A stretch of 63,509 bases of DNA, the filler included, from Mobula birostris (Eukaryota): the NCBI RefSeq assembly GCF_030028105.1. It is 3 parts of 3 records of this genome, joined end to end, with 100 filler letters (N's around TTAATTAATTAA, not from the genome) between each part and the next. Parts side by side here need not be neighbours in the genome. Positions count along the whole stretch, not along the records: positions 1 to 18,680 come from NC_092379.1; 2 more parts are not named here. The stretch is one strand, 5' to 3'. Below the pieces are notes generated by a model. It searched no databases, had not been told where the DNA came from, and worked only from the letters and a program-made list of their open reading frames with translations. Positions 1-63,509 of this stretch are shown piece after piece (position 1 is the first letter of the stretch; the number at the start of each line of letters is the position of its first letter). The translations under genes were made by a program, and so were the position numbers.

Positions 1-82
1 GGCTCCTGTACCTCCCTCCTGATGGCAGCAGCGAGGAGAGAGGAGAGCATGGCCACACAGGGTCACGCACTACGGAAGCAGG

Positions 83-203
83 CCCATTGGCCCAAGCCAA
101 CCCAGATTCCCATTGGCCCATGCCAACCTTGATTCCCATTGGCCCATGCCAAGCTAGATTCCCACTGGCCTGTGCCAACCTAGATTCCCATTGGCCCATG
201 AAC
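83..203. repeat. 26-bp tandem repeat, about 4.5 copies
   Basis: Unit cccattggcccatgccaacctagatt repeated with small variations. Confidence 0.85.
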
Positions 204-269
204 CTCCAGACCTTTCCTATCCATGGACTTGTCCAACTGTCTTTTAATGTACAGGGAGTGGCTGAGAGG

Positions 270-630
270 AATAAGATTTTATTCCTTGGAGTGTAGGAGA
301 CTGAGGGGTGACTATATAGAGGTGTACAAAACAATGAGGGGCACAGATAGGGTGAATGCCCGCAGCCTTTTTCCCCAGGGTTGGGGAATCACAAACCAGT
401 GGGCACAGGTTTAAGGTGAGAGGGGCAAGAATAGGAACCCGAGGGGCAGCTTTTTCACCCGGGCGTTTGTCCGAACATGAAATGAGCTGCCAGAGGAAGT
501 GCTTGAAGCAGGTACATTAATAACATTTAAAGGGGACTTGGATAGGAAAGGCTTAGAGAGATCTAGGCCAAACACAGATGGAGGGGAGTAGCTGGGATGG
601 CAACCGTGGTAGGGCTGAAGGGGCTATGTG
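270..630 (+). mobile_element. CR1-type LINE 3' remnant
   Basis: Degenerate 'SLECRRLRGDYIEVYKTMRG.DRVNA..LFP' CR1 ORF2 C-terminus followed by typical 3' UTR. Confidence 0.7.
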
Positions 631-1119
631 TGAATATATGATAGGAAAGGTTTTAGGGCATATTCTGGAGTTATGGAATATAGCAAATATTAATTTCAGC
701 ATTGACCTGTCTTCAGACCTGAATGTGGATTGTAGATTGAGTTTAAAATGCAGCTCAGAACAATGGTCTTCTTGGAACTGCAGACTGGGATCGATTGCAA
801 ACCAGGAAAGTCACCATGGACCTGAGATGTCTGCATATGCATGAAGGCAACTAAGAGACAGTGGTGATTAACATTCAGTCTTGGGTGTTGGTGTGAAGAA
901 CTAGGTGTTTGAAAACTATACATAACTCAAAGGGAGCATTATGAATGCATTGTATCAATAGAAATTGTCCTACAATGTCATCTAACGTTGGGGTTGGGGA
1001 GCCTCTTCTTCGAAGAATGTCTCCCGTATGATGCCTGGTTGTTGTGCAGAATAAGAGCTTCTATATCCACCAGCTTCAGTGTCTCCCGGTGACTTCATTC
1101 ACAGCCACAACAGGCTAAC

Positions 1120-1515
1120 GTGGGTCAAACGCAGGCAGCCAACGTAATGAAAGACCCTACCCACCCCAGATGTTCTCTCTTCTCCCCTCTCCCTTCGGGC
1201 AGAAGATACAGACTCCTGAAAGCACGTCCCACCAGGCTCAAGGACCAGCTTCTGCCCCACTGCTATCAAACACTTGGACGGTCCTCTTGTACGGTAAGAC
1301 TGACCCTTGACCTCCCAACCTACCTCATTAGGATCTTGTATCTTATCCTTTCCCTGCACTGCACTCTTCCCTGTGGCTGTGACACTTTATCCTGCATTCT
1401 GTTACTGCTTTAGCTCGTTCTACCTCAATGCACTCTGTAATAATCTGATCTTTATGAACTGTGTGCAAGACAAACTTCTCACTGTATTCGGTACTTGTGA
1501 CAGTAATAAACCAAC
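1120..1515 (+). mobile_element. Rex1/Babar-like LINE 3' remnant
   Basis: 'KDPTHPRCSLFSPLPSGRRYRLLKARPTRLKDQ' motif; ends aataaa. Confidence 0.65.
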
Positions 1516-1925
1516 TTACTGACTCCACAGAAGTTTATAAAATTAAGACAGGCACAGACAGACGGGCTAGTGTCTTTTCACAGAAATAAAATCTACAGCA
1601 CATTACAGGAAGGGTGTGGGGGCTTTGGAGAGGGTGCAGAGGGGCTCGCCAGGATGCTGCCTGGATTAGAGGACAGGAGCTGTATGAAGACGTTGGACAA
1701 GGTTGTTTTCTCTGGAGTTAAGGAGGGCGAAGGGAGACCTGACAGAAGTCTATCGATTATGATGGGCAAAGATGGGGTAGACAGTCGGTATCTTTCTCCG
1801 CAAGGTGGAAAGATCGAATACCAGGGGGTGTGAATTTCAGATGGGAGGGGGAGTTTGTGTTTACACAGAGAGTGGTGGGTGCCTGGAATATCCCGCCAGG
1901 GGTGGTGTTGGAGGCAGACTGGCCA

Positions 1926-2420
1926 TCATTTGTCTGGTATGGAGGGGCTGCTGCACGGGACCGAAAGAAGCTGCAGAGGGTTGTAAATCTAGTCAGCTCC
2001 ATCTTGGCTACTAGCCTGCAAAGTACCCAGGACATCTTCACGGAGCAGCGTCTCAGAAAGGCAGCGTCCATTATTAAGGACCTCCAGCACCCAGGGCATG
2101 CCCTTTTCTCACTGTTACCATCAGGTAGGAGGTACAGAAGCCTGAAGGCTCACACTCAACGATTCAGAAACAGCTTCTTCCCCTCTGCCATCCGATTCCT
2201 AAATGGACATTGAAGCTTTGGACACTACCTCACTTTTTTTAATATACAGTATTTCTGTTTTTGCACTTTTTAAATATCTATTCAACATACGTAATTGATT
2301 TACTTGTTTACTTATTTTTTATTTATTTATTTTCTCTGCTAGATTATGTATCGCATTGAACTGCTGCTGCTAAGTTAATGAATTTCATGTCACATGCCGG
2401 TGATAATAAACCTGATTCTG
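1926..2420 (+). mobile_element. Rex1/Babar-like LINE 3' end
   Basis: 'HPGHALFSLLPSGRRYRSLKAHTQRFRNSFFPSAIRFLN' then 3' UTR ending aataaacctgattctg; directly follows a CR1 fragment (about 1530-1925). Confidence 0.75.
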
Positions 2421-2509
2421 GTTTTCAGCAGGGGCAGTGTGGGCTGAATGGATGGTGCCCGCAGTGACCGGTTGCCCCAGTACGGGGCGAGAAGGCAAGG
2501 GGTCTCCCA

Positions 2510-2895
2510 GAGAACCCAGCACATCTGTAGTTGTGAACTTCCCACTATTCAGGACATTTACAAAGACAGGTGTGTGAAAAAGGGGCCCAAAGAATCATTG
2601 GGGACCCGAGTCACCCCAAACTCAAAACTGTTCCAATTCCTACCATCCGGGAAACGGTACCACAGCATAAAAGCCGGGACCAGCAGGCTCCGGGACAGCT
2701 TCTTCCACCAGGCAGATTAACTCACGCTGATACAATTGTATTTCTAAGCTATATTGACTGTCCTGTTGTACATACTATTTATTATAAATTACCATAAATT
2801 GCGCATTGCACATTTAGATGGAGACATACGTAAAGATTTTTACTCCTCATGTATATGAAGGTTGTAAGTAATAAAGTCAATTCAATTCAATTTAC
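2510..2895 (+). mobile_element. Rex1/Babar-like LINE 3' end
   Basis: 'ELPTIQDIYKDRC...LPSGKRYHSIKAGTSRLRDSFFHQA'; tail aataaagtcaattcaattcaatt. Confidence 0.7.
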
Positions 2896-2899
2896 ACCC

Positions 2900-3912
2900 C
2901 TCTCAAACTACTGGGGTACCGCAGGGTTCAGTGCTGGGACCACAGCTATTTACAATATACATTAATGATTTAGATGAAGGGCTTAAATGTAACATTAGTA
3001 AATTTGCAGATGACACAAAGCTGGGTGGCAGTGTGAAATGTGAGGAGGATGTTATGAGAATGCAGGGTGACTTGGACAGGCTGGGTGAGTGGGCAGATGC
3101 GTGGCAGATGCAGTTTAATGTGGATAAATTTGAGATTATCCACTTTGGTGGCAAGAACAGGAAGGCAGATTACTATCTGAATGGTGTCAAGTTAGGAAAA
3201 GGGGAAGCACAATGAGATCTAGGTGTCCTTGTTCATCAGTCACTGAAAGTAAGCATTCAGGTACAGCAGGTAGTGAAGAAAGCTAATGGCATGTTGGCCT
3301 TCATAACAAGGGGAGTTGAGTATAGGAGCAAAGAGGTCCTTCTGCAGTTGTACAGGGCCCTGGTGAGACCCCACCTGGAGTACTGTGTGCAGTTTTGGTG
3401 TCCAAATTTGAGGAAGGACATTCTAGCTATTGAGGAAGTGCAGCGTAGGTTCACGAGGTTAATTCCCGGGATGGCGGAACTGTCATATGTTGAAAGATTG
3501 GAGCGACTGGGCTTGTATACACTGGAATTTAGGGGGATGCAAGGGGATCTGATATAAGATTATTAAGGGATTGGACACTCTAGAGGCAGGAAACATGTTC
3601 CCGATGTTGGGAGAGTCCAGAACCAGAGGGCACAGTTTAAGAATAAGGGGTAGACCATTTAGAATGGAGTTGAGGAAAAACTTTTTCACCCAGAGAGTTG
3701 TGGTTCTGTGGAATGCTCTGTCTCAGAAGACAGTGGAGGCCAATTCTCTGGATCCTTTCAAAAAAGAGTTAGATAGAGCTCTTAAAGATAGCGGAGTGAA
3801 GCGATATGGGGAGAAGGCAGGAAAAGGGTACTGATTGTGGATGGTCAGCCATTCACAGTGAATGGTAGTGCTGGCTCGAAGGGCCGAGGGCCTACTCCTG
3901 CACCTATTGTCT
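2900..3912 (+). mobile_element. CR1 LINE, 5'-truncated, RT to 3' end, with stops
   Basis: GVPQGSVLGP, YINDLD, SKFADDTKLGG, LYRALVRPHLEYCVQFW motifs and 3' UTR. Confidence 0.9.
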
Positions 3913-3951
3913 ATTGTCAAACGCGGCAACGGGTGGAGACACCGGACTCAC

Positions 3952-4335
3952 TGCGCTCGACGGAGAGGGAGATCCCACAGCCACACCAGTCCGTGGCGTT
4001 GACGTCCCAGAGGTTGTCGGTAATCTGGCAGAAGTAGCGGGTGGTGTCGGTGGACGTGGCACGGTTGATCTGCAAGGACATGGTCCCGCGGCGGATGTCC
4101 TTGCGGGCCAGGTAACGGTCGGTGCTCCCGGCGAGGTATATGGGCTGTTGGGAGCCGGGCTCCCAGTACAGCAGTTTCTTGAGGGCTCCTCCCCCACTGG
4201 GAGGCACGTACAACCACAGGAAGTACCGGTTGTCGTGCTGGTAGGAGAACCGGCATTGCAGGGACACCGGAGAGCCCTCAGTGGCCACCATCTTTGCCGA
4301 GGACACGCGGAAGTTGGTTCCAGCCAAGCAGGAGC
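3952..4335 (-). CDS. V-set Ig domain exon with J-like strand in the same exon (non-rearranging VJ-type receptor)
   Basis: Acceptor ctccctAG, donor A|GTGAGT, 384 nt, phase 1-1, open frame: GSCLAGTNFRV..SLQC..YFLW..DTTRYFC..WCGCGISLSVE; no RSS. Confidence 0.85.
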
Positions 4336-4384
4336 CTAGGGAGATTTTTTTAAAAATGGAGTGGTTAGCATCAGTTCCTGCCTC

Positions 4385-5060
4385 CGTATCCCTGGGTCTG
4401 CCTCACACCGGGAGCACCGCGCACAGTTCCCGTCTCCGTACCCCTGGGTCGGACCCACACCGGGAGCACCGCGCACAGTTCCCGTCTCCGTACCCCTGGG
4501 TCGGACCCACACCGGGAGCACCGCGCACAGTTCCCGTCTCCGTACCCCTGGGTCGGATCCACACCGGGAGCACCGCGCACCGTTCCCGTCTCCGTACCCC
4601 TGGGTCGGACCCACACCGGGAGCACCGCGCACAGTTCCCGTCTCCGTACCCCTGGGTCGGACCCACACCGGGAGCACCGCGCACAGTTCCCGTCTCCGTA
4701 CCCCTGGGTCGGATCCACACCGGGAGCACCGCGCACCGTTCCCGTCTCCGTACCCCTGGGTCGGACCCACACCGGGAGCACCGCGCACAGTTCCCGTCTC
4801 CGTACCCCTGGGTCGGACCCACACCGGGAGCACCGCGCACCGTTCCCGTCTCCGTACCCCTGGGTCGGACCCACACCGGGAGCACCACTCACAGTTCCCG
4901 TCTCCGTACCCCTGGGTCGGACCCACACCGGGAGCACCGCGCACAGTTCCCGTCTCCGTACCCCTGGGTCGGACCCACACCGGGAGCACCGCGCACAGTT
5001 CCCGTCTCCATACTCCTGGGTCAGACCCACACCGGGAGCACCGCGCACAGTTCCCGTCTG
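4385..5060. repeat. 52-bp minisatellite A, about 13 copies, in leader-V intron
   Basis: Unit gggtcggacccacaccgggagcaccgcgcacagttcccgtctccgtacccct; period 52 (4451 to 4503). Confidence 0.95.
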
Positions 5061-5111
5061 TGGGTGAGAACCACACCAATGTAATCAGAAGGAAAAGAGT
5101 AGGTCCCTTAC

Positions 5112-5157
5112 CAGCAAAGAGGAGAAGGAGCTGGATCTGAATGATATTTGATACCAT
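5112..5157 (-). CDS. Signal-peptide (leader) exon of the VJ-type gene
   Basis: accagcATGG context, MVSNIIQIQLLLLFA + G|GTAAGG; phase 1 matches the V exon acceptor. Confidence 0.8.
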
Positions 5158-6619
5158 GCTGGTGGGAAAGGTTTCTGTTTGCCAGAGCCCCAGGACCACG
5201 GCACTGCCTGATGGTAGCTGACAGACAACTGTGCTCTGAGAGCACTTTTGCGATGTGGACTCTCGCTCTGAGTCATCCAGGAAACACTGGGAGCTGACAT
5301 GGCACAAAAGATAAGAGGGAGCACAAGACTCTTGGGATGGGTCAAATGGGGATTCCTTCGTGTCTGACCCCGGGAGTGTGTGATGGGACGGTGTGGACGG
5401 AGTTTCACTCTGTGTCTGACCCCGGGAATGTGCGATGGGATGGTGTGGAGGGAGTTTCACTCTGTGTCTGACCGCGGGAGTGTGTGATGGGACGGTGTGG
5501 AGGGAGTTTCACTCAGTGTCTGACCCCGGGAGTGTGTGATGGGACTGTGTGGAGGGAGTTTCACTCTGTGTCTGACCCCGGGAGTGTGTGATGAGATGGT
5601 GTGGACAGAGATTCACTTTGTGTCTGACTCCGGGAGTGTGTGATGGGACAGTGTGGAGGGAGCTTCACTTAGTGTCTGACCCTGGGAGTGTGTGATGGGA
5701 CGGTGTGGAGGGAGATACACTCTGTTTCTAACCCCGGGAGTGTGTGATGGGACGGTGTGGAGGGAGTTTCACTCTGTGTCTGACCCCGGGAATGTGCGAT
5801 GGGATGGTGTGGAGGGAGTTTCACTCTGTGTCTGACCCCGGGAATGTGCGATGGGATGGTGTGGAGGGAGTTTCACTCTGTGTCTGACCGCGGGAGTGTG
5901 TGATGGGACGGTGTGGAGGGAGTTTCACTCTGTGTCTGACCCCGGGAGTGTGTGATGAGATGGTGTGGACAGAGATTCACTTTGTGTCTGACTCCGGGAG
6001 TGTGTGATGGGACAGTGTGGAGGGAGCTTCACTTAGTGTCTGACCCTGGGAGTGTGTGATGGGACGGTGTGGAGGGAGTTTCACTCTGTGTCTGACCCCG
6101 AGAGTGTGTGATGGGACGGTGTGGAGGGAGCTTCACTCTGTGTCTGACTGCGGGAGTGTGTGATGGGACAGTGTGGAGGGAGATTCACTCTGTGTCTGAC
6201 CCCAGGAGTGTGTGATGGGACTGTGTGGAGGGAGCTTCACTCTGTGTCTGACTGCAGGAGTGTGTGATGGGACAGTGTGGAGGGAGTTTCACTCAGTGTC
6301 TGACCCTGGGAGTGTGTGATGGGACAGTGTGGAGGGAGTTTCACTCTGTGTCTGACCCCGGGAGTGTGTGATGGGACGGTGTGGAGGGAGATTCACTCTG
6401 TGTCTGACCCCGGGAGTGTGTGATGGGACGGTGTGGAGGGAGATTCACTCTGTGTCTGACCCCGGGAGTGTGTGATGGGACGGTGTGGAGGGAGATTCAC
6501 TCTGTGTCTGACCCCGGGAGTGTGTGATGGGACGGTGTGGAGGGAGATTCACTCTGTGTCTGACCCTGGGAGTGTGTGGTGGGACGGTGTGGAGGGAGTT
6601 TCACTCTGTGTCTGACCCC

Positions 6620-6960
6620 TTTTTTTTTATTTTTATTTTACAAAATTCTTTATTACAAATGTCGGTGCTATACAATATTTACAAACCCAGTGACTAACAC
6701 ATTTACTACACTACAAACAGACAATACATGTTAAACCAATATATTGCCATCCTCATCAATGATGGCATTTACACACCGCGGAGCCCAACGGTCCCGGAAC
6801 ATCTTGACGGTCGCCGTGGACTGTGCGTATTCCTTTTCAATGTTCACCCGGGCTCGAACATACCCCCTAAACATAGCCAGGCAGTCCGCCCGGGGAGAAC
6901 CTCCTGCCACCCTTTTCCAGGAGCCACGGATGGCAATTTTCGCCAGCCCCAGGAGCAAGT
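6620..6960 (-). mobile_element. Tx1-clade LINE 3' end (341 bp) inserted in satellite B
   Basis: Poly(A) tail and AATAAA on minus strand; encodes LLLGLAKIAI..IIDEDGNILV*; about 97% identical by eye to 3' end of 16658-18306. Confidence 0.9.
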
Positions 6961-7292
6961 TTCACTCTGTGTCTGACCCCGGGAGTGTGTGATGGGACAG
7001 TGTGGAGGGAGTTTCACTCAGTGTCTGACCCCGGGAGTGTGTGATGGGATGGTGTGGAGGGAGTTTCACTCTGTGTCTGACCCCGGGAGTGTGTGATGGG
7101 ACGGTGTGGAGGGAGTTTCACTCTGTGTCTGACCCCGGGAGTGTGTGATGGGACGGTGTGGAGGGAGATTCACTCTGTGTCTGACCCCGGGAGTGTGTGA
7201 TGGGACGGTGTGGAGGGAGATTCACTCTGTGTCTGACCCTGGGAGTGTGTGGTGGGACGGTGTGGAGGGAGTTTCACTCTGTGTCTGACCCC

Positions 7293-7633
7293 TTTTTTTT
7301 TATTTTTATTTTACAAAATTCTTTATTACAAATGTCGGTGCTATACAATATTTACAAACCCAGTGACTAACACATTTACTACACTACAAACAGACAATAC
7401 ATGTTAAACCAATATATTGCCATCCTCATCAATGATGGCATTTACACCCCGCGGAGCCCAACGGTCCCGGAACATCTTGACGGTCGCCGTGGACTGTGCG
7501 TATTCCTTTTCAATGTTCACCCGGGCTCGAACATACCCCCTAAACATAGCCAGGCAGTCCGCCCGGGGAGAACCTCCTGCCACCCTTTTCCAGGAGCCAC
7601 GGATGGCAATTTTCGCCAGCCCCAGGAGCAAGT
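7293..7633 (-). mobile_element. Duplicate of the 341-bp Tx1 3' end
   Basis: Same junctions, offset 673 bp, one substitution seen. Confidence 0.9.
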
Positions 7634-9239
7634 TTCACTCTGTGTCTGACCCCGGGAGTGTGTGATGGGACAGTGTGGAGGGAGTTTCACTCAGTGTCTG
7701 ACCCCGGGAGTGTGTGATGGGATGGTGTGGAGGGAGTTTCACTCTGTGTCTGACCCCGGGAGTGTGTGATGGGACGGTGTGGAGGGAGTTTCACTCTGTG
7801 TCTGACCCCGGGAGTGTGTGATGGGACGGTGTGGAGGGAGTTTCACTCTGTGTCTGACCCTGGGAGGGAGTGATGGGACGGTGTGGATGGAGTTTCACTC
7901 TGTGTCTGACCCCGGGAGTGTGTGATGGGACGGTGTGGAGGGAGCTTCACTCTGTGTCTGACCCCGGGAGTGTGTGATGGGACGGTGTGGAGGGAGTTTC
8001 ACTCAGTGACTGACCCCGGGAGTGTGTGATGGGACGGTGTGGAGGGAGTTTCACTCTGTGTCTGACCCCGGGAGTGTGTGATGGGACGGTGTGGAGGGAG
8101 ATTCACTCTGTGTCTGACCCCGGGAGTGTGTGATGGGACGGTGTGGAGGGAGTTTCACTCTGTGTCTGACCCCGGGAGTGTGTGATGGGACGGTGTGGAG
8201 GGAGTTTCACTCTGTGTCTGACCCCGGGAGTGTGTGATGGGACGGTGTGGAGGGAGTTTCACTCGGTGTCTGACCCTGGGAGTGTGTGATGGGACGGTGT
8301 GGAGGGAGTTTCACTCGGTGTCTGACCCCGGGAGTGTGTGATGGGACGGTGTGGAGGGTGTTTCACTCTGTGTCTGACCCCGGGAGTGTGTGATGGGACG
8401 GTGTGGAGGGAGTTTCACTCTGTGTCTGACCCCGGGAGTATGTGATGGGACGGTGTGGAGGGAGTTTCATTCAGTGTCTGACCCCGGGAGTGTGTGATGG
8501 GACGGTGTGGAGGGAGATTCACTCTGTGTCTGACCCTGGGAGGGAGTGATGGGACGGTGTGGAGGGAGTTTCACTCTGTGTCTGACCCCGGGAGTGTGTG
8601 ATGGGACGGTGTGGAGGGAGTTTCACTCTGTGTCTGACCCCGGGAGTGTGTGATGGGACGGTGTGGAGGGAGTTTCATTCTGTGCCTGACCCTGGGAGTG
8701 TGTGATGGGACGGTGTGGAGGGAGATTCACTCTGTGTCTGACCCTGGGAGTGTGTGATGGGACGGTGTGGAGGGAGTTTCACTCTGTGTCCGGCCCCGGG
8801 AGTGTGTGATGGGACGGTGTGGAGGGAGATTCACTCTGTGTCTGACCCTGGGAGTGTGTGATGGGACGGTGTGGAGGGAGATTCACTCTGTGTCCGGCCC
8901 CGGGAGTGTGTGATGGGACGGTGTGGAGGGAGTTTCACTCTGTGTCCGGCCCCGGGAGTGTGTGATGGGACGGTGTGGAGGGAGATTCACTCTGTGTCTG
9001 ACCCTGGGAGTGTGTGATGGGACGGTGTGGAGGGAGTTTCACTCTGTGTCTGACCCGGGAGTGTGTGATGGGACGGTGTGGAGGGAGATTCACTGTGTGT
9101 CTGACCCTGGGAGGGAGTGATGGGACGGATGGAGGGAGAGTTACATTTTGAAGACTATTGAGAACAGGAATTTCACAGTGGACGTTCATACCCTGAGGAG
9201 TGTTGTAGAAAAGAGAGACCTAGGGGTTGGTTTGGCACA

Positions 9240-9485
9240 TGGATTGGCATGGGGCAGGAGGGCCGAATGGCTTGCGGTTGTTTTGTTGTGATGTGGGGTG
9301 TGGGCGGAGCCAACACTGTCAATCAACTGATGGAAGAGTGACAGCTGTCAGTACTGGGGGTTGGTCAATGAGCTGTCCGTCAGAGGAGTAGGCGGGCCTC
9401 CGGGCGGAAGTGATGCACCGGGCCTACCGTTCGCTTTGCAGCCTCGGGCTCGAGTTGTGGCTACGGCCCGGAGCCCGGAACCAAG
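9240..9485 (+). promoter_or_regulatory. METTL3 CpG-rich promoter / 5' UTR
   Basis: GC box GGGCGG 9302-9307, ETS motif CGGAAGTG 9405-9412, CpG-rich, upstream of ATG. Confidence 0.55.
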
Positions 9486-9576
9486 ATGTCAGACACGTGG
9501 AGCGACATCCAGGCCCACAAGAAGCAGCTACACAGTCTGAGGGAGAGGCTGCAGCGGAGGCGGAGGGAGCCAGGCG
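9486..9576 (+). CDS. METTL3: m6A methyltransferase catalytic subunit, coding exon 1
   Basis: MSDTWSDIQAHKKQLHSLRERLQRRRRE matches recalled vertebrate METTL3 N-terminus; donor G|GTGAGG, phase 1. Confidence 0.95.
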
Positions 9577-9589
9577 GTGAGGGGAAGAA

Positions 9590-10650
9590 GAAGGGGCTGG
9601 GGAAAGGGAAGTTAAAGGGGAGGGGAGGTGGAGATGGAGGGTGGGTCGGGGTTTGGATTGGAGGGGAGGGGCATGTAGCTGGTGGACAGTGGAAAGGGAG
9701 GGGCAGGGGAGGGGAGGAAAAGGTGTAGGGAGAGGGAGAGGGGTGTGGGTTAAGAAGGAAGGGGATAGGGGTAGTTTGAGGGGGAGGGGGAGAGGGATGA
9801 GGAAGGAGGTTGAGGGGTAGGGGTGGAGTTGAGAGGGAGGGAATGGGGCAGGGGGTTGAGGGTGATGGGGGCCGGGGGGTTGGAGGGGGATTGGGCCGGG
9901 GGGGGGGGTGGTTGAGGGGGAATTTGAGGTGGGAAGGGGATTGTCAAGGGGAGTTTAAGGGTGATGAGGGCCGGGGGGGTTTAAGGGGGATGGGGCCAGG
10001 GGAGTTTAAGGGTGATGGGGGCTGGGGGGGTTTAAGGGGGATGGGGAGGGGGTTGAGGGGGAATTTGAGGTGGGTGGGGGATGGGGCCAAGGGGAGTTTA
10101 AGGTTGATGGGGGCCGGGGGGGTTGAGGGGGAGTTTGAGGTGGGTGGGGGATGGGGCCAGGGGAATTTAAGGGTGATGGGGGCCAGGGCGTTTAAGGGGG
10201 AGGGGGTTGAGGGGGAGTTTGAGGTGGCAGTGGGAAGGGGCAAGGGGACTTTAAGGGTGATGGGGGCCAGGGGGTGGGGTTGAGGGGGATGGGGCAGTGG
10301 GGGGTTAAGGGGGAGTTTGAGGTGGGAAGGGGATGGGGCAAGCAGAGTTTGAGGTGGGAGTAGGAAGGGGATGGGGGCAGGGGGAGTTTGGGGTGGGAGG
10401 GGTGAGGTGGATCGGGGTGGTGAGAGGTTATGGGGTACAAGGGGTGGTGGGAGGGTGTAGATGGAGGTTCATTGGGGGTTGGAGGATGAGGGGGAGGGTT
10501 GATGGGAAGGGGGTGGTGAGGGGGAGAGGGAAGGGAGTGATGAAACTGGAGCAGAGCCAGTTTGGGGGTGGAATTAGGCAGGATGCAAGAGAGGTTGGTC
10601 GGGTGAGGCTGTTTGAAGGGAAGGGAATGAACGGCAAATGGGAGTGAAGT
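9590..10650 (+). repeat. G-rich, C-poor degenerate repeat in METTL3 intron 1
   Basis: Recurrent ggggagtttaagggtgatggggg / tttgaggtggg units with dense G-runs. Confidence 0.85.
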
Positions 10651-10924
10651 ATTAAGTGTCCAGCTAACACATGTACTGTCTGGGCAAACCAGGAGAGTTT
10701 AGGGAACCCTGGCTGAGGAGAGATGTTGGAGCTCAGGTGAAGAAGAAGAAAGAAGCATGGTTTAGGAGATCAGGATAGAGCAAGTCCCTCGATCACTATA
10801 AAGTAAGAATACTCTTACAAGGGAAATCGGAAGGGCAAAAGGAGGAAATGAGGTGGATCTAGCAGGTAGGGTTAAGGAAAATCCTGGGAAGTTTTATAGC
10901 GAGATTAAAAGTAAACGATGACTA

Positions 10925-11976
10925 CATAAAACATAGAATAGTACAGCACAGTACAGGCCCTTCGGCCCACAATGTTGTGCCGACCCTCAAACCCTGCCTC
11001 CCATATAAGCCCCCACCTTAGATTCCTCCATATACCTGTCTAGTAGTCTCTTAAACTTCACTAGTGTATCTGCCTCCACCACTGACTCAGGCAGTGCATT
11101 CCACGCACCAACCACTCTCTGAGTAAAAAACCTTCCTCTAATATCCCCCTTGAACATCCCACCCCTTATCTTAAAGCCATGTCCTCTTGTATTGAGCAGT
11201 GGTGCCCTGGGGAAGAGGTGCTGGCTATCCACTCTATCTATTCCTCTTATTATCTTGTACACCTCTATCATGTCTCCTCTCATCTCCTTCTCTCCAAAGA
11301 GTAAAGCCTTAGCTCCCTTAATCTCTGATCATAATGCATACTCTCTAAACCAGGCAGCATCCTGGTAAATCTCCTCTGTACCCTTTCCAATGCTTCCACA
11401 TCCTTCCTATAGTGAGGCGACCAGATCTGGACACAGTACTCCAGGTGTGGCCAAACCAGAGTTTTATAGAGCTGCATCATTACATCGCGACTCTTAAACT
11501 CTGTCCCTCGACTTATGAAAGCTAACACCCCATAAGCTTTCTTAACTACCGTATCTACCTGTGAGGCAACTTTCAGGGATCTGTGCACATGTACCCCGAG
11601 ATCCCTCTGCTCCTCCACACTACCAAGTATCCTGCCATTTACTTTGTACTCTGCCTTGGAGTTTGTCCTTCCAAAGTGTACCACCTCACACTTCTCCGGG
11701 TTGACCTCCATCTGCCACTTCTCAGCCCACTTCTGCAACCTGTCAATGTCTCTCTGCAATCTTCGACAATTCTCTACACTATCTACAACACCACCAACCT
11801 TTGTGTCGGCTGCAAACTTGCCAGCCCACCCTTCTACCCCCACATCCAGGTCATTAATAAAAATCACGAAAAGTAGAGGTCCCAGAACAGATCCTTGTGG
11901 GACACCACTAGTCACAATCCTCCAATCTGAATGTACTCCCTCCACCACCACCCTCTGCCTTCTGCAGGCAAGCCAA
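10925..11976 (-). mobile_element. CR1 LINE, young subfamily, 5'-truncated
   Basis: 223-aa open RT stretch SGVPQGSVLGP..FAADTK..; intact 3' UTR; near-identical to 48150-49392. Confidence 0.92.
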
Positions 11977-12159
11977 GACTAGAGAGAGAGTAAGTCAACT
12001 TAGGGATCAGCACGGCTGCCTGTATCCTGAGCCACTGGAGATGGGTGGGAATTTCAACGAGTATTTATCTTCTGTAGTTAATGAGAAGGAAAATATGACT
12101 GCTCAGAAGGTTGGGAAAATGTGGAGATCTTTTGGAAGGCAGTCATTTTACCAGGGTGG

Positions 12160-12536
12160 ATACATATAAAATTCTAAAGGGATTGGACAGGCTAGATGTA
12201 AGAAGATTGTTCCCAATGTTGGGGAAGTCCAGAACAAGGGGTCACAATTTGAGGATAAAGGGGAAGCCTTTTAGGACAGAGATGAGGAAAAACTTCTTCA
12301 CACAGAGAGTGGTGAATCTGTGCAATCCTCTGCCACAGGAAATAGTTGAGGCCAGTTCATTGGCTATATTTAAGAGGGAGTTAGATAAAGCCCTTGTGGC
12401 TAAAGGGATCAGGGGGTATGGAGGGAAGGCAGGTACAGGGTTCTGAGTTGGATGATCAGCCATGATCGTAATGAATGGCGGTGCAGGCCCGAGGGGCGGA
12501 ATGGCCTACTCCTGCACCTATTTTCTATGTTTCTGT
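12160..12536 (+). mobile_element. CR1 LINE 3' end
   Basis: 'YKILKGLDRLD..RTRGHNLRIKG..KNFFTQRVVNL' plus 3' UTR. Confidence 0.85.
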
Positions 12537-12539
12537 TCA

Positions 12540-15290
12540 CAAGCCTGACTGAGCACATCCCAGGACTTTGTAGGAGGCCCGAGAGGAAATTGCAGAGACC
12601 CTTGTCTTCATCCTTTGCTTCATTGTTCACCACTGGTGGAGTTCCCGAAGACAGGGAGGTGGCTAATATGTAGCAGTGACAAGCAGGAAACTCCAGGCCA
12701 GGCAGCCTGACCTCAGTGGTAGGGAGGTTACTGGAGGGAATTCCTAGGGTCAGTATCTACCAGCGACAAGTGTCTGATCCAGAGGAGTCAGTGTGGCTCT
12801 GTGTGCTCGACGAGCCTCTTTGGAGATGTTTTTTGAAGAGATTACCACAAAGGTAATCGGGGATAGGGCAGTGGATGTAGTCCATTTGGACTTTTGGAAG
12901 GCATTTGACATGATCCCACGTGGTAGACTGGTCTGGAAGGTCGGGTCCCGTGGAGTCCAGGGAGAGCGAGTTTGGTAGATTCAAAACTGTCTCAGTGGTA
13001 GGAAGCAAGAGGATAGTGGATGAAGATTGTTTCTCAGACCAGAGACTGGAGACTAGTGGTGTGCCAGTAATCAGTGTTGGGACCTTTGTTATTTATAGTC
13101 AAAGAGAAGTACAGCAGCCCATCTAGTCCATGCCGAAACCATTTAAACTGCCTACTCCCACCGTCCTGCACCGGGACCATAGCCCTCCATACCCCTACTA
13201 CATATGTACCTATCCAAACTTCTCTTAAACATTGAAATCGAGCTCGTATCCACCACTTATGTTGGCAGCTCATTCCACATTCTCACGACCGTCTGAGTGA
13301 AGAAGATTCCCCTCATGTTTCCCTTAAACTTCTCACCTTTCACCCTAAACCCATGACCCCTGGTTGTAGTCCCGCCCAACCTCAGTGGAAAAAGCCTGCT
13401 TGCAGTTACCCTACCTATACCCTTCATAATTTTGAATACTTCTATCAAAACTCCTTTTAGTCTTCTACTTTCTCAGGATACAGTCCTAACCTTTTCAATC
13501 TTTCCTTATAACTCAGGTCCTCCAGACCCAGCAACATCCTTGTAAATTTTCTCTGCACTCTTTCAAACCTGTTTACATCTTTCCTGTATGTAGGTGACCA
13601 AAACTGCGAACAGTACTCCAAATTAGGCCTCACCAACGTCTTATAGAACTTCAACATAACATCCCAACTCCTGTACTCAGTACTTTGATTTATGAAGGTC
13701 AAGGTTGCAGAAGCTTTCTTTACAACCCTATCGACTTGGGACAACACTTTCAAGGAATTATGAACCTGTATTCACAGAATAAATAATTTGTTATATGTAT
13801 CAGTGATTTGGACGTGAGTGATCAGTAGGTTTTGCAGATGACATAAAATTAGGAGGTTTGTTGATAGTGAAGTAGATTGTCATAGATTGCAAGGGGGGGA
13901 TCTTGATCAGTTAGGAAGTGGGCCGTGCAGTGGCAAATAGATTTCAGTACAGATAAGTGTGAGGTGCTACATACTGACCCTACAGGTAGAAAGGGCCATT
14001 AGGAAAGCTTTTGGCACATTGGCCTTCATAAATCAATGTATTGAGTACAGGAAATGAGATCTGTTGAAATTGATTAAGACGTTGGTAAGGCCTAATTTGG
14101 AGTACCGTGTGCAGTTTTGGGCACCTACCTGCAGGAAAGATGTAAATAAGATTGAAAATTTACAAGGATACTAGCTATAAGGGAAGATTGAATAGGTTAG
14201 GGCAGAGATTTAGGGAAGATCTGATGGAGTGGTACGGATAGGGCAAATGAAAGCAGGCTTTTTCCACTGAGGTGGGTGGGACTAAACAACCAGAGGTCGT
14301 GGGTTAAGGGTGACAGGTGAGAAGTTAAAGGGGAACATGAGAGGAAACTTCCTCCCTCAGAGGGTGGTGAGTGTGTGGAACAAGCTACCAGCACAAGTGG
14401 TGCATGTGATTTTGATTTCAACATTCAAGAGAACTTTGGATCGGTACGTGGATGGGAGGGGTATGGAGACTGTGGTCTATTTGCAGATCAGTAAAATTAC
14501 ACAGTTTAAATGGTTTGGCACAGACTAGATGGGCCAAAAGGCCTGTTTCTGTGCTGTAGTTTTCTGTGACTCTATTTTAGAAAGTCAAACCAGCGCAGGA
14601 CTTGTACTATGGGGTGTAATGGTACACAGTGGCCCAGGGGTACAGGTACATGGTTGCCTGAAAGTGGAGTCACGGGGAGACAGGGTGGTGAAGAAGACGT
14701 CTGGCACGCTGGCTTTCATCAGGGGGTGTAGGAGAAGAGACGTTATGTTGCAGATGTAAGAGACACTGGCGAGGCCACACTTGGAGTACTGTGCACAGTT
14801 TTGGAAAGACGTGGCTCAGCTGGAAAGAGGGCAGAGAAGATTCACGAGGAAGTTGCCAGGGCCAGAGGGTGAGGTCGGCCAGGCAAGATCTTCATGCAGT
14901 AGGAACATAGGAGAACGAGGGACACCCGTACAGAAATGTTTAAAATGATGAGAGGCACAGCTGGGATGAACAGTAACAGTCATTTCCCCAGGGCAGGGGA
15001 GTCCAAATCTGGAAGGCACAGATTTAGGGTGAGAGGGGAGAGATTTAAAAGGGACCCCAGGGACAACATTTGCATTTGAGTTTATGGAACGAGCTGCTGG
15101 AGGGGGAGTTGAGGCAGGGACAATAGTGTCATCTGAAGCACTTGGGCAGGGACATGGAGAGGTGGGGCTTCGGGGGCTATGAGCTGAAAGCAGAGCATTG
15201 AGATGAGCCGGGTCGGGCCTGTGGTCAGCATGGACTAGTCGGGCTGAAGGGCCTGTATCTGTGCTCTATGCGACTCTGTGATCTGTGGAA
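12540..15290. mobile_element. Cluster of fragmented CR1 remnants in both orientations
   Basis: 'LDFWKAFD..PRGRL' (+), 'LVRPNLEYCSQFW' (-, about 13100-13765) and several 3' ends (+). Confidence 0.75.
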
Positions 15291-15651
15291 AAGCGTGAGT
15301 AAATAGCTGGACCGTGACGCCGTGCAGGAATTTGCCCCAGTTAGAGAGAGCGGTTCCCTCAGGCAGAGGCAGAGTGTGTGGATAACATGGAAGGTCGAGG
15401 ACAGAGTCAGGCATGCAAAGTGTCAGAGGCCAGTGGTGGGACTGAGGACTGGCGAGTCTGCAGGGCTCTCGAGAAGGGAAGACTGATCTTAAACCATACT
15501 TGTGTGTGTTCTTGGTACTGGATAGCATGGATCGGTTGGGCCAAAGGGCATGTGTGCGTCCTGTTGGACTCCGTGATGAGGTGACCTGGGTGGGGATGGG
15601 GTCACTAAGATACACACCCCCCTCAACCACACCTTGCCTTTGCCTCCACAG

Positions 15652-15860
15652 CCCAGACAGAGACTGCTCAGGGGGTAGGTGCAGGCCTGCGTAGTGACAG
15701 CCCAGTCCCGCCGGCTGCCCTACCACCCACCAAACCCAGTGGCCTGGACCAGGATGAGAAGATTGACCCCCTCCTCGAGAGGCGGCTGCTCGAGCACCTC
15801 TCCAACCAGGCTCTGCTTCTGCCCACCGACTCGCTTGCCATCCAGAACGCCTTGTTGTCG
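15652..15860 (+). CDS. METTL3: METTL3 coding exon 2
   Basis: Acceptor cctccacAG, donor |GTGAGA; LRSDSPVP..IDPLLERRLLEHLSNQALLLPTDSLAI matches recalled METTL3; exons 1+2 = 300 nt in frame. Confidence 0.92.
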
Positions 15861-15899
15861 GTGAGAGATGGGGGAATGGAGTGCCGCTGAGTCGGGCAC

Positions 15900-18680
15900 A
15901 GGGTGAGACTCCCTCCACACTGTCCCATCACACACAGGCTGAGGCTCCCAACATACCATTCTATCACACACTCATGGAGTCAGACACAGAGTGAAACTCC
16001 CTCCACACCGTCCCATCACACACTCCCAGGGTCAGACACAGAGTGAAACTCCCTCCACACTGTCCCATCACACACTCCCGGGGTCAGACACAGAGTGAAT
16101 CTCCCTCCACACCGTCCCATCACACACTCCCGGGGTCAGACACAGAGTGAAACTCCATCCACACCATCCCATCACACACTCCCAGGGTCAGACACAGAGT
16201 GAAACTCTATCCACACCATCCCATCACACACTCCCAGGGTCAGACACAGAGTGAAACTCCCTCCACACTGTCCCATCACACACTCCCGGGGTCAGACACA
16301 GAGTGAAACTCCATCCACACCATACCATCACACACTCCCGGAGTCAGACACAGAGTGAAACTCCCTCCACACCGTTCCATCACACACTCCCAGGGTCAGA
16401 CACAGAGTGAAACTCCCTCCACACCGTCCCATCACACACTCCCGGGGTCAGACACAGAGTGAATCTCCCTCCACACAGTCCCATCACACACTCCCGGGGT
16501 CAGACACAGAGTGAAACTCCATCCACACCATCCCATCACACACTCCCAGGGTCAGACACAGAGTGAAACTCTATCCACACCATCCCATCACACACTCCCA
16601 GGGTCAGACACAGAGTGAAACTCCCTCCACACTGTCCCATCACACACTCCCAGGGTCTGCGGAGGATGCGCGAGTGCCAAGATGCTTTCTCGGCGGCATC
16701 CTCCGCCAGGATCAACTGGGCGAAATGTTCCGGACTCTTAGTAGGCCAGTGGCAGATGGACTCCCTGCCGGAGGAGATGAGAGCTTTTGAGTGGAGCACC
16801 AGACGTCTTCTCTATCTGGGAGTCTACCTGAGTCCTTCTGGGGAGACCTGACTGGCAAACTGGCAGGACCTGGAGACAAAGGTCATGGCCCGGCTAGGGC
16901 GCTGGTCAGGCCTTCTCAGGGTGCTTTCCTATCGAGGCAGGGCGGTGGTCATAAACCAGCTGGTGGCCTCCATGTTGTGGTACCGGATGGTCACCTTGGC
17001 CCCCCCTGCCCCTTTTGTCGCAAGAATGCAGAGGAAGCTAGTGGACTTCTTCTGGGGAAACAGGAAGCACTGGGTCTCTGCAGCGGTTCTGAGTCTCCCA
17101 GAAGGAGAGGGCGGACAGTCGCTGGTGTGTGTACGCACACGACTGGCGGCTCTCCGCCTCAGGACTCTGCAGAGATTCCTGTACGCCGAGCACCCTCCCA
17201 GGTGGCACGTGTTGGCGACTTTCTTCCTCCGGAGGGGCTGCTGTCTTGCCGAAGATATGCAGCTACCACCGGCGGGCGTCAGCCGTGCAGCTTTGCAGAG
17301 GCTGCCCGGCTTCTATCAGGACCTACTGAGAGTCTGGAACATGGTTGCCTCAGGCCGGGAATCCCCTCCTCTGGCAGAGGGTGGGGTCCTGGCCGACCCT
17401 TGCCCTGTCTCAACAGATGTCAGTGTGGCTCAGATGTGTGGAACGACTCGGGCTGAGCTGCTCGTCGGGCCCAGGCCCCGCAGCCTTACCCGAGAGACGA
17501 ATCCACACAACTTGAGCCATCTTTCATCAACACCCACAATCCCATTCAGGGATGCAGGCAGGAGGTACCTTTATGGGCTGCTGCTCCACACCCTCCACTT
17601 CCTAGCCCTTGTCCACCGTCCCGACACGCCATGGCGGTCGGTCTTTCCACCTGGAGGTGAGGGGGGTCCCCAATGGAAGTCCCTCTACAGGGGAGTCCTC
17701 CCCATGCACCTTGGGGATCTCGGCTGGAGGGTGCTGCACAAAGCGGTGCCCTGCAATAAGTTCTTTAGTTTGTACACGGATCTCCCAGCCGCGTGTCACT
17801 TCTGCGGGCTGGAGGAGACCGTGTACCATATGTACGTGGAGTGTGTGAGGCTGCAGCCCCTTTTCGCGTATTTGCGTGGGCTGCTTCTCGCCTTCTGGTT
17901 GCATTTCAGTCCCACCCTATTCATATATGGTCATCCAGTAAGGAGGGGGGCACAGAGGGATGAGGATGTCCTTGTCAACTTGCTCCTGGGACTGGCGAAA
18001 ATTGCCATCCGTGGCTCCTGGAAAAGGGTGGCAGGAGGTTCTCCCCGGGCGGACTGCCTGGCTATGTTTAGGGGGTATGTTCGTGCCCGGGTGAATATTG
18101 AAAAGGAATACACACAGTCCACGGCGACCGTAGAGATGTTCCGGGACCGTTGGGCTCCGCGGGGTGTAAATGCCATCATTGATGAGCATGGCAATATATT
18201 GGTTTAACATGTATTGTCTGCTGTAGTGTAGTAAATCTGTTAGTCACTGGGTTTGTAAATATTGTATAGCACCGACATTTGTAATAAAGAATTTTGTAAA
18301 AAAAAAGGGTCAGACACAGAGTGAATCTCCCTCTACACCGTCCCATCACACACTCCCGGGGTCAGACACAGAGTGAAACTCCCTCCACACCATCCCATCA
18401 CACACTCCCGGGGTCAGGCACAGGGTGAAACTCCCTCCACACCATCCTATCACACACTCCCGGAGTCAGACACAGAGTGAAGCTCCCTCCACACCGTCCC
18501 ATCACACACTCCCGGGGTCAGGCACAGAGTGAAACTCTCTCCACACCATCCCATCACACACTCCCGGGGTCAGGCACAGGGTGAAACTCCCTCCACACCG
18601 TCCCATCACACACTCTCGGGGTCAGACACAAAGTGAATCTCCCTCTACACCGTCCCATCACACACACCCGGGGTCAGACA
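15900..18680. repeat. 52-bp satellite B, C-rich orientation, in METTL3 intron 2, running to contig end
   Basis: Unit gggtcagacacagagtgaaactccctccacaccgtcccatcacacactcccg. Confidence 0.97.
16658..18306 (+). mobile_element. Tx1-clade LINE, 5'-truncated ORF2 (late RT + CCHC zinc finger), inserted in satellite B
   Basis: One frame with a single TGA (16849-51); YLGV, FFWG..HW, LSLP..EGG, C-x2-C..ETVYH..C; AATAAA 18283, poly(A); (a)gggtc repeated at both flanks. Confidence 0.92.
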
Positions 18681-18780
18681 NNNNNNNNNNNNNNNNNNNN
18701 NNNNNNNNNNNNNNNNNNNNNNNNTTAATTAATTAANNNNNNNNNNNNNNNNNNNNNNNNNNNNNNNNNNNNNNNNNNNN
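18681..18780. other. Artificial contig linker
   Basis: 44 N + TTAATTAATTAA (stops in all six frames) + 44 N. Confidence 0.97.
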
Positions 18781-18972
18781 CACACAAAGTTGCTGGTGAA
18801 CGCAGCAGGCCAGGCAGCATCTCTAGGAAGAGGTGCAGTCGACGTTTCAGGCTGAGACCCTTCGTCAGGACTAATGTTAGTCCTGACGAAGGGTCTCGGC
18901 CTGAAATGTCGACTGCACCTCTTCCTAGAGATGCTGCCTGGCCTGCTGCGTTCACCAGCAACTTTGATGTGT
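18781..18972. mobile_element. Inverted pair of Penelope-like terminal repeats with hammerhead cores
   Basis: About 94-bp arms, 2-nt spacer (18875-76), CTGACGA..GAAA(C/T)GTC in each arm. Confidence 0.75.
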
Positions 18973-19009
18973 GTTGCTTGAATTTCCAGCATCTACAGAA
19001 TTCCTGTTG

Positions 19010-19713
19010 TTTGAGTTACTTATCACCGATGGTTTGTTTTGAAAAGAGAGAGAGAGACAAAGATTAACGGTTGGACTGTCCCGTTAGGGTGCGGGAGGTA
19101 ACTTTGGATTTCTACTTTGGAGATAGCACCAAGCAGCTTGAAGGTTGCTATTGTGACCGACAGCACAGTATTGATGTTACTTTCAAGGACAGCTCTGCTT
19201 GCTTGCATGTCCTCACAGACAAAGGAAGGAGGGACTCTTTGAATGACAGGTGATGCTCAGCACAGTGAGATAAATAGGATGTCAGAGGATACAGACCTCA
19301 GACACCTGATCTGGACACTGAATGAGCATTGTTGTGCCCGCAGAGAAAGTGGGTTTTGGAGGATCGATCCAATTGCTCTTGCAGTGGAAGAAGGAGAAGG
19401 GGTTGACTGGTGGGGAGTTGTCTATGTGTCCACCCTTGCTGGGGTGATAGCTCCACCACGGGAAAACCGATCCCCCTTGTTAAAGTCACAGTCGGTGGCT
19501 TGTGAAGGACTTCGAGAAGATCGACGGCATCAGCTCACCTGAAGACTCAAATCTCTCTCTCTCTCCCCATCGCTACTCAACTAAATACCATGAACTGAAC
19601 CGAACTTTACTCATCATTGTAAGACTGTATCTTTTTACCCCTAGACTTAAAGCTTGGTTTTTCATACATATACTTCCACACTTACTGATATACTTACATA
19701 CACACACACACAC

Positions 19714-19744
<31 letters not shown>

Positions 19745-20076
19745 AAATCACTGCTAACCTGTTTGATTTATTTACATTTATATTACTGTATTGTGTAATC
19801 ACTAATAAATATTATTAGTTTATAGCAATACTAGACTCCAAAGTGTTTTCCATCTCTGCTGGTTCTTTATCCCCGTCACGGGGTTCGTGCAAGTCAAAGT
19901 AAGTTATAAAGCTTAATCGTTTAATTGCATATTGTGCACGGTTTGTTATTTCGGGGTACTAAATTTGTAATGGTGGACACATCGCACAGCATCAATCCAA
20001 AGGAGATTTCTTTAGTTTGGTCTGGCAGGGGGGTTATCACCCCCTAGATTAAGCCGCTAGAAGAAGCAAGTGTTAC
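19010..20076 (+). mobile_element. Probable LTR-retrotransposon solo-LTR sequence(s)
   Basis: AATAAA plus LTR-like 3' end near 19890 and a second ending tgttaca near 20076; from recalled similarity only. Confidence 0.4.
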
Positions 20077-20145
20077 ATGTGATAGGAAAATTCTCCAGCA
20101 TAATGCTGAGGAAACCTGTCAAAACGGGGTGGCATGGTGGCACAG

Positions 20146-20300
20146 CAATTATTGCCGATGACTCTCAGCTCCAGGGGACCTGTTCAATCCTGACCACAGC
20201 TGCTAACTGAGTGAAGTTTGCTCCTTCTCTCCAGCTGCTCCAGTTTCCTCCCACATCTAAAGACATGGTTAATGCCTTACTGTAACTTATCCTTCAATGT
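20146..20300 (+). mobile_element. Degenerate tRNA-derived V-SINE/HE1-like SINE
   Basis: ggtggcatggtggcacagc head, gttcaatcc B box, tttcctcccacat core. Confidence 0.6.
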
Positions 20301-20444
20301 AGGCTCATGAGAAAAAGAATCAAAGAGGAGTTGATAAAGAATGAGTTGCAGAAATACAGAAAATTTACAAAAGGGAAGAGGACTGTTGGAGTTGCTGCCC
20401 TGGGAGCCAGTAGGCCAAACGGCGTCCTTCTGCATCCAGTGGCA

Positions 20445-21025
20445 AAGTAGGATGATGTTTATACTGGCAACCTCTCCCTCAATGTCACAAAAACAAAGCA
20501 GCTGGTTGTGGACCCAGGAGGATTGGAGACAGGCTAATCCCTATTGACATCAATGGTTGAGAGGGTGAACAGCTTCAAGTTCCTCGGCATACACATCACT
20601 GAGGATCTCATTTGGTCTGTACACAACGGCTGTGTGGTGAGAAAGGTACAACAGTGCATCTTTTACCTCAGACGGTTGAAGCAGTTTGGCATGAGTCCCC
20701 AAATCCTAAGAACATTCTACAGGGGCACAATTGAGAGCATCCTGACCAGATGCATTACTGCCTGGTATGGGAACTGTACTTCCCTCAATTGCAGGACTCT
20801 GCAGAGAGTGGTGCGGACAGCCCAGCACATCTATAGATGGGAACTTCCCACTATTCAAGACATTTACAGAGACAGGTGTGTAAAAAGGGCCTGAAAGATC
20901 ATCGGGGACCGTGTCACCCCAACCACAAACTATCCCAACTGCTACCATCCAGCAAACAGTACCACAGCATAAAAGCCAGCAGCAACAGGCCCCAGGACAG
21001 CATCTTCCACCAGGTCATCCTGTCA
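20445..21025 (+). mobile_element. Rex1/Babar-like LINE RT C-terminal remnant
   Basis: 'VERVNSFKFLGIHITEDLIWS..FYRGTIESILTRCITAWYGN'. Confidence 0.8.
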
Positions 21026-21219
21026 CAAGACAACAAATTTCACGATATAACAGTAATAAAAAATCTGACTCTGAAGTTAATTCTGACATATTTGCATAGT
21101 ACAATGTGTAATACAAAATCTGATTATATATTGTTGTTTCATAAACAAATCAGACAATTTTTAACTACTAAGAGCATACAGTATTTCAAATGAAAGTATA
21201 AAGAATTTGCAATACTCAC

Positions 21220-21417
21220 CTTGTTGAAAACTACATTCTGATTTGACCAAAATTTCTGGTTCCAATTCTGCGTATCTACTCTTAATTTTCTCAGCTGCCT
21301 TTCCAGTTTGGATTCATTCTTTGGAATGTGAAACTTCACGTATCTTAAGTTTGAAAATCTATCTGGAGGGCCAACCCAGTCAAAGTGTGAGTCCTTTGGC
21401 GGCTGGAAGTCTGAAAT
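21220..21417 (-). CDS. COA8: Cytochrome c oxidase assembly factor 8 (APOPT1), exon 2
   Basis: cttttAG|[66 protein letters not shown]|GTGAGT; 198 nt, phase 0-0. Confidence 0.93.
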
Positions 21418-21785
21418 CTAAAAGATTATTTCAATTGGCACAAATTATTATTTATCTTAAAACTGTAGTGAGATTCAAAATTGACCTCACAATCTACCTC
21501 GCTGTGATCTGACACCTTACTGTCTACCTGCACTGTAACATTTTACTCTGCACTGTTTACCTTGTTCTACCTCAGTGCAACAATGTAATGAATTAATCTG
21601 TATGGATTGTATGCAAGACAAAAAAATCCACAATACTTCACTACATGTGACAATAATAAACTAATTTAAAAATTTAATTTACCGATTTTTAAAACCAAAG
21701 TCATAATTCACTTTTAATGAATAGATTGACTGGAGCCTGATATATTTTGGATAGCAGATACTAAGACAACATTCCTTGCATAGAG

Positions 21786-21786
<1 letters not shown>

Positions 21787-21831
<45 letters not shown>
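21787..21831. repeat. (TG)n microsatellite
   Basis: Direct. Confidence 0.98.
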
Positions 21832-21834
<3 letters not shown>

Positions 21835-21907
21835 GCACCTATAGGGTTATTAGACCCTCACTCTCCTGCAGGTGAATAAATAATTCCCTGCTTGTCCCAG
21901 GTATGTA

Positions 21908-23819
21908 CAGTGGTGCTAAAAAGTTTGTGAACCCTGTAGAATTTTCTCTATTTCTCCATAAATAAGACCTAAAATGTGATCAGATCTTCATGGAAGTCCT
22001 AAAACTAGATAAAGAGAACCTAATTAAATAAATAACACAAAATGCATTATATTTGTTCATTTATTTATTGAGAAAAATTATCCAATATTACATGTATTTG
22101 TTGGAAAAAGTATGTGAACCTTTGCTTTCAGTAACTGGAGTGACCTCCTTGTGCAGCAATAACTTCTACCAAACATTTCCAGTAACTGTTTATCAATCCT
22201 GCACATCAGCTTGGAGGAATTTTAGGCCATTTCCTCCTTAGAAAATTGGGATATTGGCGGGCTTCTTTGCATGAACTGCTTGTTTCAGGTTCTTCCACAA
22301 CATTCTATAAGATTAAGGTCAGGACTTTGACTCAGCCATTCCAAAACACAATTCTTCTTTTTAAACCATTCTGTTGTTGATCTACTTTTGTCTTTCAGAT
22401 TATTGACTTGTTGCAATTATCCAACTTCTATTGAGCTTCCAGTGATGGACTGCTACTCTGATATTCTCCTGTAACATTTCTTGATACAATTTTGAATTCA
22501 TTGTTCCCTCAACCATTGCAAGCTGTTCAGGCCCTGAGGGAGCAAAGCAGCTCCAAACCATGATGCTTCTTCCACCATGCTTCACAGTTGGGATGCCCTT
22601 TTTCCTCCAAACAATGTGCATTTTTGCCCAAAAGTTCAACTTTTGTCCCTTCTGTCCATAGAACATTGTCCCAGAAGCACAGCAGAACATCCAGGTGGTC
22701 TTTTGCAAACCTGAGACATGCAGCAATGTTTTTTTGGAGAGCAGTGGTTTCCTACGTGGTGTCCTTCTATGAACACCTCTCTTGTTCAGTGTTTTTCTTA
22801 CAGGCATTGATCACGTGGATAGTCAGAGACTTTTTCCCAGGACTAAAATGGTTGCCACAAGAGGACACAGGTTTAAGGTTCTGGGGAATAGGTACAGAGG
22901 AGATGTCAGGGGTAACTTTTTTTTCACAGAAAGTGGTGAGTGTGTGGAATGGGCTGCTGGCAACAGTGGTGGAGGCAGGTAAGATAGGGTCTTAAGAGAC
23001 TTTTGGATAGGTACATGGAGCTTAGAAAAATAAAGGGCTATGGGTAAGCCTAGTAATTTCTAAGGTAGGGACATGTTCGGCACAACTTTGTGGGCTGAAG
23101 GGCCTGTATTATGCTGTAGGTTTTCTATGTTTCTATGGACAGATGAGCAGAGACCTTAGCAAGTTCTAGAGATTTCTGCAGGTCTTTTATTGTTACCGTT
23201 GGGTTCTTTTTCATCTCCTTCAGCATTACATGTTGTGCTCTTGGCGTGATCTTTGCAGGACGTCCACTCTCAGGGAGAGTAGCAACAATATTGAATTTCC
23301 TTCATTTGTAGACAATTTCTCTTACTGTGGACTGATGAACACTCAAGTCTTTAGAAATGTTTTTGTAGCCTTTTCTAGCTCACGCATCTCTACAATTCTT
23401 CTTCTAAGGCCCTCTGAAAGTTGTTTTGATCAAGGCATGGTGCACATAATCATTCTTGAGAAGAGCAGACTCTGCCAGCAACCTGACTTTGTGTGTGTGT
23501 TTTTTTTAAATAGGGCAGGGCACCTCTACAACCTAAACTTCCAATCCCACCTCATTGATTGGAACAGCTGACTCTAAATAGCTTTTGTAGAAGCCACTAC
23601 CCCAAAGATTCACATCCTTTTTTCTACATTTACATGTAATATTGGATAATTTTTCTCAATAAATATATAAACAAGTATAATGTATTTTGTGTTACTTATT
23701 TAATTAGGTTCTCTTTATCTAGTTTTAGGACTTACATGAGGAACTGATCACATTTTGGATCATACTTATGGAGAAATAGAGAAAATTCTACAGGCTTCAC
23801 AAACTTTTTAGTACCACTG
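21908..23819 (-). mobile_element. Tc1-like DNA transposon, decayed, about 215-bp TIRs, TA TSD
   Basis: TA|cagtggtgctaaaaagtttgtgaa...ttcacaaactttttagtaccactg|TA; 'RRTPRRKPLLSKK', 'KHGGRSIMVW.CF' remnants. Confidence 0.92.
22803..23137 (+). mobile_element. CR1 3' end nested in the Tc1 element
   Basis: 'GIDHVDSQRLFPR..TRGHRFKV' plus 3' UTR ending ttctatgtttctatg. Confidence 0.85.
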
Positions 23820-24249
23820 TATTCTTGTGATTGATTCTTTTATTCCACAACATCACAATTAAAACTTGCTCACAAAAGTAATAGTTCAGATCAACAAGGA
23901 CTTGAACTGCATCAATCGTTGGCCGATTTGTCAGCTTTCACATATCAATAATGTTTCATGTTTTTCTATGTTAAAAAAAACAGGTTAAATAAAATATTTA
24001 ATGTTATATTAATTTCTCCAATGCCTTGGAAACTATAATGTAAATAAAAGTAACTTAGTCAGATAGCTACAGAAAAGTACTGACATTTACTTAGATGCCT
24101 GAAGATATATTATTTAAAATTGACAAATCAAATTGGCCAGATTGAAATATTTGCAAACTAAACAATATTTGGAAGAAATTTTATCAAAGTAAAAAGAAAC
24201 TGAAGAAAAGAAATGAAATATATTAAAACAAGTAAATTTTTATTGAATA

Positions 24250-24990
24250 CCAGGTCGCGTTGGAAGGCGATCAGATCAATCCTACATTGGTGAGACCTGA
24301 TATACACTGGGAGACCACTTTGTTGAGCACCTTAGCTCCGTCTGCAAAAAGTGGAATTTCCCAGTGGCTAACCATTTCAGTTCTTATCCCCATTCCGGCA
24401 CGCCAGTTCATGACCTCTTCTGCCATGATAAGGCCACTCTCAGGGTGGAACAGCAACATCTCATGGACCCCCAACCTAATAATCCTGAAGAAGGGTCACA
24501 ACTCAAAATGTCAACTGTTTATTCATTTCCATAGACGCTGCCTGACCTGCTGAGTTCCATTAGCATTGTGTGCGTTGATGGCATTAACATGGATTTCTTC
24601 AACTTCTAGTATTTCCCCAATCCCCTTCCCTCTTCTTCATTTCCCCACTCTGGCCTCCAACCACTTCTCCTCAGCTATCTATCACCTCCCCCAGTGCCCC
24701 TCCTCCTTCCCTTTCTCCTATGATACCCTATCCTCTCCACTCAGATTTCCTCTCCTCCAGCACTTCAGCTTTTCTGCTTATCACCTCCCAACTTCTTACT
24801 TCACCCCCGCCCCCACCACCCCACCCCCGGTTCAGCGTTCACCTTCAGCTTGTCATCCTTTTTCTGGCATCTTCCCCCTTCCTTTCCAGTGCTGAAGAAG
24901 TGTCTCAGCCCAAAGCGGCTACTGTTTATTCACTTCCATTGATGCTGTCTGACCCACCTGAGTTCCTCTAGCATTTTGTGTGTGTTATTC
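24250..24990 (+). mobile_element. Penelope-like element remnant (GIY-YIG end + terminal repeats)
   Basis: 'YIGET*YTLGDHFVEHL..PVANHF' and two degenerate ctgaagaag..aa terminal motifs. Confidence 0.75.
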
Positions 24991-25457
24991 TTAATTCAAT
25001 CCTGTGTGGCTAGGATAAGAAGTGAATCTAGAGAAGAGTTCTTTATGTATTAACTGATATATATTATAATACTTACATTTAACATATTTTTTAAAAAAGC
25101 ATATCCTTCCCTCTTCTCCCCTTTCAGCATTAGGAAGGGATTGCTCCCTTTGTAGTTACCTGGTCTGTTCTCCCTTCCCCACCAACTCTGCCCTATTCAG
25201 TATCACTGTCCTATACAACCGTTGTAGATGTAATATCTGTCCTCTCACTTCTTTTCTCCCCAATAGCCATAGAACCAAACAATTAAAGTAAAACAGCGAT
25301 TCTCTTGCATTTCTGCCAAACAATTTGCTGGGTTCGGTGTTCACCATATGGTATTTTCTACAGAGAAGCCAAATGTAGCTTGGCTGACCGTTCAGATCCA
25401 TGATTTACTTGAGTTTGTAGTTTAAAGCTGCCTACAAAAGCAACTAGCTGTTAAGTA

Positions 25458-25578
25458 ATCTCTTACTAGATCTTCCTTCAGTTAGTCCTGACGAAGGGTC
25501 TCGGCCCGAAACGTCGACTATACCTCTTCCTAGAGATGCTGCCTGGCCTGCTGCGTTCACCAGCAACTTTGGTGCGTG
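25458..25578 (+). mobile_element. 121-bp Penelope-derived insertion with 13-bp TSD
   Basis: tagctgttaagta at 25445-25457 and 25579-25591. Confidence 0.8.
25483..25520 (+). ncRNA. Minimal type I hammerhead ribozyme motif
   Basis: TAGTC-CTGACGA-A-GGG tctcgg CCC-GAAAC-GTC^-GACTA: stem I 5 bp, stem II 3 bp, palindromic ACGT stem III. Confidence 0.65.
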
Positions 25579-25926
25579 TAGCTGTTAAGTACCCATACTA
25601 AAAACTCCAAATTAATGCCAAGTTTAACTTTCTGTACGTTAAATAATGGAAAAGGTTTACAAAAGTTCAACCAAACACCTGGCTCATGTAAAAGGACATT
25701 TGTTGCAACACCATGAGATACTGATGCTTGTACATAACGCTACATAACTACACGCTTTACTGTTATGAAAACTTTTCTGCGTAATTTACCTTACACAGTA
25801 TACATACTATTTGCCATTCTCTAAAATCTTCGATAACTTCACCCACTGGCGAAAATATACGGCGGAACAGATTTCCGCTTCAAATTTGCATTGAATGACC
25901 TAAAGTCAGAGACACTCGTCCTTTAC

Positions 25927-26085
25927 CTCGGTATCTTTTCCCCTTTCATCAGGGGAACTAGTTGAAATTGGACGGCAACAGCCATAATTCTGCGCTTCAG
26001 CTCTTTTTACATAAGCAGTCAGCAATAGTCTTCTCCAAAATGGGTTGCTAAAATATAAAACCAAAGCCCTATGTTCATGGCTCAT
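25927..26085 (-). CDS. COA8: COA8 probable coding exon 1 (mitochondrial presequence-like)
   Basis: ATG 26085, 53 codons MSHEHRALVLYFSNPFWRRLLLT..ERGKDTE|GTAAAG, phase 0 fits exon 2; weak sequence conservation. Confidence 0.65.
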
Positions 26086-26409
26086 CACTTTTCCAAATAT
26101 AAATTCCAATAAACCTCAAAACGCTCGACGCCAGTTATAATTTACGGCAGTAAGGCGACCAAACCATTTCCTGTCGTAAAGGAATGTGTTCCTGTCGTGC
26201 GACAGGACTCCTCAAGTGTCTTGCGGTGTCACTGGTGAGTGCTGAGTGTTATCCAGCTCCGTGGTGGGATTGCGTGGTCTAAGCTGTCTGCTTTCGGTGG
26301 AAGTGGAAGGGTTTTTTTAACTGTAGAATTTAATGGTAGTGGGAGTGGATCTGGATTAACCTGGGTCTGGGCTGTGTTATCTTGTCAGCCGGGCTGAGGA
26401 GTGAAACAG
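26086..26409. promoter_or_regulatory. Bidirectional COA8/BAG5 promoter and probable BAG5 non-coding exon 1
   Basis: CpG-rich island; CAG|GTAGCC donor after 26409; matches known head-to-head arrangement in human. Confidence 0.5.
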
Positions 26410-27256
26410 GTAGCCACTGCTCGGTCCTGACTCACCAGCAGACCGTGGCCTCGTCCACTCGTTATTTGTGATCTTTTTATACCCTAGTTCTGTTTAAACA
26501 CCTTTTAAACCCCATGAAAGTTACGGGCAGCGGATCCGCAACACCTGGTCTTGAGTCTGTGGATATTTCCTAGCGTAGAGCAGGCAAAATAATTGAACCA
26601 ATTTGGAGTAGAATACTTCGAAAAAACTCCTCCCAAGTAAAGCGTATTACAGCTATCTCAATCCACACTGACCTTGAATACTGCGTGACCGTCTGGTCTC
26701 GCGAACCAAGTTTATATTACATGGAGTGAATTGAATGTTCTGTTGTAATGTCTTGATCCTCTATAGCTCTCTTGGTTATAAAATTCCAAGGGTTCACTGC
26801 CCTTAAGATGAAGCGACGATTTCTTATCTCTATTCTGAATCCCTTGTTTGAGACTATGGGCCCTGATTCTAGAGACTGTAACCAGGGAAAACATAACTGG
26901 ATGTAGACTGATTCCTAGAATATGGGATTTTATATTTTGAGGAGAGATTTGAGGCTAGACCACAGCCAATGGCATGTACTGATGGGGAATGATGATGAGA
27001 GCATTTCTATATTGATTTCAGAATGGCAGGTGATGTTAGTGAAATGTAGAAATTTCTAATAGGAAGCAAAAGGAAGTCAGAAAAGAAAATAGAAAATGCT
27101 GGAAATATGCAACCTGTTTGCAACATCTGTGAAGAGAGCAATCAAGTTTACATTTAAGGTCATTGACTCCTTAACAGCACTCAAGACCTTCAATGACAGG
27201 TCTGTTTCTCTTTGCATAATTGCTGCTTGACAGTTTACTACGTTTTGCCAGCACTT

Positions 27257-27258
<2 letters not shown>

Positions 27259-27290
<32 letters not shown>
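27259..27290. repeat. (TG)n microsatellite
   Basis: Direct. Confidence 0.98.
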
Positions 27291-27295
<5 letters not shown>

Positions 27296-27889
27296 ATGTG
27301 TTTACTATTAACTGGGCTTGACAGTTTAGATGCAAGATTAATGTTTCTGCTGCTAGAGTGAGAAGTAACATTTGCATTATAAAAATTCATCTCCCAATAA
27401 GTGAGAGTATTTGATGGCATTTCCATTGCTGAGTCCCCTGTCATTAACGTGGGGGGTCACTAGTGATGAGAATTTCAACTGAACCAGCCATACTGTGGTG
27501 TAAGAACAGATCACAGGCTGGGTGTTCTGGGAGTGAAGTGCCTCCTGCTGTTGCTAAGCTTTTCCATTATTTACAAGGTACAAATGAACAGCTCAATTAA
27601 ATGCTGTCCATTATAGCCTGGATGTATGCAGCTCCAAGAACTGTTTAGAAGCTCAGTATCATCCAGAATAGAACAGCCTACATAATGTAACGTTAATCAC
27701 CAGATTAAATTTTTACTCTGAACACCCTTGATACACAATGGCTGCACTGTCCACCATTAAGAAATAACACTATTGTTATCTGCCTAGGCAGATGCAAGGG
27801 AACACCACCACCTGCTGGTTCCCCATCCATTTTACACCCTACTCTCATTTGGAAGTAGATTGCTGGCCAATCATTGGTACAAAGGACTC

Positions 27890-28355
27890 TGAGAACAGCT
27901 GAGAAGATCATGGGGGTCCCCCTACCATCCATCAGGGACAATTATTAGGAGCACTGTGTACGCAGGGCCCTTAGTATTATTAAGGATCCCACCCATCCAT
28001 TCAGCATCCTCTTTGATTTTCTACCATCAGGCAGGAGACTCTGATGCATAAAAACAAGAACAGTTAGAATGAGAAGCAGTTTCCTCCCCCAAGGCCATTA
28101 GGCTTCAGAATTCCCTGCCGCATCGTATTTGAAGTGCCACTGATTAATCAGTTCCATTTCTTACAATATTTAATATTAATGCACTTCAATTTGTTTTTAT
28201 GTGTGATTCATCTGTAGATTTTATCCTTACCTTCATAAATTATTGTGTGCTATGTGTGTTATGTGCTTTACACCCTGGTTCGAAAAAACGTCTCATTTCT
28301 GTATATGTTATATACTTGTATATAGTTACGTGATATTAAACTTGACTTGACGACT
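27890..28355 (+). mobile_element. Rex1/Babar-like LINE 3' remnant
   Basis: 'IKDPTHP..LFDFLPSGRRL' plus tail attaaacttgacttgac. Confidence 0.65.
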
Positions 28356-31037
28356 TGAAGCATAAGAGGCCCCGCCCGAACAGATTAGTAGCTTCACCAG
28401 AAAAGTGGCAGTGCTTCAAGGAATCACCTCGCTTATCAGGGATGGGCAATAACTACTGGTCTTTCTAAGAGTATTCATATTCTGAGAAATGAGAATAACT
28501 GAAAGAGGTGAAATATTGGGCATGTAAGAGGATGGCAGACAGGAAGGAGAAAATACTTGGGAAAACTGGTTGCTTGGCTTGGGAATATGGCAAAACAAAT
28601 GCAGTAAACTTCAGAAGCATCTTGCCTGCCATGTTCCAATAGGTGATCACGATTCAAACACAAAGCCCCACAATTCCTCAACTGGCAGGAACTACAGCAG
28701 CTATTGTCAGTTCTTTTCAGAAAAAGAAAACAGTGACTATTAACTTTCCTTGAGACAACATGAAATTCCGAACTTTTTAAATGTTCATTAAAATCAAGTG
28801 AATGTTAGCGAGGAGGGAAGATTTCAAAAATACTGTGCTGTTTACAGGTCTAGGTCAAAGTAAATTTATCAATATTTATGTCACAATATACTACATTGAG
28901 ATTCATTTTCTTGTCAGCATTTACAATAGAATAAAGGAAAAACTACACAAAGTCTGACCAATGTGCAAATATAATAATTATAATGGATAAAAAAAATACT
29001 GTACTGCAAAAATGAGTTGCAGAGTCCTTGAAAGTGATGCCATACAGTAGGCTGAGGAATAGTGTTGAGGTGAATGAAATTATCCGTGCTGGTTCAGTAG
29101 CCTGGTGGTTGAAGGGTAATAACTGTTTCTGAACCTGGTGGTGTGGGACCTATGGCTTCTCTACCTCCTTCATGATGCCAGCAATGAGAAGAGAGCACTG
29201 CTTGGATGGGTGGGGGCCTTCGATGATGGATGCTGCTTTCTTGTGGCAAGACTCCATGTAGATGCGTTCACACATTTCAATTTCCCTTCTACGTAGATAG
29301 AAATTTGATCATCAGGAACAAAAGAAAATGCATATTTCATTGTTGTGTCCAACAATCCAAGAGAGTGAGGAAATTAAGGCAATTTCATTGGATAAGCACA
29401 AAAATAAATTCATTTGTCAGAGAGTATTTCCCTTTTTTTCAGAATATAGTAACAGGAACAAGAAAGCCTACCATTTTCAATTTGGTCAAAGTTCTTAATA
29501 AAACTCAGTAGAGAAATAGTAATCAAAACCTCCAATTGATTTATCATCTGGTTATTTTTGGCTGGACTTGGAATAATACATACATACAGATTAGTTTCTT
29601 TCCCTCAAAAGAGAAAAATGAAAATTTCACTGATTTGTCTGTCAGGCTTTGTAATTCTTTGCATTGACATTGAAACTATTTCCTATTTGTCCTTTTGATT
29701 CGAATGAAGGAAAACCCTTAATTAGAAAAGAGAAATTTAAAGGAAGTACTAAAACAAATGACACCATTTTTAACTTGTCATTTACAGGGTTTTTGTTTTA
29801 TTATGACTTCATCAGTGAAACAATTGGTCTTATGATATCAAAATTGCTTAGCAACATGAACTATCTACTGTTACATTTCATTTGCACACATTACATCAAT
29901 TTTTGTTAGAATTCAATGCATCTTCACTCATGAATAAATCTTTTTATTAGGGCTTGCTTAAAGTTGCCCTTGTTTTGACATTACAAGTCTGTAAGTCTGA
30001 GCATTCTTATATAGACTTTCCTGCATCCTTTTTTGTGTATGAGGTGCTGTAAATTCTGAATCTAAATAAGTAAATGTATCATGACTAGTGTCATGTAGCA
30101 TTGCTAATATGATACTCAGCAATACAGGACAAGATTGTCCCAGTTTTTAAATCCCACGTGATTAATTTCACCTGGTAACGTGATTGAGGCTGTCCTAATT
30201 AGCTTCATTGCCATTGATTTAGCTACCAGAAAAATCAAATACTGTATTGTCTATTACAATTCTTTTTTTCAAATGTCTGCTACAATTCTGTATTAGGCGT
30301 TTCTGTTGGAGAGTAGAGAGAGAAGGGTGATATTTAGGAAAATAAAAGACATTTCTAAGTAGGTTGACAGTACTGAAAGTTAATGGCCCAGAATTTACTA
30401 TCAACAATGAGCTATATAAGCGAATCTACAACACAACAGAGCTTTTAAATTTAATCCACATCCCAGGGCATAAGTAGCTGTTAGAACTTTAAATTTTCTG
30501 ATTTTAAAAAATAATAATTCAGTATTAATTTGTTATTATTAAAAATTCTTAAATGTAAAGAGAAAAACTGTTAAGAGATTAAATGGAAACAATTAAAAAT
30601 ACTAATGTTTAATTCCTTGTGGCTATTCCTTTCCATCGAAATCAACAGAGAAGGTTTTCCCTTCATCAGATTCAACTTGGCAGAGTTTGTACAGAAACGA
30701 CACAGTAAGTGGTTGGAAGTGCTTTCACCTTCATGTTTCTTTGCCGAACTCTGAGGAATTCAAAAACACAAAAGATGTTACAAGGGAAAACAACTATTAA
30801 CAACTCCCTGCAACTGGGGTACTTCTGCATTTGTACTAAGTTGCTGTCAGTTATTTGAGGGATTTTTGCAGGTCTACTGACAGGTCCCTACAAAGTCTTG
30901 GCCAACTGAGAATATAAATACCTGTACATAACAAGTAAAAGCTGTAGGTCATTACCGTGAGGAATCAAAGGGATCAATGAGGAATATGTTGTGTATTCAT
31001 AGAAATAGAAGGAGGACCAGGCATGTCCTCTCATCAA

Positions 31038-31345
31038 GAGATGAGTTATTAACTTCAAACTTTATGCATAATCACTCAAAGAGTTGAATTGCATGTGCAC
31101 GTAACGAGAGCTGTATAACTCATCTCCTTCTACCTTAGGCCACAAATTTATTAATCACCCCTGCTGTGGACCACTTTTTTGGAGGTCCAAGATGCCAACT
31201 TCTACAAAGAAGGAATCTGTATGCTCCACGACTGCTGGACTAAGTGTGTAAATGTAGGAGGGGACTACGTTGAAAAATAAATGTGCTAGATTTTCTAAAA
31301 TTGACTCCTTCTACCTTAGGCCACAAACTTATCAATCACCCCTCG
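31038..31345 (+). mobile_element. Non-autonomous Mariner remnant
   Basis: 'FYKEGICMLHDCWTKCVNVGGDYVEK*' transposase end; right TIR ...aatcacccctcg|TA; internal copy of the TIR sequence near 31125-31160. Confidence 0.75.
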
Positions 31346-31644
31346 TATGTCAATTTCAGCATCATTTATGTGAGTTTTTTTTTTTACAACCCTTCTCAGT
31401 GTCCTTTTAATTTGTGGATACCGTAGTTATGCGCAATAGTTCAATGTATCATCAAACTAATGTTATGCACAAATTTAACATGTAGTTTTTGAAATAGAAC
31501 TTTGAAACTAGAAAAGCAAGTTATTGACTCAGAACAGCCTCAATCTGCCTGTTGCTGGCATTTAGTAGTTTATTAGCAGTCACAAGTGCTTGACTAGTAG
31601 AGAGTAGTTATGTGCAAGTGTCAAGGTCATTAATTTTATTTATT

Positions 31645-31900
31645 TATTTGGAGGGTGCAGCACAGGCTCTTTGGATCAACAAGCCGTACCACCCAGCAAC
31701 CCTAGTGTAATCATAGGACAATTTATAATGACCAATTAATCTACTAACTGATACATTTTTGGACTGTGGGAGAAAACCCGGGCGTTCTAGGGGAGGAACG
31801 TACAAACTCTTAACAGAAGACACCAGAATTGAACTCAGAACTCTGATGCCCTGAGCTGTAAAAGCATCGTGCTTACCACTGTGCAACCATGGTGCCTCCT
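31645..31900 (-). mobile_element. V-SINE/HE1-like SINE
   Basis: tRNA-like head at 31900 end, ggactgtgggag core, (aaat)n tail. Confidence 0.6.
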
Positions 31901-32266
31901 TCTGTTTAAACTTGTCTAAACTTAAGGTTAATAGTATTTTAATGCAAGCAATACTTCAGTTTTTATTAAAGTTCTTATGTTTGTGAAGCATAATATCCAA
32001 GCAGATTAAGCTGATTAATAACAATGAAAGCCTTACAGTTTCATTTTCATCTATGTATTACATTGAGGCGGATTTTGCAGTTAGTCGCAAGCTCACTACA
32101 GAGCTTGGTTTCAACTGGTATAAAATGCCAACCTTGCTAACATTTAACAATATTTATTATTGCCTCTAGAATTAAAGTTGCAATATGCTGCCAAGAAGTG
32201 ACATGCTGACCAGCATATTTTCATTCAATTTTTAAATTACTGTGATTCATTAAGGAAAAAGAAAAT

Positions 32267-33613
32267 ATGGACATGGGTCAACAACATCCATCTTTGATTA
32301 AGGTTCAAGAAATTCAGAAGGAACTACAAGAAGCTAAACAACTTGTATTATCATTCAGTGGTACGCAGGCTGATAAAGAATATAAGCAGTTGGAGAGCTT
32401 GTTGACCAAGTTGCTATTTGAGTTAGATGCAGTAGATACAGACAGCAAGTCAGAAATTCAGAATGGTCGCAAAAATGCCATAAAAATTGTGGAGGAGCTA
32501 TTGAAAGAGCTGGAGCAAGCTGCAACTCACCCATCACGTCTAAGAGTGGAAAGTATCTTTGGTGATGCACAGCGGCTGGTTACCAGGGAATTATCTTCTG
32601 CTGGGGGCTTGATAACTGAAGAGTTTGCTGATCAAATCCAAGAAATAATTTTTCAGCTGACGCAAGTAAAAACAGGAGGGAAAATTGGTTTGAGGAAAGC
32701 CAGATATCGAGCACTAACAAGAATTTGTGCTGTCCAGGATATCATTGAAAACTGCATTGGTCAGCAAGCATTAAGTTTACCTCTATCCACAAATACACAT
32801 ACTTCTGTTTCTAAAATCAATTCTGTTTTATTTGAAGTTAGCAAAGCAAGATGTGATGTAATTGGCCTGTTAATGAGCCTAAATGCCATGGAAAATTGTG
32901 CACACCTATCCCGAGTCCTCACTGGATTATTAATGCAATTGGATGCAATAGATGTGGCTGGACACTCGGAAGTAAGAAACTACAGGAAACGTGTGGTGCA
33001 TGAGATCAATTGCTTACTGGGACATTTGGAGATGGAATCCGAGGGAGAGTCTTCAGGACGTTATGACTTAACCCAGAATCAGTCTATCAAACGTATCGAA
33101 GAAATACGTCTGAAGACAACACAATTAAAACATCAGCTCTTGCGACAGGACCATGCTTCTGATTTGCATTTCAAGCCACATACTGAACTGCAAAGTCTTC
33201 TCTCAGAATTGGATCAAGTAGACATTAACAAAAATCCATGTATCCGTGAAGCTAGGAGAAGATCTGTAGTTGACGTGCAGGCTGTGATCGCTTATCTTGA
33301 CCTGAAGGAGATTCTTGAAAAGAGAGATAACATGAAGGAAGAGCTGAAAGATGAACATCCGTCACAGAAAGCTATATGGGGGGTCCTAAGTCACTTGTCC
33401 GAATTTCAGAGGCAAGTCCTGTCTTTTGATGGAGCGAGAACTGACAAGAATTATGTGAGACTGGAAGAAATGCTCACAAAACAACTTCTAGCACTTGATG
33501 CTGTGGAAACCCAAGGGAATGATGGTGCTAAGGCTGACAGAAAACAAGCAGTGAAGTTTGCACAGAATATTCTTAATTACCTAGACATGAAAACAGATGA
33601 GTGGGAATATTAA
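32267..33613 (+). CDS. BAG5: BAG family molecular chaperone regulator 5, complete single-exon CDS (448 aa)
   Basis: MDMGQQHP.., KTGGKIGLRKARY, NPCIREARRR, MKTDEWEY* match recalled BAG5; repeated BAG domains. Confidence 0.98.
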   Translation: MDMGQQHPSLIKVQEIQKELQEAKQLVLSFSGTQADKEYKQLESLLTKLLFELDAVDTDSKSEIQNGRKNAIKIVEELLKELEQAATHPSRLRVESIFGDAQRLVTRELSSAGGLITEEFADQIQEIIFQLTQVKTGGKIGLRKARYRALTRICAVQDIIENCIGQQALSLPLSTNTHTSVSKINSVLFEVSKARCDVIGLLMSLNAMENCAHLSRVLTGLLMQLDAIDVAGHSEVRNYRKRVVHEINCLLGHLEMESEGESSGRYDLTQNQSIKRIEEIRLKTTQLKHQLLRQDHASDLHFKPHTELQSLLSELDQVDINKNPCIREARRRSVVDVQAVIAYLDLKEILEKRDNMKEELKDEHPSQKAIWGVLSHLSEFQRQVLSFDGARTDKNYVRLEEMLTKQLLALDAVETQGNDGAKADRKQAVKFAQNILNYLDMKTDEWEY

Positions 33614-34850
33614 ATTGTAGTTCTAGATGGGGAGTGTAGCTTTTGTGCCTTCCTTTGCACTATTTTTAATTGTTCAGGTTATCTTGACAGTTTCATGCAG
33701 ATTAAACTCTCATCTCATATTATCATCATTTCATAATAGTGGACTTCAAAAAAGGCAAACTTTTGCACTTTGAGTGCAATAAGTGAACACTGTGAGAGTG
33801 TTTTGGGTGTTTCATTAAGATATCATTGAGAGCACCTTAAATGTCATTTAATAATACTCAGTAAAATTAGATTTAGATTACAGAAGAGAATCTGAAGACG
33901 TGTGTTGCTCTAGATTTCAATAAATTTTAAATATAATGTTTCATATTTTACCAAAAAATGTATATATTGATGGGATATTTAAACTGGAATTAAGGAAAAC
34001 ATTAACACCACCATCTTGCTACTCCATAGAGTTACATAGAACTGTACAGCACAGGAACCTTTCTTTCAGCCCATGGTGTCTGGGCCAATCATGATACCAA
34101 ACAAAACATCCTATCTGCTCGTACATGATTCCATATCTTTCCATTCCTTTTGTGTTTGTGTGTCCATCTAAATGCCTTATAAATGCCACTACCATGTCTG
34201 CTTCCACCATACTCCTGGCATTTTCCAGGCACTAAGGACTCAATGCTGAAAAAAAACTTGCCCAATGTACTGTATCTCCCTTAAATGTCTCTCCTCTCGT
34301 CTTAAAGCTATGCTATCTAGTATTTGATATTTCTACCTTGGGAAATAGACTCTATCTGTCTCTCGTAGTTTATAAATTGTCAAGACTCCCCCCCCCCACC
34401 CCCAGCCTCCGACCCTGTAGGGAAAACAATCAGAGTCTTTCTAACCTCTCATTTAGTGTGGGAATCTTATGAAGCTTGAGGGAAGTTATTCTGGGCACTC
34501 GTGGCTACAATAGTTTGTACTAAAATGGTAACACAAGCAGATACATGAACCAAAAACTATATTTAATATACACTAGCCATCACATTTATATCTGATGCCT
34601 CAGGGATGAGAACCCTTTTGAGAGAGATGACATTCATTTAATAAGAGAACGTAAGTATAATATTTCATACTAAATCATTTTAACTCTGTCTTACATTATG
34701 TATAATAATCGTTATCACCATCTTGAGGGAATCAGAATTCTGACGAGCATGGATATAACAGATGGTGGGGAAATTTTCCCCTTAGAAGAGTGTGTAAAAA
34801 CTAGAGGATACAGTTCAGGGTAAAGGGTAAGAGATTTAGAGGGGATCTAA

Positions 34851-35565
34851 AGGCTGATTTATACCTGTGCATCAAGCGTACCTTACACTGTACCCTACAC
34901 CGAACCCTACGCCATAGCCTAATGCGCACCTCTCCCGAAATGTTAACTACGCATCGCGGCGACGCAGCCCAAAACAATTGTGATTGGTCCACTTGGTAGC
35001 ATCGCATTTCCTCCTACGCTGCAATAGCTTCCCTTTGGGCAACTGAAGGGCAGGGAAGGAACTCTGGCTGCAATGCTTTCCATAAAGCTTTACAGACCTC
35101 TGAAATTACGGAGGACCCTGTGCTTGACACCAGTCTGTAGCTAGCTGCTACAGCCTGTTGACTTCCACCTGAAGCTAAAACTCGAATGGTGATTGCCAGT
35201 CTCTGAGTATACTGTGTGTACACTGATGCAATATTAATGATTGGAGACGATGAACCAAATTGTCAAATCTACTTGCCGACATCCAAAAATATTTGAAATG
35301 CATTTCCTCGTCCATGTCTCTCAGTGGCTGGACAAGCACAGAAAATTCATCCTCCTTCAGTTTCAGTCACCATTGTTTGAAGTTTGAGTTTCAACACGAA
35401 GAAGCTCAACACAGTGGCATAGAAATCCCACCGCCAACTAGCGTTTTGGTGGTGAATTGCAGAGTGACGCAGGCACACCAACGCACAAGTATAAATGCTC
35501 ACAACGCCGTAGCCCACTTGCGTAGGCTATGGCGTAAGCTAGAACGCACAAGTATAAATCAGCCT
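34851..35565 (-). mobile_element. PIF/Harbinger internally deleted transposon inside a CR1 remnant
   Basis: TIRs aggctgatttatac/gtataaatcagcct; flanks TAA/TCA; '[24 protein letters not shown]' transposase fragment. Confidence 0.82.
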
Positions 35566-38500
35566 TCAGGAGGAATTTTCACCCAGGGAACAAATGCATT
35601 GTGGAAACCCTCACAACATCTGAGTAGCATTTAGACAAACGCTTGAATTGTACATCGTGACAACCTAGAAGGCTACGGATCAAGTGCTGACAAATGGATT
35701 AAATACTGATGGTTAAACTGATGCTCAGCCAGGACTTCAGGGGTGGGGAGGGTGAAGGCCTGGTTCCTGTGTCCTTTGACACTATTGAGGTTGTTTTTGT
35801 ACATTATCAGAATGCACCTGCAAACTAAAATGATAATGTAATTCATGCTACTTCCATTTAGATGTTCAATATTTCTGATTTCTTTGGAAATATTTACATT
35901 TTATCATTGGCATAGTTTATTAAAATTAGTTCTGTGTATGAAATTCATGATAATTTTGTATGTAGTTCTTAAGTTAACAGATCTACAATTGAAATACATT
36001 TCACATTGTTAAAGTTGATAAGGTATTAGTATTCAAAATATTAATAATGTAGGTACTTACTGAATATCATTCTGTTATCAGAAATATCAGTTTTCATGTG
36101 TTAATGGATTGTACCCATTGAAATGCATTAAATTACATTGCATTTTAATTAGCTCTTGATTAATATAATTGCCATTGCAAATATTTATTAGACCATTTAA
36201 AATGTTATCCTTGGCTAAGTTGGAGCTTATGGTAATTAATTAAGTTAAGTGACTGAGTTTCTAGCCATATTTCTACAATGGTATTGAGTAAGAAATCTAG
36301 GGCTGTATTAAATCTCTCTAAGGATAGACAACATTATCCCTTCTGACCAGCAACATGTCATAGTTGCATTGTTCACATATATTGGAAGCCTTCAAACAAC
36401 ACAACCCAAACCTGCAAAGGTCAAAATGATAAAGTAGATCGGAACATCACCTGGCCTAAGGAGTACATCGTTTTAATTTAATTGTCACTCCTCCATTGTT
36501 GCTATTGTAAAATTGCTGCTGCATTACCATATGGGTAAAATTGGACTCAAGAAGATGACGGGTAAAGACAATTAATTACTGCCTGGACATCACTGCTGAC
36601 ATTTTATAAATGAATACCTAAAAAGTGAAATGTTTAGTTATTATGCTCTATGGCAGTTCATTTTAAGAGTTGCTAACATTGAGTAAGCAAAACTGAAATC
36701 TATTATGCTGACAATAAGCTAGTGGAAGCCATGCTTTTGTGTTTGTTTTATGCAGTGATTTTCTTTGGGGCATGTATAAAGTTTATTATAATCTTGGTGT
36801 TTTGATTGAAAAACTATCAACCATGTGGTGCAGTGCAAGAAACTGCTCTTCTAAATTTCAAATGTGGCAATCCAGCAAGTCAGAAACAACTACTAACAAG
36901 ACTTAGAACTAAAATAAAGCTACATGAAAGATGACATAGCCTTCAGAGTTTGCCAGTTTGCTTTCTCTGCTTTAAGATACTAATATAAATATTAAGTTCC
37001 ATAGAATGATCTATATTTCCAATGATTTTTTTGCTGTACTGTACTCAAAAGCTCCACTTGTCTGTGAAACAAGTCCTGTATTATGAAAATAATAAAAACT
37101 AAAGGTGAAGGAAATCTGAAATAAACACAAAAAGAAAATAATGTTGGGAACACTCAGTGGGTCAGATGGTCCTTCATTCTGATGAAGAGTCCTTATCCTG
37201 AAACATAAATGCCGTTTTTCTTTCCACTGATACTGCCTGACCCACTGAATGTTTCTAACATTCTCTGGGTTGAATCAATTTTCAATTTGTACTTTCAATT
37301 TGACTTCTAGTCCATAAGATTTTAGTCCATAATATTGATGCTTGTTTAAAAAAAACTTTGGTTTCTGTTATTTTGTGGTGTATAATTATAATTCAATCAA
37401 CCCAGGTCGGAATGTTTACAGTTGTATTTTTGTTGAATGTTACCATTCAAAGAATAAATAATAATTTTATTTTTTTGATTTATTAAGTTTTGTTTATTGT
37501 CTTGATTGTAATCTAGCTAGATACTTCTGTTGATCTGTATTAAAAATAATGGGGCAAGTATGGAAACATGATTTGCCCTTTTATAAGTTTAATACATGCT
37601 GCCTAATCAGAATCAGGTTTATTATCACCGGCATGTGTTGTGAAATTTGTTTCACAAATCTGAGCTACAAGACAATCTTTACATTGGAAACAGATATATG
37701 ATTTTGACCCTAGTTTGAGAGTTTTTTTGCTTCAAAGTGGCACCAAAAACAAAAAGTTTCAAATGTAGGCTTCATTGTGATGTTATGAGTGTTAGTGATA
37801 TTACACTGTACATTTGGTTTGAGTTGCTCTTGCAACACCAGTTACATTTATTTTGATTTCAGGATATGCCAGGCAATATAACTTCATTATACTGCCAATA
37901 GATTTTCCAATGTTATTGAATATTGGAAAAACCTACATGGATCTAGATCAATCCTCAAATATATTTATTTGAATTGAAATTATAATTTTAAGGCAGAAAA
38001 TCAAACTTGTATCTTGTATCTTTTTCTGAAGAATTTTGCTCACGTACTAGATTAGGTTCCATATTTACAGATGAAATTCTTCACTTGATATGTGAATGGA
38101 ACATGACACAAAGCCATGTTAAGTGTTTAAGTCTTCAGTAGCATCTTATTAGTCATTCACTGAACTCATTTAACTGGGATAAAAATTGGGATTTTCAGGC
38201 TAACAAAATAATCCAACTTAAATTTCCCCCACAGTCTGACATTGCTGTTTGATTGTCAGAATGATGCAACGAAACCACACAAGTTTACAGTACTGGAAGA
38301 AGCTACTTTAGAGACACAAGTTTACAGTACGAGAAGCTACTTTAGAGACACAAGAGACTTGATGCTGAAATCTGGAACAATACATAAAATGCTTGAACCC
38401 AGCAGATCAGACAATATCCATGACCAGATATGGGTACTGAACATTTTGGGTCAAGACCCTTCATCACAGCTCCCCTTTTCTTTTTATAGATGCTGCTTGA

Positions 38501-39801
38501 CTCACAGTTCCGTCAGCATTAGTGTTGTGGCAGGAAGCTTTTCTGTTTGGAAAAAAATCACACTGTTCCACTCTCTCCCTATACATATTTTTCTCTGATA
38601 CTTCAGATATTTTTCTCATTTTTGCTTAACTGTTGAAATGGCCATTGGTTCAGCATTCCTTATAATGTAATATTAACCAGTACGCAGATTTTTTTCTATC
38701 CCCCTCATTTATATTGACATATTTATTTGAAACTCCCACATAATCTATCTTCCTAATCAGAGGAAATGATCTTTCTCAAAAAATTTTCATAATTTTACAA
38801 ACTTCTTGTATCTGTCTTGATATTGCCCTCTGTTGAAAGAATCCTGTCTAAATCCTCTTATTCCTTTCAAAGCTCTTTCAAATGCCTGCTGCATATTAAC
38901 CACTTTTCCAGTATCCAGTGTATACATTGCTGAACTGGAAAACTAAAGGCTTGACCTTCGATCCAAAACAAAATAGTTGTTGAAATAGGTATAGAACTTA
39001 CTGTAAATCATGGAGCAGATGGGAAGAGAGAAAACCAGTTTATAGTTCAGGCCATGAAATGATGCAGCCTGACCTGGTGAGTATTTCCAGCATTGTTTTT
39101 TTTCAACATAGGTGAGCAATGTCCAATTTTAACTCACAAATAAGTGGATGAAAGGCAGAAAGAACAAATGGGAGCTTGTGCTTAGCTGAAGAATAGGGTC
39201 TATTGCAATACACAAGTAATGGTGGTACAGGCTGAAACAAGATGGTAGTTGGTAAATAACAACATTAAAAACTCACCATGACAACTGGAAAAGACAAGCT
39301 TTATTAACTAAAAAGATCTGGAATACCACATGGAATTCAGTTAAGGTGATCAAATAAATTTTAAAATAGATCTAGTTCACTACTATCTTCCAAAGGAAGG
39401 AAATTTACCATCCTTGTTTCAGTCACATTGGAAATTGTGTTAAAAGACTGTCAAAATAATAAAAAATATCCACACCAATCAGCAATGAAATCATCAGATT
39501 TGAAGTTAACAAAGACATACCCAGCCCTAACAGCTTTGCAAACATCTCAATGTGAGTTGCAGAATTGGTGGAGGTGCGCAACAAGACAAAAAAAAACTCA
39601 GTAAGGCTCTACTTGCAGAAGCATACCATCGACTATTCCTTCACATAAACCCGAACACAATATTCCAAATGAAATCTTTTTTAATCTTTGGTGCACCTAT
39701 GAGCTTTAATGACCTCAGATCACTTTGGTTCCGCCTCAGATTTTATATTTTAAACTATCTATCCATTCATTTAAACTATCTTACAATATCCTGTTATATA
39801 G

Positions 39802-39901
39802 NNNNNNNNNNNNNNNNNNNNNNNNNNNNNNNNNNNNNNNNNNNNTTAATTAATTAANNNNNNNNNNNNNNNNNNNNNNNNNNNNNNNNNNNNNNNNNNN
39901 N
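39802..39901. other. Artificial contig linker
   Basis: 44 N + TTAATTAATTAA + 44 N. Confidence 0.97.
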
Positions 39902-41119
39902 ACGATCGTTGACATAGATAAGTTGGCATATTTGGAGATGTATCTGGTCTACTCACCGACACTCCGTTTCTTTCCCGCTACCACTGATGTACAATCTATA
40001 TTGTCTGTCCAGTGCTTCCAAGAGTTTTTCCTTCTGATTTTCAACATCAGCAGGTTTTCTTTACTCCGGTAATTTCATTCTGTCTGTTGTAAACCAGATG
40101 CTCACGGACTGTCCTCATTCAGGGATTTGACAGCTTCTGTCCACCGATGCTGCTCAACCCGCTGAGTTCCTCCAGTAGATTGTGTGTAGCTCCAGATCCC
40201 AGCATTTACAGACTCTTGTGTCTGGATTGAAGACAATTTGACGGGAAGCATTTGTTACCTTGCAGTGATAAACTGTAACCACTGGGGTCAGAGGAACACC
40301 TCCAAATATTACAACAAACTGACTGTTGTAATACCAACCGACAGCCACTGGGTGTCAGTGTATCAGTCAGACTGAGAGGGTGGAGGATGTGGGTAAAACA
40401 GTGCACAGGAGGATTCCAGACCATCAGGAGTTCCTGAGTCTGCCGGAGCTTTTCAGATGAATATGTCACATTGAAATATGTCTTTCTTCCACATCCTACA
40501 GGATTGTTGGTAGGTTAATTGCCCATGGTAAATTGCACTTGCATTTGGAGAGTCAGAGAGTCAAGGAGCATGGAAACAGGCCCTTCGGCCCAACTCGTCC
40601 ATGCTGACCAAGATGCCCATCCAAGCTCGTCACATTGACAGCATTTTGTGGGAACTTTTCCTATCCATTGCCCTCATCATTTTTTGCATCTACAAAATCT
40701 CCACTCGGTCTCCTGCAAGCCAGAGTTTTTCACCAGATCTAAGCTGGAGGTTGCTAGAGATTTAATAATCAAGTACAGTAGCAGAAAGACATCCATCTCA
40801 CTGTTATTTTGACTCCCCTCAGTAACTGTAAATAAATTATATGTTCTGCAATCTGTATATTCACCCCAAGGAAAGTCTTAGTTTAGACAGCTTCTCCCTT
40901 TAACTCAGTCATGGCAACATCCCTGTAAATCTTTTCTGCACTCTTTCCAGATTAATAACATCTTTTCACCAGCAGGATGAATAAAAACTGAACACAATAC
41001 CCCATATGCAATCTCACCAGCACCTTGTACAATCCCACCATGTACTCCCAATTTTTACACACAATACCAACAGTCTTCTTCACCACCCTGTCTACATGTG
41101 ACTCCACTTTCAGTGACCA

Positions 41120-43848
41120 TATAGACCATAAGATATTGGAGCAGAACTTGGCCATTCAGCTGATTGGGTCTGTTCCGCTACTTGATCATGGCTGATCCAT
41201 TTCCCTCTCAACCCCATTCTCTTACCTTCTCCCCATAATCTTTTACACCCTGACTTATCAAGAATTTATCAACCACCATTTTAAATACACTCAGTGACCT
41301 GGCCTCCATAACTGCATGTGAAAACTAATTCTACAGATTCACCACCCTTAGGCTAAACAAATTGTTCCTCATCTCTGTTTTAAAAGGGCGTCCCTCTATT
41401 CTGAAGTTGTGCCCTTTGGTCCTAGACTCCCCCACCGTGGGGAACATTCTCTGCACATGCATTCTTATCTAGGCCTTTCAACATTTGATAGGTTTCAATG
41501 AGATCCCCCTCATTCTTCTAAATTCCAGCAAGTACAGGCCCAGAGCGATCAAATGCTCCAAATATGATTAGCCTTTCAATCCCAGAGTCATTTTCATGAA
41601 CCTCCTTTGAACTCTGCCCAATGTCAACACATCCTTACTTAGATAAGGGGCCCAAAGCTGCTCTCAACTCTCCGAGTGAGACTACACCAATGCCTTATAA
41701 AAACCCAGAATTACATCCTTGTTTTTATATTCTAGTCCTCTGAAATGAATGGTAACATTGCATTTGTTTTCCTCACCACTGAGCTACAATTTAAACTTCA
41801 GGGAATTCTGCACGAGAACTCCTAAGTCCCTTTGCATCTTGGATTTTTGGGTATTCTCCCCGTTTAAAAATAGTTTACGCTTTTATTCCTTCTACCAAGG
41901 TGCATGACTATACACTTCCCAACAGTATATTCCATCTGACATTTGTTTGTCCATTCACTAATCTAAGTCCTTCTGCAGCCTACCTGCTTCCTCAACAACA
42001 CCTGCCCCTTCACCTTTCTTCATATTGTCCGCAAACTTGACCAAAAAGCCATCAATTCTGTCATCCAAATGTAAAAAGAAGCGGTCCCAATACTGACCCC
42101 TGTGGAACACCATTAGTCACCGGCAGCCAATCAGAAAAGGTTCCCTTTATTCCTGCTCTTTCCCTCCTGCCATTCAGCCAATGCTCTATCCATGCTAGTA
42201 TCTTTCCTGTAATAACATGGGCTCTTATCTTGTTAAGCATCCTCATGTGTGGCATCTTGTCAAAGGCTTTTTAAAAATCCAAGCACATAATATCCACCAG
42301 CTCTCCTTTGTCTATCCTGCTTGTTATTTCCTCAAAGAATTCCAATGGGTTTGTCAGACAAGATTTCCCCTGAAGGAAACCATGTTGACTTGGCCATTTA
42401 GATTAGATTAGATCATGAGGACACGCAATCCTCTTTTATTGTCATTTAGTAATGCATGCATTAAGAAATGATACAATATTCCTCCGGTGTGATATCACAG
42501 AAACACAGGACAGACCAAGACTGAAAAACTAACAAAAACCACATAATTTTAACATATAGTTACAACAGTGCAACAAGACCATAACTTGATGAAGAACAGG
42601 CCATGCCACAGTAAAAAAGTTCAAAGTCTCTCGAAAGTCCCACATCTCACACAGATGGGAAAAGGAAGAAAACTCTCCCTGCCATGCCTGACCACAGTCC
42701 AACGCTGAGTCATCCGAAAACTTCGAGCTCCGATCAGCCCTCCAACACCGAGTACCGAGCACCACCTCTGCCGAACGCTTCGACCCCAGCCACGGTCGCC
42801 AGCAGCAGGCAAAGCCGGGATTTTGGGGCCTTCCCTCCAGAGATTCTCGATCGCACAGTAGCAGCGGCAGCGAACCGAGCATTTCAGAAATTTCTCCATA
42901 TGTTCCTCTGTGCCTTCCAACGTCTGTCTCCATCAAATCAGGATTGTGCACGGCATCCTACTTACAAATACGATATCATTTCACCAGACAGCTGCGCGCG
43001 CTGCGCTGGGCTGCCATCTGCTCCTCCCGTTTAATTCTCATGTGACTCCAAGGACCCTGAAACTTCATTCTCAACAATCATCTCCAACAGCTTCCCAGTC
43101 ACTCAGGTCAGGCTAACTGATCTATAATATGCTTTCTTCTGCCTCTTTCCCTTGTTGAAGAGTGGAATGACATTTTCAACTTTCCAGTCCTCTAGAACCA
43201 TGTCAGAATCTAGTGATTCTCGAAAACTTATTCTTAATATCTCCACAATCTCTTCAGCTGCCTCTTTCAGAAATCTAGGGTGTAGTCCATCTAGTCCAGG
43301 TGGCTGATTTACCTTCAGACCTTTCAGCTTCCCAAGCACCTTCTCCCTTATGCCCCATGACACTCTCAAACCTCCGGCAAACTGTGAGCGTGTTCCACAG
43401 TGAAGACTGATGGAAAATATCTATTCAATTCATCCACCATTTCCTTGTTCCCCCATTACTACCTCTCCAGTGTTATTTTCCAGCAGTCCGATATCTACTC
43501 TCGCCTCACTTTTGCACTTCATATATCTGAAAAACCTTTTGGTATCCCCTTTGATATTATTGGCGAGCTGACCTTCATATTTCATCTCTTCTCTCCCTAC
43601 AGCTTTTTTAGTTGCCTTCTGTTGGTTTTGAAAAGCATCCCAATCCTCTAACTCCCCACTAGTTGTTGCTCTATTATAGGCCCTTTCTTTTGTTTATACT
43701 TTGTCTTTGACTTCCCTTGTCAGCCATGGAATGTCATCCTGCCTCCAGAATACTTGTCATTGCTCCTCTGCCATCATCTCTGTTAGTGTCCCCTTCCATT
43801 CAACGTTGGCTAACTCCTCTCTCATGACTCTGTAATTTCCTTTACCCC
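41120..43848 (-). mobile_element. Decayed CR1 LINE ORF2 with nested insertion at about 42406-43035
   Basis: 'GVPQGSVLGPLLF', 'PPGLDGLHPRFLKE..DWKVENVIPLFNKG', 'WGKGNYRVMREELA'. Confidence 0.85.
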
Positions 43849-44112
43849 AGTGTAATACTCCACTGGAGCTGGAGTTGGATGTACTCAGGATCATCCAGGA
43901 GGCTGAAGACATTATAGATGAGACTATTGAAGAGGTGGTCACACCCAGAGTATGGGCTTCACACAGTAGATGGGTGACCAACAGAAGAGGTAAGGGGATT
44001 CAGCAGTCATTGCAAGGTTCCGCTGTAGCCATTCTCCTCAGCAACAAGTACACCTCTTTGGATACTGCTGTGTGGGATGACCCATCAGGGCATAAATCAG
44101 ATGTCAGATCAT
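43849..44112 (+). mobile_element. CR1 ORF1-like fragment, inverted relative to adjacent ORF2
   Basis: 'LELELDVLRIIQEAEDIIDETIEEVVTP..LSNKYTSLD'. Confidence 0.65.
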
Positions 44113-47100
44113 AGAAGGAGAGGGAATGGCAGGTAAGGAAATGTCTGGTCAGAGGAGGAATCTGGAAGCAATGCCTCAGTCCAACGGGATGATGTGCTGA
44201 AATGGTTTGCACCACAATTTCCTGGCTCAATGAGACATCAGACATAGAGAGATGGAGGAGTGAAGGGAATGGAAATGACATCCATAAGATAGATTTAAAT
44301 TAAAGAGGAAGAGAAAGACAGTACTGCAGGTTTAAATTCATTAGAATGAATCTGTGGACTTCGTTAAGGAAGCTCCTCAGATAGAGTAATTGACAGTAGA
44401 GTGGACTCCCATATGGAGGAGAGTGAGAGGAAACTCACGAATCATTTCAGAATGAATTCCTGACAAAAGGTCAGTAAAGTCCATGTAAATTATTTAATTC
44501 ATTTATTTACTGACATAAAGCATGGAATAGGCCCTTCTGGCCCTTCGAGCCACACTGCCCAGGAATCCTGATTTAATCCTAGTCTAATCACAGGACAATT
44601 TACAATGACTAATTAAAGTACCAACCGGTTTGTCTTTGGACTGTGAGAGGAAACTGGAGTACCCGGTGGAAACCCACACATTCTCGGGGAGAAATTACAA
44701 ATTCCTTACAGGCAGTGACAGGAATTGAACCCCAGGTCACCTGCACTGGAAAGCATTCTGCTAACCACTACACTACTGTGGAAGTGGAATCTGCATAAAG
44801 TCACTCAGAGACAGTATAAGTACAAATTCTTTATTCAAAGCACCCAGGGCTTACTCAGTTAGTCGCCCAAACAGGAACAGTCCACCAACTAACTCACAAT
44901 TCCCCTTACAACATGAGTATATTCATTCAGATACCCCCACACAAGACAGGCTGGAGCCAAACTTATCTACTACATGACATTCCCGAAAGACAAATTACAG
45001 AATAGGCATAAGGTCTCATACACAGAACAGGCTGGTCTTATCTCTGCACATAATTGCACAAGGACAAGGACCCTGAAACACCAGCTGGCTAACTTCGAGA
45101 AGAAATATTGATCAGCATTGAATGGCACATCTGTCGATCATCAACGGTTCTTTCAGAGAAAACAGCCTGCTATGCTTAACTGACGGTGTTAACCTTTTAC
45201 ATACTTCACCACTACCATGCCACCCCAAATGCTGGATTCCCCAGCCTGTCTGATGGATTTGTTGATCAAAACTTAAACTTGTGTTGGGTCCTGATGTCCT
45301 GATGAAGAGTTCTTCAGAGGTCAAGAAGGGGCATTAAAACCCATTGCTTATAACTGTTGAAAACTGGTAGCGGACATTCCATTCAAATCCCACTGCTTAA
45401 ATTAATCAGTGAGATAGTCCCTATTCAAGCAATGTGATACCTGCCACTGAAATTGGGAGTTTCCAGGAGATGCATGGAATGGCAACCCACTGTTACATCT
45501 ATGTAGGTAATTATTTAAAAACAAACAAACATAAGAAAGTTAAACTACAAGCCAAATAACAATTATACAGTCCAATCCAACACCTGAAAGGTCAAAATTC
45601 CCCAAATAATAAGGTAGTACCATCACACTACCCTCCTCAGGACAGTTATTTGCAGGTATTGTGAGATCTATCAATCAGAGTTTAAAGAGACACAAATCCA
45701 ATTCAGGTGATGTTATTTTATTCAAGGTAATCACAAAAATCAAATAGCAATCTACTGGCCCAAGGCTCTTATAGGAATAAAACTACACATTTTATTGTCC
45801 AGATGACAGAAAGAAAGGTTTAATAGATACCTATAATTGCAGACCTCATTATCTGACAATGTTGCAATGACAGATTATCGATTCTCTCTGAATACGCAAG
45901 TTGATTATCCCTGATCTTCAGGGCCTGAGAGTTTCCAGGCCACTGATAACATCGCCCCCACCCCCCCAGCTCCCACGGAGATTGTTGTCTGTGTTGCTGT
46001 TTCAGTCTAAAGTTGATTCACCGGGCAGCCTTCATTCTCATCAACAAACGTGAGCTCCAGCATGTCACACCGAGATTCTGCCCATCGATGGAACATTGAC
46101 AAGGCAGTCCGTGGCATCTTTTAGTTTCTCCTTATTTTCCACTTTATTGCTGCCAATTCACAATCATCTGATCACCTGAACTACAGTCATCAGGATGAGC
46201 TTCTGTGCTCAGTCTGAGCAAACACACTTTCAGTTGTTGGTGGGAGTTTCCCAACTGCTTCAGAACATAAAGTGCAGGTATACCTACATTTGAACTGCTC
46301 ATTCCCATAACATAATCAATAAATCAATCAGTAACAGTCAATCATCATTACAGTGAGCCTGTTTCTGACACGAGACAAATGCTCTGTAATGAAGAGAGGG
46401 TCTTGCTGTCTCTGCATATTTTGCCCTTCGGTTTCGATTCATTTTGTCTCATTCTGTGTGATAAACGTAGGCTGGTGCAAAGCACAACGTTAGAATTGTA
46501 TTTCCATATGTAAAGCAGTGTGTTTATTCTTTTTAGTAACACAGCTCCACTGGGAGGGCCCCCTGCTCAAATTAAACCTGCCTGTGAAACCTGAGAGGAA
46601 GTGTAAGGACTGAGTGTTAATGTTATCACAGGGTTTCAGACATCTGTCAGCTATTAATCACAAATGTTACTGAGCTTCAAGTAAACCTACAACACAGAAC
46701 AGCAGAGCACAGGAACAGGCCCTTCAGCCCATGATGACTGTGACAACCACAACGCCAAATTAATCTAAACCGAACTATCTGCATAGAATCCATATCCCTC
46801 CATATCCTGAATGGTCATGTGCTTTTTCAAATGTATCTCAACTGTCCTATCATGCTGATTCACCCCACTCCTGCCAGTGCATTCCAGGCACCTATCACTC
46901 TGTGTGTAAAAATACAACCCACAAATCTCCTTTGAATGTTATACCCCTCACCTTAAATCTCTGTCCTTTTGGAAATGACATTTTAACCTGGAAAAATGAC
47001 TCTGACTGTCGACCCTGTCAATAACTCTCATACTTTTATAAGCCTCTATCAGGTTGCCTCTCAGCCTACGCTCCAGAATAAACAGTCAAAGATTGTTCAA

Positions 47101-48149
47101 CCTCTCCTTACAGCTAATATTCTCTAATCCAGACAACATGCTTGTGAACATCTTTTACATCCTCTCCAAATCCACCACATCCTTACAATGGAGCAACCAG
47201 AACTGAGGGTTCATGAATTTTCACCCAGATTAATGCAGGCATGAAAACCTGTGCTTCAACTTGGACAAAAAGCAATCTGTACTCTCCTCTTACCCAGTCC
47301 CATGGAATTCTCCCAGCAGGGACACTGCCTCCTTGATGCTGGAATGTACTGGATTTGACTTTTGGGCTCTTTCCTGTGAAAAAAGGGGGACATTGTTGGA
47401 CTCATTAGTAATATGTGAGAGGTTTAGATGCTCATATACACCCTGGAAAGGCGGGTCATGAGAAGGTTGAAGGGTAAAGCATATTTCCACCTCACAGATG
47501 AGAAAAATACCTGATAGGTTGGAGGAGAAAGTCTTCAGGGGGATTAAAACTATTGTAAATAATCACTAATCATCCAACTTGGATTATTCATCCAGAGGAT
47601 GGGAGAATATAGATCTCTCCCACAGAAGTGAATGTTGTGAAAGGGAACAGAAGAGGAAGTTAACCCAGATGCACAAAGATGGAGTGACTGGAGGTTCCTG
47701 CAGAAAATAAACAATGGCATGAAATAATTGGTCTGAATCTGCTGCTGTGCTGTACGTTTCATTTAACTCTGTGTATTACCAGAGTCACGGGAGAGAAACA
47801 AAATCTATTGAGTTTCCTTTCCTTCACCATGTCCTTCTCCCACTCTCTTTAGGTCGAGGCAGGTACGTATGAAAATACTCAGGGGTGGTGAGAAACATAA
47901 GGAGGTAAACTGCCCACAGTCACAGAGGTTGTTGTTTGGACAGGTCTTGTTTCTGCTGTGTCAGCTGACTGACTCAGATTCCATAAGGGAATGACCAATC
48001 CCAGCGGACAGAGAGGGAATGTGAAAGATGAGAGACCACTGGCAGGTTTGGGTTCTAATTAATCCTAAGGATGAATTTAAGCTAAAGGTCTTAATGTGCT
48101 GCAGTTAATGGGGAAAACAGGGATACAGAGGGGTGGAAATTACACTACT

Positions 48150-49392
48150 GTGGAGTAGAGATTTCATGGCTTTGTGAAGGGCAGATCATGTCCAACAGTC
48201 CTGATGGAGTTCTTTGGGGAGGTGACCAGGCATATACATGAGGGTAATGCAGGGGATGTGATCTATATGGATTTTAGGAAGGCATTTGATAAGGTTCCAC
48301 ATGGTAGGCTTGTACAGGAAGTCAGAAGGCATGGGATCCAGGGAAGTTTGGCCAGGTGGATTCAGAATTGGCTTGCCTGCAGAAGGCAGAGGGTTGTGGT
48401 GGAGGGAGTACATTCAGATTGGAGGATTGTGACTAGTGGTGTCCGACAAGGATCTGCTCTGGGACCTCTACTTTTCGTGGTTTTTATTAACGACCTGGAT
48501 GTGGGGGTGGAGGGGTGGGTTGGCAAGTTTGCAAATGACAGAAAGGTTGGTGGTGTTGTAGATAGTGTAGAGGGTTGTCAAAGATTGCAGACAGACATTG
48601 ATAGGATGCAGAAGTGGGCTGAGAAGTGGCAGATGGAGTTCAACCCGGGGAAGTGTGAGGTGGTATACTTTGGAAGGACGAACTCCAAGGCAGAGTACAA
48701 AGTAAATGGCAGGATACTTGGTAGTGTGGAGGAGCAGAGGGATCTGGGGGTACATGTCCACAGATCCCTGAAAGTCGCCTCACAGGTAGATAGGGTTGTT
48801 AAGAAAGCTTATAGGATGTTAGCTTTCATAAGTCGAGGGATAGAGTTTAAGAGTCGCGATGTAATGATGCAGCTCTATAAAACTCTGGTTAGGCCACAAT
48901 TGGAGTTCTGGTCACCTCACTATAGGAAGGATGTGGGAGCATTGGAAAGGGTACAGAGGAGATTTACCAGGATTCTGCCTGGTTTACAGAGTATGCAATA
49001 TGATCAGAGATTAAGGGAGCTAGGGCTTTACTCTTCGGAGAGAAGGAGGATGAGAGGAGACATGATAGAGGTGTACAAGATAATAAGAGGAATAGATAGA
49101 GTGGATAGCCAGCGCCTCTTCCCCAGGGCACCACTGCTCAATACAAGAGGACATGGCTTTAAGGTAAGGGGTGAGAAGTTCAAGGGGGAAGGCTTTTTAC
49201 TCAGAGAGTGGTTGGTGCATGGAATGCACTGCCTGAGTCAGTGGTGGAAGCAGGCACATTCGTGAAGTTTAAGAGACTACTAGACAGGTGCGTGGTGGAA
49301 TTTAAGGTGGGGGGCTATATAGGAGGCAGGGTTTAAGGGTTGGCACAACATTGTGGGCTGAAGGGCCTGTAATGTGCTGTATTCTATGTTCT
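48150..49392 (+). mobile_element. CR1 LINE, young subfamily, 5'-truncated (363-aa ORF)
   Basis: DFRKAFDKVPH, SGVRQGSALGP, FANDRK, full 3' UTR. Confidence 0.93.
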
Positions 49393-50199
49393 AATTAGAC
49401 CACATCTGAAGCACTGGCTGTGATTCTTGGCATCACCCCTTGGAGAAGGGGTTGTGTGGACCAGGGCCAGTGAAGTGCTAGTGGGACTAGGATAGAATAT
49501 TAGGTCTGGTCTCTTGTTCCCCGAAGTGTGGAAAATTGAAGGCCAGTGTAATTGGGGAGTTTAAAAACTTTCAAGAATGGTGCAGAAGAATAACACAAAG
49601 AATCTGTTACTTCAGGATATACAGGGCACTGGAAATCTGGATCTCTTCCTGGGAACTGGTCAAGACTGGGGTGAGGGGCGGTGGGAGGAGGTGTCAGTTG
49701 AAATTTCAAAATTAATAGAATTTTGTTTGAGTTCAATTATTAAAATATGAGCCAAGGAGGGTAAATGGAGATCGGACATAGGTCAGCTTTGGAGGGAATA
49801 GACGGAAGGGCTGAACAACCTCCTTCTGACACTCAGTGCACGGGATAAATTTGAACAGGATCTCTGTGTGCAGCTGTTGATTTACTAGAAACACATTTCA
49901 TATTCTCATTCTTGACAGGTGGGTGAAACTGGACAGTGATATTGGGATATTTCCTTCTCAGCTTCCTGTCGGAGATGTGGCTTGACTTAATCTGAACAGG
50001 GGGCCTTCCAGAGGTCCTCTGCGTCTACTCAGTAAATTTCTGAAATACCCTGTCCATCGTGCTCCATTCTCTTGTCAAAAGCAGACCCTTCTTGCCTCTC
50101 ATGGGGCTACTGGATCTGGCTTGGAACATTCCACATACCAGTTTTGAAATCTTGTATATATTTTCCTGATCACATCGACTGGCGCTCTTGTGGCCGCCA

Positions 50200-52040
50200 G
50201 TGCAAGGTCTTCTATGTAGACTCTCTTATCCACTCTTAGAAGCTCTTCACTTTCTTGCTAGCTTCAGTGAATGCCAATTAAAGTTTCACCTTAATTCGTG
50301 TTGACTTTGCATTGAACATTTTCTTCCTAATTTTCCATCTTTCTTCTAAGTCTGTCCATGTTTCCTGCTGTATCCATGCTTTGTTATTTTTTCCAGCGCT
50401 GTAATGTAGACAAGCCTCGCTGCTCTTGTTGAACACTGATGCAATCTGTTTCTACATCGTGTTGATCTTGTCCACTGACACATCCCCGCCAATGTCTGAA
50501 AGCCCTCCTTAAGCTGAATGGTGACGGCAGATCTCACACTGATGTTCTTAAGTTTCTCAACATCAAAACATCTTTGTACATGTGCTGTGGTCCCAGTGCT
50601 TCTCAGCATGAGTTTCATCACTGCTACAGCAAGGTGATGATTACTTCCTGTATCTGCTCCTCTCTTCACCTTTACACCCTGCAAGGATCGTCTCCACATA
50701 CCATTTATCATCAAATGGTCAATCTGGATCTTGTCACATCCATTGGGTAAGCTCCATGTCAGTTTGTTTATTTCATGGTGTGGAAAGAGGGTCTCTCCTG
50801 TGACCAGATTGTTCATGGCACAGAATTCCACCAGACTTAACACCATTGTTATTGATCATCCTATATCCTTGCGTATCCATGGCCCTAATGAAGTGTGAGT
50901 TGTTATTTCCCACTTTGCCATTTAGATCTCCAATGATGATGATTATGTCACGGCGTGGTGTTAACTCTAACTCCACCATTTGTAGAAGATATCCTATTCT
51001 TCAATGTCACTATTGTTATTTGGAGCATAACACTGGATCACAGTCATGTTCACTTGCTTCACTCTCAGCCTGACTCTCACCAGCCGACTGTTGATTGGTT
51101 TTCATTCCACTGGGCACTTCTCAATGCCTTTCTTCAAAATGACAGCTAATCCATCATGACGTTGACCATCTTCCCTTCCTGAATATAAAACTGCTGCACC
51201 AGCTGCTGCCTTTAGTCTGCCAGACCCTGACCATCTGCTTTCACTGATGCCAGTGTACGTTGGCTGTAATGACACATTACCGTAGTTATTTGTGCTAGCT
51301 TGACAGTGTTGTACATGGTTTGACAATTCCAAAAAACATTTTTGGTCTTGGTCTTGGCAAAGTTCATGGCTCCCTTCACCATACCCATAGTTTCCTCTCT
51401 GTTTTCACTCCTGTCAGCCATGCAAGTCCCGGGTGGTGACTAGGGAACACTATCACACTCAGATGTAGAAGGATTCTTCATTGCTGTTTCCGTAATTGCG
51501 ACAAGAGTCTTTGATGAAGATGCTTTGGACCCAAATGCTGGAGTATCCGAAACAAAGATCGAGACACGGTATCAAACTGGATCCAGGTCTGAGCACAAAA
51601 CGAATGCTAGACAATATCACTAGTAGGGTTTACCATTGAGCACTGAACATCAGTTCAGGTGTTCTTTCATACTCAATTCTTGGTGCCCAAAACATGATTA
51701 TCAATTAGCGGGATCATCCTGAACCTTAAAGGGGCTGCTACCGGCTATCTGTGCTCCAGAGAGTTGGAGAGTCTAAATCCTGGAAGCTGGCACAGTTGGG
51801 AGCATCTCGTAACAATTACAATTTTCTTTATAATAAGTCAGGTTCACTAACCCTGACCTGAAACTCCAAACCTGGAGGAACGGTGAACCGTTCTTTGTTC
51901 AGTCTCTATCCTTTAACATGTTTGGCATGGGTGACCCTACCTAGAGTTAAAGCACAAGACCCCGATGTAAGCCAACATAGATCTCTGGTTCACTGAGGCA
52001 CACAAGCCACGATACTCTTTGACAAGATTGTGGTCCTCTT
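50200..52040 (-). mobile_element. RTE-clade LINE 5' part (5' UTR + AP endonuclease), decayed
   Basis: 'GISESRWSGSG', 'IIIIGDLNGKVG', 'TLFPH.EINKLTW..IQIDH..GADTGSNHH'; Expander/Rex3-like 5' UTR near 51900-52010. Confidence 0.8.
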
Positions 52041-52834
52041 GGGGGTAAAAAGAAGCTTCACTATTTTGACTGGTGCCATGGTGGGGTTGTTGTGTCAGGT
52101 GGACATAAAAGGTTTGGAAAGTTCTCCACTATCTGTTCCGACATTGATCCCTCAACCAGTATCACACTGAAACAGGTTAAAAAGATTTTGTGGGGAGAAC
52201 TGCTGAGGGCTTGGCACTGAAATTCATGGTGCCAAGTCCCTGAAAGAGAAAATACCTTATAAGTGTAAATTCCACCCATTTCCACCAGGAATCGCTGTTT
52301 AGCATTGATTCTTGTGGTGTGGGAGCAGTGAGAAGATTGTGTGGTAACTCTTTTTGTTGCTTCATACATTTTCCTGCAAAGACAGTCTCAGCCTATGTCT
52401 CTAAGGAGAATATCTGTCCATTGACTGGTCTCTCAGTCCCTGTCTCCCGGGGGATATCTGTCCACTGACTGGTGTCTCTCATTCTCTCTCGCTGGGATTC
52501 TGTGTGTTTCAGTTTAAACAAACTGTTCATCGCTGAAATTGATGAATCGAACAGAGAGTGACCGATCTTTAATCCGGATCTGGTCACTGCCGCTGACCTG
52601 CCGCCTGTTGCAGAGACAAACATCTTTTGGGGAATTGAAATCGCTGCTGTGGGTGGGGACAGGAAGCTGCGCCTCTGGTTTCAGTGTGTGAGAGCCTGTT
52701 CAAACCGCGGCTCCCTCTCTCACTCACAGCCCACGTCCCTATCTAAACAGCGCTCACTGCGACTCCGGACAAAGCCGGCCTGAGCTGAAGCCGCCGATCT
52801 CAAAGTGTCCAAGTCCGGCTCAGTGTTCAGGGCG

Positions 52835-52880
52835 ATGGGGGTCGTGCCTTATTTCTGTCTTCCCTTGTCTTGTCTGGCAG
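52835..52880 (+). CDS. Ig heavy-chain leader exon
   Basis: [16 protein letters not shown]|GTGGGT, phase 1. Confidence 0.88.
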
Positions 52881-52989
52881 GTGGGTGTCCCGCCGCTTGT
52901 CGCTCAACCGGGACCGGCTGTTTCTCAGAGGCTTTGTGAACCCCTGACCGTGGAACATTTTATTAATTTCTGCTCTTTTTTATTGACAG

Positions 52990-53294
52990 GCGTGCGGTCC
53001 GCCGTCGTGCTGACACAGCCCGAGTCAGCTTGTGGTAAAGCCCGGACATTCTCACAGACTGACTGTGCGGTCAGTGGGTTCAGCCTCGGCAGCTATAGCA
53101 TGGACTGGGTGAGACAGGTCTCCGGGAAAGGGCTGGAGTGGCTGGCAGACATATCGAGTGGTGGTAACAAGTACAACGCGCCTGGAGTCCAGAGCCGGTT
53201 CACTGTTTCCAAGGACAGCAGCACCGTCTATCTGCAAATGAACAACCTGAGACTGGACGACACGGCCACCTATTACTGTGCGAGAGGGTGGGAG
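52990..53294 (+). CDS. Ig VH exon (IgW cluster), apparently with fused D
   Basis: ttgacAG acceptor; [35 protein letters not shown] + 9 extra nt (GWE). Confidence 0.9.
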
Positions 53295-53322
53295 CACGGT
53301 GATGGGGAGCTGAACAGAAATT
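53295..53322 (+). promoter_or_regulatory. Recombination signal sequence, 12-bp spacer
   Basis: CACGGTG + atggggagctga + ACAGAAATT. Confidence 0.65.
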
Positions 53323-53959
53323 GGTCCCGACAAAGGAGTGTCTGCAGCGCAGTCTGTCTCCACGGATTCCGCATTGCTGCTTCCCAGAGTCAAATCCCTG
53401 AAGCCTTACTCGGACTGCTGGGCGCAAATGCCCATTTCTGGACAATTAAAAGCCCAAAAGGATTTGACTCTGATTCTGGGGGATGGCGGGAGCCGGTGTC
53501 CGCAGACAGGGAAATTGTGAAAATGCCTTTACTCACACGCCAACAAGAGACAAGGACAGAGTTTGGGATGGAAATCCTGGAAGCGGCTGCTCCCGGTCCG
53601 GACAGGGATCATGTTGATATTTAGAGAAAGTACATGAATCTCCCCGAACCGGCGGGTTTCTCTAGAGCACAGTAACAGTACAAGGGTACACACCCCACCC
53701 ACCAGTGCACTGTCCACAGACCGGGAACAGGCTCAGGGGAATGGGGTCGGATCTTGTCACCAGACTGTGCCTTGACACCGGCCGATTGTGCTGAGTGAGC
53801 TCAGTGTTTGGTTCAAGTCTGGCTTCTGATCCTCAGCACCGACTGAAGCCACGTTCAGGGGCTGAGCGTTTCAGTGCAGTTGAACTTGTTCCCTGTCAGT
53901 GACAACAATGGATCTGTTCGGTGTCAAATTACTGGGATTGGGTTTTACTGTCGGCTGCT

Positions 53960-54480
53960 TTCATGTTGAAGGTAATGGGATTCAGACATAATCTGAGGGA
54001 ACGGTGTACACATGTATGATCTGGTTGATGTCTCAATATCCCCAGGGTACAGGTGGGTGTCAGTCCCATCATGTAATGTCCGGCATGAGGTCCGTCCTGG
54101 GATACAGCAAAAGTATCGGCGATATCCCAGGATTAATTGATGGAATTGAGGTTTTAGTTTTATTCCCTGATGGGCGAGGAGGTGGGGTACTGTGGGGAAG
54201 ATTTTTGGAGTTGGGAAGGCAGTGGGGAAGTGGTGCAGGAAAGGTAAGGCGGGGAACTGAAATCTCAATTCCTTCACACGTTCCGGGCAGCCTTGCATTG
54301 TTGGGTGGGGGAGTGGGGAGTGGTGCAGGTGGGGTGGGGAGGGAAGCGTTCAATTCAATAATGTGTAATAGGGGAGCATTTAAGGGAAGGTTTGTTGATG
54401 AAGGTTTGTGATCTGGGACACACTGCCTGAATGATGGTGATGGCCAATAGTGAGTGTGGAGAGGGAACAGGATGAGATCC
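53960..54480 (-). mobile_element. Probable Penelope-like remnant
   Basis: Degenerate similarity to PLE RT C-terminal region, from recalled motif only. Confidence 0.4.
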
Positions 54481-55777
54481 GCCTTTTGTAGGGATACAGG
54501 GAAGAGCAGAGAGACCAATGGGTCTATTGGGTTTGCTCAGCTAAATGAAGCACAGAAACAATAGGATGAACGGCCTCACTCTCTGCTCTATCATTCAATG
54601 GAATCAGTATTTATCTTGTAAATCTGGGAAATTCTTCCTCAAAGGGATTCCAACAAGCACCCCAGAGTGCACAGAGCATGAGTTAAATGCAGATCACAGC
54701 TCCCATGTCCTGTCCTGGCAGCCACGGATTAGATACAAAGATCCTTCTGCACTGTCCCATCCCTCCCAGGACAGGGGCAGCAGAGATTAGACACAGAGTG
54801 AAGCTTCCCCCAACCTGTCCCATCACACACTCACGGGACACGAGTTGAACTTTACTGTTCAAATGAACTGTTTATTCTTAGTTCACAGACAGAGCAACTC
54901 ATCTAATTTCTTGTCCTCCTCCATCCCCCGACTGGGTTTGTTTAACAAGTGTTTTCCTACGTTAACCAGTGTTGCTGGTGATTCAGTAAAAGTGGTTGTG
55001 AGATAAAGTGCTGACATTTACAGAGCACCTTTCATGGTGCCCCCGAGGTCTTCACAGGCAATGAAGTTGTTTCAAAGTACAGCCCTGTTGTAGAGTCGGG
55101 AATGTGGAGCCACTCTGCATACAGCAGAATCCACAAACTGCAAGGCGAGAACGATCAGACAGTCTGTTCTGGTGATGTTATTGAAGGAGAAATATTGTCC
55201 AGGACACCGTGGACACAGTGATCCAATGGACAGGCACAAGGTTGGATTTGGAGTGATTGGAAACAGGACAGTACATCAAAGCAAATGAGTAGTGCAGAGG
55301 GATGGATGAACAGTCCACGGATACCACCATAACAAAATTGACAAATTTATACTCAGTTCATAATACAGATTTGGATCTGTGGTCGGATTTCCAAGATTTT
55401 AATAATTGGTATTGTTTTTAAATCCAATCATTGGTAATGATGACCCTTCAGTTTTACTGATGTCCCTCAGGGAAGGAGATCTGTCATCCTGACCCTTCGA
55501 GCCTATTTATGACTCCTGATCCATCAATGTGTTTGTCTCCAAATGCCCTCTGAATAGCAGCTCAGATGCGTAATTCATTCAGACTTTACCGGCAAAGCCC
55601 AGATCCCAAAGGATGAATAAATAAAACTGCCCACCTTTCGTTCATACTACCCGATATTCTATCCACTTAGTACAATACAGACTAAAATCAGACTGAGTCT
55701 CCCCCAATCTGCTGATTCTGGGCAATCATTTCGTACAAATTCCCAAGTGTTATTTCATTGCAAATTTCTTCTGAGCT

Positions 55778-56078
55778 GATCCACCCAGATCCAGTTCCCC
55801 TCTTCACCCCAGCACCCTGTGATCCACCCAGATCCAGTTCTCCTCTTCACCCCAGCACCCTGTGACCCATCCAGATCCAGTTCCCCTCTTCACCCCAGTA
55901 CCCTGTGATCCACCCAGATCCAGTTCCCCTCTTCACCCCAGCACCCTGTGACACACCCAGATCCAGTTCCCCTCTTCACCCCAGCACCCTGTGACCCACT
56001 CAGATCCAGTTCCCCTCTTCACCCCCGCACCCTGTGACCCACCCAGATCCAGTTCCTCTCTTCACCCCAGCACCCTGC
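55778..56078. repeat. 43-bp tandem repeat, about 7 copies
   Basis: Unit gatccacccagatccagttcccctcttcaccccagcaccctgt; period 43. Confidence 0.93.
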
Positions 56079-59000
56079 AGTCAGTTCGTTGGGTGTTTTT
56101 ACAAAGACCCAGAGGAACACTGATCCAGACAGAACTGTACTTACCACCTGCTGGTCCCGGGATGTAAAAGATCCTCAGCTGCAAATCTCACCGACTGACA
56201 TTATTGTGCCTCCTGCACTGCCGACACTGAGCAGCTCAGGGACCATCTGTGGGTGAGAAGCAGAGTGAATGTTTCACATCAGTGACCTTTCACCAGACTC
56301 CGTCAGTCTGATTTCTGGCAACTACGCTGTTTCCAGTGTTATTTTACAGAATTTATTTTCAAGAAAACAATCTGTTTTTCATTGACTTCTACAACCCCAG
56401 AACATCCCAGAGCCTTTTCCAACCCAGCAAGTACTTCTGCAGTGTGTCACTTCATGTGGGGGACTAAACCTCCAACTTGTCTGCATCTTGTTCCCACAAA
56501 CTGAACTACGACATGACAATCTCGTCCGTTTGGGTGATGTTGGAAGGGAATGGTCACTTTCAGCCTACAATTCCTAAAGCTCCCCACCACTGAGAAGTCC
56601 TCAGCTGAATTCTGACTATGCAGTAGATGAATAGACAAACACTAGTTAGTTATAGGCCATCCATATGGTCCCTAGTCTTTGGTCCAGCAATTCCCCTGCT
56701 GTCAGGGGTTGACACTGATAAAGAGCAGTAAGGCTCCTCAGACTACAGCTGACCAGCCCTTTCCTGAGGTACTGTCTACCTGGGAAGCTGAGGATAGTGT
56801 GGGTGAAATGGTGCTGGTTGTGCCTGGCAGTCTGAAGGAGACAACTAGTGTTCAGTCACTTACACTGGAGTCAATCTCACAGTTCCACAGACCACTGTAA
56901 CCCAGGATTTACTGAGTGACATATGCCTCCAGAGCAGTGACCACACACTACCACATGGCACCAGGTCCTGCTGGAATTCCCAGGGTAACACTGGGAAATC
57001 CACCTCCACGTTTCCCTCACAGGCCGGACCTGACAAAGGATCACATTTTCCATTCATCTGACTGGGGATTCTGGGCCTTGGGAAGGGATTTATCCAGGAA
57101 TGATTTCTGTCTGATTATTATGTTTTAATGCATTTCAGATTTATTATTTTAAACAAAATATGCAAAGTTAATTGTTGCCACAGGAATTTACATTAACTTT
57201 AATGTTTCCAAGTCATTTTGAACCTGTTAAATTACATGACAGCATTAACACAAGACAAAGCCCTCCCATCAGGGTGTTCTGGACCCAGAGTCCCAGCAGG
57301 GTGTTGTCTGAGGCTATTTAATGCTGAGGCCCTGATACACCTCAACACAAGCCGCCAGCATCCAGAAACCCAGTGAGGTCCCACCTTTCCCAGTGTTAGG
57401 AGTGTGGGGAGAGTCCCAGTAGGTTTGAACCAGCACCATTCAGCCCGGTCTGTGTGGACATGGTCCGGCTGGCACCGTGCCCTGTGCTTTCTCTCCTGTG
57501 ACACTTCAATCACAGCACAGGTCAGCTTGTCCCACTGTTTGACAGAAGTTGTGTCCCCGATGGGGAGTCTGACGTCAGCATTTCACTGGTTGTTTCAGGC
57601 CCAGTCTGAAAGGAATGAGAAAGGGACCATTTCTCTGCTCTGCCTGTCCTGTCAACCTGAATCACCTGTGTTTACTCAGGAAGGCAAATATTCTGAGTTC
57701 ACAGTCCCCAGTGTCACCTTGAAATGGTTCAAAACAATGCAGCTGTCATTACTGACCAGTTACATTATATCGATTCCTATCTACTTGAGATAGTTATTGA
57801 TTTATATTCATTCTATTTGAAACCCAGGTTTCAATATTTTATGCCTTTTGTCCCAGAGTGATGACTGTGAAGTGAATATTTCATTATTTTGCCCCTGAAT
57901 GAAATTGTGACCTTCCCACCACTGCACTTCCACTCCAAATGTTGAATTTGCTGCCCTTCCAATAGCAGAATCAATCTGAAGCCTGTGTGTGTCTGTTGAC
58001 CATCTTACTGTTGGGCAACAAAGCCCTCATCTACTGCAATTCACACTGTCTAACACATACCCTCCCGCTAGTCTCCTACTCCCAGAGCTCCTGCTGTGTC
58101 CACACAGTCTTTTTGGGTGATTTTAACCTCATCCACCAGCAACAATCTGTCATTGACAGTGTCAATCATGAGGTGAATGATGTCACGTCAGTGGGTCAGA
58201 ACAAACCCCGTCCACAACACTGTTCAAGGTAATTCTGACAACTGGTCAAACCACATATCCACCTGTCAAAGCTGTCAATTGGTCAATTAGCTAATTGATC
58301 TTCGCACCTTTACCTACCTTAGTAAGTCAACACGTCTCCTTTTCCTGTGAAATGAATTAAGAAACAGTGCTTTCAAGTGTATTTCACACCTTAAGTGGTT
58401 GGGAATTGCTACAACCTGCATTTCCTCTCTGGGCTGGTCGTTCAGTGAGAATATCACCTACATCTAACAACACTTTGAGAATTCTCCATCTCCCCAGGAA
58501 TCTCATCGTCACTGTCGGTTGTGTTGGCCGACACTTCTCCACAGAGTCTGGGCTAATGTATTTCCACAGTTCCTCTGTCCTTTCTGATGCAAGTTACCAT
58601 TCCCTCCCAGTTAGCCAGTAGTTTCCACAGACTCAGTGGGGTTGGAATTCTTGCTCAGTCACACACGGTAAATATGTGAGGCAGTGTCAGCTGCATCATG
58701 TAGTCTGTTGAGTTGAATTTCAGAAGCAGAGTCCATTTCCCAACCTCCACTATACTGCACACATGGTGCTGGAGACTGGGTACCACTATATCCACACCAA
58801 TCACTCCTCTCATCAACAGCAACACTGAACACATCAGAATTATTCCATAAGATACTTCTAAATCTTACTTTTTTTGTAAACTTCATTGATCAAGTGCTAA
58901 CAGACTTCTCAGAATCAGGAATTGTATTTGGAGGAGAGACAGATTGTCACTTTGGTATTTTGGCTGAAATTCCACCAATCGGACATTGGGTCACTGCCTC

Positions 59001-59229
59001 AGTCCTGCACTGAAGTGTTGGCCTGGATTGTGAGTCCAAGTTGCCACTGTGGGATTGATCCACACCCTCCTACCTCAGCGACACAGACTCACAGCTGAGT
59101 GTTAAAGTGATATCAGCTTTGTTTCATGAGGTGAATAATTTTGAAAATTACTGCTTTATAAAACGTCTCCTTTCTCTGCCAGTAATGCATTTATTCAGAG
59201 AACCGCCTGTGAATTTCTTTCCATTTCAG

Positions 59230-59811
59230 AGGTCAAGTCTGCACCATCAGTCTACATCACTCCTTCCTGCAACACAGAATCTGACCAAGGCATCAGCCTC
59301 CTCTGTCTGGTCAAGGACTATCAGCCTGAGAGCATCAGTCAGACATGGTCCACTAACAGTGGGGACATCACCACTGGAATTAAGAAATTCCAGGCCGGCT
59401 GGTGGCGCAGTGAGATCAGCACCAGATTCTGGAGCGAATGTTCCCGAGTTCAAATCCTGGTTAGGCCACTCCCTAGCACGCTTTCCCCACTCCCGAGCAC
59501 ACTGTCCATCCGTGCCCGGTTGAGTGTCGAGATAGCCACTTGGCCTCGTAAGAAATATATAAGGGTCAAGTCAGGAACGTTCATAACATGACCCGGTTAA
59601 TCCTGACACCACGTGCCAGACAAGAATGGCTGAACGTCTGGTATGACATGCTAAAAAAAAAATAAGAAATACCCGGCGGTGTTGGGGCAAAATTCTAAGT
59701 ACATAATGAGCAGCTTGCTTGAAGTCTCTGCGGCGGACTAGAAGAAGAATAAAGTCTACTCCTGCAAGGCAGGGAGTGTGACATCGCAGTGGCAGAAACC
59801 TCAACCTCAAT
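59230..59811 (+). pseudogene. IgW CH1 exon disrupted by SINE insertion and nonsense codon
   Basis: APSVYITPSC..LLCLVKDYQPESISQTW..GIKK[SINE]YPAVLGQNSKYIMSSLL..AD*KK..YSCKAG; TAG 59739-41. Confidence 0.88.
59389..59662 (+). mobile_element. tRNA-derived SINE (274 bp) with poly(A) and 8-bp TSD
   Basis: Box A TGGCGCAGTG, box B GAGTTCAAATCC; TSD taagaaat 59381-88 and 59663-70. Confidence 0.9.
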
Positions 59812-60673
59812 GTTAGTATCAGAACTAATTTATATCGAAAGCTGCACTGATGTCAGAGCATAAATCTGGAGTAGGAAGCTTTGTCAGATAATGCAGGAGC
59901 ATGGCAACTAACTCCTTTCTTCTGCTCTTACAACAGCAGTGAGAAAATGTATAACAGTCAATATGGGCAGTGAAACTCAGTATCAGGATCTGCCTCCATT
60001 GTATCCGCTCCACTGTCTAATTTCAGGAGCCTCTCCACCACCCCCTCCCACTAAACCCTCCCTACAGATCAGCTCCTGTACACATACAGAGACCGCTGGC
60101 CCATCGTGCCCCTGCACACAGAACAACAATTTAAACTTTACCCCACTCCTCCGCACTTTCCCCCTCCACCCTGCAGCTGCCCTTCTTCTGGTAAAAGCAA
60201 TCTCTTGTGAATGTGATGGGGGAATCCACTCCACTGCCCTTCTTTAACCAGCTTCTCACAGATCTGAACAAGCCTTTGCAGTAACAAAAAAAAAAATTTC
60301 CTCCTGTCCATCTGTTCTTCTTTCTCATTGAAAGTAAAATTGTGTTTCCCAAACTTGCCAGTGGAAACAGTCCCACACCATGTACTCCTGCTCACAGGAG
60401 CTGGTATCAGTCATTCTCCAGTAAACAATTAGATATGGCAGGTCTGCACCTCAACCCCATGACCCACCTCTCCGCATTATCATAGCACAGTGGGACACAC
60501 TGCTGGGAGGCCCAAGTTATACACCCAGCCCTCCCACTCACTGGTGTGAGCCATCAGATCATCAGATCAGCTGTAAATTAACAACATTCTTGAGAGGGCT
60601 GGAATTGGGGAACTTGCCTGGGATGAGGGAGAATGAAGTCAAAAACATGGGCAAAGCAATCATGTACTGACAG

Positions 60674-61045
60674 ATATTAAATGTGTTACAGCTCCGACGC
60701 TCAGCCCCCCTGTTACAACTCCGAAGCGCAACTCCCCTGTTACAGCTCCGAAGCTCAGCTCCCTTGTTCCATCCCGGGAGGCAATCCACGGGCAAGCAAA
60801 TGTTGTCCTGGGCTGTGTGATATCTGGATTCGCTCCTGACAACGTTAAAGTATCCTGGAAAAAAGCTGGATCTGCCCAAAAAGGCATCATTCTCCCTTCC
60901 ACTCCGAGATCTGATGGTGGATTTGAAACAATCGCTTACCTGACAGTGCCTGTGCAGGAATGGACCAAGAAACAGAAATATATTTGTGAAGTGAATCACG
61001 CACCTTCCAGTTTCAGTGGTCAGGTCAACATGACGTATCAAGAGG
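60674..61045 (+). CDS. IgW CH2 exon (C1-set); acceptor ambiguous (60674, 60692 or 60746, all in frame)
   Basis: LGCVISGFAPDNVKVSWKK..GGFETIAYL..YICEVNHAPSSFSGQVNMTYQE G|GTGAGT. Confidence 0.9.
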
Positions 61046-61728
61046 GTGAGTGATGTCTGAAGAAAAATTAATTATCTTACAATACTAAACTACTTAACTG
61101 ATACTCCCACCCAATTCCTGTCCCTACTGTCGATCTTGTTGAGTGATGTACAGATGAGTCTTGCACTTTGAATCAACTCATATCACCAGCAGCTTTAACC
61201 CCATCTACTGGGCAGGAAAGGTGTAAGATCAGGTCACCTGTCCATTCCGTCTCAATAATTTTAGTTGTCTATGTTTGTAGTTATAATGAAAATAATTTAG
61301 TGAGCAAAGCTCACGTCCCATGTTTTACCTTCTAGAGAAAATCTCCCTGTTCCCTTTTCACTGTCTTCTCAGTGTTAGTTCCTCAAAAAAATATCTCTGC
61401 AATTTTGCATTTGTTTCAGTCTCCAGAGTCTATTTCCAGTGTTTCCTGAGAGACTCTTCTGTCGATTGTCCACTCACTGAAATGTAGGTGGCGGGATTAA
61501 TTTTGAATTGATGCCCAATCCTCAAGTGAATGTTGTGACCTTGTGTCCTCAGATCCTTGACCAGGTTCAGAGAGCACATTCATTTATCATGGCTGACAAA
61601 ACCTCATCCTGATAGGATGTGACATACAAAGGATACAGAGTGGGAATATGTGGGGCTCCCTTTTTTCCAAGCATGGGAAAAAAGGTAAAAATATCTAACA
61701 CTTAAATCTATGAATCTTCCATTTCCAG

Positions 61729-61859
61729 GTGGAAAATGTCCCAGCTGTTTTTCGGAGCCTGTGCCAAAGTTCTTTTACCAGAGTAATCTCAATGCAACAT
61801 TCTCCGATGGTTCTACCCAACAGTATCATTGTTCAGCAGGAAAGTGTGAAATAAAGTGA
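61729..61859 (+). CDS. IgW short-form Cys-rich secretory tail exon
   Basis: ttccatttccAG|GGKCPSCFSEPVPKFFYQSNLNATFSDGSTQQYHCSAGKCEIK*, matches recalled IgW/IgX tail; AATAAA 61962-67. Confidence 0.88.
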
Positions 61860-61989
61860 TTGGCTGTGTATACAATTCATCAATGAATTTTATTGCTATC
61901 CACTTACTGGATTCTAGACCTGCCTCTGGTATCCATTGGGATTGAAGTTTAACAGAGAGAGAATAAAACACGATTGAAACTGACTACCT

Positions 61990-62640
61990 CTCCAATCACA
62001 TTTCTATTATCCTCGTGGCCACCTATTTCAATTTGACTTTCCATTCCCATTCTGTCATGTCTGTCCATGGGCTCCTCTACTGCCATGGTGAGGCCAAAGT
62101 CAGGTTGGAGTAGCAACACCTCATATTCCATCCAGGTACCTGCCAAACTGATTCCATGAATACTTATTTTTTAACTTCCAGTAATGATCCCCCACTCCTT
62201 TATTCTCCCTTTTATTCTATTCCTCATACTAGATACACCCTCATCCCTTCGTTTCTCCTCACCTTCCCATCATTTCCATTTGGTTCCCCTTCTCCTGCAC
62301 TTCCCTCCATGGTCCACTGTCCTCTCAGATTCCTTCTGTTTCAGCCATTTATCTCTTCCACTTATGCCCTACCAGCTTCTTACTTCATACTGCCTCCCCC
62401 ATCCACACACTTTCCCCCTCACCTGGTCTCACCTCTCATCTGACAGAATGTATTCCTCTCTACTCCTCCCACCTTCTTATTCTGGCTTCTGCCCACTTCC
62501 TTTCCTGTACCAGTGAAATCTCTCAGCCCAAAATATCGACTGTTTATTTCCATCCATAGATGCTGCCTGACTTGCCGAGTTCCTCCAGCACTTTGTGTGT
62601 GTTGTTCAAGATTTCCAGCATCTGTAGAATCTCCTGTGTT
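61990..62640 (+). mobile_element. Penelope-like remnant with terminal repeat
   Basis: 'VATYFN..SHSHS.MSVHGLLYC' GIY-YIG end; degenerate terminal motif near 62510-62600. Confidence 0.65.
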
Positions 62641-63509
62641 TCTGGTTGTCCATACACTCATTCATTTGTGTACATTGTTGCTTCAGTGTGACTCAGATCC
62701 CAATTCCAGTTTCTTTGGCCAGATTCCCTGTTGTCTAACTCCAGTCAGCAAGAACTGGAACCTGTTTTTCACCCAATGGCTGTGAGGCATGAGGTGATGA
62801 AGGTGAACGGGGCTGAAATTCTAAATTGACTCTGTCAAAGGACGGATGACCCTTTGATAATGTTGGGCACAAGACAAATCGGTGAGACAAGACACAGGGG
62901 TCTAACCAGTCTCCTGTCCAATCTGTTATGCTTTGTGTTTAAATCCTGGATCAGACAAATTGCTAAAGTTACATTGGTCCACGTGCCGGACACTGAATTC
63001 AGTCCAAGAGGGCAACTCAGTGATCCCAAGGAATATCAGAAAGGAGAATGTTTTGTTAGAATTACTCAAGCATTGACAGAATTCTATACTTCTTGTGGAA
63101 TAACACCAGCATTCAGCAATAAAGGGAACATTTCCAAGTGACTGCTGAACATCAAGACAGTGCTGATATGGGACATAACTGAGAAACCTGCAAAAAACAT
63201 GTTTAACAACATCACAGTGCTGATTAAACTGCGATTCACAATTCAGTGACTCTTCAGTGTACACCTAGGTTTGCATATTTATGATATTACACGACAACAA
63301 TGATCATCTGGACCACACCAACGGACTTTCTGTTTTAAAAGAAAATTGCTCATAATCTTACTGAAATGAGAAAGGTTAAGAAATACACATCATACCTTGT
63401 CGGATGATCCGACCCAGTCAGACTGGAACCGTGTGTGTTGCGTCTGCTCTTTCTTCAGACAAAGACAGTGACTCATAGTCTCATTGAAGGTCTCAGCCAT
63501 GACACAAAC

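Follow-up and report, generated by a model that had tools for sequence, protein, structure and literature searches.

Why should several fragments of one retrotransposon all meet a tandem repeat at the same nucleotide? This question is raised by a 63,509-nt stretch of Mobula birostris DNA (RefSeq assembly GCF_030028105.1; hereafter the window), which is composed of three parts joined end to end. Within the first of these parts, from NC_092379.1, three fragments of a LINE are embedded in arrays of a 52-bp satellite. The arrangement could reflect an element that selects its target, or it could be the product of processes that act on the satellite after insertion. The evidence gathered here points to a preference for the target site, and it also reveals that duplication has contributed to the number of fragments now present.

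LINE fragments in satellite B

The initial annotation of the window described three LINE 3′ fragments inside a 52-bp satellite, here called satellite B, in a uniform orientation. Sequence alignment confirmed both their positions and the fact that all three share one orientation relative to the satellite unit. The features of the locus are as follows.

5360–6619, minus strand: satellite B array with a 52-bp unit (TRF period 52, 24 copies, 91% matches)
6620–6960, minus strand: short copy A, the 5′-truncated 3′ end of a Tx1-like LINE (last 76 codons, 3′ UTR, and an interrupted A-rich tail)
6961–7292, minus strand: satellite B, 6.4 units separating short copies A and B, inside a 673-bp duplicated block
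7293–7633, minus strand: short copy B, duplicated from short copy A and differing from it by 1 mismatch in 341 nt
7634–9138, minus strand: satellite B array, 29 units (TRF)
15963–16657, plus strand: satellite B array, reversed relative to the arrays on the left, flanking the long copy on its 5′ side and terminating ...CTCCCAGGGTC
16658–18306, plus strand: long copy, a 5′-truncated Tx1-like LINE (end of the reverse transcriptase [RT], C-terminal domain, 3′ UTR, and A9 tail)
16852–18207, plus strand: C-terminal 451 codons of ORF2, comprising a thumb/linker and a Tx1-type C-terminal domain (AlphaFold2 mean pLDDT 82.9)
17794–17844, plus strand: Cys-X2-Cys...His-X4-Cys zinc motif, CHFCGLEETVYHMYVEC, with a weak match to Pfam zf-RVT
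18283–18306, plus strand: polyadenylation signal AATAAA (18283–18288) and A9 tail (18298–18306)
18307–18680, plus strand: satellite B, 7.2 units that flank the long copy on its 3′ side, with GGGTCAGAC as the first letters

On the plus strand, the array at 5360–6619, whose units have a mean identity of 95% to their consensus, reads antisense to the LINE. It flanks short copy A on the 3′ side, and the tail of that copy abuts GGGGTCAGAC at 6619/6620. A search of the window against Rfam returned no RNA family, and the satellite is therefore not recognizably derived from an snRNA, tRNA, or 5S gene. No printed match to the 52-bp unit was found in the literature searched, and a general literature search on shark satellites and LINEs returned nothing relevant. 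In sequencing runs assembled by Logan, the summed contig depth of the satellite is roughly 50–200 times that of the LINE, although contig depth is a crude measure.

Short copy A is 96.4% identical to positions 17977–18306 of the long copy, and its relationship to short copy B is far closer. Positions 6285–7165 and 6958–7838 differ by only 7 mismatches in 881 nt, and the two blocks are identical in truncation point, interrupted tail, and flanking unit variants. Short copies A and B are therefore a single insertion that a 673-bp tandem duplication has doubled, and the window holds two independent insertion events, not three.

Affinity to the Tx1 clade

The long copy contains a single reading frame (16642–18207) that is interrupted once, by a TGA codon at 16849–16851. 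The RT is reduced to about 64 codons, and the match of the zinc motif to Pfam zf-RVT (E 0.0015) falls under the gathering score. Due to 5′ truncation, the APE endonuclease is missing from all copies in the window.

Assignment of the element to the Tx1 clade, as proposed from the outset, is well supported by structural comparison. When the model of the 451-aa C-terminal region was compared with Swiss-Prot by using Foldseek, the best match was P14381, the Xenopus Tx1 ORF2 (Transposon TX1 149 kDa protein), with a TM score of 0.83, 35% identity, and an E value of 1.9e-30. L1 ORF2 proteins lagged far behind, with TM scores of 0.55–0.59, 11–13% identity, and E values of about 1e-7. Likewise, the ORF in the window aligns end to end over 501 aa, at 30% identity, with an NCBI protein named “transposon TX1.” The window element is a polyadenylated, 5′-truncated Tx1-clade LINE in the genome of a cartilaginous fish.

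The closest full-length relative found, L001, carries both Exo_endo_phos and RVT_1 domains (Pfam), and its ORF2 scores 537 bits against a “transposon TX1” protein versus 217 bits against human L1 ORF2p. Over the C-terminal region of the RT, which makes up about one-third of the query, the window LINE shares 72% amino acid identity with L001, and the long copy shares 78% nucleotide identity with the 3′ part of the L001 RT. Copies of L001 lie head to tail in a tandem array, in which A44 and GAGAGAGAGAGG separate two copies, a spacer that reads A44 plus (GA)6. This head-to-tail arrangement with an A44 spacer is the pattern of target-specific elements.

No member of the window family was recovered from the protein database search, where the best match was 72% identical. 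Metagenome contigs from JGI contained no exact match to a 27-mer from the LINE 3′ end, and a protein-based scan of the same contigs was likewise negative. Two other contigs, L002 and L003, are short and stop in or before the tail, and hence carry no flank. On the contig of P0001, a 622-aa LINE ORF recurs every 2,504 nt.

The junction and its explanations

In each copy, the letters that follow the poly(A) are (G/A)GGGTCAGAC, directly 3′ of CTCCC. Reading these letters copy by copy upheld the original description of the junction, in which the poly(A) joins at CCC^RGGGTCAGAC, the center of CCCGGG, and not at an L1-type site. The junction lacks an A-rich L1 motif, and the only A run in the unit, GTGAAAC, is unused. 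Insertion at A/T-rich TT/AAAA-like sites, a trait of the L1 clade, is not seen among the window copies.

Two traits of target-specific LINEs can be compared with these copies. Independent copies share a target position and an orientation, as such LINEs do. A constant target-site duplication is not observed, since the long copy has a duplication of 5–6 bp, (A)GGGTC, and the short copy has one of 20–23 bp, GGGGTCAGACACAGAGTGAA plus up to ACT, where a 4-nt AACT microhomology at the 5′ junction blurs the length. In a tandem repeat, however, the length of a target duplication is confounded with satellite periodicity, 5′ truncation, and microhomology joining.

We favor the explanation, with a probability of about 0.65, that a Tx1-clade endonuclease prefers one site of the abundant 52-bp satellite and that the site preference is real. 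We infer that the endonuclease, and not some other bias, sets the insertion site, and that the preference may extend to the whole family. No more than two independent events can be seen directly, which counts against this interpretation, as does the inconstant target duplication.

Under the proposed mechanism, the apurinic-type endonuclease of ORF2 would nick the bottom strand at 5′-GACCC(C/T)^GGGAG-3′, which on the sense strand appears as CTCCC^(G/A)GGGTCAGAC. The free 3′-OH would then prime cDNA synthesis from the poly(A) tail (target-primed reverse transcription), and the second strand would be cut at a varying distance, either 5–6 or 20–23 bp downstream. Incomplete cDNA synthesis would be followed by joining of the 5′ end through microhomology. 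Apart from this proposed mechanism, the 673-bp tandem duplication shows that one inserted fragment was duplicated at a later stage along with its satellite flank.

Family-wide data come from Logan contigs of sequencing runs, in which unique flanks are under-assembled. A contig from run X7 passes from the LINE tail into the satellite in the same register (...A AGGGTCTGACACAGAGTAAATCTCCCTCCA), as does record 23 of run X3. In run X1, three contigs yield a consensus (agreement 0.56) with a satellite-like stretch, GTCTGACACAGA, and a further contig has a variant tail and then a diverged satellite-like flank; records 6 and 8 of this run are also among the junctions with the satellite. Tail lengths and unit variants differ among the same-register junctions of these three runs. 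Other tails continue into non-satellite sequence, including GAATCAATCC... (X3 and X7) and ATGACTACTG... (X7), and one X3 contig reads tail, GGGTC, and then GCACCGGG..., a non-satellite flank. In the raw-read run X21 (organism F), no LINE and a handful of satellite reads at 90%–95% were found.

Because contig flanks are a mixture of satellite and non-satellite sequence, preference for the satellite site is supported and exclusivity is not. Further evidence against the preference is that, of the summed contig depth of the LINE 3′ end, only about 1.4%–5.6% continues into a 15-nt satellite flank, although contig depth is a poor measure. This ratio is not decisive because variation in tail length splits the junction words, each contig has a uniform depth, and unique flanks are lost at low coverage. 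Satellite expansion could also have amplified a few old insertions, whose descendants would then account for the same-register junctions in other runs; the 673-bp duplication shows that such carry-along happens.

Three other explanations deserve consideration. It is very improbable that a single ancestral insertion gave rise to all copies, through duplication and inversion of its array, with the short form created when a deletion at the AACT microhomology took away the 5′ 1.3 kb and part of a satellite unit. Oppositely oriented arrays within 9 kb, the AACT overlap at the 5′ junction of the short copy, and active local duplication in the region are all in keeping with such a history. However, the 3′ flanks of the long and short copies are 91.7% identical in register, which matches the 89%–92% obtained when they are slid by whole units, and thus these flanks are non-orthologous. 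Identity between the LINE parts is higher, at about 97% (10 differences in 320 positions versus 31 in 374 for the flanks; Fisher p = 0.005). Three of the 10 differences in about 320 nt coincide with polymorphisms that distinguish two subfamilies in public read sets, which would be rare for random mutations arising after a duplication: the letters fixed in run X1 occur in the long copy at 18132 and 18237, where the short copy has those dominant in X3, X2, and X7, and position 18096 is polymorphic in the family as well. An 11-nt block distinguishes the tails (A9 in the long copy versus an interrupted 20-nt tail in the short copy), and the unique DNA beside the two oppositely oriented arrays exhibits no duplication, inverted or otherwise. 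Derivation of the short copy by AACT deletion is accordingly disfavored on four counts (flanks, polymorphisms, tails, and unduplicated unique DNA). The differences between long and short copies noted in the initial annotation, in duplication length, tail, and 10 nucleotide positions, all hold, and its proposal of at least two independent insertions agrees with what the sequences indicate for the long and short copies.

If the insertions are independent, the element might still have little or no target specificity, with its copies persisting in satellite heterochromatin, array expansion multiplying a few of them, and the shared junction being a coincidence. The 673-bp duplication proves that hitch-hiking amplification occurs, other runs contain non-satellite flanks and little contig depth enters the satellite flank, and low-coverage Logan contigs favor repeated flanks and so make satellite junctions over-visible. 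We nevertheless consider coincidence unlikely. Given two insertions inside the satellite, a shared phase and orientation would arise by chance about once in 104 cases, and the G+C-rich site has no sense-strand A run (no T run on the nicked strand) for pairing with poly(A). Moreover, additional same-register junctions carry dissimilar tails and unit variants, and target preference is common among Tx1-clade members (PMC4494074). Distinctly less probable again is that a short motif (about CCC^NGGGTC) is recognized genome-wide and that the satellite, without any dedicated homing, merely supplies most copies of it. CTCCC(G/A)GGGTCAGACA is present at 49 of the 73 satellite unit boundaries in the window, i.e., one such site per unit, the neighboring 52-bp satellite A contains CCCCTGGGTCGGAC, and the X3 flank outside satellite B also starts with GGGTC after the tail. 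Yet orientation is constant despite the palindromic nature of CCCGGG, which means that recognition must reach asymmetric flanks, and the readable non-satellite flanks are too few to define a motif.

Known systems and significance

A preference for the satellite site would place this LINE among several characterized retrotransposons. The initial annotation knew of no description of a satellite-homing family of this type. The homing proposal itself is retained as probable, but its novelty was overstated: many Tx1 families have a target preference, and in the work of Kojima (2015; Genome Biol Evol, PMC4494074) the legend to Fig. 3 includes satellites among the targets. These “Sat” families embody the same concept of preferential insertion into satellite DNA, and that legend gives the label without names, hosts, or targets. 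The window element is therefore probably a new member of a known satellite-targeting kind of Tx1 element rather than a new kind.

Tx1L of Xenopus laevis (P14381), the best C-terminal match, is likewise a polyadenylated member of the L1/Tx1 group that prefers a repeated target. According to PMC4494074, that target is not a satellite but the piggyBac-type DNA transposon Tx1D. Kibi and Koshi, also of the Tx1 clade and also directed to tandem repeats, insert specifically into (TC)n and (TTC)n microsatellites (Kojima and Fujiwara 2004, cited by PMC4494074 and PMC3812793). The (GA)6 between head-to-tail copies of L001 is a resemblance to these families. Their hosts are teleosts and their targets have 2- to 3-bp units, whereas the window LINE resides in a cartilaginous fish and occupies a single position of a complex 52-bp unit.

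Human and mouse L1 elements share with the window LINE a Cys-His C-terminal domain, poly(A) priming, 5′ truncation, and microhomology at 5′ junctions. Their APE-type endonuclease and RT have counterparts here that are seen only in the relative L001, and they nick A/T-rich TTTT/AA in contrast to the CCC^RGGG site of the window LINE. Homing to one fixed position within a tandem repeat is also known for TRAS/SART (R1 clade; telomeric TTAGG repeats) and for YURE (RLE type; a U2-derived satellite in Ciona; PMC4640811), which belong to other clades and have other targets. TRAS/SART endonucleases are of the APE type, and that of YURE differs from the type presumed for the window LINE.

A broader scenario is doubtful as a whole, although conceivable. 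It envisions a satellite-homing elasmobranch Tx1 lineage whose endonuclease would recognize an extended asymmetric sequence around CCC^RGGGTCAGAC, which is common to two neighboring 52-bp satellites. Most copies would lie in the satellite, fragments would be recruited into higher-order repeats such as the 673-bp block, and LINE and satellite would co-evolve across several species.

The principle is already known for the Tx1 clade, and the value of this locus lies in a well-defined new case. In site-specific LINEs, nature offers examples of DNA insertion that is templated by RNA and directed to a given sequence, and every added pair of endonuclease and target informs how APE-type endonucleases acquire long recognition sites. 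If true, targeting of one nucleotide of a satellite would represent a vertebrate case in which natural targets are extremely numerous, and it would show retrotransposon fragments being built into higher-order satellite repeats.

Affinity of the LINE with the Tx1 clade

The long copy of the LINE (16658-18306) keeps a single frame from 16642 to a TAA at 18205-18207, interrupted by one internal TGA at 16849. Its Pfam signal is limited to a weak zf-RVT match, and two short features lie near its end:

17794-17844: Cys-X2-Cys...His-X4-Cys motif in the long copy
18283: AATAAA in the long copy, ahead of the tail

The last 451 codons were modeled with AlphaFold2 (mean pLDDT 82.9) and the model was searched against Swiss-Prot. 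It proved far closer to the Xenopus "Transposon TX1 149 kDa protein" (P14381; E 1.9e-30, TM 0.83, 35% identity) than to L1 ORF2 of mouse, loris, and human (E about 1e-7, TM 0.55-0.59, 11-13% identity). In BLASTP, the same region aligned end to end with a TX1-named NCBI protein (30% over 501 aa). The closest full-length relative found, L001 from an ENA contig, has 78% nucleotide identity to the window LINE and, across the C-terminal part of the RT (roughly one third of the query), 72% amino acid identity. It encodes Exo_endo_phos and RVT_1 domains, and its ORF2 scores 537 bits against the TX1-named protein versus 217 bits against human L1 ORF2p. Together, the predicted structure, BLASTP, and the L001 scores make the Tx1 assignment of the initial annotation well supported.

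The L001 contig carries complete 6.7-kb copies head to tail (96.9% identical), each with an unnamed ORF1 followed by an ORF2 holding APE endonuclease and RT. One junction (5742-5800, ENA ERZ25070917) consists of A44, the (GA)6 stretch GAGAGAGAGAGG, and the 5' UTR; at the next (12467-12505), A34 runs without spacer into a 5' UTR 4 nt shorter. Tandem insertions sandwiching a target remnant are a pattern of target-specific elements according to the SINEU section of PMC4494074, and the (GA)n remnant recalls the target of Kibi, a (TC)n-specific family. By this analogy L001 looks like a Kibi-type microsatellite-targeting element, and the window LINE would adjoin an apparently target-specific lineage.

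Another contig (ENA ERZ26222911) encodes a related LINE protein, a 622-aa C-terminal ORF 54% identical to that of the window, which recurs at least six times, once every 2,504 nt. Here too, a truncated Tx1-like fragment has been amplified in tandem. Six runs guessed to be RNA (X4, X11, X12, X14, X17, and X18; organisms A and C) contain 40-51% of the LINE's sampled words. The family may thus be transcribed, although the run type is a guess and DNA carry-over is possible.

Insertions in satellite B

The 52-bp unit of satellite B reads GGGTCAGACACAGAGTGAAACTCCCTCCACACCGTCCCATCACACACTCCCG in the LINE sense orientation. Its arrays are interrupted by three LINE fragments, all identically oriented relative to the unit:

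5360-9138: satellite B array 1, orientation opposite to array 2
15963-18680: satellite B array 2, orientation opposite to array 1
6620-6960, minus: LINE fragment (short copy A), interrupting satellite B
7293-7633, minus: LINE fragment (short copy B), interrupting satellite B
16658-18306, plus: LINE fragment (long copy), interrupting satellite B

The three copies initially annotated in satellite B hold in coordinates and shared orientation, but they amount to only two candidate events. Short copies A and B differ at 1 of 341 nt and share a truncation point, an interrupted 20-nt tail, and flanking unit variants such as CCCTGG and GTGGTGGG, and only 7 of 881 nt mismatch when 6285-7165 is shifted by 673 bp onto 6958-7838. 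Judged by sequence, they are a single insertion, later tandem-duplicated together with its satellite flank. The 673-bp block joins the 341-nt LINE fragment to 332 nt of satellite, and about 2.3 tandem copies of it, 99.2% identical, fill 6285-7838; here a retrotransposon fragment is being incorporated into a higher-order repeat of satellite B.

In sense orientation, the short-copy 3' junction reads ...A9 then GGGGTCAGAC, and that of the long copy ...A9 then GGGTCAGAC, with a 5' flank ending CTCCCAGGGTC. The long copy's target unit is a CCCAGGG variant whose first A may belong to tail or target. Given this ambiguity, both junctions fall at CTCCC^(G/A)GGGTCAGAC, in agreement with the CCC^RGGGTCAGAC site first proposed. 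CTCCC(G/A)GGGTCAGACA occurs at 49 of the 73 unit boundaries in the window. The sense strand of the site has no A run (nor the nicked strand a T run), and GTGAAAC, which holds the one A run of the unit, did not serve as the target; the junction is not an L1-type site. The apparent target duplications, first put at about 6 and about 20 bp, are (A)GGGTC (5-6 bp) for the long copy and GGGGTCAGACACAGAGTGAA plus up to ACT (20-23 bp) for the short copy. Inside a tandem repeat these are partly a by-product of periodicity, and in the short copy 4 nt of AACT microhomology where the 5' end joins obscure the exact extent.

Satellite A, a second 52-bp satellite nearby (4372-5059; 13 units, 96% matches, 70% G+C), is by eye about 50% identical to satellite B. 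When rotated, it opens with GGGTC(G/A)GAC and closes with CCC, as satellite B does, and it contains a CCC-N-GGGTC motif resembling that of satellite B. It may be a distant relative on this likeness. The long ORFs spanning it are repeat artefacts. Other features of the window are:

11280-11951, minus: CR1-like LINE RT fragment (Pfam RVT_1); best named matches elasmobranch (Hypanus 88%, Chiloscyllium 75%, Stegostoma 74%), which places the host among the cartilaginous fishes
1830-2213 and 12111-12446, plus: two copies of the C-terminal tail ORF of the CR1-like LINE (motif FFTQRVV)
3552-3914 versus 12164-12528: CR1-like LINE repeat pair, 76%
3917-4327, minus: ORF with immunoglobulin V-set domain (Pfam E 3.6e-10), adjoining satellite A; a probable Ig-superfamily exon
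9800-10400: G-rich, strongly strand-skewed minisatellite region beside the left array of satellite B, with periods of 24-154 nt and units such as GGGGGATGGGGCC... and GGGGAGTTTAAGG
13117-13718 and 14003-14534: inverted repeat pair (301 nt at 79%, 158 nt at 82%) around about 300 nt; may be DNA transposon ends or a foldback element

Junctions in public sequencing runs

Family-wide junctions were surveyed in Logan contigs of coded public runs (X1, X3, X7, and others), with three organisms holding both LINE and satellite. Summed contig depth of the satellite is roughly 50-200 times that of the LINE. The probe compared with these contigs joined the terminal 147 nt of the LINE to 15 nt of its flank.

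Sequence following the LINE tail
X7: same-register satellite junction, ...A AGGGTCTGACACAGAGTAAATCTCCCTCCA
X1, three contigs: same-register junction, satellite-like consensus (agreement 0.56) GTCTGACACAGA after 1-2 extra A
X1, one contig: same-register junction, variant tail then GGAAGTACACAGAGTG, taken to be a diverged variant of the satellite
X1, records 6 and 8: same-register satellite junction
X3, record 23: same-register satellite junction, running into a diverged unit
X3 and X7: non-satellite flank, GAATCAATCC...
X7: non-satellite flank, ATGACTACTG...
X3: other flank, GGGTC then GCACCGGG..., loosely like satellite A

These contigs show the satellite junction recurring with varied tails and unit variants, and other flanks alongside it. 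Only about 1.4-5.6% of the summed depth at the LINE 3' end carries on into the 15-nt flank. This figure is not readable as a share of copies, because tail lengths vary, each contig has one uniform depth, and low coverage loses single-copy flanks.

Probable site preference and its alternatives

We put the probability that the LINE has a real site preference at about 0.65. A Tx1-type APE endonuclease would nick the bottom strand at GACCC(C/T)^GGGAG, and the freed 3'-OH would prime on the poly(A). Variable second-strand cleavage and 5' joining would yield unequal duplications and truncations, and satellite dynamics would afterwards multiply the fragments lodged in the array, the 673-bp block being an example. 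Both the endonuclease role and a family-wide preference are what we infer.

That a single ancestral insertion gave rise to all copies is very improbable. Co-descended flanks should match the LINE in similarity, but the 3' flanks of the long and short copies (374 nt, in register) are 91.7% identical, at the background of 89-92% found when they are slid by whole units, versus about 97% for the LINE parts (differences 31/374 versus 10/320, Fisher p = 0.005). The 10 differences in 320 nt and the unlike tails (A9 versus TAAAATAAAAATAAAAAAAAA) bear out the initial annotation. Four of the differences (17991, 18112, 18187, and 18221) are private to the long copy, since all contigs in all runs carry the short-copy letter. 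Three more coincide with family polymorphisms: at 18132 and 18237, X1 has only long-copy letters and X3, X2, and X7 mostly short-copy letters, and at 18096 both letters are found in X3. By these polymorphisms, the two copies derive from different source lineages. No inverted duplication of unique DNA beside the arrays was found in the window. In nucleotide comparison, then, the long-copy and short-copy insertions are independent, and the suggestion of at least two insertions holds.

A shared site reached by coincidence, followed by hitch-hiking amplification, is unlikely but deserves some weight; the chance that two insertions inside the satellite agree in phase and orientation is about 1/104. 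Recognition of a short motif alone is a slimmer prospect. Because CCCGGG is palindromic, the constant orientation requires recognition to extend to asymmetric flanks such as GTCAGAC.

The satellite-homing interpretation thus keeps its basis in the same site and orientation in two independent events, but other flanks exist and its novelty does not stand. Kojima 2015 (PMC4494074) describes target preference in many Tx1-clade elements, and its target list (Tx1D, U2 snRNA genes, (TC)n, (TTC)n, (TTCC)n, mariner, Harbinger, and LTR elements) agrees with the sequence-specific families initially cited. Its Fig. 3 legend already includes "Sat, satellites" among known Tx1 targets, contrary to the proposal that satellite homing was undescribed in the clade. 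The 52-bp unit itself had no match in the literature searched. The window LINE is therefore probably a new satellite-targeting case within the Tx1 clade, in which satellite targeting itself was already known.
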